From: an uncultured Atribacterota bacterium
GTDB lineage: Bacteria > Atribacterota > Phoenicimicrobiia > Phoenicimicrobiales > Stramentimicrobiaceae
Assembly: GCA_964636625.1 (NCBI GenBank)
Contig: CAZWUL010000001.1
Span: 20,534 to 84,533, forward strand
Length of the DNA stretch: 64,000 bases
Reading direction: 5' to 3'
Part shown: piece after piece, positions 1-64,000 of the stretch
Position numbering within the stretch: position 1 is the first letter of the stretch
Layout of the letters: every line of letters starts with the position of its first letter
Notes under the pieces: model-generated
Database searches by the model: none
The model's input: only the letters and a program-made list of their open reading frames with translations
Told to the model about the DNA's origin: nothing
Translations under genes and position numbers: made by a program

Positions 1-509
1 CACAGGATAAAGGTACTGGAAAAGAGCAAAAAATAACCATTAAACATTCTAGTGGTTTGACTGAAGAAGAAATTCAGAAGAAAATTAAAGAAGCGGAACA
101 GTACGCAGAAGATGACCTTAAGCAAAAGGAAAAAGTTGAATTACATAATCAGGCAGATACGCTAGTTTATACAACTGAAAAAACATTAAAAGATGCAGGT
201 GATAAGGTAAATGATAGCCTGAAGAATGAAATCAATGACAATATTAGTCAGCTAAGAAAAGCTATGCAGGATGACAATATAGAAGAAATGAAAGCGGGAA
301 TAGAAAAATTAACAAATTCTTCTCATAAGCTGGCTGAAGAAATGTATAAACAGTCTTCTGGCCCTGATCAGGGACAACAACAAGGCCAGACTGGAGGGAC
401 AGAGGAGTCTACAGGTAATCAATCTCAAGAAGAATCCAGTGATTCCCAAAAAGAAGAAAAAGTTTATGATGCTGAATATCAGGAAGAAAATGACGACAAG
501 AAAGAGTAG
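1..509 (+). CDS. dnaK: Molecular chaperone DnaK, C-terminal part (gene starts upstream of the window)
   Basis: Frame 3 from base 3 translates to ...DKGTGKEQKITIKHSSGLTEEEIQKKIKEAEQYAEDD..., a typical DnaK C-terminal lid and acidic tail. dnaJ follows. Confidence 0.9.
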   Translation, partial: QDKGTGKEQKITIKHSSGLTEEEIQKKIKEAEQYAEDDLKQKEKVELHNQADTLVYTTEKTLKDAGDKVNDSLKNEINDNISQLRKAMQDDNIEEMKAGIEKLTNSSHKLAEEMYKQSSGPDQGQQQGQTGGTEESTGNQSQEESSDSQKEEKVYDAEYQEENDDKKE

Positions 510-709
510 TAATTGAATAAATAATATTCATCAAGATATTAATTTCGTTGGATTTCCCGATTCTTATACAATAAATCGATGAAGACGGGAAATTCAACGA
601 TTATTATAAGATTATCAGCATAGTAAAATAAGGTTAAATAAAATAAAAGGGAAGTATATATTTTAAAATAATAATATAGAAAAATATAATCTAGAAAGGG
701 ATTATTGTT

Positions 710-1864
710 TTGGCAAATAAAGATTATTATCAAATCCTGAATATTAGTAAAGATGCAAGTCAGGAAGAAATTAAAAAAGCATATCGGAAATTGGCTTTAA
801 AATATCATCCTGACGCTAATCCCAACAAAAAAGAAGAAGCGGAAAAGAAATTTAAAGAAATCGGAGAAGCCTATTCAGTATTAAGTGACCCGGAAAAAAG
901 GGCAAGATATGACCAATTTGGTTCAGCTGATACCGCTGATGCTGGAGCAGGTTTTGATTTCAGGAATTTCTATGGGGAAGGCATGGATGATTTTGGCAGC
1001 TTTAGTGATATATTTGAGTCTTTTTTTGGTGGAGGTGGTTCACGAAGAACTTACCGACGCGAAAGAGCCAGGAAAGGAGCCAGTTTAAGGTACAACTTAG
1101 AGGTAACTTTGAAAGAAGCCGCTTTTGGTGCTGAAAAAAAGATAGAAATACCAACCTGGCAAAATTGTAGTCATTGTGGTGGAACTGGTGCTGAACCAGG
1201 AACCTCTAAAAAGACCTGCCCTGATTGTAATGGAACAGGTGAAATAAGAATGGCCCAGAATACATTTTTTGGGCAATCCATAAATATACAAGCCTGTCCA
1301 AGATGTAAAGGAAGCGGCCAGATTATTGAATCACCCTGTAAGGTGTGTCATGGAGCCGGGAAGATAAAGGCAAGAAAAACCATTAATGTTAAAATATTGG
1401 CAGGAGTGGAGAGTGGACATAGGCTAAGACTTGCGGGAATGGGAGAACCCGGTGAAAATGGTGGTTCACCCGGGGATCTCTTTATTGTTATTAGTGTTAA
1501 AGAGCACACTGTTTTTAAAAGAAAGGGTACTGAAATTTATTGTGACCATAAAATAAGTTTGCCTAAAGCTGTTTTAGGTGGGGAAACCACAGTTCCAACA
1601 TTAGAAGGAAATGTGAAAATGAAAATTCCTGCTGGAACACAAAGTAATACTGATTTTAGATTGAGAGGAAAAGGAGCATATAAATTAGGTACAAAAAATA
1701 GGGGTGATGAACACGTAAGAATAATTGTAGAAATACCTAGAAGTTTAAATCAGAAAGCAAAAAAACTTATGTATGAGTTAGCACAAGAAACTGGCGAAGA
1801 TGTTGAAAAAATAGGTGAAAAAAATTTTTTCGAAAAAGTTAAAGAAACCTTCACTAAAAAATAA
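710..1864 (+). CDS. dnaJ: Molecular chaperone DnaJ
   Basis: J domain with HPD motif (YHPDAN), G/F-rich linker, four CxxCxGxG zinc-finger repeats, 384 aa. Confidence 0.95.
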
Positions 1865-1945
1865 AACATAAGCTCTTTTCTATAAATTTGCCCATTTCAT
1901 AATATTCATTAAAAAATTTATTTAAATAACAAAGAAAAATTCATA

Positions 1946-3292
1946 ATGAAAAATATAGATAGAAAAGTTGCCTTAAAGACAATAGGATGCAAAGTAAATC
2001 AGTATGAAACAGGAGTTATAAAACAGACTTTTCTTAAAAATGGTTTTACCGCAGTAGATTTCAGAGAAAAAGCAGATATTTATATTATTAACACCTGTGC
2101 TGTGACCAGAGAAGCAGAAAGAAAGTCAAAACAGATGATCAGAAAAGCCGGTAGAACAAATCCATTTGCTACTGTTATTGTAACCGGATGTGCTGTACAA
2201 ACAGATTTGGAGGAAATAAAGGATTGTACCAATACTAGTTGCCACATAATTAGCAATTACTACAAAAATGATATTTTTAATATATTTGCAAAATCTTCTA
2301 TAAATTCACCTAAGAAAATAATTCACTTCATACCCGGAGTTCATATTAACCAATACCATGAAAATTATTTTCCCAGTACAAGCAATAGAATAAGAGGGTT
2401 GGTAAAGATACAGGATGGGTGTAACCAATTTTGTAGTTATTGTGTTATACCGTACCTCCGAGGAAAAGCCAGAAGCAGGAAAGTTAATGATATATTATCA
2501 GAGATCAGGGAATTAATAAAAAACAGGTATAAAGAAATTGTATTATTGGGAATTAATCTTGGCAGTTATGGAGAAGATTTAGAAACCGATAATATTAATT
2601 TAGCAAAATTAATAAAAAAAATAGAAAAAATTCACGGCTTAGAAAGGGTTAGATTGAGTTCGATTGAATTTCCATGGATAACTGATGAGTTGATAGATAC
2701 TTTTAATAATTCTTCCAAGCTTTGCCATCACCTGCATATCCCCTTGCAAAGCGGTGATGATTATATTTTATCCCTCATGAGAAGAAAATATAATATTACC
2801 ATATTCGAGGAAAAAGTAAAAAAGATTATGGCAGGTATTCCAGATATTGCAATTACCACAGATATTATTGTCGGTTTTCCCGGTGAGGATGTATTATCAT
2901 TTCAAAAAACGTATCATTTTTTGAAAAGAATAGGTTTCTCTAAAATACACGTGTTTCCTTATTCGGAAAGACTGTTGACTCTTTCTTCATTGTTTACTGG
3001 AAAGAATAATACAGAGGTTATCAAAAAAAGAGTTAAAAAATTAACTAAATTATCTTTAAAATTAAGAAAAGATTTTTTTTTAAACAACCTAAACCAGGAG
3101 AAAACAATAATAATTGAAAACAGTTATAGCAAAAATAATAATAAATATGCTTCTTGTGGTTTAACTGATAATTATATTACAGTTTGTATCAAAGGTTTAA
3201 AAAAGAAAAATGGAGAGTTAATAAAAGTCAGATTAAAAAATGCTTTTGATTCCTATATCGAAGGAGAAGAAGTAATTAATCAAATAAAATAA
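1946..3292 (+). CDS. mtaB: tRNA methylthiotransferase, radical SAM, MtaB/YqeV-like
   Basis: MTTase N-terminal domain, radical SAM CxxxCxxC (CNQFCSYC) and TRAM-like C-terminus. It sits after dnaJ as in B. subtilis yqeV. Confidence 0.8.
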   Translation: MKNIDRKVALKTIGCKVNQYETGVIKQTFLKNGFTAVDFREKADIYIINTCAVTREAERKSKQMIRKAGRTNPFATVIVTGCAVQTDLEEIKDCTNTSCHIISNYYKNDIFNIFAKSSINSPKKIIHFIPGVHINQYHENYFPSTSNRIRGLVKIQDGCNQFCSYCVIPYLRGKARSRKVNDILSEIRELIKNRYKEIVLLGINLGSYGEDLETDNINLAKLIKKIEKIHGLERVRLSSIEFPWITDELIDTFNNSSKLCHHLHIPLQSGDDYILSLMRRKYNITIFEEKVKKIMAGIPDIAITTDIIVGFPGEDVLSFQKTYHFLKRIGFSKIHVFPYSERLLTLSSLFTGKNNTEVIKKRVKKLTKLSLKLRKDFFLNNLNQEKTIIIENSYSKNNNKYASCGLTDNYITVCIKGLKKKNGELIKVRLKNAFDSYIEGEEVINQIK

Positions 3293-3360
3293 ACTAAAAA
3301 GTATTTGTGTCTTCTTTGTTTTAAACTAAATATTTATAATTATTATAAATTATAATTTTT

Positions 3361-3388
3361 TTGATATTTTTTCGTTCTGTGCTATAAT
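3361..3388 (+). promoter_or_regulatory. Sigma-A-type promoter upstream of nusA (TTGATA, 16 nt, TATAAT)
   Basis: Near-consensus -35 hexamer at 3361-3366 and -10 hexamer at 3383-3388, read directly from the sequence. Confidence 0.5.
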
Positions 3389-3413
3389 ATAGTAAATTTC
3401 AAAAGATACTTTA

Positions 3414-3447
3414 AAAGAGTGGTTCAAAAGCCACTCTTTTGTTTTGT
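3414..3447 (+). terminator. Intrinsic terminator or attenuator hairpin in the nusA leader
   Basis: Perfect 9-bp stem AAAGAGTGG/CCACTCTTT with an 8-nt loop, followed by the interrupted U-tract TGTTTTGTAATTTT. It lies downstream of the promoter and about 90 nt upstream of the nusA start. Confidence 0.5.
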
Positions 3448-3533
3448 AATTTTAAATATTTAATTTTTTGTATAGGGTTATAACATATCTCCTAATTCTT
3501 CATTCCCAAAAGGGAAGGGGTTGAAAGGTTAAG

Positions 3534-4598
3534 ATGAATATAAATATTGATTTAATAAAAATATTAGACGAAATTGAAAAGGATAAAGGCATCTCAAAGG
3601 AAGTCTTAATTGATACAATTGAAACTTCTCTTGTTTCTGCATATAAAAAAAATTTCGCACAAGGTAGAGATAATGTTGAAATAATATTTAGTAAGGAGAC
3701 TGGCAAGGTGCAGGTTTTTAACAGAAAGAAAGTTGTTGACGCGGTCAAAAACCCTTCTGCAGAAATAAATTTTGAAGAAGCCAACCAGTTAGGAAAAGGT
3801 AGCATTGCAGTTGGGGATGAAATAAATATAGAGATAACCCCAAAAGACTTTGGTAGGATTGCGACTCAAACTGCCAAGCAAGTTATAGTTCAAAAAATTA
3901 GAGAGGCAGAGAGAAAAGCAATTTTTGAGCGTTATATTGATAAAGTAAGAGACATAGTCACCGGTATAATTCAGAGGACAGAAGGCTATAATATTATTGT
4001 AGATTTGGGAAAGGCTGAAGCAGTCTTGCCTATAAACGAGCAGGTTAAAAGAGAGAATTACAACAAGGGAAAAAGAATGAAATTTTACGTTATTGAGGTG
4101 AAAAAAACTTCCAGAGGACCCAGAATAGTTCTATCTAGAACACATCCTGATTTACTAAAACGTTTATTCGAATTGGAAGTGCCCGAAATCCATGAAGGGC
4201 TAGTTGAAATTAAATGTATTGCAAGAGAAGCAGGAAAGCGCTCAAAAATAGCTGTTGACAGTAAAGATGATAATGTTGATTCTATCGGTTCCTGTATTGG
4301 GGATAGAGGATCTCGAATTAAATCTATAATGACTGAATTACAGGATGAAAAAATTGATGTTATAAAATGGGATGATGATGAGAAGGTATTTATTGCAAAT
4401 TCTCTTAACCCCGCAAAAGTACTACTTGTTCAGTTATTCGAAAAAGAAAAAAAAGCCCTTGTTGTAGTTGACGATGCTCAATTATCCCTGTCAATAGGCA
4501 AGGAAGGGCAGAATGCAAGATTAGCTGCAAGGCTAACAGGATGGAAGATAGATATTAAAAGTGATTCTCAATATAAAAAAGATAAAAAAGATGAATAG
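3534..4598 (+). CDS. nusA: Transcription termination/antitermination factor NusA
   Basis: N-terminal domain, S1 and two KH domains, 354 aa. Followed by ylxR and infB. Confidence 0.95.
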   Translation: MNINIDLIKILDEIEKDKGISKEVLIDTIETSLVSAYKKNFAQGRDNVEIIFSKETGKVQVFNRKKVVDAVKNPSAEINFEEANQLGKGSIAVGDEINIEITPKDFGRIATQTAKQVIVQKIREAERKAIFERYIDKVRDIVTGIIQRTEGYNIIVDLGKAEAVLPINEQVKRENYNKGKRMKFYVIEVKKTSRGPRIVLSRTHPDLLKRLFELEVPEIHEGLVEIKCIAREAGKRSKIAVDSKDDNVDSIGSCIGDRGSRIKSIMTELQDEKIDVIKWDDDEKVFIANSLNPAKVLLVQLFEKEKKALVVVDDAQLSLSIGKEGQNARLAARLTGWKIDIKSDSQYKKDKKDE

Positions 4599-4658
4599 AA
4601 ATGACATAAAAATATAATATCTTATATTGTCAATTTAGCAGGTAAAAAAACAATTACC

Positions 4659-4943
4659 ATGAAACATTCTAAAAAAATACCTTATAGGACATGCGTAGGC
4701 TGTCAATTAAGGAAACCAAAAAAAGAATTACTTAGAATTATAAGAACACCGGAAGGTATAATAGAAATTGATGTAACCGGAAAGAAATCAGGTAGAGGGG
4801 CTTACCTGTGTTATAATATGGAATGTTTTAAAATGGCAACCATAAAAGGTAAGCTAAATAAAGCCTTAAAGGTGGAAATTTCAACGGAAACGATTAAATT
4901 AATAGAAGAAAAGTTTAAAGAAATAGAAAATGTGTCATCATGA
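4659..4943 (+). CDS. rnpM: YlxR/RnpM family protein (DUF448)
   Basis: 94 aa with the RTCVGC motif, in the conserved position between nusA and infB. Confidence 0.8.
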   Translation: MKHSKKIPYRTCVGCQLRKPKKELLRIIRTPEGIIEIDVTGKKSGRGAYLCYNMECFKMATIKGKLNKALKVEISTETIKLIEEKFKEIENVSS

Positions 4944-4981
4944 CATGTTTAACTACCCAAAGTGAATTGAGTCCGGGGTAA

Positions 4982-6937
4982 ATGGAGGTCATCAGTATGA
5001 AAAAAAGAGTATATGAAGTAGCTGAAAATTTAAAAATCCCTACCAAAAAACTTATTGAATTTCTAAAAAAAGAGGGTATCAATGTTAAAAATCATATGAG
5101 TACCCTTGATTATGAAACAATAGAAATTATTCAAGAAGCCATTGCTGAAGATGGAATACAAGAAGATAGTAAGAAAAAAGAAACAAGGGATATAATTGTA
5201 TTAGAAAAAATACCAAGCTTAAAAGATTTATCAAAGCAATTGAAAATTCCTCTATCGAAAGCAATGCAACAAGTATCAAAATATGGGAATATACATTCTA
5301 TAGAAAAAGAATTGCCCTGGCAAATTGCAAAGAAAGTATATGAAGAAAATGATTTTAAAGTTGAAATTACAAAAAATTTTAAAAAGGAACTTAAATCAAA
5401 AAAAACAAAAGAAACCGAACATACAATGCTTACAAAATCACCTGCTATTACTATTGTTGGGCATGTAGACCATGGTAAAACAACTCTTCTCGACATGATA
5501 AGAAAGAGTGATGTTACTAAAAAAGAAGCAGGGGGTATAACTCAACATATTGGAGCTTATGTTGTGGAGGTAAAAAACAATCGATTTGTATTTATTGATA
5601 CTCCCGGACATGAGGCTTTTACTACTATGAGAGCCAGAGGAGTGAAAGCAACTGATATTGTTGTACTGGTAGTGGCGGCTGATGATGGTGTTATGCCTCA
5701 AACAGTGGAAGCCATAAATCATGCCAGGGCAGCTAATGTACCCATTATTGTAGCTATCAATAAAATAGATAAACCGAACGCTAATATCGATAAAGTTAAA
5801 AAAGACCTTTCAAAACATGAATTGGTTCCTGAAGAATGGGGTGGTGACACTCTTGTTGCAGAGATATCTGCTTTACAAGGTAAAGGTATAGATGAATTAT
5901 TGGATTTAATCTCAATTCAAGCTGAAATGTTAGAACTGCAAGTTACACCACAACTTCCTGCAACTGGAATAGTAATAGAAACAAAATTAGATAAAAGAAG
6001 GGGAATTCTTGTTACGGTTCTGATACAAAATGGTCATTTAGATATAGGAGATTATTTTGTTGTTGGTTCTGCTTTTGGAAAAGTAAAGAGCATGATGGAT
6101 GACAAGGGCAAAAGATTAAAGCATGCTGGACCTTCAACTCCTGTAGAAATCACTGGTTTTAATAAAATGCCTATAGCCGGAGATGTTTTTCAAGTAGTTG
6201 CAGATGACCATTTTGCAAAAACAATAATTGAAGAAAGAGAATCAGAGAAAAAAAGAAAACAAAAACAGAGTATTGACACTGACAAGGTTTCTTTAGAAAA
6301 TTTATTTGAGGAGATGGCAAAAGGCAAACTAAAAGAGTTAAACATGATATTAAAAGCTGACACACAAGGTTCTCTGGATGCCATATATGGTACACTTTTT
6401 AATTTAAGCAATGAAGAGGTTGAAATTAAAGTTATTCACAGCGGGATCGGAGCAATAACAGAAACAGACATAATGTTGGGTTCTGCTTCTAATGCATTAA
6501 TTGTAGGGTTTAATGTAAAAGTTGATGTTAATTCCCAAAAGCTGGCAAAGAAAGAAAAAGTCGATGTCAGGACCTATAATATAATCTATGATTTAGTTGA
6601 TGAAGTAAAAGCTGCCTTAAAAGGGTACCTGAAACCAAAGCTTGAAGAAGTTATTAACGGAAAAGCAGAGATAAGAGAAATATTCAAAATACCAAAAATT
6701 GGAATTGTTGCTGGCTGTTATGTAACAGAAGGCAAAATATCTATCAAAGATTATATACGTGTTTTTCATGAAGACAATAAAATATATGAAGGTAAAGATT
6801 TTTCCATAAAACGTTTTAAAGAAGATGTAAAAGAAGTAAATGAAGGTTATGAATGTGGAATAAACATTGATAAGGTTGATGATCTACAGGTAAAAGATAT
6901 TATTGTTTTCTATAATTATAAAGAAATAGAAAGATAA
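4982..6937 (+). CDS. infB: Translation initiation factor IF-2 (true start probably 4997 after GGAGG)
   Basis: GTPase G1 motif GHVDHGKTTLLD, DTPGHEAF, NKID. 651 aa. Confidence 0.95.
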   Translation: MEVISMKKRVYEVAENLKIPTKKLIEFLKKEGINVKNHMSTLDYETIEIIQEAIAEDGIQEDSKKKETRDIIVLEKIPSLKDLSKQLKIPLSKAMQQVSKYGNIHSIEKELPWQIAKKVYEENDFKVEITKNFKKELKSKKTKETEHTMLTKSPAITIVGHVDHGKTTLLDMIRKSDVTKKEAGGITQHIGAYVVEVKNNRFVFIDTPGHEAFTTMRARGVKATDIVVLVVAADDGVMPQTVEAINHARAANVPIIVAINKIDKPNANIDKVKKDLSKHELVPEEWGGDTLVAEISALQGKGIDELLDLISIQAEMLELQVTPQLPATGIVIETKLDKRRGILVTVLIQNGHLDIGDYFVVGSAFGKVKSMMDDKGKRLKHAGPSTPVEITGFNKMPIAGDVFQVVADDHFAKTIIEERESEKKRKQKQSIDTDKVSLENLFEEMAKGKLKELNMILKADTQGSLDAIYGTLFNLSNEEVEIKVIHSGIGAITETDIMLGSASNALIVGFNVKVDVNSQKLAKKEKVDVRTYNIIYDLVDEVKAALKGYLKPKLEEVINGKAEIREIFKIPKIGIVAGCYVTEGKISIKDYIRVFHEDNKIYEGKDFSIKRFKEDVKEVNEGYECGINIDKVDDLQVKDIIVFYNYKEIER

Positions 6938-6947
6938 ATAAAACAAG

Positions 6948-7232
6948 ATGTTGTTAATTGGAACTTGTGAACTATTGATATATTTGCCTGATAGTCATTC
7001 TCTAAAAGATAAAAGAGGCATTATAAGCAAGCTTAAGTTTAATCTAAGAAAAAAATATAATATATCTATTTCTGAAATAGATCACAAGAATTTGTGGAAA
7101 AAAACTACTTTTGCGATTTGTTGCGTCAGTGATAGTCGACAGATTATTGACAGAACAATGGATAGTCTAATTAAAGAAATTGAAAATAATCCTAAAATTG
7201 AATTAATAAATTATCAGGTATCAACTATCTAG
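6948..7232 (+). CDS. DUF503 family protein (YlxP-like)
   Basis: 94 aa, similar to B. subtilis YlxP, in the conserved position between infB and rbfA. Confidence 0.7.
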   Translation: MLLIGTCELLIYLPDSHSLKDKRGIISKLKFNLRKKYNISISEIDHKNLWKKTTFAICCVSDSRQIIDRTMDSLIKEIENNPKIELINYQVSTI

Positions 7233-7279
7233 CGGACATATTGATAAATTTAAAGGAAAAATAAAAGGAATGTTTTAAA

Positions 7280-7642
7280 ATGGTCTTAGAACAAAAAAAG
7301 AAACATTTTGAAAAAATATTAAAAAGAACCGTAAGCCACATAATTCATAATAAAACAAAAGATCCCAGGATAGGCTTTGTAACAATAACCAGAATTGTAA
7401 TATCAGACGATTTGCACAACGCAAAAATATTTATATCAGTTCTCGGTACCAAGGAAGAGCAAGAAAAAAGCATGAAGGGTCTCTATAGCGCTACAAAGTT
7501 TATCAGGGCTGAATTGGCTTTTGGGTTAAAAGATTACCGTTTTACACCTTATATATCATTCCATTACGATACAGAACTGGAGAAAGTACACCAGCTTATG
7601 TCTCAGGTGTATAGACTGGAAAAAGAGAAAGAAACTGATTAA
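7280..7642 (+). CDS. rbfA: Ribosome-binding factor A
   Basis: 120 aa with RbfA-like KH fold sequence, conserved neighbourhood. Confidence 0.85.
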   Translation: MVLEQKKKHFEKILKRTVSHIIHNKTKDPRIGFVTITRIVISDDLHNAKIFISVLGTKEEQEKSMKGLYSATKFIRAELAFGLKDYRFTPYISFHYDTELEKVHQLMSQVYRLEKEKETD

Positions 7643-7646
7643 AATT

Positions 7647-8642
7647 ATGCAGCACACTGAGCTTGAAGAAATTGCTGAAATACTCAAAAAATACCATAAT
7701 TTTGTAATTACTTCCCACGTTCATTTAGATGGTGATGCTCTCGGTTCTGAAATTGCTCTTTTTTTAATGTTAAAAAGTATGGGTAAAAAAGTTAATATTG
7801 TGAATCAGGATAAAACTCCGGATATATACAAGTATTTACCGGTTGTTGAAGAAATAATTTGCATCGAAGAACTTGGAAAAGAATATTCTTTAGAGGTTAA
7901 ACCTGAAACAATATTGATTATCCTGGATTCAAGCAATTTAGATAGAATAGGGAATATTCATATTAATATGAAACAAATTGAATTCATTATAAACATTGAC
8001 CATCACTCATCCAATACTCTCTTCGGAAAATATAATTTCATTGATACATCTGCTTCTTCATCAGGCGAAATTTTATATAAATTAGGGAAAAAGCTTCATT
8101 GCAATTTAAATAAGGAGATAGCGATTCCCTTATATACTGCAATTATTACAGATACTGGTTCATTCAAATATGCAAATACAAACGAAGATACTTTTAAAAT
8201 TGCCCTTGATTTAGTAAAACATGGTGTAAACCCAGGTTGTATCGCAAATTATATTTATAATAATAACGAACTCTCTGGCATTAGAATACTGGGAGAGGCA
8301 CTTCGGCGATTAAAGATAAATCCATCATTACAAATATCATGGACAATTGTAACCAGGGATATGCTGAAGGAAACAAATTCTAAAGATGAGGAAACTGAAG
8401 GTATTGTTGACAAAATTCTTTCGATAAAAAATATTGAGGTTTCTGCCTTTTTGAGAGAGACCGAGAGTGGGGATATAAAAGTAAGTTTCCGTTCCAAGGG
8501 TAATTTTAATGTTGATCAGTTTGCCAGGCAATTTAACGGTGGTGGGCACCCCAATGCTGCAGGATGCAGTATTAAGGGTACAATAAACAAGGTTGAAAAT
8601 TTAGTAATTTCAAGGCTACAGGATAAACTTAGTAAGGATTAA
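7647..8642 (+). CDS. nrnA: DHH/DHHA1 phosphoesterase, NrnA-like oligoribonuclease/pAp phosphatase
   Basis: DHH motif (NIDHHSSN) and C-terminal DHHA1 domain with GGGH motif, 331 aa. Confidence 0.8.
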   Translation: MQHTELEEIAEILKKYHNFVITSHVHLDGDALGSEIALFLMLKSMGKKVNIVNQDKTPDIYKYLPVVEEIICIEELGKEYSLEVKPETILIILDSSNLDRIGNIHINMKQIEFIINIDHHSSNTLFGKYNFIDTSASSSGEILYKLGKKLHCNLNKEIAIPLYTAIITDTGSFKYANTNEDTFKIALDLVKHGVNPGCIANYIYNNNELSGIRILGEALRRLKINPSLQISWTIVTRDMLKETNSKDEETEGIVDKILSIKNIEVSAFLRETESGDIKVSFRSKGNFNVDQFARQFNGGGHPNAAGCSIKGTINKVENLVISRLQDKLSKD

Positions 8643-8677
8643 ATATATTTTTAGTTTTAAATAAAACACAGAAGACT

Positions 8678-9613
8678 ATGATAAATGGTATTTTAAATAT
8701 TAATAAGCCTGAAGGAATTACTTCAGCAAAAGCGGTTCAAATAATCAAAAAAAATTTAAAATTAGACAAAGCAGGACATACTGGAACTCTGGACCCATTT
8801 GCAACTGGAGTTTTACTTGTTTGTGCCAATAAAGCTACTAAAATTGCTCAATACATTTCTATATTAGATAAAGAATATATTGGAACTATGATATTGGGCA
8901 TTACCACTGACACACAAGACCTAAAAGGTAAAACAATCTCAATAAGACCTATTAATAAAAATATACTTGATCTCAAAAAAGTTAATATGGTATTCGAAAG
9001 TTTCCATGGCGATTCGTGGCAAAAGCCGCCAGTATTTTCAGCAAAGAAATATAAAGGTGTACGGTCATATAACTTTGCACGAAAAGGCATTAAAGTGAAT
9101 TTATCTCCGCATAGGATATCTATATATAATATAAATATTCTAAAAATAATATTTGACACTTTCCCCAGTATTATTTTTAAAGTAAGATGTTCCAAAGGAA
9201 CTTATATCAGGGCATTGTGTAATGATATTGGCGAAAAACTTGGTTGTGGTGCTTTTTTATCAAAACTTATAAGAACTAAAGTAGGTAATTACAATATTGA
9301 ACACTCTATCGAGTTAAACAGTTTTATAGAAAAGCCAGCGCCTGAGCAAAGAAAATATATGTTAACAATTAACCAATCTTTAAGTCATTACAGAAAAATA
9401 ATTCTAAATGAAAATAAGAGTCTAATTGCAAAAATAAAAAATGGAAATCAATTTTCCGAGAAAGAAATAAATTGCATAACAAATTGTCAGGACAGTATTT
9501 CGACTGACACATATAGAGTCTGCTCTTATGATGGCAACTTGTTGGCGATAGCCAAAAGAATAAATAGTCCTGTATATCTAAAAAAATATAAGGTTGAAAA
9601 AGTTTTCATATGA
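8678..9613 (+). CDS. truB: tRNA pseudouridine(55) synthase TruB
   Basis: Catalytic motif GHTGTLDPFATGVLLV and a C-terminal PUA-like extension. Confidence 0.9.
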   Translation: MINGILNINKPEGITSAKAVQIIKKNLKLDKAGHTGTLDPFATGVLLVCANKATKIAQYISILDKEYIGTMILGITTDTQDLKGKTISIRPINKNILDLKKVNMVFESFHGDSWQKPPVFSAKKYKGVRSYNFARKGIKVNLSPHRISIYNINILKIIFDTFPSIIFKVRCSKGTYIRALCNDIGEKLGCGAFLSKLIRTKVGNYNIEHSIELNSFIEKPAPEQRKYMLTINQSLSHYRKIILNENKSLIAKIKNGNQFSEKEINCITNCQDSISTDTYRVCSYDGNLLAIAKRINSPVYLKKYKVEKVFI

Positions 9614-10581
9614 CAAATAATAAAAAAAATAATTATGAATATAAACAGATTAACTATTTTAATATTTACAATAAAGATATGAAAAAATACATTGCATTGG
9701 GGTTTTTCGATGGAATACACCTTGGCCATCAGGCCTTATTAAATTGGTGTGTAAAAAAGGCAAAAGCTGCTGGCGCTATAAGCACTGTTATCCTTTTCGA
9801 CCAACATCCAGAAAAAGTTATTAACAAGTTAAATAATTATTCACTCCTGACAACATTAGCAGAGCAAATAGAAAAAATAAGAAAAAAAGGTATTCAAAAA
9901 ATAATAATTTTTAAATTTGATGAGAATTTTTCTAAAATTAAAGCAGAAGAATTTATAATAGAGGTATTATTAAAAAAGTTTAAAATGGGAGCAGTTTTTA
10001 CAGGACATGATTATCATTTTGGTTACCAAAAAAAAGGTGATATCGCTTTGCTAAAAAAATTAGGAGAAATATATAATTTCGAGTCATATGTTATGAATTC
10101 TATAACAATGAATAGTAACCAAAAGATTAGTAGCACCGTTATTAAAGATTATTTAAAAAATGGTGATATCGAGAAGGCAAATAAATTATTGGGATATCAT
10201 TATCAAATGCGTGGTAAGGTCATACATGGTGACAATAGAGGAAATTCTGTTCTTTCTTTTCCAACAGCAAATTTGGAAATAGAACCTGAGAAGCTTTTAC
10301 CAAAGAACGGAGTATATCTAGGGTTTACTCATTATAAAGGAAGAAAATATAATAGCTTGATTAATATAGGCTTCAAACCCACCTTCAAGCTTGAAAAATG
10401 GAATATCTCTGTTGAAGTATATATATTTAACTTTAGAAATGATATCTACAATAAAAAAGTCATTATTTCATTTATTAAAAGAATAAGAGATGAAAAAAAG
10501 TATAATAATGCCAGAGACTTAATTTCACAAATAAAACAAGATAAGCTAATCGCAGATAATTATTTTAATGAACATGAATAA
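9610..10581 (+). CDS. ribF: Bifunctional riboflavin kinase / FAD synthetase
   Basis: N-terminal FAD synthetase (GFFDGIHLGHQ) and C-terminal riboflavin kinase domain. ATGA overlap with truB. The real start may be the internal Met at about 9679. Confidence 0.85.
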   Translation: MTNNKKNNYEYKQINYFNIYNKDMKKYIALGFFDGIHLGHQALLNWCVKKAKAAGAISTVILFDQHPEKVINKLNNYSLLTTLAEQIEKIRKKGIQKIIIFKFDENFSKIKAEEFIIEVLLKKFKMGAVFTGHDYHFGYQKKGDIALLKKLGEIYNFESYVMNSITMNSNQKISSTVIKDYLKNGDIEKANKLLGYHYQMRGKVIHGDNRGNSVLSFPTANLEIEPEKLLPKNGVYLGFTHYKGRKYNSLINIGFKPTFKLEKWNISVEVYIFNFRNDIYNKKVIISFIKRIRDEKKYNNARDLISQIKQDKLIADNYFNEHE

Positions 10582-10824
10582 AAAATAAAAAAATAACTAT
10601 ATACTGGTAGATATTTAAAATAGGCAGCAATGAAATAAGTTTGAACGAAGATATTAATTATGTTATAATATATATTTGAATAATATAAAAAGAAGTATTT
10701 TATTGTAAATATTAGCGAGAAGTTTGCTAAACTAACTTAGCTATAAATAAAGATACTAAAATAATAATATTAATTTATTTGATTTTCAATATAAACATTA
10801 TAACAGAAAGAGAGAGTAACTATA

Positions 10825-11091
10825 ATGATCAAAAAAGAAGCTAAAGATAAAATAATAAAAAATTACCAGCATCATGAAAAAGATACTGGTTCAACAGAAG
10901 TACAAGTAGCCATCTTGACAGAGCAAATAAATAGTCTTACTCAACATTTAATACAAAACAAGAAAGACTCTCATTCCAAACATGGGCTATTAAAGATGGT
11001 TGGTAAAAGAAGAAATCTGCTTAACTATCTTAAAGATAATGATATTGAAAAATATCGAAAGTTAATCGGTCAACTAAATTTAAGAAAGTAA
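10825..11091 (+). CDS. rpsO: 30S ribosomal protein S15
   Basis: 88 aa with the typical S15 sequence (HLKxNKKDxxSRRGLLxxVGKRRxLLxYL). Confidence 0.95.
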
Positions 11092-11113
11092 AAATTGATA
11101 ATTTTTACTTTCT
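11083..11113 (+). terminator. rpsO terminator/attenuator hairpin in the rpsO-pnp spacer
   Basis: Perfect 14-bp stem AGAAAGTAAAAATT/AATTTTTACTTTCT with a 3-nt loop. It overlaps the rpsO stop codon and is followed by a T-rich stretch. Confidence 0.6.
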
Positions 11114-11143
11114 TTCATATTAATTTAAGGAGAAAAGAAATTT

Positions 11144-13324
11144 ATGACGAATTCCGTTAATAGAAAAACTGAAATTAAAATTGGGGATAAAAACATCACC
11201 ATAGAAACAGGTAAACTTGCAAAACAGGCTAATGGTTCTGTGTTGCTCACCTGTGGCGAAACAGTTGTACTTGTTACAGCGGTTGCTTCTAAGGAGCCAC
11301 GGGAGGGCATAGATTTTTTCCCTTTACTGGTAGATTATGAGGAAAAATTTTATGCCGCAGGCAAAATACCTGGTGGGTTTTTTAAGCGGGAGGGAAAGCC
11401 CAGCGAAAATGCTGTTTTAACCTCAAGACTAATAGATAGACCATTAAGACCTTTATTCCCTGAGGATTATCATAATGATGTACAGATAATAACATCTGTT
11501 TTATCTTATGATCAAACAAATCTTCCGGACATTATTTCAATAATTGGCGCTTCCTGCGCCCTTTATATTTCAGATATACCTTTCGAAAAACCAATTGCAG
11601 CTGTTAGAATGGGATACTTGAATGGAGAATATATAACCAATCCAACAGTGCAAGAGATAAAAGAATGTCAGCTTAATATCATAGTAGCCGGAACTAAGGA
11701 TTCTGTTATTATGTTAGAAGGGGAAGCAAGAGAATTATCAGAGGAAGAGATATTAATCGCTATCGAGAAAGCACAAGCTGAAATCAGCAAAATTGTAGAT
11801 ATGCAAATACAATTTGCAGAAGATATTAAAGGTGAGAAAAAAATTGAAAAGATTTGGCAACCTGACAAATTGTTGTTAGAAGAAAAAGAAAAACATTATC
11901 ATATTGTAAAAGAAAATTATAGTGAGAAGATTGAAAATGCTTTAACTATATTTGACAAGACAGAAAGAGAAGACAATTTAAATGTAATATTAGATGAAAT
12001 ACTTGCTTATTATGAAGAAAATGAAGTAGAAAAAGAATCTAAATCTAATAGTGCATTAATAAAAAGCATATTTGATACTCTTTGTAAAGAGATTATGAGA
12101 AGAATTATAATTGAAAAAGAAACACGCCTGGATAGGCGAAAAATAGATGAAGTAAGACCTATACAATGCGAAACAGGTATTTTACCAAGAGTACATGGTA
12201 GTGCTCTTTTTACCAGAGGACAAACCCAGGCTTTAGTAATTACTACTCTTGGGTCTGTAAGAGATGAACAATCAATTGATACATTAGAAGAAGATAGTTC
12301 TCGTAAGTTCTACCTGCATTATAATTTTCCACCTTTTTCAGTAGGCGATGTTAAACCAAGAAGGTCTCAATCAAGAAGAGAAATAGGTCATGGAGCTTTA
12401 GCCGAGAAAGCTATCAAGGCTCTACTTCCTGATGAAACTGATTTTCCTTATACAATTAGGGTTGTGTCTGAAATATTGGAATCGAACGGTTCTTCTTCAA
12501 TGGCAACTGTTTGCGGTACCAGCATGTCATTGATGGACGCAGGCGTTCCTATAAAAAAACCAATTGCAGGTGTAGCGCTTGGCCTTGTAAAAGAGAAGGA
12601 TGATTATAAAATACTAACTGATATTTTAGGAATTGAAGATCATTATGGAGATATGGACTTTAAAGCTGCAGGTTCAAAGGATGGCATTACTGCTATTCAA
12701 ATGGATTTAAAAATAGATGGGGTATCTCTTGATATTCTCAAGGATATAATTGAGCGTTCCAAAGAGGGACGATTATATATTCTTGAAAGAATGAATCAGG
12801 TTATAGAAAAACCAAGAGAAGAACTTTCCAACTATGTTCCAAAAATTTTTATAATGAAGGTGAGTCCTGACAAAATAGGTTGTGTTATTGGTCCCAGCGG
12901 AAAAAATATAAAGAAAATCATTGAAGAAAGCGATACTAATATTGATATAAAAGACAATGGTGAAATATTTATAACTGCTGATGATATTGAAAAAATAGAA
13001 AAAGCAAAATATCTTATAGAAGGATTAGTAAGGGAAGTAAAAGCCGGGGAAATTTACAATGGAAAAGTAAAAAGAATTACTAAATACGGTGCCTTTGTAG
13101 AAATATTACCAGGGGTGGAAGGTCTCTTACATATATCTAATTTATCACATTATCATGTTGATAAAGTTGAAGATGTGATAAAAATGGATGATGAATTTCA
13201 GGTTAAGGTAATAGGTGTTGATCAGCAAGGGAAGATTGATCTTAGCAAAAAAGATCTAAGTCCAAAACCAAATCGAAACGACAACTACCATAAACGTTCC
13301 CAAAATAAATCTGTACATAGATAA
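11144..13324 (+). CDS. pnp: Polynucleotide phosphorylase (polyribonucleotide nucleotidyltransferase)
   Basis: Two RNase PH domains, KH and S1 domains, 726 aa. Follows rpsO. Confidence 0.95.
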   Translation: MTNSVNRKTEIKIGDKNITIETGKLAKQANGSVLLTCGETVVLVTAVASKEPREGIDFFPLLVDYEEKFYAAGKIPGGFFKREGKPSENAVLTSRLIDRPLRPLFPEDYHNDVQIITSVLSYDQTNLPDIISIIGASCALYISDIPFEKPIAAVRMGYLNGEYITNPTVQEIKECQLNIIVAGTKDSVIMLEGEARELSEEEILIAIEKAQAEISKIVDMQIQFAEDIKGEKKIEKIWQPDKLLLEEKEKHYHIVKENYSEKIENALTIFDKTEREDNLNVILDEILAYYEENEVEKESKSNSALIKSIFDTLCKEIMRRIIIEKETRLDRRKIDEVRPIQCETGILPRVHGSALFTRGQTQALVITTLGSVRDEQSIDTLEEDSSRKFYLHYNFPPFSVGDVKPRRSQSRREIGHGALAEKAIKALLPDETDFPYTIRVVSEILESNGSSSMATVCGTSMSLMDAGVPIKKPIAGVALGLVKEKDDYKILTDILGIEDHYGDMDFKAAGSKDGITAIQMDLKIDGVSLDILKDIIERSKEGRLYILERMNQVIEKPREELSNYVPKIFIMKVSPDKIGCVIGPSGKNIKKIIEESDTNIDIKDNGEIFITADDIEKIEKAKYLIEGLVREVKAGEIYNGKVKRITKYGAFVEILPGVEGLLHISNLSHYHVDKVEDVIKMDDEFQVKVIGVDQQGKIDLSKKDLSPKPNRNDNYHKRSQNKSVHR

Positions 13325-13345
13325 TTTAGAAAATTTTAGAAATAA

Positions 13346-13828
13346 TTGTTGATAATGAATAAAGAAATAGAACAAATAAAAGTCAAAGTAGAGAAAGATA
13401 AAGGTTGTGATGATTTACCTTTACCTAAAGCAGCCAGTCAATATGCCTCAGGAATAGACTTGTTTTCTGCTGAGCAAAAAGAAGTAATAATCAATAAAGG
13501 TGAGGTAAAATTAGTTTCAACAGGCATAAAAATAGCCTTACCGATAGGCTTTGAAGCACAGGTCAGACCCAGGAGTGGATTAGCCTATCGTTATGGTATA
13601 ACTGTCCTTAATACACCAGGAACAATCGATTCTGATTACCGTGGTGTTATAAAAATAATTCTAATAAATCATGGTAAGGAAAGGTTTGCTATTAACCGAG
13701 GGGATAGAATTGCACAATTGGTGATACAAAAAATATACCAACCAGTTTTAGTTGAAACTGATAAATTAGATGATACCAAACGAGGCATTGGTGGTTTTGG
13801 ACACACCGGAATAAAGGCAAATAATTAA
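13346..13828 (+). CDS. dut: dUTP diphosphatase
   Basis: dUTPase motifs (RSGLA, GTIDSDYRG, RIAQL), 160 aa. Confidence 0.9.
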   Translation: MLIMNKEIEQIKVKVEKDKGCDDLPLPKAASQYASGIDLFSAEQKEVIINKGEVKLVSTGIKIALPIGFEAQVRPRSGLAYRYGITVLNTPGTIDSDYRGVIKIILINHGKERFAINRGDRIAQLVIQKIYQPVLVETDKLDDTKRGIGGFGHTGIKANN

Positions 13829-13863
13829 TAGATAACAATAATACTAAATAAAAGTATTATTCA

Positions 13864-14709
13864 TTGGGAAGAAAAGTAAGGAAGCCAATGCATTATGTTA
13901 TTTTAGGTTTAGTTCAAGGATTAACCGAGTTCCTTCCGGTAAGCAGTTCCGGTCACCTGGTAATAGTTCAGTATTTATTGGGTTTACAGATACCCGGTGT
14001 CGCTTTTGAAACATTTGCACATTTTGGAACCCTTTTAGCTGTTATTTTTCTCTTTAGACATGATATTAAGTTCATTATTATTGATTTTTGTAAAAGTTTA
14101 AAAACAATTTATAAAAGGAAATTATTTTTAAAATATATTAATAAAAATCCGCAATCTAAATTTGGCTGGTTATTGCTAATTAGTACTATACCAGGAGCTT
14201 TAACCGGTTATTATTTTGAATCTACTTTTGAAAAACTCTTTGGAAATCCAGCTATTGTCTCTTTAATGCTTGTAGTAACCGGGATATCTCTTTTTATTAC
14301 AGATAAGTTTCTAATAAAAGGCAGTAAGGGAATGAAGGGGATCACTTTTATCGATGCTATTTTTATTGGCTTTGCGCAGGCATTTGCAATAATTCCTGGT
14401 ATCTCGCGCTCAGGTTTTACCATAATGATGGCTCTTAGTAGAAACGTAAAGCGCGAATTTGCAGCTAAATACTCTTTTATTTTATCAGTTCCAATTATTG
14501 TTGGAGCAACATTATTTAAAATTAAAGACATATATAATCTTGATATTAGCATAAATTTGTTAATTTTATCTGGGTTGGCTGCTTTTTTATCCGGTTATTG
14601 GGCTATGCTTTTTTTTATAAAAATGCTTGTGAAACACCAACTAAGAATTTTTAGCTATTATCTCTGGATTATTGGCATAACTACATTTTTGTTTTATTTA
14701 GCAAATTAA
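13864..14709 (+). CDS. uppP: Undecaprenyl-diphosphatase UppP/BacA
   Basis: Multi-TM protein with the SRSG and PGxSRSG motifs of the BacA family. Confidence 0.85.
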   Translation: MGRKVRKPMHYVILGLVQGLTEFLPVSSSGHLVIVQYLLGLQIPGVAFETFAHFGTLLAVIFLFRHDIKFIIIDFCKSLKTIYKRKLFLKYINKNPQSKFGWLLLISTIPGALTGYYFESTFEKLFGNPAIVSLMLVVTGISLFITDKFLIKGSKGMKGITFIDAIFIGFAQAFAIIPGISRSGFTIMMALSRNVKREFAAKYSFILSVPIIVGATLFKIKDIYNLDISINLLILSGLAAFLSGYWAMLFFIKMLVKHQLRIFSYYLWIIGITTFLFYLAN

Positions 14710-16934
14710 TGTTTAAAGGTAAAAAAATGGCAAAGAATAGCAAAAAAAACTATTCAATAAGAAAAAGAGTCATAGGTATCATTATTATTTCGCTTGCTGT
14801 TTATTATTTATTTGCGTTGATATTTCCTGCAAATAATTTCATTTTTATCAATTCCGTTACTTATCACTTAAACCAGCTATTTGGTATCGGAAAATATTTC
14901 ATCTTTTTATTTCTAGTGGCAGAAGGTCTAAGCTTATTATTTAATATTCGTTTCCATAATTATTACAATAAGTTATTTGGTATTACTGCTTTATTGTTGA
15001 TTATACTGGCTTTTTTACATCTTAGGTTAATATTTTTAGAGCATGCTTACTTGCTGGCAAAAAATGGGGCAGGAGGTGGGCTATATGGCTTTTATCTGTC
15101 AAGATATCTTTATAGTTATTTTGGCTTAACAGGTGCTTACCTGTTTTTAATTGCACTGGGTTTAATATCTATTTTATTTATTACTGATGTTTCTTTTGTT
15201 TATGCCATATGTTTTTTCTTTAGAAAAATGTATTATATTATCAGTAGTGCTATTTCTGGTATTAAAGAAAAACAAACCAGTTTACAGAAAACAGTAAAAA
15301 GAGAAAACCAGGATAAAAATATTGTCATATATTCAAATAACGAAGAAAAAACAAAAAAAAGACTGGAGCCAATTTTCAGTAAAAAATCTAATTCTAAAGA
15401 AAAAAAGGCATCTGCTGCAAATACACAGGAGGAAATTAATTTTTCACCAAGAGAATACAACAATAAGAAGAAAAAAGAAGTCGGTTGTGAATACGAAATA
15501 CCTCCAATTGATTTATTACAAGGGGTTCAAAAAGAATTCAGGGCTAAAGGACAAGAAAAAATAAAGAATAATATTACTTTATTGCAAAAAACTTTAGATA
15601 ATTTTGGTATTCAGGGAGAGGTAATAGGGGCCACTCAGGGTCCTACAGTTACAAGATATGAGATTCAGCCGGCACCGGGTGTTAAAGTATCAAAAATTAC
15701 TAATCTAAGCAATGATATTGCCCTGGCCTTTGCTGCAGCTTCTGTCAGAATTGAAGCACCTATTCCTGGCAAAAATGCTATTGGGATTGAAGTTCCTAAT
15801 AGAGAAAAAGATACAGTATTATTAAGAGAAATTATAGAATCAAATGAATTTCAAGATAATTCATTAATTTTACCTATAGCTCTTGGAAAAGATATTGGTG
15901 GGAAGAACATTATTGCAGATTTAGTTGATTTACCGCATTTACTCATTGCAGGCTCTACTGGCTCAGGAAAGAGCGTGTGTCTTAATTCAATTATTTTAAG
16001 TTTAATTTATCGTTTTGGTCCTGAAATGGTTAGATTCCTTATGGTTGACCCAAAAAGAGTTGAGCTAAATGTATACAATGGTATTCCGCATCTGGTTATT
16101 CCAATTATTACTGATACGAAAAAAGTAGACAAAGTATTAAATTGGGCTATCTCTGAGATGGAAAACAGATTTAAAATATTCGCCGAAGTTGGGGTACGAA
16201 ATTTGAAGGGATATCATGAATATATAAAGAGTGTTAAGGCGGATGAAAAGCCTCTACCATATATAGTTATTATTATTGATGAATTAGCTGACTTAATGAT
16301 GTCCTCACCGGTCAAAATAGAGGAAGCATTGTGCAGGTTAGCTCAAATGACCAGAGCAACCGGCATTCATTTGATTATTGCTACCCAGAGACCATCTGTA
16401 GATATCATCACAGGTTCAATAAAGATAAATTTCCCATCACGAATTGCTTTTGCAGTATCAACACAGGTTGATTCCAGAACTATTCTGGATGTAAATGGAG
16501 CGGAAAAATTATTAGGTAATGGTGATATGCTGTTTTCTCCAATAAATGCTTCAAAACCGATACGTGCCCAGGGTTCTTTTGTTTCAGAGAGAGAAATTAA
16601 AAATATTGTTTCTTTTTTAGAAAAAAATGGTCCTGCTCCAGAATATCAAGAAAATATCCTTAATCATAAAAAAGGGTATAATGGAGAAATAGGGGAAGAA
16701 GAAAACGAAGAAGATGAATTGTTTGAGGATGCTGTGGATACTATTATCAATAATAATCAGGCATCTATATCAATTCTACAAAGGAAGTTGAGAATTGGTT
16801 ATACCAGAGCTGCTCGATTAATTGATATGATGGAAAAGAAGGGGATGGTTGGCCCATATGACGGGAGAAATCCCAGGAAAATATTACTTTCAAAAGATGA
16901 TTATCTCTCAAGAAAAACTATTGAAAATGAATAG
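14709..16934 (+). CDS. ftsK: DNA translocase FtsK/SpoIIIE
   Basis: N-terminal TM segments, Lys-rich linker, Walker A GSTGSGKS, motor domain and C-terminal gamma wHTH. Confidence 0.9.
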   Translation: MFKGKKMAKNSKKNYSIRKRVIGIIIISLAVYYLFALIFPANNFIFINSVTYHLNQLFGIGKYFIFLFLVAEGLSLLFNIRFHNYYNKLFGITALLLIILAFLHLRLIFLEHAYLLAKNGAGGGLYGFYLSRYLYSYFGLTGAYLFLIALGLISILFITDVSFVYAICFFFRKMYYIISSAISGIKEKQTSLQKTVKRENQDKNIVIYSNNEEKTKKRLEPIFSKKSNSKEKKASAANTQEEINFSPREYNNKKKKEVGCEYEIPPIDLLQGVQKEFRAKGQEKIKNNITLLQKTLDNFGIQGEVIGATQGPTVTRYEIQPAPGVKVSKITNLSNDIALAFAAASVRIEAPIPGKNAIGIEVPNREKDTVLLREIIESNEFQDNSLILPIALGKDIGGKNIIADLVDLPHLLIAGSTGSGKSVCLNSIILSLIYRFGPEMVRFLMVDPKRVELNVYNGIPHLVIPIITDTKKVDKVLNWAISEMENRFKIFAEVGVRNLKGYHEYIKSVKADEKPLPYIVIIIDELADLMMSSPVKIEEALCRLAQMTRATGIHLIIATQRPSVDIITGSIKINFPSRIAFAVSTQVDSRTILDVNGAEKLLGNGDMLFSPINASKPIRAQGSFVSEREIKNIVSFLEKNGPAPEYQENILNHKKGYNGEIGEEENEEDELFEDAVDTIINNNQASISILQRKLRIGYTRAARLIDMMEKKGMVGPYDGRNPRKILLSKDDYLSRKTIENE

Positions 16935-17108
16935 TTAGAAGAAAATAATAATTAAGGACATATTTTATTGAAATAAAAAAAATAACGTATTATTATATTA
17001 TTAATAATATTATTAATAAATATTTCAATCTGATTTTTTAAACTTTTGAAAGGAGGGTTCGTTTCTTCTTAGTATTGTTTATTTTTTTACTGTAAATAAT
17101 TTATAAAA

Positions 17109-18182
17109 ATGAAAGGGGACAATGAAATGAAAATATATTCAAGAAAAAGGATAATGATAATTACAATAATTGTATTATTATTAGTCAATCTAAGCATGTC
17201 CTGTGTAGCAGAAAGCGCTTTAAATGTTGGTCTGGTTTTCGATATCGGAGGTAAGGGCGATAAATCATTCAACGATTCAGCATCACGAGGATTATCATGG
17301 GCTGCAAACGATTTTGGAATTAAAAGAATTGAGCTTGAACCCGGAGCTGATGCAGACAGAGAAGTAAATTTAAGAAATTTATCTGCTATTGGCTATGATT
17401 TTATTATTGGAGTTGGATTTTTATTTGAAGATAGCATTAAGACAGTTTCGGATGAATTTCCAGATACTAAATATGCTATTGTTGATAGTTTTATTCCCGA
17501 AAAACCTAATGTTGTTTCCCTGACTTTTGCCGAACATGAGGGTTCCTTCCTGGTAGGTATGATAGCCGGACTGAAGGCACTTCAGGACGGTGAGGATACT
17601 GTTGGATTTATAGGTGGTATGAAAACATCCTTGATAGAGAGATTTGAAGCCGGTTATATTGCAGGTGTTAAACATGTTTATCCGGACTGTAGACTACTAT
17701 CAGCATATGCTGGGGATACACCTACCGCTTTTGCTGATCCAGTAAAAGGTAAGGAATTGGCATTGTCTCAATATGATAACGGGGCACATGTTATTTTTCA
17801 TGCATCAGGCTTAACAGGTGCAGGTGTATATGAAGCCGGGAAAGAAAGAAAGAAATATATAATTGGAGTAGATTCTAATCAGAACTACATGGGATTTATA
17901 GAAGAAACAGGTGAAAATTTTGGATTGACCAGTATGTTAAAACAGGTTGACGTCGCTGTCTATTTAGCAATAAAGTCAGCAGTTGATGGAAACTTTGAGT
18001 CTGGTCTAAAAGTTTATGATTTGTCTACCCAGGTAGAGATTGACGGTGTTAATTACAATGGTGTAGGATATGCTTTAGACGAATACAATAAAAACTTAAT
18101 TACTGAAGAAATGATTCAGAAGGTAGAAGATGCCAAACATCAAATCATCAATGGAGATATCGTAGTACCCGCAGAGCTGTAG
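17109..18182 (+). CDS. BMP-family (basic membrane protein/Med) ABC transporter substrate-binding lipoprotein
   Basis: Signal peptide with a Cys (LSMSC) and the BMP/PnrA-like family pattern, followed by ABC ATPase and permeases. Confidence 0.8.
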   Translation: MKGDNEMKIYSRKRIMIITIIVLLLVNLSMSCVAESALNVGLVFDIGGKGDKSFNDSASRGLSWAANDFGIKRIELEPGADADREVNLRNLSAIGYDFIIGVGFLFEDSIKTVSDEFPDTKYAIVDSFIPEKPNVVSLTFAEHEGSFLVGMIAGLKALQDGEDTVGFIGGMKTSLIERFEAGYIAGVKHVYPDCRLLSAYAGDTPTAFADPVKGKELALSQYDNGAHVIFHASGLTGAGVYEAGKERKKYIIGVDSNQNYMGFIEETGENFGLTSMLKQVDVAVYLAIKSAVDGNFESGLKVYDLSTQVEIDGVNYNGVGYALDEYNKNLITEEMIQKVEDAKHQIINGDIVVPAEL

Positions 18183-18195
18183 AGTTAGGAATATT

Positions 18196-18254
18196 TGGTC
18201 ATCATTAATGCATTTATATGCTTAATTGCAAATAAAATGTATTAATGATGACCA
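18196..18254 (+). terminator. Strong intra-operon hairpin between the SBP and ATPase genes (partial terminator/attenuator)
   Basis: 19-bp inverted repeat TGGTCATCATTAATGCATT...AATGTATTAATGATGACCA with one mismatch and a 21-nt loop, followed by a T-rich tract. Confidence 0.55.
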
Positions 18255-18296
18255 TTGTATTTATTTAATTATTAATTTATATAAAAAGGAAAAAAA

Positions 18297-19835
18297 TTGG
18301 CTGAATATCTATTGGAAATGAAAAATATATCAAAGCGTTTCCCGCTGGTGCAGGCTAATGATAATGTAAAATTTAATGTCGAAAAAGGGGAAATACATGC
18401 CCTTGTTGGTGAAAACGGTGCCGGGAAAAGTACCTTGATGAGTATCCTCTATGGATTATACCAGGCTGATGAGGGTGAGATATTTATAAATAAGAAGAAG
18501 ATAGAAATTACTAACCCCAATAAAGCAATTGAATTAAAAATCGGCATGGTTCATCAGCACTTTATGCTAGTTCCACCTTTAACTATTGCAGAAAATGTTA
18601 TTCTGGGGATGGAGCCCAGGAGAAAGTATTTTTTTATTGATATAAAAAAGGCTGCCTTAGAAATAAAGGAGTTATCTGAAAAATTCGGATTTAAAATTGA
18701 TCCCTGGGCAAGAATAGAAGATGTTTCTGTTGGGATTGAACAAAGAGTTGAGATAATAAAAGTGCTCTATCGAGGAGCAGAAATATTAATTTTAGATGAG
18801 CCCACCGCTGTTTTAACACCCCAGGAAGTTGATGAATTATTTAAGATATTACGTTCTTTAAAAAAAGAGGGGAAAACTATTATTTTTATTACCCATAAGC
18901 TTAATGAAGTAATGGCAGTTTCTGACAGGGTTACCGTAATGAGAAATGGCAAAGTAGAAGGAACCATAAAAACAGCCAAAACTTCCATTTCAGAAATAGC
19001 CAACTTGATGGTTGGTCGAGATGTTCTTCTGAAAACAAAAAAAGAGGAGCAAAAAACCGGAAAAACTGTCTTATCAATAGAAAATATCAATCTTCTGAAT
19101 AGTAACAATTTTCCGATACTAAGAGATATTAATTTATCGGTTGATGAAGGACAAATACTTGGGATTGCCGGTGTGGAGGGTAATGGACAGACAGAATTAG
19201 TTGAAACGATTACAGGGCTTAGAAATGTTAACAGTGGTAAAATATTTTTATACGGGAAAGATATTACTAATTTAAGCCCAAGAAAAATCAGAGAATTAAA
19301 TATTGCACATATTCCGGAAGACAGGTGGAAACGTGGAGTAATATTAGAATATTCAATTGCTGATAATCTTATTTTAGGCAGTCATTATAGAGCACCTTTT
19401 AATAAGGGAATAGCCCTTAATTTTTCAGATATAGATAAACATGCTGAAAAACTAATTTCTGAATACGATATTCGTCCTACTGATAAAGATAATTTATTAA
19501 AATCACTATCCGGTGGAAATCAACAAAAGGTAATTGTAGCCAGGGAATTTTATGGAAATCCTATTCTTCTTATTGCCTCTCAACCTACCAGGGGTTTAGA
19601 TGTTGGTTCTATTGAATTTGTTCATTGGCAGTTATTAGAGGCAAGAAGAAATGGGAAAGCCATTGTATTAGTTTCAGCAGAACTTGATGAGATACTCTCT
19701 TTAAGCGACAAAATAGCAGTAATTTACGGGGGTCGTATCGTAGAGGTAATGGATACCAAAGATGCTGAAAGAAGAAAAATAGGATTGCTTATGACTGGTG
19801 CTAACCAGGAGAAAAAACAAAAAGAGAAGGAATGA
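18297..19835 (+). CDS. ABC transporter ATP-binding protein with duplicated ATPase domains (nucleoside/sugar type)
   Basis: Two Walker A/ABC signature sets (GENGAGKST...; LSGGNQQK), 512 aa. Confidence 0.85.
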   Translation: MAEYLLEMKNISKRFPLVQANDNVKFNVEKGEIHALVGENGAGKSTLMSILYGLYQADEGEIFINKKKIEITNPNKAIELKIGMVHQHFMLVPPLTIAENVILGMEPRRKYFFIDIKKAALEIKELSEKFGFKIDPWARIEDVSVGIEQRVEIIKVLYRGAEILILDEPTAVLTPQEVDELFKILRSLKKEGKTIIFITHKLNEVMAVSDRVTVMRNGKVEGTIKTAKTSISEIANLMVGRDVLLKTKKEEQKTGKTVLSIENINLLNSNNFPILRDINLSVDEGQILGIAGVEGNGQTELVETITGLRNVNSGKIFLYGKDITNLSPRKIRELNIAHIPEDRWKRGVILEYSIADNLILGSHYRAPFNKGIALNFSDIDKHAEKLISEYDIRPTDKDNLLKSLSGGNQQKVIVAREFYGNPILLIASQPTRGLDVGSIEFVHWQLLEARRNGKAIVLVSAELDEILSLSDKIAVIYGGRIVEVMDTKDAERRKIGLLMTGANQEKKQKEKE

Positions 19836-19858
19836 TGGTATAGAATAGGGGGATTCTC

Positions 19859-20995
19859 TTGAATAATAAAAAACATGGCAATGCTACTCAATTATCTTAT
19901 TATATTTTAGAAAAAATAACTCCTATTATTGCAATTTTAGGAGCATTATTTCTTGGCTCAATTGTTATTTTACTAATGGGAGAAGACCCGATTAATGTTT
20001 ATAGGATGATGTTTGGGTTTGCAATTGGGAATCGCGATGGCTGGGGAAATGTCCTTTTTAGAGCTACTCCTTTAATATTTACCGGTTTAACCGTTGCTTT
20101 TGCTTTTCGTTGTGGATTGTTTAATATTGGAGGGGAAGGACAGGTTTATGTAGGTGCGTTTTTTGCTGCCTATATTGGTTTTTCTCTTACTAATCTTCCT
20201 GCAATTATATTATTGCCGTTAACTATAATCGCAGCTGCTATAGGAGGAGCATTTTGGGCATCTATACCGGGTATTTTAAGAGCAAAAACCGGTGTTCATG
20301 AAGTAATTGTAACTATTATGATGAATTGGATTGCTGCATCGTTTACTTTTTATTTAGCCTTGGTGTATAAAGCACAGCCAACAGAAGAAATGAAAGCAGC
20401 AGGTGTTCAGCAAATGATTCCCCATACCGAAGAAATAGCCGAAGCCGCCAGATTACCAAGAGTTGCAACAATATTATCATCTTTGAATATTTCTTTCCCT
20501 TCCCATAATCCTTTGAATATGTCATTTTTTATCGCAATTGCTGCTGCTTTTGTGGTATATTATATACTATGGAAAACAAGCTTAGGTTATGAAATAAGAG
20601 CAGTCGGCCATAATCCAATGGCTTCCGAATATGCAGGAATAAATATTGCGAAGAATATTATAATAGCAATGATGATAAGTGGAGCACTTGCAGGATTAGT
20701 TGCGACAAACGAAGTAATGGGTTATTCATTTAGATGGAGACAGGAACTTTTTACTAACATGGGGTTTAATGGTATCGCAGTGGCATTATTAGGTAAAAAC
20801 CATCCCTTGGGAGTAGTATTGGCAGCTATACTTTTTGGAATCCTTTCTTACGGGGGTGCCCTTGTTAATATATTTACGGCAGGTAAAATACCACGCGAAC
20901 TTATAATTGTTATACAGGCTGTTATTGTTATTTTGGTAGTGGTAGCTGATGAAATTGTTAAACGGTTTATTATTAAAAGGAAAATACAATTATGA
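19859..20995 (+). CDS. ABC transporter permease
   Basis: Multi-TM protein of the BPD/branched-chain-type permease family, next to the ATPase. Confidence 0.8.
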   Translation: MNNKKHGNATQLSYYILEKITPIIAILGALFLGSIVILLMGEDPINVYRMMFGFAIGNRDGWGNVLFRATPLIFTGLTVAFAFRCGLFNIGGEGQVYVGAFFAAYIGFSLTNLPAIILLPLTIIAAAIGGAFWASIPGILRAKTGVHEVIVTIMMNWIAASFTFYLALVYKAQPTEEMKAAGVQQMIPHTEEIAEAARLPRVATILSSLNISFPSHNPLNMSFFIAIAAAFVVYYILWKTSLGYEIRAVGHNPMASEYAGINIAKNIIIAMMISGALAGLVATNEVMGYSFRWRQELFTNMGFNGIAVALLGKNHPLGVVLAAILFGILSYGGALVNIFTAGKIPRELIIVIQAVIVILVVVADEIVKRFIIKRKIQL

Positions 20996-21936
20996 TAGCA
21001 AGTATTCTTAATGCTGATTTTATCGCATCTGTAATACGTATTGCTGTTCCATTGACATTAGCAGGATTAGGGGGAGTATTTTCTGAAAAATCAGGGGTAA
21101 TAAATATTGGTTTAGAGGGTATGATGCTAACCGGGGCTTTTGCTGCTGTAGCGGCAACAAATTTTACAGGCAATCCGTGGTTAGGGGTTGTATTTGCGAT
21201 TATTATTGGGATTTCGTTAGGCTTAATTCATGCAATTGTCACTGTTTCTTTTAGAGCAAATCAAATTGTCAGCGGTGTTGCTATTAATCTATTTGCCGGT
21301 GGTATTACCGTATTTTTGAGCTGGCTCTGGTTTCAAGAGTCACAAATAATGGTGCGAAGGAGTTTACCTATCTGGGGAGTAGATGTTCCAAAGGCAGGAG
21401 AAGCCCTGCCTTTGATTAGAAGTATGATTGTTGTTTTCGCTCACCATTCCCCACTTGTATATCTTACTTTAATTATTGTTCTAATATCTCATGTTATAAT
21501 ATTTAAAACACCCTTTGGTTTAAGATTACGAGCTGTGGGAGAATACCCTCATGCTGCAGATACTCTTGGTGTTAATGTTATAAATATGAGATATCTTGCT
21601 GTCATTATATCAGGAGCCCTGGCTGGCTTGGCTGGCTCATTCCTGTCAATTGAGCAAGCTCATTTTTTTGTTAGAGATATGAGTGGCGGAAGAGGATTTA
21701 TTGCATTGGCTGCTATGATTTTTGGTAAATGGACACCATTTGGCACAGTAGGCGCTGCTTTAATTTTTGGAATTGGAGAGGCGCTTGCTATAAGATTGCA
21801 AGGTATTTTTACAATACCTGTACAATTTATAAATATGGTACCTTACTTACTGGCAATATTTGTATTGGTGGGTGCAATAGGAAGATCGAATGCCCCTGCC
21901 GCAGATGGTGTTCCTTATGAAAAAGAAACTATTTGA
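20992..21936 (+). CDS. ABC transporter permease
   Basis: Multi-TM permease with ATGA overlap to the preceding permease. Confidence 0.8.
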   Translation: MIASILNADFIASVIRIAVPLTLAGLGGVFSEKSGVINIGLEGMMLTGAFAAVAATNFTGNPWLGVVFAIIIGISLGLIHAIVTVSFRANQIVSGVAINLFAGGITVFLSWLWFQESQIMVRRSLPIWGVDVPKAGEALPLIRSMIVVFAHHSPLVYLTLIIVLISHVIIFKTPFGLRLRAVGEYPHAADTLGVNVINMRYLAVIISGALAGLAGSFLSIEQAHFFVRDMSGGRGFIALAAMIFGKWTPFGTVGAALIFGIGEALAIRLQGIFTIPVQFINMVPYLLAIFVLVGAIGRSNAPAADGVPYEKETI

Positions 21937-21983
21937 AAAAGCGATTTCCAGATTCAATACTAAATTAGGAGTATTAATGTTAA

Positions 21984-22871
21984 ATGAAACAAATAGGAGA
22001 ATACTTAAAAAATAGAAGAATAGAGTTGGGTATTTCACTGGATGAAGCTGAACAATCCCTTAAAATAAGAAAAAAATACCTAATTGGTATCGAGGAGGGG
22101 AATGAAAACATTCTTCCTGGTAGAACTTATTTTATTGGTTATTTAAGAAATTATGCTAATTATCTTGATGCAGATCAGGAATATATCAGTAAATTATTAG
22201 AAGGAACAAAAGAAGCAGAAGAAGAAAAAAAAGCAATGGAAGAGGAGTTAAGAGAAGAACAACCAGAGAAAAAAAAAGTATCTAGAAAAAAAAGCAAAAG
22301 CACCGGCAAATATTTTTATCCAGATAAAAGAAAATACCGTCCAAAAAGAGAAAAAAGAAGTATTAACTATATTCCTTTTTTAAAAATCATAATTATCCTA
22401 ATCTTGCTTGGAGGTATTATTTTTGTTGTGAATCAATTCTTAAACAGGATGAAAGAACCTTCCACGCCTGTTAGCCAAAATGATAATAATAATTTCAAAA
22501 CCAGCGAAGTAGAAGAAAAATCCATTGAGGAAGAATTGGCACAGATGGCAGAGGAGAATTTAGAAAGTGAGGAAATTGAGCCTCTTACTGCAGAAGTATT
22601 TTTAGAACCGATACCTGGTTATAAGCCCGTAAAAATTGTAACCCAAGAACCAACATGGGTAAAGATAGTACACGATGAAGAAATATTATATGAGGACTTT
22701 GTTCTTTCCGAAGAAGAAGTAGCCATAAAATTGGAAGGACTGGTTTCGGTTATAACAACATCTTCTGATAGTATAAGTGTTTTCTATGACGATATTGAGA
22801 TAGAAGCCCAACCATCTGGTAATTATCGTCTTGTACAATATCAAATTGCTGCCAGTGCTGAGAATAATTAA
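21984..22871 (+). CDS. rodZ: RodZ-like cytoskeleton-associated protein (HTH_XRE + TM + DUF4115)
   Basis: N-terminal HTH (LKNRRIELGISLDEAEQSLKIRKKYLIGIE...YFIGYLRNYANYLD), charged linker, single TM segment and a C-terminal extracytoplasmic domain. Confidence 0.65.
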   Translation: MKQIGEYLKNRRIELGISLDEAEQSLKIRKKYLIGIEEGNENILPGRTYFIGYLRNYANYLDADQEYISKLLEGTKEAEEEKKAMEEELREEQPEKKKVSRKKSKSTGKYFYPDKRKYRPKREKRSINYIPFLKIIIILILLGGIIFVVNQFLNRMKEPSTPVSQNDNNNFKTSEVEEKSIEEELAQMAEENLESEEIEPLTAEVFLEPIPGYKPVKIVTQEPTWVKIVHDEEILYEDFVLSEEEVAIKLEGLVSVITTSSDSISVFYDDIEIEAQPSGNYRLVQYQIAASAENN

Positions 22872-22873
22872 AA

Positions 22874-23437
22874 ATGGGACAAATTACTTACCCCAAGCCT
22901 GTCAAATTAATATTTAGCATAATCAGTTCAAAAGATGATATTTTTACCAAAGGGAAGCATCGCTTGATTGAAATATATGGTCCTATAGATATGGAAAGTG
23001 AATACCAGTTATTTGATTTTACCGATTATTATAAAAGTGAAATGGGTAATTGTTTAAAACAAAAATTGGTAACTTTTGAAAAATTAATTACTCCAGATAT
23101 GCTTAGTCAAATAAAATGCGATAGTAATCATTTAGAACTGCAGTTAAGTATGGACAACAAAAACATAGGTCAGACAACGCAAAGAAAAGTAAATTTTGAT
23201 CCAGGCTATTTGACACTAGGTAAATTTGTATTAGCCAGTACAAAAAACGGAGCTGCTAGAATCTATCTAAATCAGGGGATATATTCCGAAATTACACTTA
23301 GATATGTTAAGAAATCATTCAGTCCTTTAGAGTGGACCTATAGAAATTATAAAACTGATTTATTTATTGAATTTCTTAATAAAGTAAGAGAAAAATATAA
23401 AATTCAATTAAAAGAAATTCCAAAAAATAACAATTAA
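22874..23437 (+). CDS. Hypothetical protein, DUF4416-like
   Basis: 187 aa, no recognisable catalytic motif. Starts 3 nt after the rodZ stop. Family assignment is from memory only. Confidence 0.45.
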   Translation: MGQITYPKPVKLIFSIISSKDDIFTKGKHRLIEIYGPIDMESEYQLFDFTDYYKSEMGNCLKQKLVTFEKLITPDMLSQIKCDSNHLELQLSMDNKNIGQTTQRKVNFDPGYLTLGKFVLASTKNGAARIYLNQGIYSEITLRYVKKSFSPLEWTYRNYKTDLFIEFLNKVREKYKIQLKEIPKNNN

Positions 23438-23557
23438 ATTAACAGATAATGTAAAAGGAGTTGAATAATTATAATTAGTGGTACAAAAAGAGTCTTTATT
23501 GCAGTTAATCTTGATAAAGAATTAAAACAATACCTTTCTATTGTTCAAGATGATATA

Positions 23558-24052
23558 ATGAAAAATAAAGATGCACAAGTACGTATAAAAACAGTTGATA
23601 AAAATAATTTTCACCTTTCTTTAAAATTCCTTGGCGACTTAAATATGTTGTCAATTGAAAAAACATTGATTGCACTGCAGAGATTATTATCCCACTATCA
23701 TTCTTTTAAAATTGCACTTTCAAGTAGACTGGGAGTATATCCTGATTTTAAAAAACCTCGTGTTATCTGGGCAGGCATTAAAGAAGGCAATGATGAATTA
23801 ATAAAAATATATCATGATATTGAAAGAAAACTAAAGGATGAATCATTTTATTGCTGTGATAAAAATTTTTCTCCACATATTACCCTGGGGAGGGTGAAAT
23901 ATATTAAATACCCAAAAAATTTAGCAGATTATTTAAGAACTATTAAATTAAAAGATATTTCCCAGGTTGTTCGTTCAATAGAGTTGATGGAAAGTGATTT
24001 AACAAGTAATGGCCCTATTTATAACGTGATAAGCAGTTTTCCATTTTTATAA
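23558..24052 (+). CDS. thpR: RNA 2',3'-cyclic phosphodiesterase (2H family, ThpR/LigT)
   Basis: Two HxT/S motifs (FHLSLKFLG and HITLGRV). The conserved N-terminal strand (RVFIAVNLDKELK...) is encoded in frame upstream of the first ATG. Confidence 0.7.
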   Translation: MKNKDAQVRIKTVDKNNFHLSLKFLGDLNMLSIEKTLIALQRLLSHYHSFKIALSSRLGVYPDFKKPRVIWAGIKEGNDELIKIYHDIERKLKDESFYCCDKNFSPHITLGRVKYIKYPKNLADYLRTIKLKDISQVVRSIELMESDLTSNGPIYNVISSFPFL

Positions 24053-24141
24053 TAAGAAGAATCCATCAAAGTATAATTATATTGAGTGTTTTGGAAATTA
24101 AAAAGGTAATTACTTAATAACATAAATATTAGGAGTATTTT

Positions 24142-25197
24142 ATGAAAGAAAGTAAAAATAATGTTTCAGAAAGAGAAAAAGCCTTAAAAATGGCCATGCA
24201 AAATATAGAGCATCGCTTTGGAAAAGGTTCAATAATGAAATTTAGTGATAGGCCGAAAGTTACAGAAAGTAATATCATTTCTACCGGTTCTCTGGCATTG
24301 GATATCGCATTGGGAATAGGTGGGGTACCCCGGGGGAGGGTTGTAGAAATATTTGGCCCGGAATCTTCAGGTAAGACAACATTGGCTTTACACATGATTG
24401 CTGAGGCGCAAAAAAATAAAGGGATAGTAGCATTTATTGATGCTGAACATGCTCTTGATCCCGCTTATGCAAAGAATATTGGTATAAATATTGATGAGTT
24501 AATTATATCTCAGCCCGATACTGGAGAACAGGCACTGGAAATTGCTGAATCGTTGGTTAGGAGTAATGCTGTTGATATTATTGTAGTTGATTCGGTAGCA
24601 GCCTTGGTTCCAAAGGCAGAAATTGAGGGCGATATGGGAGATTCATCAATGGGATTACAGGCCAGATTAATGTCCCAAGCATTAAGAAAACTAACTGCTA
24701 TAATTAACAAATCAAGAACAACAATGATATTTGTTAATCAAATACGAGAAAAAATAGGAATAATTTTTGGGAATCCTGAAACTACTCCTGGCGGAAGGGC
24801 ATTAAAATTTTATTCAACAATAAGACTGGATATCAGAAGAAAGGCTTCAATCAAGAAAAATGATACAAATATCGGCATATCTGCTAAAGTCAAAGTTGTA
24901 AAAAATAAATTAGCCCCACCTTTTCAGGAAGCTACCTTTGATATTATCTTTGGCAAGGGGATTTCCAGAGAGGGGGATATATTTAATTTAGGAGTTATGT
25001 ATAATATTATCCAAAAATCAGGTACCTGGTTTTCTTATAACGATATGCAGTTAGGCCAGGGTAAAGAAAATACAAAATTATATTTTTTAGAGAACCCGGA
25101 ATTATCTAAAGAAATTGAGAAAAAAATATTAATTGCCGCAAAACTTCCCGGAACAGAGGGAGAACAACCCGATACTAAAGATGAACAAAGCACATAA
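24142..25197 (+). CDS. recA: Recombinase RecA
   Basis: Walker [10 protein letters not shown] plus L1/L2 loop regions, 351 aa. Confidence 0.97.
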
Positions 25198-25813
25198 AAT
25201 TACCGACATACAGTTAAAAAGAAATATTGTAAAAATATATGTTGATAACAATTTTTTTGTTGAGACTGAATCTGTAATATTAAGTGATTTTGACTTATAT
25301 ATTGGAAAAGATATAAGTAATGAAATTATTGATAATATAAGGAAAAAAGAAGCCTTTCGTAAAGCAAAAAATGATGTTATACGTTTTTTATCATATCGTT
25401 TCCGTTCTGAATGGGAGGTAGTTAATAAATTAAAACGAAAAAAATATTCAACAAATACAATAAATGAAATAATTCATTGGTTAAAAGAAAAAGAATTGAT
25501 TAATGACAGAGAATTTTCCTTAATGTGGATCAAAGATCGCATGGCTAATAAACCACTGGGAAAATTGAAAATAAAAAAAGAATTAAGGCAAAAAGGCATC
25601 AAAGAAAATATTATTGATAATGTAATAAGTATTTTTTTTGAAAAAGAAGAAGATGAATTGGAGATTGCCTATCAATTAATTGAAAGGAAAAAGCATGCTT
25701 TAAAGCTTAAAAATATTAAATTAGAGCCAAAATATATTATTAGCATGTTAAAAAATCGCGGCTTTTCTTACAGTGTGATAAATAATATCTATGATAAAAT
25801 TATAAACGACTAA
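25133..25813 (+). CDS. recX: Regulatory protein RecX (likely start at 25181)
   Basis: Helical-repeat RecX-like protein immediately downstream of and overlapping recA. Confidence 0.7.
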
Positions 25814-26115
25814 ATATATTTTTCATAATTTACTAAAAAATAAAATAATAGTAACAAAAATAGAATTTTAATTTATAGTGGAGTCTTGTAAAAAAGTAAT
25901 ATGGCAGTAATTCAACGCTATTTGACTTTTATTTTTTATAGAGATAAAATATATAAGTTAATATTAATATAAGTATATCCTTAATTTTTTAATTTGTTCT
26001 TAGTTTTTAACAGATAGCTGAAGCATAAGCATAAATTGTTTTTTACTAATATGTAATGTAGTATATTTTAATGTGTTGTGAATATAATTTTTGAACCTTT
26101 TAAATTGAATAGGGG

Positions 26116-27657
26116 GTGAAAGCCATTAATACATCTATTTTTTCTATTGCAACAATTTTGTTGGGCATACTAATTGGCTTTTTGTTAACTAATTTTTTTG
26201 CAAAAACAAAATTATCTTCATCAGAAAAGGCGAGCAATCAAATTATTGAAAATGCTAACAAAGAAGCTGAATCAATAAAAAAAGAAGCTCAATTACAAGC
26301 GAAAGAAGAAACTTATCAAATTATAAGAAAAAGCGAAATAGAATGCCAACAAAAAAGAAATAAGTTAGAAAACATTAACGAACAACTTATCAAAAAAAGC
26401 AATAATCTTGTGCAAAAATTAGAACTAATCGAAAAAAGACAGAAGGATATAACTATTAAAGAACAAGAAATTGAAAAAAAATCACAAGAAATCACTCAAA
26501 TTTACCAAAAACAGAGAGATGAATTAGTTCGTATATCGAAATTAAATATTGAGGAAGCAAAAAAAGATTTACTTGGTAGATTGGAAAAAGAATTAGATCA
26601 TGAGGCAGGTAAATTAATTAAAACTGTTGAAGAACAAGCTAAAGAGGATGCTGAGAAAAAGGTGCGCAACATTATTGCTCTTGCAATTCAACGTTATTCT
26701 TCTGACTATACAGTAGAGTCAACTATATCAGTTGTCTCTCTTCCTAATGAAGACATGAAAGGAAGAATAATCGGAAGAGAGGGCAGAAACATCAGAACTT
26801 TTGAAAGAATAGCCGGAGTTGATTTAATAGTTGACGATACCCCGGAGGCAGTTATTATTTCGGGTTTCGATCCTGTAAGGCGTGAAATAGCCAGGATTGC
26901 CCTGGAGAAGTTAATCACTGATGGTAGAATACAACCAGCCAGGATAGAGGAAGTAATAGAAAGTTCAAAGAAAATTGTTGAGAGTAATATAAAAGAAGAA
27001 GGAGAAAAGGCAGTATTTGATACGAATGTAAGGAATTTAAGCCCAAAATTGGTTAATATTTTAGGTAAACTAAAATATAGAACAAGTTACGGACAAAATG
27101 TTTTACAGCATTCAAAAGAAGTTGCTTATTTTGCTGGAATTATGGCAGATGAGTTAGGATTAAATTCAACTTTCTGTAAAAGGGCGGGATTGTTACATGA
27201 TATTGGGAAAGCTGCTGATATGGAAATTGAAGGTCCTCATGCATTAATTGGAGCTGACATAGCTAGAAAAAATGGCGAGTCACAAAAAATTGTAAATGCA
27301 ATTGCTGCTCATCATGAAGACGAAAAGCCTGAAACAGTTGAAGCTATATTAGTTCAGGCAGCAGATGCAATTTCAGCTTCAAGGCCGGGAGCTAGAAGAG
27401 AAATGCTAGAAACTTATATCAAGAGATTAAAAGAATTAGAAGAAATAGCTAATTCTTTCGAAGGTGTTGAAAAATGTTATGCAATTCAAGCTGGTAGAGA
27501 AATAAGGATTATAGTAAATCCTGAAGAAATTGATGATTATTTATCAGCAAAATTATCAAGGGATATTTCAAAAAAGATTGAAAAAAATATTGATTACCCT
27601 GGCCAAGTAAAAGTAAATGTTATAAGAGAGACTCGCTCAGTAGAGTATGCAAAATAA
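26116..27657 (+). CDS. rny: Ribonuclease Y
   Basis: N-terminal TM, coiled coil, KH domain and HD domain (LLHDIGK...HH), 513 aa. GTG start. Confidence 0.92.
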
Positions 27658-27675
27658 AAAAATAAAAGCAATTAT

Positions 27676-27724
27676 AAGAGAAGGAGTTATATAGGTAATT
27701 TGATATATCTCCTTCTCTTTTAGT
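27676..27724 (+). terminator. Intrinsic terminator after rny
   Basis: 11-bp stem AAGAGAAGGAG/CTCCTTCTCTT with a 22-nt loop, followed by TTTAGTTTT. Confidence 0.55.
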
Positions 27725-27816
27725 TTTATAATACTTTATACTGATACTATTATGAATAATAGTGAAAAATTATATAAAAAATACAAACAATAATACGAAT
27801 AGGAAATATATAAGTT

Positions 27817-29169
27817 ATGCCAACATACTATATAAAAACTTTTGGTTGTCAAATGAACGTAAATGACTCTGAAATTATTGCAGGACAGTTAGAAGATATG
27901 GGCTATGAAATGACTTCTGATATTAGCAATTCAAATATAATTATTCTTAATACATGCTGTGTCAGAAAAAAAGTTGAACATAAAATATACAGTATGGCGG
28001 GAAGGGCTAGTCAAATAAAAAAAGCAAATCCCGGGGTTATTTTAGGAATCTGCGGTTGTCTGGCACAAAAAGAAAAAGAAAATATACAAAAAAAAGTACC
28101 ATCAGCAGACTTAGTGTTTGGGCCATCTCAGGCTCCATCTTTTAACTCCATCCTGGAACAATATTTGATAAACAAAAAAAGAATAGTTGAATGTAATAAT
28201 AGGGAACTGTTTAATATACAACATGTCCCAATTAAGCATTATAATCAAATATCAGCCTTTGTACAGATTATGAAAGGATGCAATAATTTTTGTTCTTATT
28301 GCATAGTTCCTTTTACAAGAGGTCCTGAAGAAAGCAGACCGTCTGAGGATATAATAAGTGAAATCAATAAATTAGCAAATATAGGCTATAAAGAGGTATT
28401 TTTATTGGGTCAAAATGTAAATTCTTATGGAGTTGATATAATAAATCATGATAATTTCGTTAACTTATTGACAAAAATTAATAATATTGAAAAGATAAAA
28501 AGAATAAGATTTACTACATCACATCCTAAAGATTTTAATCTTGAGTTGATAAAAATTATTAAAAATGGCAAAAAAATATGTGAACACATTCATTTGCCAA
28601 TTCAATCTGGCTCAGATAAGATACTTAAGAGAATGAACAGGAAATATGACATGGCACAATACTATCAAATTATAAGACATATCAGAAATAATATGCCTGA
28701 TGCCAGTATAACCACAGATGCAATGGTTGGTTTTCCAGGAGAAACAGAAAATGACTTCAGATATACCTTAGAAGCATTTAAAGAGATTCAATTTGATTCT
28801 GCTTATACCTTCATGTATTCAAATAGAGAAAAAACATTGGCATCATTGTTTGATTTTCAGGTTGATTATAAGATAAAAAAAGAAAGGTTATGGAAACTGA
28901 TTGATATACAAAAAAAGATATCATATCAAAAAAATAAAAAACTAATTGGTAAAACAGTAGAGATATTAATTGAAAATAAGTCCAAAAAAGATGTCACAAA
29001 TCAATACTGGGGCAAAACACGAACCAATAAAGTAGTAGTATTTTTAAATAAAAATTATTATGAGAGAAAGAAATGTAGTGGGCTAATTGGCAAATTTGCA
29101 GAAATTATTATTCACAACGTAGATGCTTATACATTGTATGGGGAACTCGTTAATGTTAAAGAAAAATAA
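27817..29169 (+). CDS. miaB: tRNA-2-methylthio-N6-dimethylallyladenosine synthase MiaB
   Basis: MTTase N domain, radical SAM CNNFCSYC and TRAM domain, 450 aa. Followed by miaA. Confidence 0.85.
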   Translation: MPTYYIKTFGCQMNVNDSEIIAGQLEDMGYEMTSDISNSNIIILNTCCVRKKVEHKIYSMAGRASQIKKANPGVILGICGCLAQKEKENIQKKVPSADLVFGPSQAPSFNSILEQYLINKKRIVECNNRELFNIQHVPIKHYNQISAFVQIMKGCNNFCSYCIVPFTRGPEESRPSEDIISEINKLANIGYKEVFLLGQNVNSYGVDIINHDNFVNLLTKINNIEKIKRIRFTTSHPKDFNLELIKIIKNGKKICEHIHLPIQSGSDKILKRMNRKYDMAQYYQIIRHIRNNMPDASITTDAMVGFPGETENDFRYTLEAFKEIQFDSAYTFMYSNREKTLASLFDFQVDYKIKKERLWKLIDIQKKISYQKNKKLIGKTVEILIENKSKKDVTNQYWGKTRTNKVVVFLNKNYYERKKCSGLIGKFAEIIIHNVDAYTLYGELVNVKEK

Positions 29170-30127
29170 TATTGTTATACTCACAGGCCCAACAGGAGTA
29201 GGCAAGACTAATATATCTATCAGAATCGCTAAATATATCCCTGAAATTGAAATAATTTCAGCTGACTCAATGCAGATCTATAAAGACCTTAATATTGGAA
29301 CAGATAAGCCTGATATCAGCATTTTAAAGAAATACCCTCACCATTGTATAGATATAGTTTCTCCTATAAAAAATTATGACGTAATGCAATATTTTAACTA
29401 CTCTCATAAATGTATTAAAAATATACTTTCACGAAATAAAAAACCGCTAATAGTGGGAGGTACAGGTCTCTATTTAAAATCATTTATTGAGCCTATTTTT
29501 GATGGACCTGGGAAAAATACAAATATTCGTGCTAATTTAACAAAAATCGCAGCTGATAAGGGAAATAACTTTTTATATGATGAGCTGAAGAAAATTGATG
29601 CTGAATATTCTGCTAAAATTAGTAAAAATGATATAAAGAGAATTATCAGGGGATTAGAAGTATATTATTTAACCGGCCATAAATTATCTTATTTCCACCA
29701 TAAAAGTAAGGATAATGTTTATCAAAATAAACCAAATTACAATTTTTATATTATATGCCTTTTTATGAAAAGAGAAAAAATGTATCAAAAAATAAATGAA
29801 CGAGTAGAAGAGATGATAAAAAAGGGGTTAATTGACGAAACAAAAAATATAATAAATAAATATAAAAAAGAAAATATTAATTTTAAACAATGTACGGCAA
29901 TGCAAGGCTTGGGCTACAAACAGCTACTATTGCATTTAAGAGGTTATATTTCTCTAAATGAAGCTATTGAAACAATAAAAAAAGAAACCCGTCATTTTTC
30001 TAAAAGACAATTAAGCTGGTTTAGAAATCAAATTTCTGTAGACTATTGGATAAATATAGATGAATATAAAAACCTGGAGGAATGTTCCAAAAAAATTATA
30101 AATATAATTAAAAGTATGGGATACTAA
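29123..30127 (+). CDS. miaA: tRNA dimethylallyltransferase MiaA (likely start at 29153)
   Basis: P-loop GPTGVGKT and IPT family features, 334 aa. Confidence 0.88.
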   Translation: MLIHCMGNSLMLKKNNIVILTGPTGVGKTNISIRIAKYIPEIEIISADSMQIYKDLNIGTDKPDISILKKYPHHCIDIVSPIKNYDVMQYFNYSHKCIKNILSRNKKPLIVGGTGLYLKSFIEPIFDGPGKNTNIRANLTKIAADKGNNFLYDELKKIDAEYSAKISKNDIKRIIRGLEVYYLTGHKLSYFHHKSKDNVYQNKPNYNFYIICLFMKREKMYQKINERVEEMIKKGLIDETKNIINKYKKENINFKQCTAMQGLGYKQLLLHLRGYISLNEAIETIKKETRHFSKRQLSWFRNQISVDYWINIDEYKNLEECSKKIINIIKSMGY

Positions 30128-30176
30128 TAAATATTGCAAATAATTTAGAAATGTGGTATATTACAAAAAATATACT

Positions 30177-30204
30177 ACGTCCGATAATGTATCTTATGTA
30201 AAGT
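30177..30204. other. Candidate dif site (XerC/XerD chromosome dimer resolution site) at the replication terminus
   Basis: ACGTCCGATAATGTATCTTATGTAAAGT matches B. subtilis dif ACTTCCTAGAATATATATTATGTAAACT at 22/28 positions and the XerD arm TTATGTAAA exactly. It lies exactly where the gene strand switches. Confidence 0.6.
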
Positions 30205-30573
30205 TATTATTTTATTAATAAAAACTGGTTAGTATATATTTTTTGAAGTTATCTCTCTTATATCACCGTCATAAGTAACAGGGTTGTTTAACAATTTTGA
30301 CTATATTCCCCTTTTATAATATTGCAATATCTTCTGATATAAATACAAAGTACAAAGTTTAAAGTCTCACGATTTGAATAAAAAGTATCACTTAGTAAAA
30401 ATTATGTTCTTCCCCGTGTCTGATTCCAGCAAAGATGATGATTTTTTGTCGTTTTCCCGGTCATCTGCAATTCGGATACTGATTCTAAGACAATAGAGCG
30501 AAGATTGGCAGTATTTTTGTAAAGTTAATACTAATTTCTTATGATTATACCCCTTCTTTATCGGGTATTCATA

Positions 30574-31113
30574 CTACTTTAATTTATCAATTAGCTGGTA
30601 GATAAAATTAATATTTCCTTCATTATCATCAGGAAATTCTTGGGCAAAATCGTGCATTGAAAGGATTAATAAGCGTATCAGTCTTTCTTTGTCTTTATCT
30701 GAAATGTCCAGGTTATTCTTCTCTTCTGCACTATATACTAAAAATCTCATAAGCATGAAAATATGACTTTTTAGGTCTGAGATTAATTTATTATCAATTT
30801 TGTTACTTAAAAATTCTCTCCCAAATATTCTGAGCCTTACTATTTCATTATAAAGAACTTCAACAAATTCATGTGCAGTTTTCTCTTTTTCGATAATATT
30901 ATTTAGAGAAAAAAATATCTGATCAAAACTCAGTTTGAATGATTTTAGAAATAATTCTTGCTTATCAGAATAGTAATTGTAAAGCGTTCCTACAGAAATA
31001 CCGACCTCTTGGGCAACCATTTTCATAGTTACATTATTATAACCATTGTCTGCAAAAAGATTAAAAGCAGAAATATTTATTCTTTCTTCTATATTATCAA
31101 GAATCTTTGGCAA
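30574..31113 (-). CDS. TetR/AcrR family transcriptional regulator
   Basis: N-terminal HTH (NVTMKMVAQEVGISVGTLYNYYSDKQELF), 179 aa. Confidence 0.85.
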   Translation of the reverse strand: MPKILDNIEERINISAFNLFADNGYNNVTMKMVAQEVGISVGTLYNYYSDKQELFLKSFKLSFDQIFFSLNNIIEKEKTAHEFVEVLYNEIVRLRIFGREFLSNKIDNKLISDLKSHIFMLMRFLVYSAEEKNNLDISDKDKERLIRLLILSMHDFAQEFPDDNEGNINFIYQLIDKLK

Positions 31114-31127
31114 TTGGTAACCCCTAC

Positions 31128-31174
31128 TATTATGAATACATATTCATAATATATCAAAGAAATACTTTTGTCAA
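31128..31174 (-). promoter_or_regulatory. tetR promoter (TTGACA, 17 nt, TATTAT) with overlapping palindromic operator
   Basis: Inverted repeat TATTATGAATA-ca-TATTCATAATA (31128-31151) overlaps the -10 hexamer, 15 nt upstream of the tetR start. Confidence 0.55.
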
Positions 31175-31238
31175 AATATATGGCAAGTAATTAAGTTATT
31201 GTTGCTAAATTATAAGAATAATTTAATTATATGTACAG

Positions 31239-31583
31239 CTAGCAGGATAAATGCAGAGCAGCAACTTTTTTTATATGTTTCTCTTGATTATATTCTTCAC
31301 AAGCTTCTTTTGTTTTTTGTATTGTGATATATTTTATACCCTTTTCTTTAATTTTTGTTATTGTAGTATCGTTAACATGCATTAATCCAAACATGCCTGT
31401 TCCTATGATTAGAACATCAGGCTTGTAGCCAATTACATCATTTAAGTCTTTGATGTCCAGAATGTGCCCTTTCTCTCTCCGCCAATTCTGAATGATTGTA
31501 TCAGGAAAGATAATTACATCTGAGTTATATATTTTATCATCGATTGTTATTTTACCGAATTGATATCTATTAATAAAACTCAT
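31239..31583 (-). CDS. Mth938-like domain protein (DUF498)
   Basis: 114 aa with a DVIIFPD...W...H.L...DL...PDVLIIGTG..G.M pattern typical of the MTH938 fold family. Confidence 0.6.
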   Translation of the reverse strand: MSFINRYQFGKITIDDKIYNSDVIIFPDTIIQNWRREKGHILDIKDLNDVIGYKPDVLIIGTGMFGLMHVNDTTITKIKEKGIKYITIQKTKEACEEYNQEKHIKKVAALHLSC

Positions 31584-31685
31584 AATCTAAATATGTTTTC
31601 CCCTTTTCGTTTTAATTGAGTGATGTAACTGATTTAGTGTTATTTGGTTTTTCAATTACAGTGCATTTTAATATTTTTATAAAAA

Positions 31686-32543
31686 TCACTGCTTAAAAAT
31701 TATCGAAGCATATCCTACTACTTGCTCATTCATTTCTGATACATCACCAGAAGTGGCATATTTTAATAATTCGCCTCTTTTTATGCCATATTTCTTACAA
31801 ATCTCAATAACTACTGCTATTGGGCCAGGACCACATATAGATGCCTCATTACGTTTAATTGTCTGGTAAAAAAGCCGAGAATTCATATTCACTATTTGTT
31901 CTATTGCTTCGTAATCTTTCCGCCTTGCACTTTCTTGAATTTCATAATGTGTAAAATCAGAGCTGGCAATAAATAAACATGAGCTATCTTGTGTAGCTGT
32001 AAATATAGTATTTGCCAGTTTTTCCATTGTAGGTAACTGTTGATTAGTGATACTTATTGGAACTATTCTAAATTGAGACTTAGAATAAATAAACTGTAAA
32101 AATGGTAATTGTACCTCAATAGAATGCTCTAAGAGATGAGCTTGGGTGTCTTCTTGTATAATATTTTCTTTATCATTATCAATAATATTTTTTGCAAGTT
32201 TTTTGTCGATTTCAATACTACCAAGTGGTGTTTCCCAAAAACCAGAAGACATTAGAGAAACCGCCTCTCCTAAACCTCGGTGATTGGGTCCAAAAAGTAT
32301 TACTGTATCCGGTGCTTTTTGATATGATAAACTTAAAAAATTGTGTGCAGCGATAGGGCCTGAAAATATAAAGCCCGCATGTGGTGAAATAATCCCTATT
32401 ATTTTTCTCTCTTTCTGAGTGTTTTCAGGTAACTTTTGAGGTCCAATTTCATGAAGAAAGCATTCTTTTAATTGTTTGGATAATGATTCTTTGTCTGCAT
32501 CATAAAATGAGCCAGCTACCATAGCTTTTCTTGTGTGTTCCAT
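31686..32543 (-). CDS. MEMO1-family protein (AmmeMemoRadiSam system protein B-like)
   Basis: N-terminal AGSFY, IISPHAGFIFSGPIAAH and GPNH motifs characteristic of the Memo family, 285 aa. Confidence 0.8.
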   Translation of the reverse strand: MEHTRKAMVAGSFYDADKESLSKQLKECFLHEIGPQKLPENTQKERKIIGIISPHAGFIFSGPIAAHNFLSLSYQKAPDTVILFGPNHRGLGEAVSLMSSGFWETPLGSIEIDKKLAKNIIDNDKENIIQEDTQAHLLEHSIEVQLPFLQFIYSKSQFRIVPISITNQQLPTMEKLANTIFTATQDSSCLFIASSDFTHYEIQESARRKDYEAIEQIVNMNSRLFYQTIKRNEASICGPGPIAVVIEICKKYGIKRGELLKYATSGDVSEMNEQVVGYASIIFKQ

Positions 32544-32582
32544 CTTAAACCTCCCATTATATATATTACAAGAGATAGAATA

Positions 32583-34049
32583 TTAAAACCTGGTTCTACC
32601 GCGGTAGTGTTTACCGCCTTTTTTCTTCTTTTTTGATATTTTTGGTAAGATAAATAAAATAATAACCGCAATTATTATTATTATAAAAATAATTTTGAAA
32701 AACAAAGAATTATATATGTATTTTAAATAAGCTAAGTAATAATCTATTTTGATATTTGGATAATCGTGCTGACTGGCAATAACAGTTTTATAGTGATTAA
32801 CTGCCTCCTTGTATTTACCGTCACTGCTATATTCTGATGCTAATCTATAATGAGCATCAACAATTTTTAGCTCGACATTCTGGTCATTTGGATAATCTTG
32901 CAAAATTATGTTATATTGGTCTATAGCTTCTTTGAATTGTCCATTTTCAAAATATGCAAATGCCATTGCTCTTCTAGATTCGTAATCCTTTGGATCTTTT
33001 TTTATCACATTTTCCAGAGATTCTATAGCTTTCAACCATTCTTCCTCTTCAATATACTCCATTCCCAGTTGTTTATTAATGATTATTTCTGAAATACAAT
33101 ATTTTACAATTCGATTATTTCCAGCATCAGCAACATATATATAGCCTCTATCATCAACAGCTATTCCTTCAGGATAATGCAAAGAAGTATCATTTTCCTC
33201 ATGCCCAAATTCAGTTACAAAAGCAAGATTAGAGTCATATTGAACCACTTTACCGTTTCTATAGTCAGTCACATAAACATTTTCATCACTATCGATAGCA
33301 ATATAACGAGTACCATTAAATTCACCAGGACCACTTCCAGCAACTCCCAGTCTTTTCATAAATTGACCATTTTGGTTAAAAATTTGTACCTGATGATGGA
33401 AAGTATCTGCTACATATATATTACCTTCTTTATCAAGGGCTATTCCCCTTGGATAATAAAATTCTCCATCACCCATTCCTTCTCTACCAAAAGAATACAA
33501 GAAATCAAAATTCTTAGAAAATACCTGAACCCTATTATTGCCAGTATCAACCACATATATATTACCTTCTTTATCAAGGGCTATTCCCCTTGGATTATCA
33601 AATTCTCCGGGATTACTACCATTCTGTCCGAATATTTGCATTGATTTTCCATTTTTTGATATTTTATGTAAACGGTTATTATGTTGTTCCACTACGATAA
33701 TATTATCATCTTCATCTAATGTTATGCCTACTGGTCCGTCAAGTTGATTATTTTCATTCTCATCAGGAATGGTACCAATTATTTCACCATTACTGTTAAA
33801 TATTTGTATTCTGTCATTTTCCCAATCAGTAACATATATATTGTTATCCTTGTTTAAAGTTATACCAACAGGGTAATTAAATTCTCCTTCCCTGCTTCCA
33901 AACACACCAAAGGTTTTCTCAATAACATAATTATTATCAATGGCATAAATATTTCCATTGAAAATAGCTAAACTAAAAACAATAATTATAAAAAACATTA
34001 ATTCAATATATTTTTTTTTGTATATGGAAAACATAATAATATACCTCAC
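32583..34049 (-). CDS. NHL-repeat beta-propeller plus TPR membrane protein
   Basis: Signal/TM N-terminus, six NHL repeats (DxxGNIYVxDxxNxRIQ), TPR-like helical region, a C-terminal TM segment and a KKKKKGGKHYRGRTRF tail. Confidence 0.75.
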   Translation of the reverse strand: MRYIIMFSIYKKKYIELMFFIIIVFSLAIFNGNIYAIDNNYVIEKTFGVFGSREGEFNYPVGITLNKDNNIYVTDWENDRIQIFNSNGEIIGTIPDENENNQLDGPVGITLDEDDNIIVVEQHNNRLHKISKNGKSMQIFGQNGSNPGEFDNPRGIALDKEGNIYVVDTGNNRVQVFSKNFDFLYSFGREGMGDGEFYYPRGIALDKEGNIYVADTFHHQVQIFNQNGQFMKRLGVAGSGPGEFNGTRYIAIDSDENVYVTDYRNGKVVQYDSNLAFVTEFGHEENDTSLHYPEGIAVDDRGYIYVADAGNNRIVKYCISEIIINKQLGMEYIEEEEWLKAIESLENVIKKDPKDYESRRAMAFAYFENGQFKEAIDQYNIILQDYPNDQNVELKIVDAHYRLASEYSSDGKYKEAVNHYKTVIASQHDYPNIKIDYYLAYLKYIYNSLFFKIIFIIIIIAVIILFILPKISKKKKKGGKHYRGRTRF

Positions 34050-34066
34050 AATATTTACGAAAAACT

Positions 34067-34708
34067 TTATGTATCAATTGCTTTACAAGAATTGATCAAC
34101 TCTTTTATTGTCCTTTCTATTATCAAAAGAGACTCTTTTTGATATTTTATATCTTTTTCTCTTGTATTATCAAGATGTATTGGTTTGCCAATATTTACAT
34201 AAATATTTTTTCTTTTTAAAAAAGAAGGTATCGTTGAACCTGGCGGATAAATATCATATGTACCATGAATTCCTACTGGCATTATTGGTGCATTTGACAT
34301 TAATGCTATTTTGATAAATCCGACATTCAATTCCAGTAGTTCTCCATTCAATGAACGAGTTCCTTCAGGAAAAATACCTAATATTTTTCCATTTTTTAAA
34401 ATATTGATGCTCTTTTTTATAGAAATAATACTTGCCTTTTTTCTATCAACTGGAATAGCACCAAGTGTTTTCACAATAATTCCCAGTATTGGAACATCAA
34501 ATACTTCTCTTTTTGCAATAAAATGAATTTGCCTATTAATAGCAGTTCCTAATACTATTGGATCTAAATAACTAACATGGTTAGCAGCTAATATTATTGG
34601 GCCGGTTTTGCTTAAATATTTTTCACCTTTCACTTTTATAGGCCAAAACAAAAAGCTTAATATCTTTCCTAAAAAACAAGCTAATTTATAAATCATTATT
34701 ATACACAC
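34067..34708 (-). CDS. plsC: 1-acyl-sn-glycerol-3-phosphate acyltransferase
   Basis: HxxxxD motif (NHVSYLD) and FPEGTRS motif, 213 aa. Confidence 0.85.
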   Translation of the reverse strand: MCIIMIYKLACFLGKILSFLFWPIKVKGEKYLSKTGPIILAANHVSYLDPIVLGTAINRQIHFIAKREVFDVPILGIIVKTLGAIPVDRKKASIISIKKSINILKNGKILGIFPEGTRSLNGELLELNVGFIKIALMSNAPIMPVGIHGTYDIYPPGSTIPSFLKRKNIYVNIGKPIHLDNTREKDIKYQKESLLIIERTIKELINSCKAIDT

Positions 34709-34773
34709 AACTTTTATTATAATATTCTTAAATAATGTATTTTAATGTATTTTGTAATTTGTTATTTATCAGG

Positions 34774-34847
34774 TGTGCCCGAGAGGATTTGAACCTCCAA
34801 TCTACGGCTCCGGAGGCCGTCGCTTTATCCAATTAAGCCACGGGCAC
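34774..34847 (-). tRNA. tRNA-Arg (anticodon CCG)
   Basis: The reverse complement folds as a cloverleaf. The acceptor stem is GTGCCCG/CGGGCAC, the anticodon stem-loop GGCCT-CCG-GAGCC reads anticodon CCG, and the T-arm is GGTTCAAATCC. Confidence 0.8.
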
Positions 34848-35104
34848 ATTCCAGGGTAATTTAATATTTAATCTATATTAAATCTATAAATATAATAACA
34901 TTATTTATGCTTTTTATTCTATAAAAATTGTCAAAATAAGAAAAGAAATATGATTTGGGAAAATTATTATACTTAGGAAGTAAAATAAGATAAATATTTA
35001 AATTAATTATTTGAAAAACGACAGGAAATTATGAAAATATTACATAATATATTTTTTAATTTTTCGCAATTATATATAAACTAAATTCACTTGTGAAAAC
35101 AATG

Positions 35105-35725
35105 CTATTCGCCGCGAATCATTTCTTTAATGCGCATTAAAGCAGAATTATTCGACCTTGCCATTTCATCCAATTTCATTGTTATAAATTTAATAGTATC
35201 TTCTAAATTTGGAATCATTACATATTCTAATGCATTGACTCTTCTTCTTGTTTTCTCTATTTCTTCAGTTAAAAGAACAATTGTTTTGTCTAATTCCGCC
35301 ATTTTGACCATTAAGGGAGTAATTTCCTTATATTTTTTTAAAGCATTATCCAATCCGGGGTTTTTATTAACCATACCATATGTATATAATTCACCCTCTT
35401 CGATAAGTTCAAAATGAGGAGCTTGGACACTCATTATATTTTGATGAGAGATTTTCACCTTTGAAGTTCTTTTTGGAAATAAAAAAATAGAATCTAAATC
35501 TTTATTTCCCATAGATAGACTCGCTACAAGAAAATCATTTATATTTTCCCGCATTTTTTTATCAAACTCTTCTCTTAATTTTCTGTTTTCATGTACAAGT
35601 TTAATGAATTTTTGTATAAGTGCATCACGTTTATCTTTTAACAGTTTGTAACCTCTTCTAGCCAGAGCTAATCTTCTCTTTAGTCTTAATAATTCCATTC
35701 GGTTAGGGTTAACTGCTAATATCAT
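35105..35725 (-). CDS. atpD: V/A-type ATP synthase subunit D
   Basis: 206 aa with the typical subunit D N-terminus (NPNRMELLRLKRRLALARRGYKLLKDKRDAL). Last gene of the operon. Confidence 0.9.
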   Translation of the reverse strand: MILAVNPNRMELLRLKRRLALARRGYKLLKDKRDALIQKFIKLVHENRKLREEFDKKMRENINDFLVASLSMGNKDLDSIFLFPKRTSKVKISHQNIMSVQAPHFELIEEGELYTYGMVNKNPGLDNALKKYKEITPLMVKMAELDKTIVLLTEEIEKTRRRVNALEYVMIPNLEDTIKFITMKLDEMARSNNSALMRIKEMIRGE

Positions 35726-35817
35726 TCTTTAAACTCCTTATTGGTATCTTGGCTGAGTATATTCGCTAATGTATCAGTGTATCCTTTAAAACTAATATAT
35801 TATTTTTTCTTATTTCT

Positions 35818-37218
35818 TTATGATTCTTTTTTGTTAGAATCATCTATAGATTTCTGCAAATACTTTTCTATGTATTCATCTTTTATTCGTTTTAATTCAT
35901 TTACCGGCAGCATTGCCAGCGCATCCCATCCAATGCTTAAACTCTTTTCTATATCACGGTTTTCATTTTCTCCCTGTTGGACAAATATTTCTTCAAATTT
36001 ATCTGAAAACTTAACATATTTTTTATCTTCTTCAGTTAAAGCAGCTTCGCCTAAAATTGTTGCAAGCTCTTTAGATTCTTTTCCTCGCGCATAAGATGCA
36101 AACAATTGATTCATCACATTAGCGTGATCTTCTCTAGTTTTATTTTCGCCAATACCCTTATCTTTTAATCTTGACAAAGATGGCAATACATTTATCGGTG
36201 GATAAATTCCTTTTAAATGTAATTCGCGGGCTAAAATTATTTGTCCTTCAGTAATATAACCGGTCAAATCTGGAATGGGATGTGTTTTGTCATCTTCTGG
36301 CATACTTAATATTGGAACCATAGTTATTGAGCCTTGCTTTTGTTTAATTCGACCGGCTCTTTCGTAAAGAGTTGCCAGGTCAGTATAAAGATATCCGGGA
36401 TATCCTCGCCTTCCTGGTATTTCTTTTCTAGCGGCAGAGACTTCTCTTAATGCTTCACAGTAATTAGTCATATCTGTTAAAATAACCAAAACATGCATAT
36501 CTTTTTCAAATGCTAAATATTCTGCTGAAGTAAGAGCCATTTTTGGAGTAATTATTCTCTCTATAGCAGGGTCATTAGCAAGATTGATAAACATAACACT
36601 TTTTTCAATGGCACCAGTTCTTCTAAAGTCACTTATAAAAAAGTTTGCTTCTTCAAAAGTAATACCCATTGCAGCAAAAACAACAGAAAATGTTTCTTCC
36701 TTCCCTAATACCCTGGCTTGTCTGGCAATTTGCGAGGCTACTTTAGAATGTGGCAGCCCGGAACCGGAAAATATAGGTAACTTTTGACCTCTAACTAGCG
36801 TATTTAATACATCAATAGACGAAATACCTGTTTGAATAAAATCATTGGGATAATCCCTAGCATAAGGGTTTAAAGGGCTACCATTGATATCCAAACGCTT
36901 TTCTGGTATTATTTCAGGTCCATTATCAATAGGTCTTCCGGAACCGTCAAATATTCTACCCAGCATATCAGTAGAAACAGGTATTTCAATTACCTTGCCT
37001 AAAAAGCGTACTTTTGTATTGGAAACATCTATGCCAGTTGTTCCTTCAAACATTTGCACAATTGCCCTATCTTCGGAAACTTCTAATACCTGCCCTCTTC
37101 TTTTTTCACCATCAGATAATTCTATTTCTACCAATTCATCATATTTGACATTGCTTATCTTATTAACGATAATTAATGGACCATTTACTTCTGTAATAGT
37201 TGAATATTCTTTTATCAT
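35818..37218 (-). CDS. atpB: V/A-type ATP synthase subunit B
   Basis: 466 aa regulatory subunit homologous to the F1 alpha/beta fold, without a canonical P-loop. Confidence 0.92.
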
Positions 37219-37221
37219 AAA

Positions 37222-39057
37222 TTATTCATCCTTTCCCTTATTGTTGGATGCTAAGGACTTAATTTCTTTTTCTATTTCGTCTTTTATTTTTTGGAATTCT
37301 TTTAAATCATCTTCTGAAATAAATTTAGAACGTACAATCTTATTTTTAACAGATAATTGGTTTAATTGTTCATTTGAAATTCCCTCTTTTTCAATCATTT
37401 CTCTGGCTTTATTATGAAAGAATATAATTAAATCCAACATTAAAAACTGTTTTTTCATAGAAGTATAGGTATCAATCTCATCAAATGCGTTTTGATGCAG
37501 AAAATCTTCTCTTATAGCACGTGCTGTATCAAGGGTAAGGCGTTCTTTTTTCGATAAAGCGTCAATACCTACAAGTCTGACTGTTTCTTCTAATTCTGAT
37601 TCCTCCTGAAGAATACTCATAGCAATAGTTCTGGTTTGAATATAATTATCATTAATTTCATCTTTAAAATAACTACTTAACTGATCCAGGTACAAAGAAT
37701 AGCTTTTTAACCAGTCAATCGCTGGAAAATGCCTTTTATAGGCTAATTTATCCTGTAGACTCCAGTATACCTGCACAGTTCGCAAGGTATTTTGAGTTAC
37801 TGGTTCTGATAAATCTCCTCCAGGTGGAGATACCGCACCAATTACACTTATAGTGGCTTCTTGCTCTTTAGATGAAAGACATTTAACCCTACCTGATCTT
37901 TCATAAAAACTCGCGATTCTTGTTCCCAAGTAGGCAGGATAGCCTTCCTCTCCAGGCATTTCTTCCAGCCTTCCAGATATTTCCCGCATCGCTTCGGCCC
38001 ATCTGGAGGTTGAATCAGCCATCAAAGCAACATTATATCCCATATCCCGATAATATTCTGCAATTGTTATTCCTGTATAAACTGAAGCCTCTCTGGCGGC
38101 GACAGGCATGTTGGAGGTGTTTGCAATCAAAACTGTTCTTTCCATTAAGGGTTTACCAGAGTTGGGGTCAATCAATTCCGGGAACTCCTGCAGAACATCT
38201 GTCATTTCATTACCTCTTTCACCACAACCGATAAAAACTATGATTTCAGCATTACACCATTTAGAAAGTTGATGTTGAACTACCGTTTTACCACTTCCAA
38301 ATGGACCTGGTATACAAGCAGTACCCCCTTTTGCAATAGTAAAAAAGGTGTCAATTACTCGTTGTCCGGTAATCAATGGTTCCTTAGGAGGCATTTTCTC
38401 TTGATATGGTCGCATTTTTCGTACAGGCCATTTTTGTAACATTTTAACATCATGCACTTTACCAGATTTATCTTTAATTTTAGCTATAGTATCAATGACT
38501 TTATAGCTCCCCTCGCTGATGCTCTCTATTGCACCTTCAATACCTATTGGTACCATTATTCGATGTGTAATAATAGAAGTTTCCGGCACTGTTCCCAGGC
38601 AATCACCGGCACTAACCTGGTCTCCTTTTTTTACTGAAGGTTTGAAATCCCATTTTATTGTTTTATTCAGACTTTCAGCTTCTACTCCTCTTGCAATAAA
38701 AGCACCTTCATTTTTAAAAATAATATCTAAAGGTCTTTGAATCCCATCATAAATTGATTTAATTAATCCTGGTCCAAGCTCAACACTTAATGGTAAATTG
38801 GTAGTATACACTGGTTCACCAGGCCCAATTCCAGAAGTTTCCTCATAAACCTGTATGGTTGCTTTGTCTTCATTTAATTCGATTATTTCACCGATTAATT
38901 TTCCTTCACTAACTTGCACCACATCATACATTTTAGCCCCTCTTAAGCCATCTGCAATAACTACCGGTCCTGAGACTTTAACAATCTTGCCCGTATTTTG
39001 TTGCATATTATCCCTCTTTTCTAAACAAAATATCTGTACCCACAGCTTTTTCAACAT
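37222..39057 (-). CDS. atpA: V/A-type ATP synthase catalytic subunit A (likely start at 39006)
   Basis: Walker A GPFGSGKT and the non-homologous insert region typical of V-type A subunits. Confidence 0.92.
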
Positions 39058-39331
39058 TTTTTCTTAGTATATTTATATTCAGGTTAGTATCTTTGATTCG
39101 GTTTGGAAGGATACAAATAGATATTGATGATATTTTTTGATATTCCTCAATTTTATCTATTATTTTTTGAGCTATGCTATCTGTAATAAAAACAATAGCA
39201 AAATTATTTTTATTACAATCTTTAAGAGCTTTTATTGCCTCTTCTGAATTAACTACTGGAAATAATTGTATTCCTACTAAGTTAAACCCAATAATTACTT
39301 CTTTTTCTCCTATTAATGCAATATTAGACAT
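39008..39331 (-). CDS. atpF: V/A-type ATP synthase subunit F
   Basis: 107 aa small subunit between C and A, as in Enterococcus ntpG. Confidence 0.8.
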   Translation of the reverse strand: MSNIALIGEKEVIIGFNLVGIQLFPVVNSEEAIKALKDCNKNNFAIVFITDSIAQKIIDKIEEYQKISSISICILPNRIKDTNLNINILRKNVEKAVGTDILFRKEG

Positions 39332-40364
39332 AGCATATCCTTAAATTTTTTTGAATAATATCTTGTGGTAGATGGTATCTTTTGCCATTCAGAATCATTC
39401 GCATGTTTTTGATATCAAACTCTTTAGCATAGTAATAACCAACAATACTCTCTAAACCGAAAGAATTATATTTACCAATTTTTAACAAATCTAAAAGATA
39501 ATTGTCAATTAGTCGTTCTAGTTCAAGTAAAGAACCTTTTTCTTGCCAGTATTTTATCCCTGTTTCAACCAGCTCACTATAATCAGTTTTTTGAAAATAA
39601 TTAGGCCATGAATGAACAGAATTCTCATAGATTCCTAGTATTTTTTGAGTGGGGTAATTACCGTATTTTATTAAAAATTCAGTTAATTTTGATTTTTTGA
39701 TATTTCTAATCTTGCATCTACAAGCAATCATTATATTTGTTAAATCAGTTTCTTTTTTGTAAAAATAATATAAAAAAGGCTGATTAAACTCTTTTAACAA
39801 TTTAAAAATCGTTTCATAATATCCTTTATCCAATAAACTTTCTATTAATTGGGTGTCTTCAGATTTCGTATATTCCTCCTCGGCTTGCCTTATAAATCTT
39901 TCAATTAACATAGGAACAACCTGGTATTTACCCTCTGATACTGCTGCTTTCAATAAATCTAACCTTATATTTCCGATATCATATGTTGGCATTGTGTCTT
40001 GTTTAGCATGTAATTTTGCCTTCATTGTTACCTTGAGATTATGAAAATCATATTTCCAGTTAAGAAGTTCAGATAAATATGTATTAGGAGAAATATCTCT
40101 AATTATTTTAATAGTTTTTCTGAGTATTTTTTCTAAATAATTGTCTATAGATATTGCCTGTGTATTTTCGAAAACATAATCTTCTATAGAACTTTCTGAA
40201 ATAACTTTTAAGGCGTTTTCTAAATCCGTTGCTTCGAGCATTTTATCCAGGATTTCCTGTGTTAACAAACTTTTTTCCAGTTCTCGTATTCTAGCACAGG
40301 CATAGCCATATTCCTCTTGAGTGTTGGTATTTTCATTAATATATTTAAGCATTCTATTCCCCAT
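39324..40364 (-). CDS. atpC: V/A-type ATP synthase subunit C (d-type)
   Basis: 346 aa helical protein in the conserved operon position. Confidence 0.8.
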   Translation of the reverse strand: MGNRMLKYINENTNTQEEYGYACARIRELEKSLLTQEILDKMLEATDLENALKVISESSIEDYVFENTQAISIDNYLEKILRKTIKIIRDISPNTYLSELLNWKYDFHNLKVTMKAKLHAKQDTMPTYDIGNIRLDLLKAAVSEGKYQVVPMLIERFIRQAEEEYTKSEDTQLIESLLDKGYYETIFKLLKEFNQPFLYYFYKKETDLTNIMIACRCKIRNIKKSKLTEFLIKYGNYPTQKILGIYENSVHSWPNYFQKTDYSELVETGIKYWQEKGSLLELERLIDNYLLDLLKIGKYNSFGLESIVGYYYAKEFDIKNMRMILNGKRYHLPQDIIQKNLRICYV

Positions 40365-40962
40365 TTTTTTGAAATAGAAATTGGTTCAATTTTGTTTCGA
40401 TGTTATCTTTAATCTTGTCGAAAATTACATCAAGAGAAGCATTTTTTCTGATTTCCTCTGTTCCCAGGACAACCCCGCCTTTAATGTTAAGCGTTTTTTC
40501 TGCTAATTTTAACTCACCTTTTTTGCCTTTGGATTTCAGTTTTTTATTTATATTGTTAATAAAATCCTGGTTTATTTCTTTCCGTTCATTATTTCCTAAA
40601 TATATAGTTTCATCTCCACTTTCAGTATTTTCAATAATCAATCTTTCCATGAAATGAAAGTATTTTTCCTTATTCATATTTTCTATTCTTTTTTCTGCCT
40701 CCTGAAAGATATCTTTAATTATGGCTTGTTTTTCAGAAAGAACCTTCTTGTTGGTTTCAAGCTTTGCTTCAGTGATAATCTTTTTTTCTTCCAGTTCAGC
40801 TTCCTGTTCATAACGTTCCTTAATGCTTTTCTTTATGGATTCAATCTCATAATGCGCATTTTTTTTGAAATAATTAATTTCATTATTAGCTTCTTCAATA
40901 ATTTTATCTTTCTCCTGTGTAGCGCTTTCTAATATTTTATCTTTGATATCTTTAATCGACAT
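40354..40962 (-). CDS. atpE: V/A-type ATP synthase subunit E
   Basis: 202 aa with an N-terminal coiled coil, operon position. Confidence 0.8.
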   Translation of the reverse strand: MSIKDIKDKILESATQEKDKIIEEANNEINYFKKNAHYEIESIKKSIKERYEQEAELEEKKIITEAKLETNKKVLSEKQAIIKDIFQEAEKRIENMNKEKYFHFMERLIIENTESGDETIYLGNNERKEINQDFINNINKKLKSKGKKGELKLAEKTLNIKGGVVLGTEEIRKNASLDVIFDKIKDNIETKLNQFLFQKNGE

Positions 40963-40994
40963 TCATAATACTCCTGCTTTTATTAGACAATAAA

Positions 40995-41489
<495 letters not shown>

Positions 41490-41555
41490 TCATTTTCTTC
41501 TTTGGAATAATAGAAGAAGATTATAAAATATAAAATATTTTTTAATCTTATTTCT

Positions 41556-43541
41556 TTAATTTTTACTTATAATTTTTGTATATGTTGTTTTTAAGCCAAA
41601 CGGTTTAAAAGATATACCGCCGGCTTTATAAAATTTTGTAAAAAATTCAACATATTGTAATCTAGCATCATGAATAAATGCACTTAGTCCACTAATTAAT
41701 AAATTAAAAACATGCCCGATAAAAAGAATTAATATAGTTAGAAAAATTCCTATATAAGGCATATTTGCCATTTCTGCAAGCATATTAAACATAGTAGCAA
41801 TAATGCCAGTTGCTAAGCCAAGTGCAAATAATCTGGAATAGGAAAGAACATCGCTAAAATACCCGGTAATATCGTATAAAGAAAGAATTCCGCTACCTAT
41901 TCTCAGGATAATATTTTTATTTGTTCTTCCCTGGGTTGTAACAAGTGTCAATATTCCGATTATTAAAAGAATCCATGCGATTTTTCCAAAAATGGGAGCT
42001 ATCATGTTCTGAAGTAAAACCATAATAATTCCGGTTAAAAATATTAACCAGGATATCTGATCCATTATTCCGTCAATCAATTTACCCTTATTAACATTAT
42101 CTATAAACTTTAAAATTATTCCAGTATAAACTTGAATTATACCCAGAGAAATACTTAGAATTAATAGAGGTAGTGGGTTATCTGTGGGATTAAATAATGA
42201 TAGCTTATCCACCAGTAAATACCTTATACTGCTAAAGGCGGGTGGTAAATAATTTAAAATATCACCAAACCAGCTTCCGACAATAATTCCTCCAAATATT
42301 CCAGAGATACCACAATAATAAAGTAAAGTAAATAACTTTTTTGCTCCACCTTCCATTCCGAGTTTTTTTATGGCAAGATAACATAGAATTGCTAATACAG
42401 CTCCATATCCTACATCAGATAAACATAATCCAAAAAAGATGAAGTAAAATAACGAAAGAATTGGTGTTGGGTCCATTTCAGAATAATTTGGCAAACTATA
42501 TAGTTCAGTAATGACCTCAAAAGGTTGAACTAATTTATGATTCTCTAAGGCAACTGGAACCCTGTCATCTTCTTCAGGTTCACTGAATTGTATCTCATAA
42601 GCCTTGAAATTTTCTTTTAATTTGTCTTTTAATTCAGGTATATCTTTTTTCTTTATCCAGCCTTTAATTACAAATGTTTTTTTACTTCTTTTTAAAAGGC
42701 TAATTGCTTCTTCTTTTTCTTTATCAATGATCAAGTAATCGTAAATTTTATATATTTCTTTATTTTCATTATAAATATTTTTTAAGTCTATTTGTATCTG
42801 TTTTCTTCTTTCAGAAATTTCTTTCATATTTTCAGATATTTTTTCTAAAATTTGTGCTGGTGTTCCTGAAAAAGAATGACTATACTTATACATTTCGACA
42901 TGGTATTGTTGCAATATTTTCTGGACTTTTTCTGTATTTTCTTTTAAACAGATAATCGCAATTTTTGATGTATTTTTATCTTCCTTAACCTGTTCAATAA
43001 CAATTTTTTTAATTTTTTCATTTGATTCGCTAATCAAATTATCAAGGTTGCCTTTTGATATTGTTCCTAATAAATAACTTATATATTTTGATTGCTCCAC
43101 TGTGGATAAATCAAGGTCAAGCTCTTCCCAATCCTTAAGCTCTTCTTGAATAGCAAATAATTTGTTTTCCTGCAATTTAAGATGATTAAGTTCATTATCA
43201 TAATCTTTGCATTGCTTATATATTTTTTCATAATCCAGAGATTTTGATAATTCTATAAGTGTTTCATAATTAACTTCTTCTTTAGATGGAAATAATGATT
43301 CTAATCCTTTCTTTTCTTTCTCCTCATAATCCGAGAGTAGGCCAATGCAAAATTTGACTTTATTTAATTCCGCATTTGTATTATTTCCAATATCATCAAT
43401 ATTTTCCCAATCATGAAATGCAGTTTTCCCCCCAATATGTATAATCTCAGCACAACCTAATTTTTGCAATTCTTTTAATAGTTGTTCTTTTATTGATAAA
43501 TGTGCAAAAATATGAAATTTTTTAACTTTAGATATTGCCAT
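41556..43541 (-). CDS. atpI: V/A-type ATP synthase subunit I (a-type stator)
   Basis: 661 aa, N-terminal soluble coiled-coil half and C-terminal multi-TM half. Confidence 0.88.
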   Translation of the reverse strand: MAISKVKKFHIFAHLSIKEQLLKELQKLGCAEIIHIGGKTAFHDWENIDDIGNNTNAELNKVKFCIGLLSDYEEKEKKGLESLFPSKEEVNYETLIELSKSLDYEKIYKQCKDYDNELNHLKLQENKLFAIQEELKDWEELDLDLSTVEQSKYISYLLGTISKGNLDNLISESNEKIKKIVIEQVKEDKNTSKIAIICLKENTEKVQKILQQYHVEMYKYSHSFSGTPAQILEKISENMKEISERRKQIQIDLKNIYNENKEIYKIYDYLIIDKEKEEAISLLKRSKKTFVIKGWIKKKDIPELKDKLKENFKAYEIQFSEPEEDDRVPVALENHKLVQPFEVITELYSLPNYSEMDPTPILSLFYFIFFGLCLSDVGYGAVLAILCYLAIKKLGMEGGAKKLFTLLYYCGISGIFGGIIVGSWFGDILNYLPPAFSSIRYLLVDKLSLFNPTDNPLPLLILSISLGIIQVYTGIILKFIDNVNKGKLIDGIMDQISWLIFLTGIIMVLLQNMIAPIFGKIAWILLIIGILTLVTTQGRTNKNIILRIGSGILSLYDITGYFSDVLSYSRLFALGLATGIIATMFNMLAEMANMPYIGIFLTILILFIGHVFNLLISGLSAFIHDARLQYVEFFTKFYKAGGISFKPFGLKTTYTKIISKN

Positions 43542-43542
43542 T

Positions 43543-43869
43543 TTATCCCACCAGGTTATTTAATATCATTTTGATTGCTTCTTCATATTTGTTATTAAAC
43601 GATTTTCTAAGCTTTTCTTTTTCTTTTAGGCTATTTTCGTATATTTCTTTGGCATTTTTACGGGCTTTTTTATTTCTTTCTTCAATAGTTTTTTGTCCTT
43701 TATTATTCCACTCTTCAATTATTTTTTTCTTCATTTGCTCATGTTTGTCTTTCTCATCCTGAATCATTTTATTGGCTTTTGACCGGGCATCCTCAATAAT
43801 TTTTTCAGCCTCATATTCAGTATCTTTTAACTCAGTAATTATTTTTTTTAACATAATATAACTCTCCAA
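43543..43869 (-). CDS. V/A-type ATP synthase subunit G/H (peripheral stalk)
   Basis: 108 aa, highly charged coiled coil. First gene of the operon, as in E. hirae ntpF. Confidence 0.65.
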   Translation of the reverse strand: MESYIMLKKIITELKDTEYEAEKIIEDARSKANKMIQDEKDKHEQMKKKIIEEWNNKGQKTIEERNKKARKNAKEIYENSLKEKEKLRKSFNNKYEEAIKMILNNLVG

Positions 43870-44066
43870 AAGTGTTAATATAAAAAGCTTAGGCTACTTT
43901 TTCTATTAATAATCAGCAAAATATGCACATTAAAAAAAGATATCATAAATATGTCTTTTAGTCAATTTTTGGTAATAGATAGAAATAGGTAATATTAAAT
44001 TATATCTTATTATTAAATCTTAAATCTTAGAATAATTTAATTTTTAAGGGAAGATATATTCATGTT

Positions 44067-44696
44067 CTAATCAGATTTTAACTGCTTTACAATGTCTAAA
44101 TACATTTGAAGCCTTTTTTTGGTACCCTCCACTAACCCGTATTTTTCTTCCTTCACTCTCTGGGTTAAATTATGAAGCTTTACTTTGCTCACTTTGTAAT
44201 CATGATTTTTTACAACCTTTGTAATAGCAACTTCTAATCCATATTTTAATAAATCCATATTTGGAATACTGTCAATAATCTTTCTTTTCATCGCCCTTTG
44301 CCCGGATAAATAAGGCATAATAAATTGCGGTAAATCTGTTAAGAGTCTCCCCTGTGAAAAAATACCAATAGTCATATCCGCAATATTTTCTTTAATAGGG
44401 TTAATCAAGGAATAAATATGCTCTTTTTTTAAGCCTATTAAATCCGCATCCAAAAAAAGCAATATATCTGAATCGGTTTTTTCGAATCCTTTTTTTATAG
44501 CTCCAGCCTTTCCAATATTTTCTTTCATCTGGTATACATCTACTTCTAATTCGCGGGCAATACCAACGGTATTATCAGTAGAGCCATCACTTACCACAAT
44601 AATATTATTAATTTCTGGAACCTTTTTTACTATTTTTATGACATCGCCAATAGTGATTTCTTCATTATAAGCAGGAATTATTGCTGATATTTTCAT
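44067..44696 (-). CDS. Glycosyltransferase family 2 protein
   Basis: N-terminal GT-A fold (IIPAYNEE...DGSTD...DAD), 209 aa. Confidence 0.75.
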   Translation of the reverse strand: MKISAIIPAYNEEITIGDVIKIVKKVPEINNIIVVSDGSTDNTVGIARELEVDVYQMKENIGKAGAIKKGFEKTDSDILLFLDADLIGLKKEHIYSLINPIKENIADMTIGIFSQGRLLTDLPQFIMPYLSGQRAMKRKIIDSIPNMDLLKYGLEVAITKVVKNHDYKVSKVKLHNLTQRVKEEKYGLVEGTKKRLQMYLDIVKQLKSD

Positions 44697-44757
44697 ATTG
44701 TCACCTGTCTTAGGTTTATGCTGTTTTTATTATACAATAATTATATATAAATCCTAA

Positions 44758-45852
44758 TTAAGAAGTTTCATTATTTAATCTATTATCACACAAAGAATTA
44801 ATTATCTCTAACAATTTTTTTATAGAATCATCAATTTCATATCTGCCAACAAATGAACCCTTCTTATAAATCATTGCTTCTTGATTATTAAAAGCAATCC
44901 CGGCATCAGCTGTTCTTGCTTCACCTGGACCATTCACAACACAACCCATAATTGCTATAGTTAAAGGATGGTGAATATTTTTCAAATTGACTTCTATTTT
45001 TTTAGCAATTTCATGGATATTAACATTGCATCGACCACAGGTAGGGCAAGATACAATATTAATACCTCTATTCCTTATACCCAGAGAACGCAATATATCA
45101 TGACCGACTAAAACTTCTTGTATTGGATTACCGGACAAAGAAACCCTTATAGTATCTCCAATGCCTTCATACAATAAAATACCAATTCCTATTGCTGATT
45201 TTGTAATTCCATTTCTATCAAAACCAGCTTCTGTGATTCCAATATGTAATGGATAATCAGTCATTTTGGCAATAATTTGATTGGCCTTGATGGTATCTAA
45301 TACATTACTTGATTTTATCGAAAGAATGACATTATAATAATTAACTTTCTTTAAAAAGCTAATTAAATGCTCAGTTTGTTCAACCATTGCTTTGTAATTT
45401 GGTTCATTGTATTTCTGTAATATTTTATTATCCAGAGACCCTGCATTTATACCAAAACGTATTAAGATGTTTTTTTTTCGAGCTTCTTCAATAATATTAA
45501 TAATTTGACTTTCCTGCTTTATATTGCCGGGATTGATTCTTATCCCATCAGCATTATTTTTTATTGCCTCGATAGCTATGGGATAGCTAAAATGTATGTC
45601 TGCCATAACTGGTATATGCAAATGTTTCTTAATATTTGGGATAAAACGGCATGCTTCAATATCGGGAATAGCAATACGGACCAAGTCACAACCTGCTTCT
45701 TCAAGTTGTTTTATTTGCTTGATAGTACTCTTGGTGTTTTTGATATTCAGGTTAGTCATGGATTGTACTGAAACGGGAAATAATCCACCAATTTTTAGGT
45801 TACCAATTTTTACAACTTTACTTTTTCTTCTCTTAATATTAATTATGATCAT
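44758..45852 (-). CDS. ispG: 4-hydroxy-3-methylbut-2-en-1-yl diphosphate synthase (flavodoxin type)
   Basis: GcpE family with C-terminal 4Fe-4S cysteines (CPTCGRC...MGC), 364 aa. Confidence 0.92.
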   Translation of the reverse strand: MIIINIKRRKSKVVKIGNLKIGGLFPVSVQSMTNLNIKNTKSTIKQIKQLEEAGCDLVRIAIPDIEACRFIPNIKKHLHIPVMADIHFSYPIAIEAIKNNADGIRINPGNIKQESQIINIIEEARKKNILIRFGINAGSLDNKILQKYNEPNYKAMVEQTEHLISFLKKVNYYNVILSIKSSNVLDTIKANQIIAKMTDYPLHIGITEAGFDRNGITKSAIGIGILLYEGIGDTIRVSLSGNPIQEVLVGHDILRSLGIRNRGINIVSCPTCGRCNVNIHEIAKKIEVNLKNIHHPLTIAIMGCVVNGPGEARTADAGIAFNNQEAMIYKKGSFVGRYEIDDSIKKLLEIINSLCDNRLNNETS

Positions 45853-45865
45853 TTATATTTCCTTG

Positions 45866-46939
45866 CTACCTTGAAAAAATCCTTAAAACGTCTTGATAAG
45901 TCGCAATTAAAAATATCATGATTATCAGTGCGAAACCAATAATATAAAGGAAATTTATATGTTCAGGTTCTAGAGGTTTCCCCCTTATTTTTTCAATTGC
46001 TAATAAAACTATTTGACCTCCGTCTAATATTGGTATTGGAAAAAGGTTTATAATTCCTAAAAATATATTTATTACTGATGTAAAAAACAGTAAATTTAAG
46101 AATCCAATCCGTGCAGCTTCTCCAGCCATTTGAGCAATACCCAATGGACCTGCAAGCTCTATTGGCATTTTTCCCGTAAAAGTTTCTAAAAAACCAATTA
46201 TAATTAAATTTATAATTTCAAAAAACATTTTTATTGATCTTGAGACAGATTGAAAGAATGTAAGCTTGATAATATCCACTTTTAAAGTAATACCTATCAT
46301 TGCCCTATCATATTCGGTATTATATTCCGGAACAATTTCGGTTTCCAAGAAATCACCGTTTCGCATAAAGCGAATGTGAATTATTTCATCTTTTCTTTGG
46401 TTAATTATTTCAGAAATTTCCTCAGCATTTTCTACTGTATTTGAATCAATGGCCACTATTTTGTCACCAGCGATAATTCCAGCTTTTTCAGCAGGACTAT
46501 TTTCTGCAACATTATCAATAGTATTTGTTACTTGTGCTGTTCCAGAGAAGAAAAAAACAATTGTTAGAAGTATTATTGATAGAATAAGATTCATAACAGG
46601 ACCGTTAAATATTACAGCAAACCTGACAAAAAAAGGCTTTTTATCAAATCTTTCATTGTCATTTGGAAAGTTTTCTTCTGTTATCTCGTTATTCTCAGTG
46701 TTTTTATCTTCGCCAGCCATTTTAACATAACCACCAAATGGAAACAAAGACAATATATATTCAGTTCCTCTCCAGAAAACACCAGCAATTTTTGGACCAA
46801 AACCAAAAGAAAAACGAAATACTCTTATTCCTGCTATTTTTGCTGTAATGAAATGTCCAAATTCATGAAACAGAATGGCTATTCCAAGAACAAAAACAAA
46901 AGATAATACAGTTAACAATTTAAATATCTCCCCTCTCAA
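45866..46939 (-). CDS. rseP: RIP metalloprotease RseP (site-2 protease)
   Basis: HEFGH zinc motif, PDZ domain, multi-TM. Confidence 0.88.
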   Translation of the reverse strand: MRGEIFKLLTVLSFVFVLGIAILFHEFGHFITAKIAGIRVFRFSFGFGPKIAGVFWRGTEYILSLFPFGGYVKMAGEDKNTENNEITEENFPNDNERFDKKPFFVRFAVIFNGPVMNLILSIILLTIVFFFSGTAQVTNTIDNVAENSPAEKAGIIAGDKIVAIDSNTVENAEEISEIINQRKDEIIHIRFMRNGDFLETEIVPEYNTEYDRAMIGITLKVDIIKLTFFQSVSRSIKMFFEIINLIIIGFLETFTGKMPIELAGPLGIAQMAGEAARIGFLNLLFFTSVINIFLGIINLFPIPILDGGQIVLLAIEKIRGKPLEPEHINFLYIIGFALIIMIFLIATYQDVLRIFSR

Positions 46940-46973
46940 TAATATGACAGGAATTTTAAAGTTACAGATATTA

Positions 46974-48152
46974 TTACTTCATTTCAGAACATACTTTTTC
47001 AGCTATTTTTCTTGTTTCTTTGTCCTGGTTAATTATATCATTGATATTCGGATTTGTTTTATTATTATGCTTTTCCATTACCATAGATACTACTTTTATA
47101 ATATCTTTAAATTTTATACCCTGATTTAAAAAAGCATTAACAGCAATCTCATTTGCTGCATTTAATGCCGCGGGAAATGTCCCTCCTTGTTTGATTGCTT
47201 CGTAGCAAAGATCAATACTGGGAAATCTTTTAGAATCAAGTTTTTTAAAGGTTAATTGACCAATTTTTGCCAGGTTTAGCCTTGCTAAATTATTTTTGAA
47301 CCTTTTTGGGTAATGTAAAGCAAAATGTATAGGAATGCGCATATCATGATTACTTAGTTGAGCAATCATACTACCATCTTCATATTGAACCAGAGCATGA
47401 ATATAACTTTGGGGATGTATCAAAATTTCTATCTTAGTGAGCGGCATATTAAAAAGCCAGTATGCTTCAATAACTTCAAGGCCTTTATTCATTAATGTCG
47501 CAGAATCTATAGTTACTTTATTGCCCATTTTCCAATTTGGGTGATTTAAAGCCTCCTCCACTGAAACCATATCCAGGGCAGATTCTTTTAAATTATAGAA
47601 TGGCCCACCTGATGCAGTAATAATAATTTTTTCAACACTATCATAATATTCAGGTTGAATGCATTGGAATAAACCACTGTGTTCACTATCAATTGGTATT
47701 ATCTTTGTTCCATTAATTTTTGCCTTATCAGTTAAAAGCCCTCCTGCAGAAACTATTATTTCTTTGTTAGCCAGGCAAACCTCTTTTTTTTCATTAATTG
47801 CTTCCATTACAGGTTTTAAAGCAGTAATGCCAGTAATTGCCACCACTATCATATCAATTTCTTTTATAGTTGAAATCTTAATAAGGCCATATTCCCCATA
47901 TAATATATTGCAATCGCTTTTATTTTTTAATTTATTTTTCAAGGCTTTTGCAAGCTTGTCATCTTTTACAACCACATATTTTGGTTTAAATTTATCAATC
48001 TGTGTTTTAAGAAGGTCAAGATTTTTCCAGCCAGATAAGCAAAAAACATCAAAATTTTCTGGTTCATTTTGAATTACTTCTAATGCTTGTTTGCCTACAG
48101 AACCAGTAGACCCCAATATTGTTAAACGCTTTTTCATGAAACTTTTCTCCAT
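46974..48152 (-). CDS. dxr: 1-deoxy-D-xylulose 5-phosphate reductoisomerase
   Basis: N-terminal NADPH-binding GSTGSVG, 392 aa, conserved neighbourhood. Confidence 0.92.
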   Translation of the reverse strand: MEKSFMKKRLTILGSTGSVGKQALEVIQNEPENFDVFCLSGWKNLDLLKTQIDKFKPKYVVVKDDKLAKALKNKLKNKSDCNILYGEYGLIKISTIKEIDMIVVAITGITALKPVMEAINEKKEVCLANKEIIVSAGGLLTDKAKINGTKIIPIDSEHSGLFQCIQPEYYDSVEKIIITASGGPFYNLKESALDMVSVEEALNHPNWKMGNKVTIDSATLMNKGLEVIEAYWLFNMPLTKIEILIHPQSYIHALVQYEDGSMIAQLSNHDMRIPIHFALHYPKRFKNNLARLNLAKIGQLTFKKLDSKRFPSIDLCYEAIKQGGTFPAALNAANEIAVNAFLNQGIKFKDIIKVVSMVMEKHNNKTNPNINDIINQDKETRKIAEKVCSEMK

Positions 48153-48172
48153 TTATTTTTTGGAATATGAGC

Positions 48173-48985
48173 TTAAATGTATAAATAGTTAAGAAAATAA
48201 TACATAATGGGAACAGAAAATAAAATACTGTCAACAAAATCAAGTATTCCGCCATGCCCTGGTATTATTTTACCCGAGTCTTTCACATTAAAATTTCTTT
48301 TAATAATGGATTCAAATAAATCTCCTACTTGACCACAAAAAGCCGCAACCAGGCCAAAAATAATTATCATAAATGATTTATTTGGAATCAAGAAATAAAA
48401 CAGTATGCCACATAATAATCCGCCAAAAAGCCCACCAATAGAGCCTTCCAGGGTTTTGTTAGGACTGATGTTTGGAAAAATATGCTTTTCCCCAAAGTTA
48501 ACACCAAAGAGATAGGCAAATATATCATTCATCCAGGTCGCAAATAAAGCGAAAATAATAAATATTTTACCGCTAGGCATAATTCTTATATTAATTAAAA
48601 AAGACAATAAATGACCTATATATATAGCCACGAATAGGGTTATACCAATATTTGTAACCATATTTTTCTTTTTTTCTTTTCCCAAAAAGTTATCAATAAA
48701 TATAGCTAAAATAATTATTGTAAAAATTAAATTATCATTAGCAGGGAAAGATTCGGGTAAAAATTTCCTAAATAAAAAAAATAATGTTAATAATATCCCA
48801 AGAAACAAAGAAGGATTATATCTTTTTTTTAAAATATTTTGCAGCTCAAATAAGCCTAAAATAGCTATTAAGGCAATAGTTAAATAAAATACTGGGCCAC
48901 CTAAATTGATAATAAATAGCACAATGGGGATTCCTACAATAATAGTCAATGCCCGTATTTTTATTTTTTCAAATTTCTCCCCCAA
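48173..48985 (-). CDS. cdsA: Phosphatidate cytidylyltransferase
   Basis: Multi-TM protein with the CdsA C-terminal signature (GHGGILDRFDS-like). Confidence 0.88.
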   Translation of the reverse strand: MGEKFEKIKIRALTIIVGIPIVLFIINLGGPVFYLTIALIAILGLFELQNILKKRYNPSLFLGILLTLFFLFRKFLPESFPANDNLIFTIIILAIFIDNFLGKEKKKNMVTNIGITLFVAIYIGHLLSFLINIRIMPSGKIFIIFALFATWMNDIFAYLFGVNFGEKHIFPNISPNKTLEGSIGGLFGGLLCGILFYFLIPNKSFMIIIFGLVAAFCGQVGDLFESIIKRNFNVKDSGKIIPGHGGILDFVDSILFSVPIMYYFLNYLYI

Positions 48986-49754
48986 ATTTCCTCACCCTTT
49001 TTTCATAATCGTTTAAAGCCTTCCAAAAATCATTTTCAGAAAAATCTGGCCAGAATGTTTTTGTGAACCATAATTCAGAATAAGCAATTTGCCATAATAA
49101 GAAATTACTTATTCTTTTTTCCCCTCCTGTTCGAATTAGCAAATCGGGGTCAGGAATTCCAGATGTAAATAGATGCTGGTTAACTATTGTTTCATCAATA
49201 TCTAAGAATTCAATATTATTTTCTTTAATTTCTAAAAATATGGACTGAAAAGCGTGGCATATTTCTGCTCTACCGCCATAATTTATAGCAATATTTAGAA
49301 TAAGCCCGGAGTTTTTCTCAGTAGCTTTTTCCAGGCTACCCATTGCTAATTTCAAGGATTTTGATAATGATTTCCTGTTACCAATAAAATTTACTTTGAT
49401 TTGATTTTCGATTAAGTTCTTTTTTTCTTTTTCAATCACTTCGCCAAATAAATTCATTAGAGAATTAATTTCTTTTTGAGTTCTTTTCCAATTTTCGGTA
49501 GAAAATGCATATAATGTTAGTATTTTTATCCCCGCTTTTATGGATTCAGTAATAATCATTTTTATGGTCTTTACGCCTTCTCTATGACCCATAAAAATAG
49601 CAAGATTATGTTTTTTAGCCCATCTCCTATTACCATCCATTATAACCGCTAAATGCTTTGGAAGTATTTTAGTTTTTTGAATAACTTCTGAATTGTCATA
49701 AATTTTCATTGAATTATCTACCTTTATTGTCTTATAAAAAAACCCCCGTTTCAT
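48969..49754 (-). CDS. uppS: Isoprenyl transferase (undecaprenyl diphosphate synthase)
   Basis: HLAIIMDGNRRWA motif, 261 aa. Confidence 0.92.
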   Translation of the reverse strand: MKRGFFYKTIKVDNSMKIYDNSEVIQKTKILPKHLAVIMDGNRRWAKKHNLAIFMGHREGVKTIKMIITESIKAGIKILTLYAFSTENWKRTQKEINSLMNLFGEVIEKEKKNLIENQIKVNFIGNRKSLSKSLKLAMGSLEKATEKNSGLILNIAINYGGRAEICHAFQSIFLEIKENNIEFLDIDETIVNQHLFTSGIPDPDLLIRTGGEKRISNFLLWQIAYSELWFTKTFWPDFSENDFWKALNDYEKRVRKFGGEI

Positions 49755-49797
49755 ATAAAAACTTTTTTCTTTAAAATTACATAATAAAAAAGGGGGA
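49736..49797 (-). terminator. Possible terminator after frr (long-loop GC clamp plus U7)
   Basis: On the minus strand, CCCCC...GGGGG is followed by TTTTTTT. The loop is about 45 nt, so this is a weak call. Confidence 0.3.
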
Positions 49798-49874
49798 TTA
49801 CTATATTCTATAATGATAAATCAATATTTATTTTATAATTCCTTACATTCCTCCGGATAAACCATCAATGTTTT

Positions 49875-50435
49875 TCAAATTTTCATTATATCTAATTCTT
49901 TAGCTTTGTAAATATCATCAATTTCTTTAATATAATTATCTGTTAAATCTTGTATTTCCTTAAACAATTCTTTACTCTGGTCTTCTGATATTTCACTGGA
50001 TTTTTCCATTTTCTTTATCTTGTCATTTATTTCTCTTCTTACATTTCTAATGGCAACTTTTGAAGACTCAGTCACTTTTTTTACTGATTTAGCTATCTCT
50101 TTTCTTCTTTCTTCAGTCATAGGTGGAATTGATAATCGTATGACATTGCCATCATTGTTGGGTGTCAAACCAATATCTTCTTTCCAGATAGCTTTTTCAA
50201 CATCGTTGACAGAATTTTTATCCCAAGGTTGGATAACAATTAAATCAGCCTCAGGTATAGATATGCTGGCTATTTCTTTTAAAGGAGTTGGGGCACCGTA
50301 ATATTCTACTTTTATATTTTCTACCAGTGCAGTTGAAGCTCTTCCAGTCCTTATGTGTGACAGTTCTTCTTTTAAAATCCTGATAGCTTTTTTCATTTTT
50401 TGTTCAGCTTCACTTTTTACTTCATTTAACATCAT
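49875..50435 (-). CDS. frr: Ribosome recycling factor
   Basis: 186 aa with typical RRF sequence. Confidence 0.93.
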   Translation of the reverse strand: MMLNEVKSEAEQKMKKAIRILKEELSHIRTGRASTALVENIKVEYYGAPTPLKEIASISIPEADLIVIQPWDKNSVNDVEKAIWKEDIGLTPNNDGNVIRLSIPPMTEERRKEIAKSVKKVTESSKVAIRNVRREINDKIKKMEKSSEISEDQSKELFKEIQDLTDNYIKEIDDIYKAKELDIMKI

Positions 50436-51160
50436 TAATCCTCCTTTACAATTGTACCAATAGGCTTACCTAAAATAACTTTTTTTATATTACCTGGCAA
50501 ATTCAAATTAAATACAATAACCGGAACTTTGTTTTCCATGCATAAAGAGATAGATGTTGCATCCATCACTCTTAAATTTTTATTTAAAAAATCCAGGAAG
50601 CTAATTTTTTTATATTTTAGGGCATTAACATTTAAAAGTGGATCGGATTCATAAATACCATCTACTTTTGTTGCCTTTAATATTGCATCCGCTTCTAGTT
50701 CAATAGCCCTTAATGCAGCTGCAGTATCTGTAGTAAAAAAAGGATGACCGGTACCAGCTGCCAATATAATTATTCTATCTTTTTCTAAATGTCTAATCGC
50801 TCTTCTTCTAATATAAGGTTCTGCAATTGCTTTCATTTCAATAGCAGTTTGCACTCTTGTTTCGATATTAAGTTTTTCCAATGAGTCTTGCAAAGCCAGG
50901 GCATTAATAACGGTACCTAACATTCCCATATAATCAGCGGATACCTGGTTAATCCCCTTCTTGCTGGCTTGTCTTCCTCGAAAAATGTTTCCGCCACCAA
51001 TAACAATTGCAATTTGGATACCCATTTGCTTTATATCAGCTAACTCTTTAGAAATAAATTTAACTCTATCAACATCAATTCCGCCTTTGTTTTCTAAAGA
51101 AAATGACTCTCCGCCCAATTTTAACAATATTCGTTTATAAACAGGGTTATTTTTGTGCAT
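50435..51160 (-). CDS. pyrH: UMP kinase
   Basis: Amino-acid kinase fold (ILLKLGGE...), 241 aa. Confidence 0.93.
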
Positions 51161-51171
51161 TTTAAGTAGTT

Positions 51172-51768
51172 TTATTCTTCTCCAAGTTGATATCTAACAA
51201 AACGCCTGAGTATAATATTTTCTTTTAGTTTTGCTATTTCCTCTAATACCAATTGGTTAACCGTCTTGTTTGAATCGCGAATATACTCTTGTTCCAGCAG
51301 ACAAATTTCTTTAAAATATTTATTCAGTTTACCTTCTACGATACTATCAAGAACTTTTTTCGGCTTATTTAAATTTTCAGCCTGCCCAAAATATACTTCT
51401 TTTTCTTTGTTAATTATATTTTCTGGAACATCTTCTCTTTTAATGTATTTTGGATTTGCTGCAGCTATTTGGAGTGTAATATTCTTTGCTAATTCATTAA
51501 ATTCTGGTGTTTTGGCAACAAAATCTGTTTCACAATTTATTTCCAGCAACACCCCAACCTTTCCATTTAAATGAATATATGAAGCAATTAAGCCATTAGA
51601 AGCCTTTCGGCCAAATTTAGAGCTAGCAGACTGTATGCCTTTTTTACGAAGATAATCAACTGCTTTTTCTAAATCGCCATTAGTCTGAGTTAAGGCTTTT
51701 TTGCAATCCATCATACCTGCACCGGTTTTATCCCTTAGTTCTTTAACTAGTTTAGCACTAATGCTCAT
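51172..51768 (-). CDS. tsf: Elongation factor Ts
   Basis: UBA-like N-terminus ([22 protein letters not shown]), 198 aa. Confidence 0.93.
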
Positions 51769-51816
51769 CTTTTAAGTCTCCTTTAAGATAACAAATATTG
51801 TTTATTGAATAAATTT

Positions 51817-52551
51817 TTACACTGCTATTTTTACATTTTCGTCTTTAGCATTATCCTTATCTTCTATAGTTGCTTTTTTACCCTCGAGAACTGCATCTGC
51901 GATAACTGATGTCATTAATTTTATTGCTCTTATTGCATCATCATTGCCTGGTATAACATAATCGACTTCTTCAGGGTTGCAATTGGTATCAACAACCGCT
52001 ACAATTGGAATGGATAATTTCCTTGCTTCCGCTACCGCTATTTTCTCCCTTTTTGGGTCAATAACAAATAAGGCATCGGGTAATTTCTCCATATATTTAA
52101 TACCAGTCAGAAGTTTTTCAAGCTTTTCTTTTTCCCGTTTTAAAATAATAACTTCTTTTTTTGGAAGAAAATTAAAATCTTCTCCTTGTTCCATCTTTTC
52201 CAATTGAAAAAGACGTTTAACCCTTTGATTTATTGTATTAAAATTAGTTAGTGTGCCACCAAGCCACCTGTAGTTTATATATGGCATACCGCATTTTTCT
52301 GCTTCTAAACTGATTGATTCCTGGGCTTGTTTTTTAGTCCCTACAAATAGGACATTACCATTGTTCCTGGCGAGATTGTGAACAAAACTATAAGCTTCAT
52401 CTATTAATTTTACCGTTTGTTGTAAGTCAATAATGTAGATATTGTTCCTCTCAGTAAAAATATAAGGGCGCATCCTCGGATCCCACCGCCTCTTTTGATG
52501 TCCAAAATGTACACCAGACTCTAATAATTGTTTCATAGATACAACGCTCAA
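51817..52551 (-). CDS. rpsB: 30S ribosomal protein S2
   Basis: N-terminus [16 protein letters not shown], 244 aa. Confidence 0.95.
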
Positions 52552-52688
52552 ATAATCACTCTCCTTTTAATATTTTTAAAATAATTTTAAATATTTTATC
52601 ATAGTTATATTATAAGATAAAGCAAGCTAAAAACCAAATAAGTATAACACAATTAGTTTTGATAATCAAGATAAGTAAATAATTATAA

Positions 52689-54131
52689 CTATAATATGTA
52701 TTTACTTAAATCTTCTTTTTGAATTACATTTTGCAATCTTGTTTTTACATATTTTTTAGTAATAATTATTTTTCGTTTCCCAATTTTAGGAGCATTAAAT
52801 GAAATACGTTCTAGCAATTTTTCAAGTATGGTGTATAACCGTCTTGCGCCTATATTTTCATTCTGTTCATTAACAATTACAGCCATTCTTGCTAATTCCC
52901 TAATAGCATCCTCCTGAAATTCTAATTGAATTCCTTCAGTTCTTAAAAGTGCCTCATATTGTTTTATCAGCGAATTATCTGGCTCTATTAAAATTCTTTC
53001 CAAATCCTCTTGCCTTAAATTGTCTAATTCTACTCTTAATGGAAATCTCCCTTGTAATTCGGGAATTAAATCTGAGGGCTTTGAAGAATTAAAGGCACCT
53101 GCGGCAATAAATAGGATATGATCAGTTTTTATGATTCCATATTTTGTTATGACTGAGGAGCCCTCAATGATTGGCAGGATATCTCTTTGAACACCACTCC
53201 TGGAAACATCAGGTCCATATGATTTTTCGCTCATAGCAATTTTATCAATTTCGTCAATAAAAACAATACCCAGTTCTTCAGCTCTTTTAATAGCTTCTCT
53301 TGCTATTTTATTTGAGTCTAACATTTTTTCAATCTCATCGTCCAGGAGAACTTTTCTTGCATCCAATATTTTTATTTTTTGCCTTTTTTTCTTGCTTGGC
53401 AACATTCTATCCATGATATCTTTAAAATTAATCCCAATCCCCTCCATACCCATATTTGAAAACAGATCTAAAGAGGACTGTTCTTTTTCTTCAATTTCGA
53501 TATCTATTATTTTATCTTCAAATTGCCCTTTTCTCAGTCTTTCCCTTAGTTTTTCTTTCGTATTATAAAATCTTTCCTGTTGCAAATCTTTACTATTGAA
53601 ATCATGATTAATTACTTTATCCTGGGGATTGTCATTTTTAATACTGGATTGAGATTTATTGTAATCTATTGGCGCTTCATCTTTTATTTCATCATGTTTA
53701 ATACTTGGGAAAAGGGCTTTCAATATACGCTCTTCTACTTTTTCTTCAGCTTTTTCTTGTATTTGGTCAATATTTTCAGCGCGAACAAGCTGAATCGATA
53801 CTTGCACTAAATCTCTTATCATCGAATCAACATCTTTGCCAACATAACCTACTTCAGTAAATTTCGTTGCCTCTACTTTTATAAATGGTGCTTTTACAAT
53901 TTTTGCCAGCCTTCGGGCTATTTCTGTTTTACCCACACCTGTTGAACCTATCATTATAATATTCTTGGGAGTCACTTCATCGATTAATTTTTTAGGTAAT
54001 TTTTTCCTTCTTATCCTATTTCTTAAGGCAATTGCTACAGTTTCTTTTGCCTTTTTTTGTCCAATGATATATTTATCTAATTCTGAAACAATTTCAGTTG
54101 GCATTAAATCTTTTAGCATAATTACCTCCAT
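52689..54131 (-). CDS. hslU: ATP-dependent protease ATPase subunit HslU
   Basis: AAA+ Walker A GSTGVGKTEIARRLAK and an I-domain insertion, 480 aa. Confidence 0.92.
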   Translation of the reverse strand: MEVIMLKDLMPTEIVSELDKYIIGQKKAKETVAIALRNRIRRKKLPKKLIDEVTPKNIIMIGSTGVGKTEIARRLAKIVKAPFIKVEATKFTEVGYVGKDVDSMIRDLVQVSIQLVRAENIDQIQEKAEEKVEERILKALFPSIKHDEIKDEAPIDYNKSQSSIKNDNPQDKVINHDFNSKDLQQERFYNTKEKLRERLRKGQFEDKIIDIEIEEKEQSSLDLFSNMGMEGIGINFKDIMDRMLPSKKKRQKIKILDARKVLLDDEIEKMLDSNKIAREAIKRAEELGIVFIDEIDKIAMSEKSYGPDVSRSGVQRDILPIIEGSSVITKYGIIKTDHILFIAAGAFNSSKPSDLIPELQGRFPLRVELDNLRQEDLERILIEPDNSLIKQYEALLRTEGIQLEFQEDAIRELARMAVIVNEQNENIGARRLYTILEKLLERISFNAPKIGKRKIIITKKYVKTRLQNVIQKEDLSKYIL

Positions 54132-54664
54132 TAACTTTTTAGTGATTCTACTGCAATATAGTCATTTGTATAAATACAGATTGAGGCTGTAATCTTTAAT
54201 GATTTCAGGGCTATTTCGGAAGCAGATAATTCAGTGAAACCAAGTAAGGCCTGTGCTGATGCTAAAGCATAAGATCCACCAGAGCCAATTGCTGCAACTG
54301 GTTTATCAGGCTCTATAATATCACCATTTCCAGATATAGTGAACATATCTTGCAAGTCGGCCACAATCAGCAATGCCTCTAACCTTCTTAGTACTTTATC
54401 AGTTCTCCAATCTTTAGCCAGTTCAATTGATGCTCTTTTAAGATTTCCCTGGAATTCTTCCAATTTGTTTTCAAATCTTTCGTATAAAGTAAGCGCATCA
54501 GCTGCCCCTCCTGCGAAACCAGTTAACACTTTTCCATGGTATAGTTTCCTTATTTTTTTAGCTTCGTTTTTAGCAATAGTATCTCCCATTGTAATTTGGC
54601 CGTCCCCGGCAATAGCAATTTCATCTTTTCGTCTAACAGCCAGAATTGTTGTCCCTCTATACAT
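54131..54664 (-). CDS. hslV: ATP-dependent protease subunit HslV
   Basis: N-terminal Thr ([10 protein letters not shown]) proteasome-like fold, 177 aa. Confidence 0.92.
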
Positions 54665-54793
54665 AATATTTCAATCTCCTTTAATCAATTATGTAATTAT
54701 TATGTTCATTATTTTTATAACATTGTTATGATAAATTTTAATATACACAGAACACAAATACCTTTGATTGCATCAAAACATCTTCGAAAAGAA

Positions 54794-55720
54794 TCATTTT
54801 CTTGGAATAGTTTTTTTATATGTTTTTATTAAACTATCTTTGGTAATATGAGTATATATTTGTGTTGTAGACAAACTTTCATGTCCGAGCAATTCTTGCA
54901 CCGATCTTAAATCAGCACCACCATTTAATAAATGGGTTGCAAAAGTATGTCTAAAAACATGCGGGCTGATTTTTTTGTTAAGACAGGCAATTTTAATATA
55001 CTTATTAATAATTCTTCGAATACTTCTAGCTGAAAGCCTTGTCCCAATATTATTAATAAATAATGCTTTATCTGATATTAATTGCCGATAGTTAACATTT
55101 GGAATTTGCTTTCTGTATACTAAATAGTTTTCTATTGCCTTTTTAACCGGATCGCTAAAAGGTACTATTCTTTCTTTAGAACCCTTGCCAAGAACTCTTA
55201 TCGTATTATCTTGAAAACTTATATCATTTATATTTATATCAGAAAGCTCTGTAACTCTCATTCCGGTTCCATACAATAATTCTATAATCGCTTTATCCCT
55301 TTTAGAAGTAGGGTTATTTGCTTTGAAAGACTGAATTAGCTTGATTATTTCTTCATAAAACAAGAAATCTGGCAATCTTTTTTTTACTTTAGGGATTTGC
55401 ACATATTCTGCTGGATTGCTATTAATTAATTCCTGTTGCATTAAATATTTAAAAAACACTCTAAAAGAAGATATTTTCCTTGCTATTGTCCTATCAGCAT
55501 ATCGTTTTTGCTTTAAAAAAACAACATATTTTCTTATAAGCAGGCAATCTATCAAGGAAAAGTCAGCAATCTTGTTAATATTATTGAGGTATAAGAATAA
55601 ATCTTCTAAGTCCCTTAAATATGCATTGATAGTGTTGTAAGAGAAGTTCTTTCTTTCTTCCAAATATTTTCTATAATTATTTAATTGATTTTGCACTATT
55701 AATTTTTTATTTTTACTCAT
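54794..55720 (-). CDS. xerC: Tyrosine recombinase XerC (CodV-like)
   Basis: Catalytic R...HxxR...Y (HVFRHTFATHLL...TQIYTH), 308 aa. Neighbourhood topA-xerC-hslVU as in the B. subtilis codV operon. Confidence 0.85.
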   Translation of the reverse strand: MSKNKKLIVQNQLNNYRKYLEERKNFSYNTINAYLRDLEDLFLYLNNINKIADFSLIDCLLIRKYVVFLKQKRYADRTIARKISSFRVFFKYLMQQELINSNPAEYVQIPKVKKRLPDFLFYEEIIKLIQSFKANNPTSKRDKAIIELLYGTGMRVTELSDININDISFQDNTIRVLGKGSKERIVPFSDPVKKAIENYLVYRKQIPNVNYRQLISDKALFINNIGTRLSARSIRRIINKYIKIACLNKKISPHVFRHTFATHLLNGGADLRSVQELLGHESLSTTQIYTHITKDSLIKTYKKTIPRK

Positions 55721-57815
55721 TTTTATCTGGCCTTTTGCGATAATCGCATTCCTTCGAGCTACATTTATAAAAAACGCCTTTTTTCTTGTTATCTATTTTA
55801 ACCAAAATAGACCCGCATTTGGGGCATGTTTCATTAATGGGTTTATTCATTGAATAAAAACTACATTTTGGATAATTACTGCAACCATAAAATACTCTTC
55901 CTTTTTTACTTTTACGTTTTATGATTTCACCACCACAACCTTTAATCGGACAGGAAACGCCGATTCTAATCATATAAGGTTTCGTAGGATGTTGCACTGA
56001 ACTAACTGAACAAGCCAGATATTTTCCGTAAGGCCCATTTTTTATTTCCATCTTATTTCCACAAACTGAACATTTTTCTTCAGTTAGTTCTTTAGTTTGT
56101 TCAATTAACTTTTTGGGTGGATTTTGGTTTAATTTATTTATGTCCTGCAGCAATGGCTGATAAAAAATATCCAATATTTTTTGCCAATTATCTTCTCCCG
56201 ATTCAATTTTATCTAGCTTGCTTTCCATGTTAGCAGTAAATTTTACATTGATAATGTTGGAGAAGTATTTCATCAAAAATTCATCAACTACAAATCCTAA
56301 TTTAGTTGGGAAAAATCTTTTATTTTCCTTTTCTACATAATTACGGGTTTGTATTTTGTCAATAATCACTGCATAAGTGCTTGGTCTTCCTATGCCCTCT
56401 TTTTCTAGAACCTTTACTAGGCTTGCTTCATTATATCTTGCCGGGGGCTTTGTAAATGACTGCTTGGAATCCAATTTGATTAGTGATAAGCATTCACCAA
56501 TCTCTAGATTTGGTAACATTTTCTTTTCAATGTCATTATCTTTCAATATTTTTAAATATCCTGGGAATAATATTTTTGTACCATTTAATTCAAAAATGTA
56601 TGTTTTTGCATTTATCTTGACATTACTTCTTTCGAGCAAGGCTGATTTCATCTGGCTTGCAATAAAATATTTCCAGATTAATTGATAAAGTTTAAACTGA
56701 TCTGGTGACAGGCTTTCCTTTATTAGTTCAGGATATAGGTCAATAGATGTTGGTCTTATTGCCTCATGTGCATCCTGCACTTTCGAATTATTTTTTACTT
56801 TTTTGTTTTTAATAATTTTACCGGATGAAACATATTCTTTTCCAAAATTATTTATTATATATTTTCTGGCATTATTTTTTGCCTCTTCAGAAATTCTATT
56901 AGAGTCTGTTCTCATATAAGTAATCAATCCCAGAGTGCCACAACCCGGTATAGAGATGCCTTCATATAATTGCTGGGCAACACGCATAGTGCGTTTTACA
57001 GAAAAATTTAGTTTATTATATGACATCTGCTGTAATGTACTTGTTTTGAATGGGAATGGAGGATGCTTATATTCTTTTCTTTTTTTTATATCAGACACAA
57101 TAAACTGATAGCTTTTGATTTCATCACAAAGAGTTTCAGCTTGCTCCTGATTTCTGATTTCTATTTTTTTATCTTTCTTTGATACTAACAAAGCCTCAAA
57201 GGATTTTTCATTATTTCCATTTTTCTTTAATAAAATAGCATTTATTTTCCAATACTCTTCAGGCTTGAAAGCCTCAATCTCTTTTTCTCTTTTTACAATT
57301 AAATGCACTGCAACAGACTGTACCCTTCCGGCACTTTTCCCCCGGGCGAACTTATAGCATAATGGGCTAACTTTATATCCTACTAACCGGTCGAGTAACC
57401 TTCGTGCAATCTGGGCATCAACAACATTCATGTCAATTTTTCTGGGATATTTGATAGAATAAAGAATGATATCTTTAGTTATCTCATTAAATACAATTCG
57501 ACATTTATGTTGTTCTAAGTTTAATTCATTAGCAATATGCCAGGCAATTGCTTCTCCCTCTCGGTCAGGATCGGTTGCAATTAAGATGGTTTCCTTTCCT
57601 TCAGCCATCTGTTTTAGTTTTTTAATCATTTGACGTTTAGCTGGAACAATTATCCAGGTAGGCTCGAAATGGTTATCTGTATTTATTCCTAATCTGGATT
57701 TCGGTAAATCTTTAATATGTCCCTTGCTTGAAGTAATCTGATAACCTTCTCCCAGCATTGCTTTCAACACTCTTTCCTTGGTGGGAGATTCTACAATTAT
57801 AAGGTTTTTGCTCAT
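55713..57815 (-). CDS. topA: DNA topoisomerase I
   Basis: Toprim and topo IA core plus C-terminal Cys4 zinc ribbons, 700 aa. Confidence 0.93.
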   Translation of the reverse strand: MSKNLIIVESPTKERVLKAMLGEGYQITSSKGHIKDLPKSRLGINTDNHFEPTWIIVPAKRQMIKKLKQMAEGKETILIATDPDREGEAIAWHIANELNLEQHKCRIVFNEITKDIILYSIKYPRKIDMNVVDAQIARRLLDRLVGYKVSPLCYKFARGKSAGRVQSVAVHLIVKREKEIEAFKPEEYWKINAILLKKNGNNEKSFEALLVSKKDKKIEIRNQEQAETLCDEIKSYQFIVSDIKKRKEYKHPPFPFKTSTLQQMSYNKLNFSVKRTMRVAQQLYEGISIPGCGTLGLITYMRTDSNRISEEAKNNARKYIINNFGKEYVSSGKIIKNKKVKNNSKVQDAHEAIRPTSIDLYPELIKESLSPDQFKLYQLIWKYFIASQMKSALLERSNVKINAKTYIFELNGTKILFPGYLKILKDNDIEKKMLPNLEIGECLSLIKLDSKQSFTKPPARYNEASLVKVLEKEGIGRPSTYAVIIDKIQTRNYVEKENKRFFPTKLGFVVDEFLMKYFSNIINVKFTANMESKLDKIESGEDNWQKILDIFYQPLLQDINKLNQNPPKKLIEQTKELTEEKCSVCGNKMEIKNGPYGKYLACSVSSVQHPTKPYMIRIGVSCPIKGCGGEIIKRKSKKGRVFYGCSNYPKCSFYSMNKPINETCPKCGSILVKIDNKKKGVFYKCSSKECDYRKRPDKNE

Positions 57816-57859
57816 GTTTTATTTTCCTATACCAATAATATTCTAATAAATAAAAATAT

Positions 57860-58453
57860 TTATTTATCAGGGATAATTTTGTTTTCTTTTTTATTTATTA
57901 ACCTATTAATATTAGAGCCATGCCTGATGATTGCAAATAAAAGAATTATAATAACAAATATTTTGAATTCAAAAGGCGTCTGGAACAAAAAACTCAAGGC
58001 CGCCATTACAAAAATAGATACAATAGAGCCAAGTGCGGCAAATTTTGTTGCAATAACTATTAAGGCCCATATTATTGCTGAAATTATTGCAATTAATGGA
58101 TAAAAAGCCAGAACAACTCCATAGGTTGTTGCGATTCCTTTTCCACCTTTAAATTTTAAAAAAACAGACCAATTATGACCAATAATTGCAGAAATTCCAA
58201 CCAATAAAAAAAACCAAATCATTTCTGCGAAAAATAGTTTAGATAACATTACAGCAAGGTATCCTTTTATACAATCACCAATTAATACTAATAGGGCATA
58301 CTTTTTCCCCATTACCCTAAAGGCATTGGCGACCCCGATGTTACCACTTCCATATTTTCTTATATCTATTCCTTTTAAATACTTTCCAACCAGATATCCA
58401 AAAGGGATAGAGCCTATTAAATAACTGGACAAAATTAATAATATATGTATCAT
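57860..58453 (-). CDS. plsY: Glycerol-3-phosphate acyltransferase PlsY
   Basis: 197 aa multi-TM protein with the GSGNIGVAN motif. Confidence 0.9.
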   Translation of the reverse strand: MIHILLILSSYLIGSIPFGYLVGKYLKGIDIRKYGSGNIGVANAFRVMGKKYALLVLIGDCIKGYLAVMLSKLFFAEMIWFFLLVGISAIIGHNWSVFLKFKGGKGIATTYGVVLAFYPLIAIISAIIWALIVIATKFAALGSIVSIFVMAALSFLFQTPFEFKIFVIIILLFAIIRHGSNINRLINKKENKIIPDK

Positions 58454-58460
58454 TTCATTC

Positions 58461-59810
58461 TTACCGTTTATTTTTTTTATTTCTTTCGCTATAATAAAAC
58501 ACTATTGGAATGCCTTTAAAATTAAAATATTGTATAAACTTATTTTCAATATACCTTTGGTATGAATTATATAAAAGTTTAGGCTCATTTACAAATACTT
58601 TAAATGTTGGTGGTCTCACCTTTATCTGGGCTATATAATAGAAATGAAGTCTTCTGCCATTGATAATTTTTGGGGGATTTTGAATTGCTATTTTTTGTAA
58701 AAAATTATTCAACTCAGGAGTTGAAATCTTTTTACTATATTCATTATATAAATGTATAATTGCTTCTAAAATCCTATTTATATTTTTTTTTGGGCCAATT
58801 GCTATACTGGTCAGTATTTGAGTATCTTTTAGAAATTTTAATTCATGTCTGCTTATTTTTAATAATAAATCCTTATCAATCTCCTGGTTTTGGGCAAATA
58901 TGTCATATTTATTTAGCAAAACAATACAGGCCTTTTTTTCTTCCAGAATTCTTTCTGCCAGATGCTTATCCTGCATACTTATGTGTTGATTTGCATCTAA
59001 TACTAATAGTACAATATCTGACTTCTTGACACATTCCATTGTTCGGATATTACTAAAATATTCTATTTTTTCTTTGACATTTTTTTTTCTACGAAGCCCT
59101 GAAGTATCAATAAATTTTAATTGATATTTATCGAAATATAATGACGCTTCAATGGAATCACGGGTTGTCCCCGGAAAGTTATCGACAATTAGTCTTTCTT
59201 CGTTTAACAATGCATTCAATATGCTTGATTTACCCACATTTGGCTTTCCTATAATTGCAATATTTATTGAGAAATCGTCAACATCCTTGCTTTCCGTATT
59301 GCTTTTATTATTATTTGTAGTCATCCTGGTAATTCTGTCCAATAATTCTCCAATGTTTCTACCCTGTTCTGCTGATATAAACAGTGGACTTCCTAAACCG
59401 AGCTTGAAGAAATCTCCTGGAAAATAATTTTTATTTTTTATATCATTTTTGTTAACCACTAAAATTGTTTTTTTATTTTGCTTAAGAATATACTTGGCAA
59501 TATCAATATCATCATCTTGAATACCAGTTAGAACATCAAGCATAAGCAAAATAATATTAGATTCCATTATAGCTTTTTTTGATTGTTCGATTATTTTCCC
59601 CTGTACAGAGTCCATTTTTTTGTTGCGGTCAATTCCTCCGGTATCAATTAAAGTAAATTTCATACCTTCCCAGTCAAAGTCAGCATAATTCCTATCGCGA
59701 GTGATACCCTCTTCTCCAAGTACAATAGCTTTCCGATATCCAATCAAGCGATTGAATAAAGTCGACTTACCAGTATTTGTTTTTCCAATAATAGCAATTT
59801 TTATCGTCAT
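58461..59810 (-). CDS. der: GTPase Der (EngA)
   Basis: Two tandem GTPase domains (GKTNTGKST and GKPNVGKSS) plus a KH-like C-terminus. Confidence 0.93.
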   Translation of the reverse strand: MTIKIAIIGKTNTGKSTLFNRLIGYRKAIVLGEEGITRDRNYADFDWEGMKFTLIDTGGIDRNKKMDSVQGKIIEQSKKAIMESNIILLMLDVLTGIQDDDIDIAKYILKQNKKTILVVNKNDIKNKNYFPGDFFKLGLGSPLFISAEQGRNIGELLDRITRMTTNNNKSNTESKDVDDFSINIAIIGKPNVGKSSILNALLNEERLIVDNFPGTTRDSIEASLYFDKYQLKFIDTSGLRRKKNVKEKIEYFSNIRTMECVKKSDIVLLVLDANQHISMQDKHLAERILEEKKACIVLLNKYDIFAQNQEIDKDLLLKISRHELKFLKDTQILTSIAIGPKKNINRILEAIIHLYNEYSKKISTPELNNFLQKIAIQNPPKIINGRRLHFYYIAQIKVRPPTFKVFVNEPKLLYNSYQRYIENKFIQYFNFKGIPIVFYYSERNKKNKR

Positions 59811-59824
59811 AGTTTGCTCTATTT

Positions 59825-60487
59825 TTACAATATATTTTTTATCTTTTTAATAGTATCTTCTGGATTTTTTGATTTAAATATTTCAGAACCAACTACTAAT
59901 ATATTAGCCCCGGCATTCTTAACAGTTAATATATTCTCAAGATTAATCCCTCCGTCAACTTGAATATCAATATCTTTTTTATTCTCAATAACTATTTTTT
60001 TGGTAGCACGTATTTTTGCCAGCATTGCTGGAATAAATTTTTGACCGCCAAATCCTGGATTTACAGTCATAATAAGAATATTATTCAATTTATCTAAAAC
60101 ATATTTTATTGATTCTAATGAAGTAGAAGGGTTTAATGCCACACCTGCCTTTAGACCAGAATCGTGAATAAGTTGTAACGTACTGTCCAGGTGTTTACAA
60201 GCTTCTACATGAATGGTAAGACAGTCGCCTTTATTCATGGCCTGCGAAAAAGAATTGATATATCTTTCCGGGCTTTCAATCATTAGATGAACACTTAACG
60301 GGATTGAAGTGTTCATTTTAACAGTATTAACAATTACTGGTCCAAAGGAAATATTCGGTACAAAATTACCATCCATAATATCAAGATGTATTAAATCTAT
60401 TTTACTTTTTTTTAACATGGCAAGTACTTCTCTAAGACAAGAAAAATCGGCATTCAATATTGATGGAGCTAATATATTTTTTATCAT
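59825..60487 (-). CDS. rpe: Ribulose-phosphate 3-epimerase
   Basis: TIM barrel with HLDIMDG motif, 220 aa. Confidence 0.92.
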   Translation of the reverse strand: MIKNILAPSILNADFSCLREVLAMLKKSKIDLIHLDIMDGNFVPNISFGPVIVNTVKMNTSIPLSVHLMIESPERYINSFSQAMNKGDCLTIHVEACKHLDSTLQLIHDSGLKAGVALNPSTSLESIKYVLDKLNNILIMTVNPGFGGQKFIPAMLAKIRATKKIVIENKKDIDIQVDGGINLENILTVKNAGANILVVGSEIFKSKNPEDTIKKIKNIL

Positions 60488-60527
60488 AATAAATCCTACG
60501 CCCTTTTATTTTATTTTAAAAATAAAT

Positions 60528-62063
60528 TTACAATAAATCTTCCCTATCTAAACTTCTATACTGTATTGCTTCTGATAGGTGTGAAACATTAATATCTTCC
60601 GATTGTGACAGATCTGCAATTGTCCTTGCTAATTTCAATATTTTGTCATAAGCTCTAGCACTTAGTTTTAGTTTGTCCATAGCCTTATTTAAGAGGTTCT
60701 GTCCATCGTTAGTTATTTTACAATATCTTTCAATATTTCTTCGATTCATTTGTGAGTTACAATAAATATTTTTATTTTTAAATCGAACCTGTTGTATTTT
60801 TTTTGCTTTCTCTACCCTATATCTTATTATACTAGAATTGTCTCTATTCCCATTTCTGTTTGTCAATTCTCTATAATCCAATCTTGGTATCTCTATTTGT
60901 ATATCAATTCTATCTAAAAGAGGTCCTGATATTTTGGATTTATATTTTCTTATTTGATAAGCTGTACAAGTACATTGCTTCACAGGATCACCAAAAAACC
61001 CACATGGACATGGATTAGCTGCTGCTACTAACATAAAATTAGAAAGATAAGTTACAGACCTAAGTGTCCTGGATATTGTTACCTTCCCACTTTCTAAAGG
61101 CTGTCTAAGCGATTCTAAGGCAGAGCGATTGAATTCAGGTAATTCATCAAGAAATAATACCCCGTTATGAGCCATACTTATTTCCCCTGGTTTTGGAATA
61201 CGTCCACCACCGATTAAACCAATATTGCTAATTGTATGGTGAGGAGATCGAAAAGGTCTTCGTGTTATAAGAGGGTAATTTCTGTTTGATAGGTTTGAAA
61301 CACTATACAATCGGGTTATTTCTATTGACTCTCTAATAGATAGGGATGGTAGTATGGTTGGAATTCTTTTTGCCAGCATTGTTTTTCCAGAACCAGGTGG
61401 TCCTATCATTATTACATTGTGACTACCTGCAGCAGCAACTTCTATAGCTCTTTTAGCATGATTTTGTCCTTTAACATCTGTAAAATCTATTTGGTAATCA
61501 TCAATATTTTTTATTATTTCTTTTTTGTCAATGATAATGGGAGAAATATCTATTTCCTGGTTTAGAAATTTTACTACCTCTCTTAAATTAGAAACAGGAA
61601 AAATATTTATCCCATCTACAATGCCAGCTTCCATAGCATTATCCTCTGGTACGATTAAATTATTTATTCCCATTTTTTTAGCCATCAATGCTATTGATAG
61701 TATTCCATTGACTGGTCTAATTTGACCATTTAGAGACAACTCTCCAATTGTTATGTATTTTTTATATGAAAAAGATTTTAATTGGTTATTTGCTGATAAT
61801 ATACCGATAGCTATTGGTAAATCAAGGGCAGGCCCTTCTTTTTTAACATCAGCAGGAGCCAGGTTAACAGTTATTCTCTGCATGGGAAACTGGTATTCAG
61901 CATTTTTAATTGCAGCTCTTACCCTTTCTTTTGACTCCTGTACAGCGGTATCTGGCAGGCCCACAATATTGAAAGAAGGAAGTCCATTTGAAACATCTAT
62001 CTCTACCTCAACTAAAAATGCTTCCACTCCAAAAAGAGCAGTACTAAGAAGCTTAGAAATCAA
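60528..62063 (-). CDS. comM: YifB/ComM family Mg-chelatase-like AAA+ ATPase
   Basis: N-terminal Lon-like domain, Walker [10 protein letters not shown]-terminal Mg-chelatase domain, 511 aa. Confidence 0.88.
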
Positions 62064-62087
62064 TAGAACACCTACAATCTATTATTT

Positions 62088-62441
62088 TTATTGGGAAAAG
62101 GCATTTTTAATATGCCTTATCTTTTGTCTTGTATTTTTATTAAAATAGATAGAAATAACATCAAAACGAAACAATTTTTCTTTGATGTGTTTCTTCTTTA
62201 TATAAAACTGTGCAACCTTGATTATTTTATTCTTTTTCATTTTTGTAATTGCTTCCTCTGGAAGGCCATATATTTCAGTTTTTCTTGATTTTACTTCCAC
62301 AAAGCATATACAATTATTTTTCTCAGCAATGATGTCAATCTCACCGAAGGGAGCGCTAATATTCTTATCTAAAATATTGTAACCATTTTTTATTAAATAT
62401 TGAGCAGCTATTTCTTCTCCAATTTTTCCTATATTACTCAT
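62088..62441 (-). CDS. yraN: YraN family endonuclease (UPF0102)
   Basis: 117 aa, GEID...EVK nuclease-like motif pattern. Confidence 0.75.
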   Translation of the reverse strand: MSNIGKIGEEIAAQYLIKNGYNILDKNISAPFGEIDIIAEKNNCICFVEVKSRKTEIYGLPEEAITKMKKNKIIKVAQFYIKKKHIKEKLFRFDVISIYFNKNTRQKIRHIKNAFSQ

Positions 62442-63189
62442 TTATATATGCTTCATGCCAAAAAAGTGATTTCTGTTTATTTTTTTCAATTATAGTCTGT
62501 TCAGTTTTTACACCTCTAAAGGTTTTACGATGAATAGGGCTAATCCCATATTCTTTTATTGCGCTAATATGTTTTTTTGTCCCGTATCCGACATTTTTGT
62601 TAAACTCATAAAAAGGATATTTATTATGAAAATCAATCATAATATTATCACGGTAAACCTTGGCAATAATGGATGCTGCGGCAATTGAAACACTTTTATT
62701 ATCACCTTTAATAATATTGTCCTGGGGGATACTAATAAAAGGAATTTTAAAGCCGTCTATTAAAACATAATCTGGCGTTTTTTTTAAAGCGATAATTGCC
62801 CTTTTCATAGCTAAAAAGGTTGCTTGGGCTATATTTATTCTATCAATCAAATCAGGGTCTACTATTCCTAGTCCTATATCATCTGCTTTTTCTCTAATTA
62901 ATTCGAAAAGAGCATCTCTTTTACTTTTGCTTAATCTTTTTGAATCTTTTAGATGGCTTATATAGAACAAATCAATATTTTTTATAACAACAGCTGCAGC
63001 GACTACAGGACCTGCTAAAGCACCACGGCCCACCTCATCTATCCCAGCAATATAGGTATAACCACTTGAAAGGCATTTTTTTTCATAATATTTTAGTTTT
63101 TCGAGCCTTTTTCTTTCTTTGGATAAAAAATTAATTTTTTTTATCAAATAAATTATTTTTTTTTGTTTATATTGATTTTTTTTAAACAA
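62434..63189 (-). CDS. rnhB: Ribonuclease HII
   Basis: GIDEVGRGALAGPVV motif, 251 aa. Confidence 0.92.
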   Translation of the reverse strand: MFKKNQYKQKKIIYLIKKINFLSKERKRLEKLKYYEKKCLSSGYTYIAGIDEVGRGALAGPVVAAAVVIKNIDLFYISHLKDSKRLSKSKRDALFELIREKADDIGLGIVDPDLIDRINIAQATFLAMKRAIIALKKTPDYVLIDGFKIPFISIPQDNIIKGDNKSVSIAAASIIAKVYRDNIMIDFHNKYPFYEFNKNVGYGTKKHISAIKEYGISPIHRKTFRGVKTEQTIIEKNKQKSLFWHEAYINE

Positions 63190-63217
63190 ATTAAAAGATA
63201 GGATACATTTATAATTA

Positions 63218-63550
63218 TTAACTCATTAGTCCTTTTTGTCCTACTCTGTCTCTTAAATAATACAGTTTGGCCTTTCTTGTGGAACCTTTTTTGACCAGTT
63301 TTATTTTTTCAATATTTGGAGAGTTGATTGGAAATATTTTTTCTACTCCAATACCTTTTGTTACTTTTCTCACAGTTATAGTTTCTCTACTACCGCCATG
63401 TTTCTGGGCAATCAAAATACCCCTGAATACCTGTATCCTTTTTCGTTCTCCTTCGACAATTTTTTGATGCACTTCTATTAAATCACCAGGACTTGCTTCA
63501 AAAGTTTCTTTTTTTAAATTTTCTTTTTCAATATCCTTGATATAATCCAT
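63218..63550 (-). CDS. rplS: 50S ribosomal protein L19
   Basis: 110 aa with typical L19 sequence. Confidence 0.95.
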   Translation of the reverse strand: MDYIKDIEKENLKKETFEASPGDLIEVHQKIVEGERKRIQVFRGILIAQKHGGSRETITVRKVTKGIGVEKIFPINSPNIEKIKLVKKGSTRKAKLYYLRDRVGQKGLMS

Positions 63551-63570
63551 TATTTGCTCCCTTTCTTTTA

Positions 63571-64000
63571 CTATTCATCTGTTTTCAAATCTTTTAAAAT
63601 ATTTATTTCATCTTTGGTAAATTTTCTATTTACCAATAAGTCAGGTCTTTTAGTTATTGTTTCCAATAAAGACTGTCTTTTTCTCCAAGTTTCAATTTGT
63701 TTATGGTTGCCTGATAATAGGACTCCTGGCACTTTATACCCCCTAAAGCTTTCAGGCCTGGTATAATGAGGATAATCTAATAAGCCATTATAAAAAGAAT
63801 CATTAATTGCTGATTCCTCTTTTCCAAGAACTCCTGGAAGCATTCGAATAATAACGTCAACCATTACCATCGTTGGTATTTCTCCACCTGTTGTTACATA
63901 ATCACCAATTGATAATTCTTCTGCTTTTAATATCTGTCGAACGCGTTCATCAATTCCCTCATATCTTCCACAAATGAATATTAAATTTGATTTTTTTGAT
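63571..64000 (-). CDS. trmD: tRNA (guanine37-N1)-methyltransferase TrmD, C-terminal part (gene continues beyond window end)
   Basis: The reverse-strand translation continues to the window edge with SPOUT motif [10 protein letters not shown]...[10 protein letters not shown]. The C-terminal wHTH tail is present. Confidence 0.85.

Follow-up and report, generated by a model that had tools for sequence, protein, structure and literature searches.

The 28-bp sequence ACGTCCGATAATGTATCTTATGTAAAGT, read directly on the + strand at positions 30177-30204 of the window (the whole stretch of 64,000 nucleotides analysed here), is, with a probability that we put at roughly 0.92, the dif site of the chromosome of an uncultured Atribacterota bacterium, at the meeting point of the two replichores. 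The earlier note on this DNA had proposed a dif site at the replication terminus, and this reading found support in the single copy of the 28-mer in the window, in the switch of nucleotide skew and gene orientation, in the conservation of the site in relatives, in the skew flips that accompany the same motif in other phyla, and in the genes for an FtsK with a gamma domain and for a Xer recombinase. The element is very probably of an ordinary, well-known kind, met here in a phylum that is uncultured and little studied. Published predictions of dif cover 641 organisms belonging to 16 phyla (Kono et al. 2011, PMC3025954), and Atribacterota is absent from those 16. The 10 best matches of a literature search included no paper on dif in Atribacterota.

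The 28-mer has the architecture of dif sites, i.e. a length of 28 bp, two 11-bp arms, the conserved inner arm bases ATAA and TTAT, and the XerD-arm core TTATGT-AA. Its parts are the following:

30177-30204, + strand: probable dif, 28 bp (arm, centre, arm), unique in the window and conserved in relatives
30177-30187, + strand: XerC-type arm ACGTCCGATAA, the left 11 bp of dif
30188-30193, + strand: central region TGTATC, 6 bp between the arms
30194-30204, + strand: XerD-type arm TTATGTAAAGT, the right 11 bp of dif

Base complementarity between the arms, at 7 of their 11 positions, gives the site a partial dyad symmetry around the 6-bp centre. When the 64-kb window was scanned with the 28-mer allowing up to 3 mismatches, the only match was the site itself, and 100 shuffled sequences yielded none. 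It was still the only match at up to 7 mismatches, thus the proposal that the site is present in a single copy holds as far as the window reaches. The loose pattern ATAATNNNNNNTTATGTAAA matched the window 9 times (7.3 matches expected).

The similarity to the dif sites of model bacteria was determined using the E. coli and B. subtilis reference sequences that are given by Kono et al. 2011 (PMC3025954). Direct comparison confirmed the previously claimed match to B. subtilis dif, with 22 of 28 positions identical and the whole XerD-arm core TTATGTAAA shared. The B. subtilis site, which is served by CodV/XerC and RipX/XerD with SpoIIIE/SftA, has the same 28-bp 11-6-11 layout; in the window, which comes from another phylum (Atribacterota), six bases differ, among them C for A at the last central position and GAT for TAG in the XerC arm. 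The E. coli dif is less similar overall (19/28) and its outer XerC arm is unrelated, whereas the 16-base core of the 28-mer (core ATAATGTAT-TTATGT) is one base off the E. coli core. The earlier note had drawn an argument from this core: the single-base difference is real, but the likeness to E. coli dif has no significance alone, as 19/28 was also reached in 165 of 200 dinucleotide shuffles of the window. At least 22/28 to B. subtilis dif occurred in 3 of the 200 shuffles. It must be noted that, because the window is AT-rich (~30% GC), the raw likeness to the dif sites of model bacteria attains no more than marginal significance. Simple profile searches are defeated by low-GC genomes (Kono et al. 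2011, PMC3025954), and raw similarity suffers from the same weakness here. These shuffle frequencies in a 30% GC window, and the promoter-like hexamers that overlap the 28-mer, are what could be cited for a chance AT-rich near-palindrome, or for an operator or terminator of the adjacent genes with an accidental likeness to dif, an explanation that we regard as scarcely credible in view of the comparisons described below. With the 16 positions that are invariant among the published dif seeds of E. coli, B. subtilis and Frankia alni (PMC3025954), the 28-mer agrees at 15, and it is the only site in the window with at least 15; a site at 15/16 or better was present in 2.7% of 300 shuffles.

Conservation was studied in nine related loci, namely eight contigs fetched via their MiaA homologues, which are 55-76% identical (L127-L134), and an Atribacterota MAG contig (L118) in which the order rny-miaB-miaA is the same as in the window. 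The MiaA proteins of these loci are 54-76% identical to that of the window, and the named MiaA homologues down to ~52% identity come nearly all from Atribacterota MAGs. In all nine relatives the gene direction switches convergently right after miaA, and all nine have exactly one dif-like 28-mer, located 27-70 bp past the miaA stop codon in the same orientation as in the window and single in each ~17-kb locus. GC skew at these sites changes from between +0.14 and +0.21 on the left to between -0.12 and -0.22 on the right in all eight loci that have ~8 kb on each side; L118, which extends only ~300 bp to the right of dif, was left out of this comparison. Positions 6-28 of the 28-mer (CGATAAT[G/A]TATCTTATGTAAAGT) are invariant in the nine relatives save for position 13, which is G or A, while the outer five bases of the left, XerC-type arm vary. 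Except for the closest relative, the DNA flanking the 28-mer cannot be aligned among these loci. A conserved interior amid unalignable flanks is the footprint that selection leaves on a protein-binding site, and the combination of a variable outer XerC arm with a fixed XerD arm is the pattern typical of dif. Retention of 23 consecutive bases (position 13 excepted) at MiaA identities down to 54%, between flanks that no longer align, also speaks strongly against a chance resemblance or an operator. Across the gap, six further contigs from this species do not differ from the window and are thus uninformative for conservation.

A similar picture emerged on a much wider phylogenetic scale. The pattern CCGATAATNTATNTTATGTAAA, which represents the inner 22-mer, was searched by exact matching in species representatives (one genome per species), and it was found at no fewer than 120 loci, each with a single match, that represent at least 12 phyla. 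The matches listed include Bacillota, Acidobacteriota, Actinomycetota, Ignavibacteria/Bacteroidota, Thermodesulfobacteriota, Planctomycetota, Omnitrophota, Pseudomonadota, Atribacterota and others. Some of the genomes among these listed matches have a GC content of 60-73%, where chance can be ruled out as the source of such an AT-rich 22-mer. Among the matches listed, 60 loci could be tested for a skew flip, i.e. extended 1.5 kb or more to either side of the match; the skew changed from + to - at the match in 42 of them and in the opposite direction in 2. Judging by the frequency of these flips, the motif marks termini generally, and the occurrence of the same 22-mer at such flips also where the genome is GC-rich and belongs to another phylum is a further argument against a chance or operator origin of the site in the window. 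In the cross-locus comparison the information content falls to background immediately outside the 28 bases. The exact 28-mer of the window is also present in an Omnitrophica MAG (MHFM01000038.1, L106), and the 24-mer CCGATAATGTATCTTATGTAAAGT occurs in MAGs of Acidimicrobiia and other Actinomycetota with 64-69% GC (L009, L024, L069 and L092). These exact matches indicate that the dif core differs little between distant phyla.

The gap in which the 28-mer lies is bordered by the following features:

29153-30127, + strand: miaA, last gene of the left replichore (Pfam IPPT, E = 2e-78; metagenome gene call of 324 aa)
30128-30573, no strand: convergent intergenic gap between the replichore ends, the switch point of gene orientation, GC skew and AT skew
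30574-31113, - strand: TetR-family regulator, last gene of the right replichore (Pfam TetR_N)
34772-34847, - strand: tRNA-Arg (CCG), 4.6 kb right of dif; no other RNA gene was detected in the window

The 28-mer was indeed found between the convergent miaA (+) and tetR (-) genes, on the + strand as written at 30177-30204; the gap described in the earlier note exists, but with the miaA stop at 30127 and the TetR stop at 30574 its size is 446 bp, not 447. All ORFs of at least 100 aa are on the + strand left of 30127 and on the - strand right of 30574, when ORFs nested in a longer opposite-strand ORF are left out of the count, thus the switch from + genes to - genes at the 28-mer, which had been proposed earlier, is a property of the window as a whole. 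In the left 30 kb GC skew stays between +0.12 and +0.22, in the right 34 kb between -0.12 and -0.20, and AT skew follows the same course on either side of the gap. The predicted inversion of the skew at about 30.2 kb, checked within the window, was found with cumulative maxima at 30248 (G-C) and 30187 (A-T); the 28-mer is less than 45 bp from the former and lies inside the interval that holds the latter. A cumulative-skew maximum combined with convergent, co-oriented genes points to the polarity of a terminus, not of an origin, and replication would then end at or near dif. As all genes are co-oriented with the presumed direction of replication, skew and gene orientation are fully confounded here.

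An Rfam scan of the gap was negative both with the gathering threshold and with a cut-off of E ≤ 1, and a search of the gap revealed neither a terminator-like site or hairpin nor an ORF longer than 42 aa. The lack of a terminator-like structure disfavours a transcription terminator, and the position of the 28-mer downstream of both convergent genes is not that of an operator at a promoter. The possibility that the site is a TetR operator was ruled out, because dif is conserved also where no TetR-family gene was called beside it. An A-rich motif resembling TATAAAAAATA is present at 30160-30172, outside the XerC-type arm, and similar motifs are found 3-12 bp beyond this arm in 6 of the 10 Atribacterota loci (the window, L127, L128, L129, L131 and L132). 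They may reflect mere relatedness of these loci, or may represent an accessory or termination signal.

Immediately left of the gap are the genes of RNase Y, MiaB and MiaA, and right of it those of TetR, DUF498 and Memo proteins, followed by an NHL/TPR protein. More broadly, the left side carries infB, pnp, ftsK, recA-recX, rny and miaB-miaA, whereas the right side carries V-type ATPase genes, rpsB, an ORF at the hslV position, hslU, xer and topA. A plasmid or chromid as the source of the window was ruled out by the presence of infB, pnp, ftsK, recA, rny, rpsB, topA and the V-ATPase genes. The two gene runs that meet at dif are infB-pnp-ftsK-recA-rny-miaA (1-30127, +) and topA-xer-hslV-position ORF-hslU-rpsB onward (30574-64000, -); the genes comparable to both of these converging runs presumably form one co-oriented series in B. 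subtilis. The genes for FtsK, RecA, Xer and TopA are all less than 26 kb from dif. The sequence of the gap is identical in the matching metagenome contigs (JGI and ENA samples, up to 138 kb), and the same arrangement in independent JGI and ENA assemblies shows that it is not an assembly artefact.

Two proteins of the dimer resolution machinery are encoded in the window:

14709-16934, + strand: FtsK/SpoIIIE DNA translocase (NCBIfam FtsK; Pfam FtsK_4TM, FtsK_alpha, FtsK_SpoIIIE and FtsK_gamma)
54794-55720, - strand: Xer-family tyrosine recombinase, XerC/CodV-like (NCBIfam profiles, active-site motifs)

The FtsK protein has a clear gamma domain (PF09397 FtsK_gamma, E = 4e-28), the domain which activates XerD, and it is the presumed activator of Xer at dif. 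A gamma-bearing FtsK and a site at the shift point of the skew are features shared with the E. coli dif/XerCD/FtsK-KOPS system. As regards DNA motifs that could orient FtsK, the KOPS/SRS-type motif GGGNAGGG occurs four times on the + and once on the - strand of the left side and on neither strand of the right side, which is too rare to show polarity, and GAGAAGGG does not occur in the window. The most skewed 7- and 8-mers of the window are A/G-rich coding-strand words and are thus confounded with gene orientation.

The XerC-type recombinase gene that the earlier note had placed at 54794..55720 is present on the - strand, and its product is best described as XerC/CodV-like. The translation contains motifs typical of the active site of tyrosine recombinases, including the C-terminal YTH tyrosine, and the protein is annotated as XerC in the source records. 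It scores just below the cut-off of both specific models (TIGR02224 XerC, 326.4 bits against 335.15; TIGR02225 XerD, 308.5 bits against 329.6) and passes the general Xer subfamily model NF001399 (290.1 bits against 279). The gene is located between topA (upstream) and hslVU, with an HslU-type AAA ATPase downstream; this setting, which we take to be that of the operon of codV, the gene of B. subtilis XerC, is one likeness to B. subtilis, another being that the site is placed where two replichores with strong gene orientation converge. The distance from xer to dif is 24.6 kb. No second Xer paralogue or XerD (the RipX partner of B. subtilis) was seen among those of the window's proteins that were scanned with profiles. 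Kono et al. 2011 (PMC3025954) found most xerC genes close to dif, and xerD genes in the vicinity of the origin. The lack of a XerD gene within 64 kb is thus expected and uninformative, and a lone Xer gene 24.6 kb from the site fits this pattern of placement.

It is conceivable that the 28-mer is a true Xer target on which one recombinase serves the two arms in place of a XerC-XerD pair; this would resemble the XerS/difSL, XerH/difH or archaeal XerA/dif systems. We consider this quite unlikely. The single Xer gene in the window would be in line with it, as would the near-equal XerC (326) and XerD (308) scores, which remain under both cut-offs while the cut-off of the archaeal XerA model is exceeded (236.5 against 220). 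The XerC and XerD scores are much higher than the XerA score, the host is a bacterium, and FtsK with a gamma domain is present, whereas archaeal XerA acts alone on dif without FtsK. Against a single recombinase, the two arms of the site are unlike, being complementary at 7 of 11 positions, and one of them is variable and the other invariant among relatives, as is typical of XerC and XerD arms. Genes of single recombinases usually adjoin their site; in streptococci and lactococci the single XerS gene adjoins an atypical 31-bp difSL site. Here the site is of the classical 28-bp type, the recombinase gene is 24.6 kb away, and the protein scores 141.6 bits on the XerS model NF003462, far from its cut-off of 267. 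The lack of a second Xer gene in 64 kb adds little to the case for a lone enzyme, as xerD genes are usually far from dif (PMC3025954).

Under the favoured reading of a classical dif site used by a XerC-XerD pair, the following course of events can be envisaged by analogy with E. coli and B. subtilis. When sister chromosomes have been joined by homologous recombination, septum-bound FtsK would pump DNA until the two copies of dif meet. The XerC/CodV-like enzyme encoded at 54794-55720 would occupy the variable left arm, and a XerD, presumably encoded outside the window, the invariant TTATGTAAA arm. The gamma domain of FtsK would then activate strand exchange over the 6-bp centre, and the dimer would be resolved to monomers.

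On the XerD-arm side of dif the DNA differs from one Atribacterota locus to another, in contrast to the constant miaA side. Depending on the relative (L127-L134), the right flank contains nothing, a TetR gene, a cyclase, an rSAM/SPASM protein, an amidohydrolase together with a DUF772 transposase-like gene, or a prophage-like block. The TetR protein of the window is 75% identical to the TetR of L129, and the gene calls next to dif include no TetR-family member in L127, L128, L130, L131, L132, L133 and L134, in all of which dif is kept. The window has a weak relic, at 30404-30439, of the cyclase gene that relatives have in this place; compared with L129, the window looks like the product of a deletion that removed the cyclase and rSAM genes and left this relic behind. 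In L132 (JGI 3300033174 Ga0334882_1000082) a prophage-like block occupies 8994-16954, beginning 16 bp right of dif, with genes for a repressor-like HTH protein, a DNA methyltransferase, an endolysin, a holin and tail-like proteins. Between L131 and L132 the identity is 94.7% over 9 kb, up to ~42 bp past dif, and beyond this point the two contigs are unrelated.

This variability raises the question of whether the 28-mer is mainly the attachment junction of a Xer-exploiting mobile element (IMEX), the TetR region being integrated cargo. dif is the attachment site of IMEX such as the CTX, TLC and VGJ elements of Vibrio cholerae, and the variable DNA on one constant side of dif, including the prophage genes that start 16 bp past the site in L132, resembles what is seen there. 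An occupied dif is, however, marked by a second, often degenerate, dif-like site flanking the integrated DNA, whereas no such site was found in the window at up to 7 mismatches, nor within 8 kb right of dif in the relatives. The homology between L131 and L132 breaks ~42 bp beside dif and not within it, and the cyclase relic makes the difference between the window and L129 look like a deletion. No viral contig was found to contain the exact Atribacterota dif core, and no dif-like site is present in L135, the one viral contig with a relationship to the prophage of L132. Even with elements integrating there, the 28-mer would remain the chromosomal dif. For these reasons we think it highly improbable that the site is primarily an attachment junction.

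A related suggestion leaves the 28-mer as the chromosomal dif and concerns its XerD-arm flank, which could be a hotspot of Xer-driven gain and loss of genes (traffic resembling that of IMEX or dif modules, the L132 prophage included), perhaps through a single Xer of ambiguous XerC/XerD character. We regard this as an unlikely scenario; if true, mobile elements that exploit Xer would also be at work in an uncultured phylum that branches deeply.

The identification of the 28-mer as dif leaves the understanding of dimer resolution unaltered. What it indicates is that the classical dif core is almost unchanged in Atribacterota, a phylum outside the 2011 survey (PMC3025954). For the genome of this uncultured Atribacterota bacterium dif provides a fixed landmark of the terminus, and such a landmark is of help in ordering MAG contigs, in skew-based and coverage-based (peak-to-trough) estimates of growth, and in finding the origin of replication.

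Follow-up and report, generated by a model that had tools for sequence, protein, structure and literature searches.

Does a TetR regulator that ends a row of genes in an Atribacterota chromosome control the Memo and Mth938 genes beside it, and do these two belong to a known system or form a module of their own? A sequence-only reading of the 64-kb window (the whole stretch of DNA analysed here) had proposed that Memo and Mth938 make up a dedicated small-molecule or redox operon under ligand-responsive control by the adjacent TetR, and had named the locus an orphan AmmeMemoRadiSam component. We arrive at a different explanation, to which we give a probability of about 0.75: that two unrelated units, a plsC-to-mth938 cluster and an autoregulated orphan TetR, lie side by side at the terminus of the chromosome.

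Gene content of the locus

The features on which the argument draws are as follows.

30179 to 30204, minus strand: dif-like Xer recombination site, ACTTTACATAA-GATACA-TTATCGGAC, where genes converge and the GC skew switches
30209 to 30570, no strand: 362-bp non-coding filler beside the dif-like site, in the slot that holds radical SAM/SPASM (plus cyclase) in relatives
30574 to 31113, minus strand: TetR/AcrR-family regulator, 179 aa, TTG start (Pfam TetR_N, 1.6e-13)
31128 to 31174, minus strand: TetR promoter-like site and putative operator, near-consensus boxes with an overlapping palindrome
31239 to 31583, minus strand: Mth938-type DUF498 protein, 114 aa (Pfam DUF498, 1.8e-19)
31686 to 32543, minus strand: archaeal-type MEMO1-family protein, 285 aa, intact H55/H88/C237 triad (Pfam Memo, 1.6e-81)
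32583 to 34049, minus strand: NHL beta-propeller and TPR protein, 488 aa (Pfam, five NHL repeats, 2.7e-47, plus TPR)
34067 to 34708, minus strand: PlsC-type lysophospholipid acyltransferase, 213 aa, with which the cluster begins (Acyltransferase, 9.3e-33)
34772 to 34847, minus strand: tRNA-Arg(CCG), between the plsC cluster and the V-type ATPase operon

Profile searches against Pfam and NCBIfam upheld the domain identities that had been read from the sequence for the four open reading frames TetR, DUF498/Mth938, Memo and NHL plus TPR, all of which lie on the minus strand at the coordinates listed. The N-terminal helix-turn-helix of TetR (PF00440, residues 16-56) scored 50.6 bits against a cutoff of 24, and Memo matched PF01875 over its full length (residues 7-281) at 273.9 bits against a cutoff of 27, together with the NCBIfam MEMO1-family model NF001987 (300.6 bits, cutoff 295) and TIGR04336 (AmmeMemoSam_B, 304.3 bits). 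The Mth938-like assignment likewise survived, both in the profile search (PF04430, 70.2 bits, cutoff 33) and in direct phmmer matches to PH1505 (2cyj, 4.5e-7) and MTH938 (1ihn, 4e-6).

Human MEMO1 binds metal through H49, H81 and C244 (PMC11081632). The Memo protein of the window carries H55, H88 and C237 at these ligand positions, as had been expected of it, and D196 and H199 where the human protein has D189 and H192; the His/His/Cys triad is invariant across 20 homologues. By sequence, then, this is a MEMO1/LigB-fold protein with an intact His2Cys putative mononuclear Fe/Cu site.

An exhaustive phmmer search gathered 1277 relatives of the DUF498 protein. The family-invariant residues are G10, D22, W34, R36, H40, D46, G63 and H111, with a near-invariant C-terminal C114. 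Longer DUF498 proteins were found fused only to dienelactone hydrolase or to an RNase_H_2 (RNase H-like) domain, with no fusion to Memo or AMMECR1 among them, and none to Memo in the top 150 Mth938 representatives. We know of no member of the Mth938/DUF498 family with a known function, nor, to our knowledge, is an activity known for any prokaryotic member of the MEMO1 family.

Upstream of Memo, the NHL/TPR protein is hydrophobic near its N terminus (residues 12-37) and carries towards its C terminus a transmembrane segment (442-475) followed by a basic tail; it is predicted to be exported and membrane-anchored. The PlsC protein scored 111.8 bits against TIGR00530, whose cutoff is 102.95.

A conserved cluster in Atribacterota

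The order VatD-PlsC-NHL/TPR-Memo was found in all eight Atribacterota lineages, with NHL/TPR orthologues (54-77% identity) always directly upstream of Memo, and Mth938 lies directly downstream of Memo in seven of the eight. The exception is L008-10, in which Memo is kept, Mth938 is lost and TetR is absent; the 900-bp gap after Memo in these genomes holds no DUF498 remnant. TetR adjoins Memo(-Mth938), in the same direction, in three of the eight (the window, L015/16 and L020/21), and four of the seven lineages that possess the Memo-DUF498 pair, L001-4, L011-13 and L014 among them, have it without TetR. The locus had been described as the only accessory block in its surroundings, a view that this distribution overturns: because PlsC-NHL/TPR-Memo is present in 8/8 lineages and Mth938 in 7/8, the Memo-Mth938 block is core, and the slot that varies among lineages is that of TetR alone.

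Within the window the gaps from plsC through NHL/TPR and memo to mth938 are 17, 39 and 102 bp, and no minus-strand terminator was predicted within the cluster. We therefore propose, as the first of the two units, a vertically inherited, phylum-conserved and co-directional series plsC, NHL/TPR, memo, mth938 (34708 to 31239, minus strand). Its promoter probably lies between tRNA-Arg and plsC, and Memo and Mth938 would be co-expressed. Mth938, with its own invariant His/His/Cys/Asp/Arg/Trp set, may be a small soluble partner of Memo, conceivably an accessory binding or metal-handling subunit that would serve it in Atribacterota only.

It is synteny that suggests such a functional coupling of Memo and Mth938, in a single phylum in which the surrounding genes all keep their order as well. 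A serious competitor, to which we allow somewhat less than even odds, holds that the adjacency is inherited gene order and nothing else, with no functional relationship and no module. It gains from the phylum-wide synteny of V-ATPase, tRNA-Arg, plsC, NHL/TPR and memo, which takes in functionally unrelated genes, and from the loss of Mth938 beside a retained Memo in L008-10; the failure to find the adjacency outside the phylum from either side (below) and the lack of Memo fusions noted above also speak for it. Against it, the adjacency persists down to 54% identity in Memo and 49-51% in Mth938 beside a highly variable terminus, and does so with short gaps (17-142 bp) and constant orientation.

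Memo and Mth938 outside the phylum

The claim that the pairing is conserved in other genomes thus stands for seven of eight Atribacterota lineages, and fails beyond them. Using the Memo alignment, we gathered the nearest 79 Memo loci outside Atribacterota (archaea and Chloroflexota), none of which has DUF498 within 7 kb of Memo; conversely, 80 DUF498 loci of another Mth938 clade, gathered by means of a tight DUF498 sub-clade alignment, have no Memo nearby. Within this sampling the Memo-Mth938 pairing is limited to Atribacterota.

In most sampled archaea this Memo clade sits between the gene for ribosomal protein S2 and genes for mevalonate kinase, isopentenyl-phosphate kinase, IDI2 and GGPP synthase. 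Because archaeal Memo adjoins this S2/mevalonate-kinase gene set and the Atribacterota Memo cluster includes a lysophospholipid acyltransferase, one might suppose that plsC, NHL/TPR, memo and mth938 constitute an Atribacterota-specific membrane-lipid or envelope module, that archaeal-type Memo acts generally in membrane-lipid biogenesis and that Mth938 is a lineage-specific accessory such as a metal-handling subunit. We regard this as improbable. In Chloroflexota (Dehalococcoidia) the contexts of archaeal-type Memo are heterogeneous, and no lipid gene recurs beside it. Literature searches on Memo-Mth938, AmmeMemoRadiSam, DUF498/COG1355 and Memo-mevalonate links found nothing relevant in the collection searched.

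The TetR gene and its radical SAM/SPASM partner

To return to the two-unit explanation, its second unit is the TetR gene, which is neither divergent nor first and comes last, after Memo-DUF498. Between DUF498 and TetR there is a promoter-like site (TTGACA at 31174-31169, a 17-nt spacer and TATTAT at 31151-31146), and a perfect 11+11 palindrome of 24 bp, TATTATGAATA-NN-TATTCATAATA, overlaps its -10 box at 31128-31151. The palindrome occurs once in the window, in which no second operator was found at up to 3 mismatches to the 24-mer or up to 2 mismatches to its 16-mer core; a further TetR site too degenerate for these searches may exist. The same promoter/palindrome arrangement precedes every TetR orthologue, in five lineages and whatever the neighbours, and L019 has a further copy ahead of DegV-radical SAM.

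What follows TetR in relatives is a radical SAM/SPASM gene. This succession was found with TetR orthologues of 47-75% identity in L015/16, L017, L019 and L020/21, and in L017 and L019 the TetR-radical SAM/SPASM pair stands without Memo or DUF498. The window lacks the second member. In a blastn comparison with L020 the flanks are homologous, while 2.17 kb of that locus (4372-6543) have no counterpart here and are replaced by 362 unrelated bp, which contain no open reading frame of more than 42 aa and gave no Rfam match; tblastn for a radical SAM remnant in 30128-30573 returned matches at noise level only. We do not put the missing gene down to misassembly, since at least 19 contigs, drawn from several samples, show the arrangement without radical SAM.

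At about 30-31 kb the GC skew reverses sign and genes converge, and the dif-like site, whose two arms flank a spacer of 6 bp, is found again with at most 5 mismatches at the corresponding place in L008, L011, L014 and L020/21. We take its arms to resemble those of E. coli dif. An Xer-type recombinase is encoded at 54794-55720 of the window. The terminal position given in the sequence-only reading is borne out by these signs: the GC-skew switch and the conserved putative dif-like site mark the Memo/TetR block as the predicted replication terminus. Across the window, Rfam matched tRNA-Arg and nothing else. Variable genes turn over at the terminus, and the dif-like site is conserved.

As we picture it, the TetR repressor would bind the 24-bp palindrome that overlaps its own -10 box, and in relatives would control an operon of TetR-(DegV)-radical SAM/SPASM(-cyclase); in the lineage of the window, the radical SAM/SPASM cargo was deleted beside dif, leaving an autoregulated orphan TetR, and Memo and Mth938 would not be regulated by it. 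TetR is a self-contained unit, here without its usual partner, and stands beside Memo-Mth938 by chance. It does adjoin the pair in three lineages, which is possibly more than chance would give.

Regulation of Memo and Mth938 by the neighbouring TetR, as had been proposed, is consequently very unlikely in our estimate. The three genes are adjacent and co-directional in the window, in L015/16 and in L020/21, which is what the proposal has in its favour. Yet TetR comes last, with its own promoter and putative operator behind DUF498 and a palindrome that is unique in the window; the promoter/operator and the downstream radical SAM/SPASM gene, the conserved partner, move with TetR to other sites (L017, L019); and no TetR lies beside Memo-DUF498 in L001-4, L011-13 or L014, nor beside Memo alone in L008-10. 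Read-through from DUF498 into TetR may occur.

Absence of an AmmeMemoRadiSam system

That neither AMMECR1 nor the radical SAM activase is encoded nearby had been noted from the sequence, and the search of the 64-kb window agrees. Neither an LRGCIG-type motif nor a tblastn match (E<=1, with a Pfam-verified AMMECR1 query) pointed to AMMECR1 in the window or the Atribacterota loci, and no AmmeMemoRadiSam-type radical SAM (TIGR04337) was found in the window, in which just two open reading frames, MtaB (425 bits) and MiaB (485 bits), have the CxxxCxxC motif. A radical SAM/SPASM gene, AMMECR1 or more TetR operators may lie elsewhere in the genome, outside the window.

The status of an orphan is, however, nothing remarkable. 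The nearest 79 Memo loci outside the phylum likewise lack AMMECR1 and radical SAM neighbours, with one AMMECR1 as the exception (6 kb off, on the opposite strand) and CxxxCxxC in 3 of the 989 open reading frames around these archaeal and Chloroflexota Memo genes; the orphan state is normal for the archaeal-type Memo clade. The label itself comes from a low-cutoff NCBIfam model: at 26 bits TIGR04336 passes all Memo proteins, and its name is therefore no sign of an AmmeMemoRadiSam system.

Very unlikely, too, is a variant system in which the SPASM radical SAM is the partner of Memo in relatives, Mth938 replaces AMMECR1 and the window is a decayed version that has lost its radical SAM: in L015/16 and L020/21 Memo-DUF498 is indeed followed after 1-2 kb by a co-directional radical SAM gene, but it is SPASM-type (best NCBIfam matches NirJ2, AhbD and mycofactocin maturase, all far under cutoff, with TIGR04337 not among the top 25), accompanies TetR without Memo in L017 and L019 and is missing near Memo in five lineages, and the rarity of CxxxCxxC around Memo elsewhere and the failure to find AMMECR1 likewise count against it.

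Significance

Since TetR is self-contained and a chance neighbour of a Memo-Mth938 pair confined to Atribacterota, the locus is unexceptional and offers a modest lead. The functions of prokaryotic Memo and Mth938 being unknown, a real conserved partnership, if true, would be a useful lead. The analysis removes a false regulatory link, TetR being part of a radical SAM/SPASM unit deleted here. It also makes plain that calling a protein AmmeMemoRadiSam protein B is no evidence for that system. The dif site, gene turnover at the terminus, the TetR-radical SAM/SPASM unit and the archaeal linkage of S2, Memo and mevalonate kinase are possible seeds for follow-up, which does not make the locus remarkable.

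Comparison with known systems

The Memo protein is about 25-30% identical to human MEMO1 (PDB 3BCZ/7KQ8) and shares with the MEMO1 family its membership in the LigB-like class III dioxygenase superfamily. Its clade is archaeal-type, with its closest relatives outside Atribacterota in Bathyarchaeia, Thermoprotei and Nitrososphaeria (39-49% identity); the partners differ, being PlsC, NHL/TPR and Mth938 here and S2 and mevalonate kinase in archaea. The DUF498 protein falls into the length class (112-118 aa) of MTH938, PH1505 and human AAMDC (PDB 1IHN, 2CYJ, 2AB1) and has the C-terminal H-x-[ST]-C motif in common with that family, in which adjacency to Memo is seen in Atribacterota only and other clades adjoin endonuclease V, RtcA or C-N hydrolase genes. 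With the AmmeMemoRadiSam system (TIGR04335/04336/04337) the locus shares a match to the Memo-like protein B (TIGR04336), whereas AMMECR1 and the PflA-like radical SAM are absent from the window and from the surroundings of Memo in all the Atribacterota loci. Like autoregulated repressors of the TetR/QacR type, the TetR protein combines an N-terminal TetR helix-turn-helix with a palindrome over its own promoter; it departs from that paradigm in that the regulated cargo of its relatives, a radical SAM/SPASM gene that DegV or a cyclase may accompany, is absent from the window.

Gene assignments

All four open reading frames lie at the positions claimed by the sequence-only reading, and Pfam and NCBIfam profile searches confirmed the domains it had assigned:

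30574-31113, minus strand: TetR regulator, 179 aa, TTG start (TetR_N, 1.6e-13)
31239-31583, minus strand: Mth938-type protein, 114 aa, encoded by the DUF498 gene, mth938 (DUF498, 1.8e-19; 70 bits, cutoff 33)
31686-32543, minus strand: Memo, 285 aa (Memo, 1.6e-81)
32583-34049, minus strand: NHL/TPR protein, 488 aa (five NHL repeats and TPR)

The Mth938-like assignment was further borne out by direct matches to the solved structures PH1505 (4.5e-7) and MTH938 (4e-6), with which the window protein shares a C-terminal H-x-[ST]-C motif. Across an alignment of 88 diverse Mth938-type proteins, residues G10, D22, W34, R36, H40, D46, G63 and H111 do not vary, and the terminal cysteine, C114 (C-terminal motif AALHLTC), hardly does. 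By conservation pattern, this set of residues resembles a binding or metal site; we found no earlier description of it as such.

Memo scored 304 bits against the NCBIfam AmmeMemoSam_B model and 300.6 bits against the stricter 'MEMO1 family protein' model (cutoff 295). Its alignment with human MEMO1 spans the full length and places the metal-ligand residues H55, H88 and C237 at human H49, H81 and C244, which coordinate Fe or Cu as determined by crystallography and mutagenesis (Dolgova et al., PMC11081632). D196 and H199 pair with human D189 and H192, and 20 homologues share all five residues without variation. In the NHL/TPR protein, a hydrophobic segment lies at the N-terminal end, and a transmembrane segment near the C-terminus precedes a basic tail.

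A phylum-conserved cluster beside a variable terminus

The proposed location at the replication terminus holds, since the GC skew changes sign at ~30-31 kb of the window, genes converge at the same point, a conserved dif-like site lies exactly there, and an Xer-type recombinase is encoded:

30179-30204, minus strand: dif-like site, 26 bp, ACTTTACATAA-GATACA-TTATCGGAC, with conserved counterparts at the equivalent position in five further Atribacterota lineages
54794-55720: Xer-type tyrosine recombinase

Counterparts of the site in other Atribacterota loci (L008, 9709-9731; L011, 9446-9468; L014, 4293-4315; L020, 6549-6571) give the consensus ACTTTACATAA-GATAYA-TTATCGGAC. Variable genes of different lineages occur on both sides of it, and gene turnover is concentrated in the slot that follows DUF498, as four loci show:

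L001, 8493-16345: IS3-family transposase, M20 peptidases and amidohydrolase
L011, 9963-16697: DUF3800/HEPN-AbiV/DNA-methyltransferase/LexA-like island
L014, 4465-4701: XRE regulator
L008: slot empty

The names carried by homologues assign the window to an Atribacterota (OP9/JS1) genome. We compared eight distinct Atribacterota lineages, whose Memo proteins are 54-80% identical to that of the window. The order V-ATPase D, (tRNA), PlsC, NHL/TPR, Memo was found in all eight, and the DUF498 gene directly follows Memo in seven, being truncated by the contig end in L022 and absent, without a remnant, in L008-10. TetR comes next in only three. Because the order is kept while content beyond DUF498 turns over, the genes that the sequence-only reading had called an accessory block are core to the phylum, and what really varies is the TetR slot adjoining dif. 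From plsC to mth938 the genes are spaced by 17, 39 and 102 bp, with no predicted minus-strand terminator inside the cluster, which is compatible with a putative plsC-to-mth938 operon.

Memo and Mth938 outside Atribacterota

Scored with an HMM from 88 diverse family members, the best 79 non-Atribacterota Memo loci (species-representative genomes, 39-49% identity; Bathyarchaeia, Thermoprotei, Nitrososphaeria, Hadarchaeota, Dehalococcoidia and others) showed no DUF498 gene within 7 kb. Conversely, 80 metagenome loci of another DUF498 clade, 62 of them flanked by at least 1.5 kb on one side, contained no Memo gene; neighbours were mixed (endonuclease V, RtcA, C-N hydrolase, GGDEF proteins), and three more contigs carried DUF498 alone. 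Family members are fused to dienelactone hydrolase and RNase H-like domains, and none to Memo or AMMECR1. In the metagenomic proteins P0179, P0263 (~348 aa) and P0227 (545 aa), the Mth938 domain is fused C-terminally either to an alpha/beta hydrolase resembling dienelactone hydrolase or to RNase_H_2 (PolB-exonuclease-like); these may be real fusions or merged gene calls.

The pairing is thus conserved in other genomes within Atribacterota but, being absent from both sides outside, amounts to a one-phylum synteny. Its retention beside a fast-changing region is suggestive of functional coupling; it is no proof, since synteny extends equally to functionally unrelated neighbours and Mth938 was lost from one lineage, and we put the chance that the two are coupled at all close to even.

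Around Memo in the 79 archaeal and Chloroflexota loci a different block is strongly conserved (counts within 3 kb, slightly higher within 7 kb): enolase (49), ribosomal protein S2 directly upstream (58), Memo, mevalonate kinase directly downstream (44), isopentenyl-phosphate kinase (39), type-2 IDI (38) and polyprenyl synthase (31). The S2-Memo-mevalonate kinase linkage may point to a role tied to isoprenoid lipid synthesis. That archaeal-type Memo is linked separately to isoprenoid-lipid genes in archaea and to PlsC in Atribacterota suggests a lipid or envelope role for it, which we nonetheless regard as improbable. The literature searched contained nothing on the Memo-mevalonate-kinase block, on Memo-Mth938 or on the other linkages described here; the archaeal neighbourhood of COG1355 was reportedly noted in early comparative-genomics work.

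TetR as a probable separate unit

A predicted promoter close to consensus (TTGACA, 17 nt, TATTAT; 11 of 12 positions match) directly precedes the TetR start, and a perfect 11+11 palindrome, TATTATGAATA-NN-TATTCATAATA (31128-31151), overlaps the -10 box of this promoter. The window holds no second copy at up to three mismatches, nor a second good copy of the 16-nt core, and no operator-like palindrome was found 5' of plsC, the NHL/TPR gene, memo or the DUF498 gene. TetR orthologues (47-75% identity) all have TTGACA, a -10 box and an ATGAATA...TATTCAT motif upstream, and in every lineage except the window's a gene for a 450-500-aa radical SAM enzyme with a SPASM-type domain (rSAM/SPASM) follows.

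TetR-(DegV)-rSAM/SPASM(-PF04199 cyclase) units in Atribacterota loci
L015/16 (L015, 7001-9163): TetR, then rSAM/SPASM
L017 (7001-9011): TetR-rSAM behind a MacAB-type efflux cluster; no Memo nearby
L019 (7001-9893): TetR, DegV, rSAM/SPASM amid unrelated genes; second operator copy between TetR and DegV
L020/21 (L020, 3829-6454): TetR, rSAM/SPASM, then cyclase

The unit and its putative ATGAATA..TATTCAT operator are conserved in Atribacterota, the cyclase sometimes coming last. Its rSAM carries an extra N-terminal stretch of ~110-140 aa and reached no named NCBIfam family (best NirJ2, AhbD and mycofactocin maturase, all far below cutoffs); its association with DegV suggests a substrate related to fatty acids.

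The window and its closest relative, L020, match in four DNA segments: DUF498 (74%), TetR promoter/operator (87%), TetR (80%), and dif with the miaA 3' end (78%). In place of 2.17 kb of L020 encoding rSAM and cyclase, the window has 362 unrelated bp (30209-30570). Located between dif and the TetR stop, these are AT-rich and non-coding, and they contain no rSAM remnant, no Rfam family and no ORF longer than 42 aa. Several samples yielded this rSAM-less arrangement, on at least 19 contigs in all, and mis-assembly is therefore ruled out. The simplest account of these comparisons is an autoregulating TetR that normally controls an rSAM/SPASM operon, a cargo that the window lineage has deleted next to dif.

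Two probable units rather than one module

We favour, with a probability of about 0.75, a phylum-conserved Memo/Mth938 cluster beside a separate, autoregulated TetR without cargo. The first unit would be constitutive and comprise plsC, the NHL/TPR gene, memo and mth938, with a predicted His2Cys Fe/Cu-binding Memo probably co-expressed with PlsC, the exported NHL/TPR protein and a small Mth938-type protein as its putative accessory; the second would be an independent TetR that has lost its radical SAM/SPASM cargo. A TetR-controlled Memo-Mth938 module, as proposed from the sequence alone, accords with the gene order in the window but is very unlikely given TetR's own promoter, a palindrome unique in the window and orthologues paired with rSAM/SPASM.

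Memo had also been described as an orphan AmmeMemoRadiSam component. The partners are indeed missing nearby: the 64-kb window yielded no AMMECR1 (LRGCIG-type screen; tblastn with a Pfam-verified AMMECR1 from the archaeal/Chloroflexota locus L051), and CxxxCxxC occurs only in the tRNA methylthiotransferases MtaB and MiaB, leaving no radical SAM activase. Their absence is, however, the norm for this Memo clade, because the radical SAM cysteine motif occurs in only 3 of 989 ORFs neighbouring the 79 Memo genes and AMMECR1 in one locus, 6 kb off on the opposite strand. The label itself stems from an NCBIfam model with a 26-bit cutoff. A variant AmmeMemoRadiSam system is very unlikely: the TetR-linked rSAM of relatives is SPASM-type, whereas the AmmeMemoRadiSam enzyme is PflA-like. 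The locus combines known families in an arrangement that is undescribed but unremarkable.
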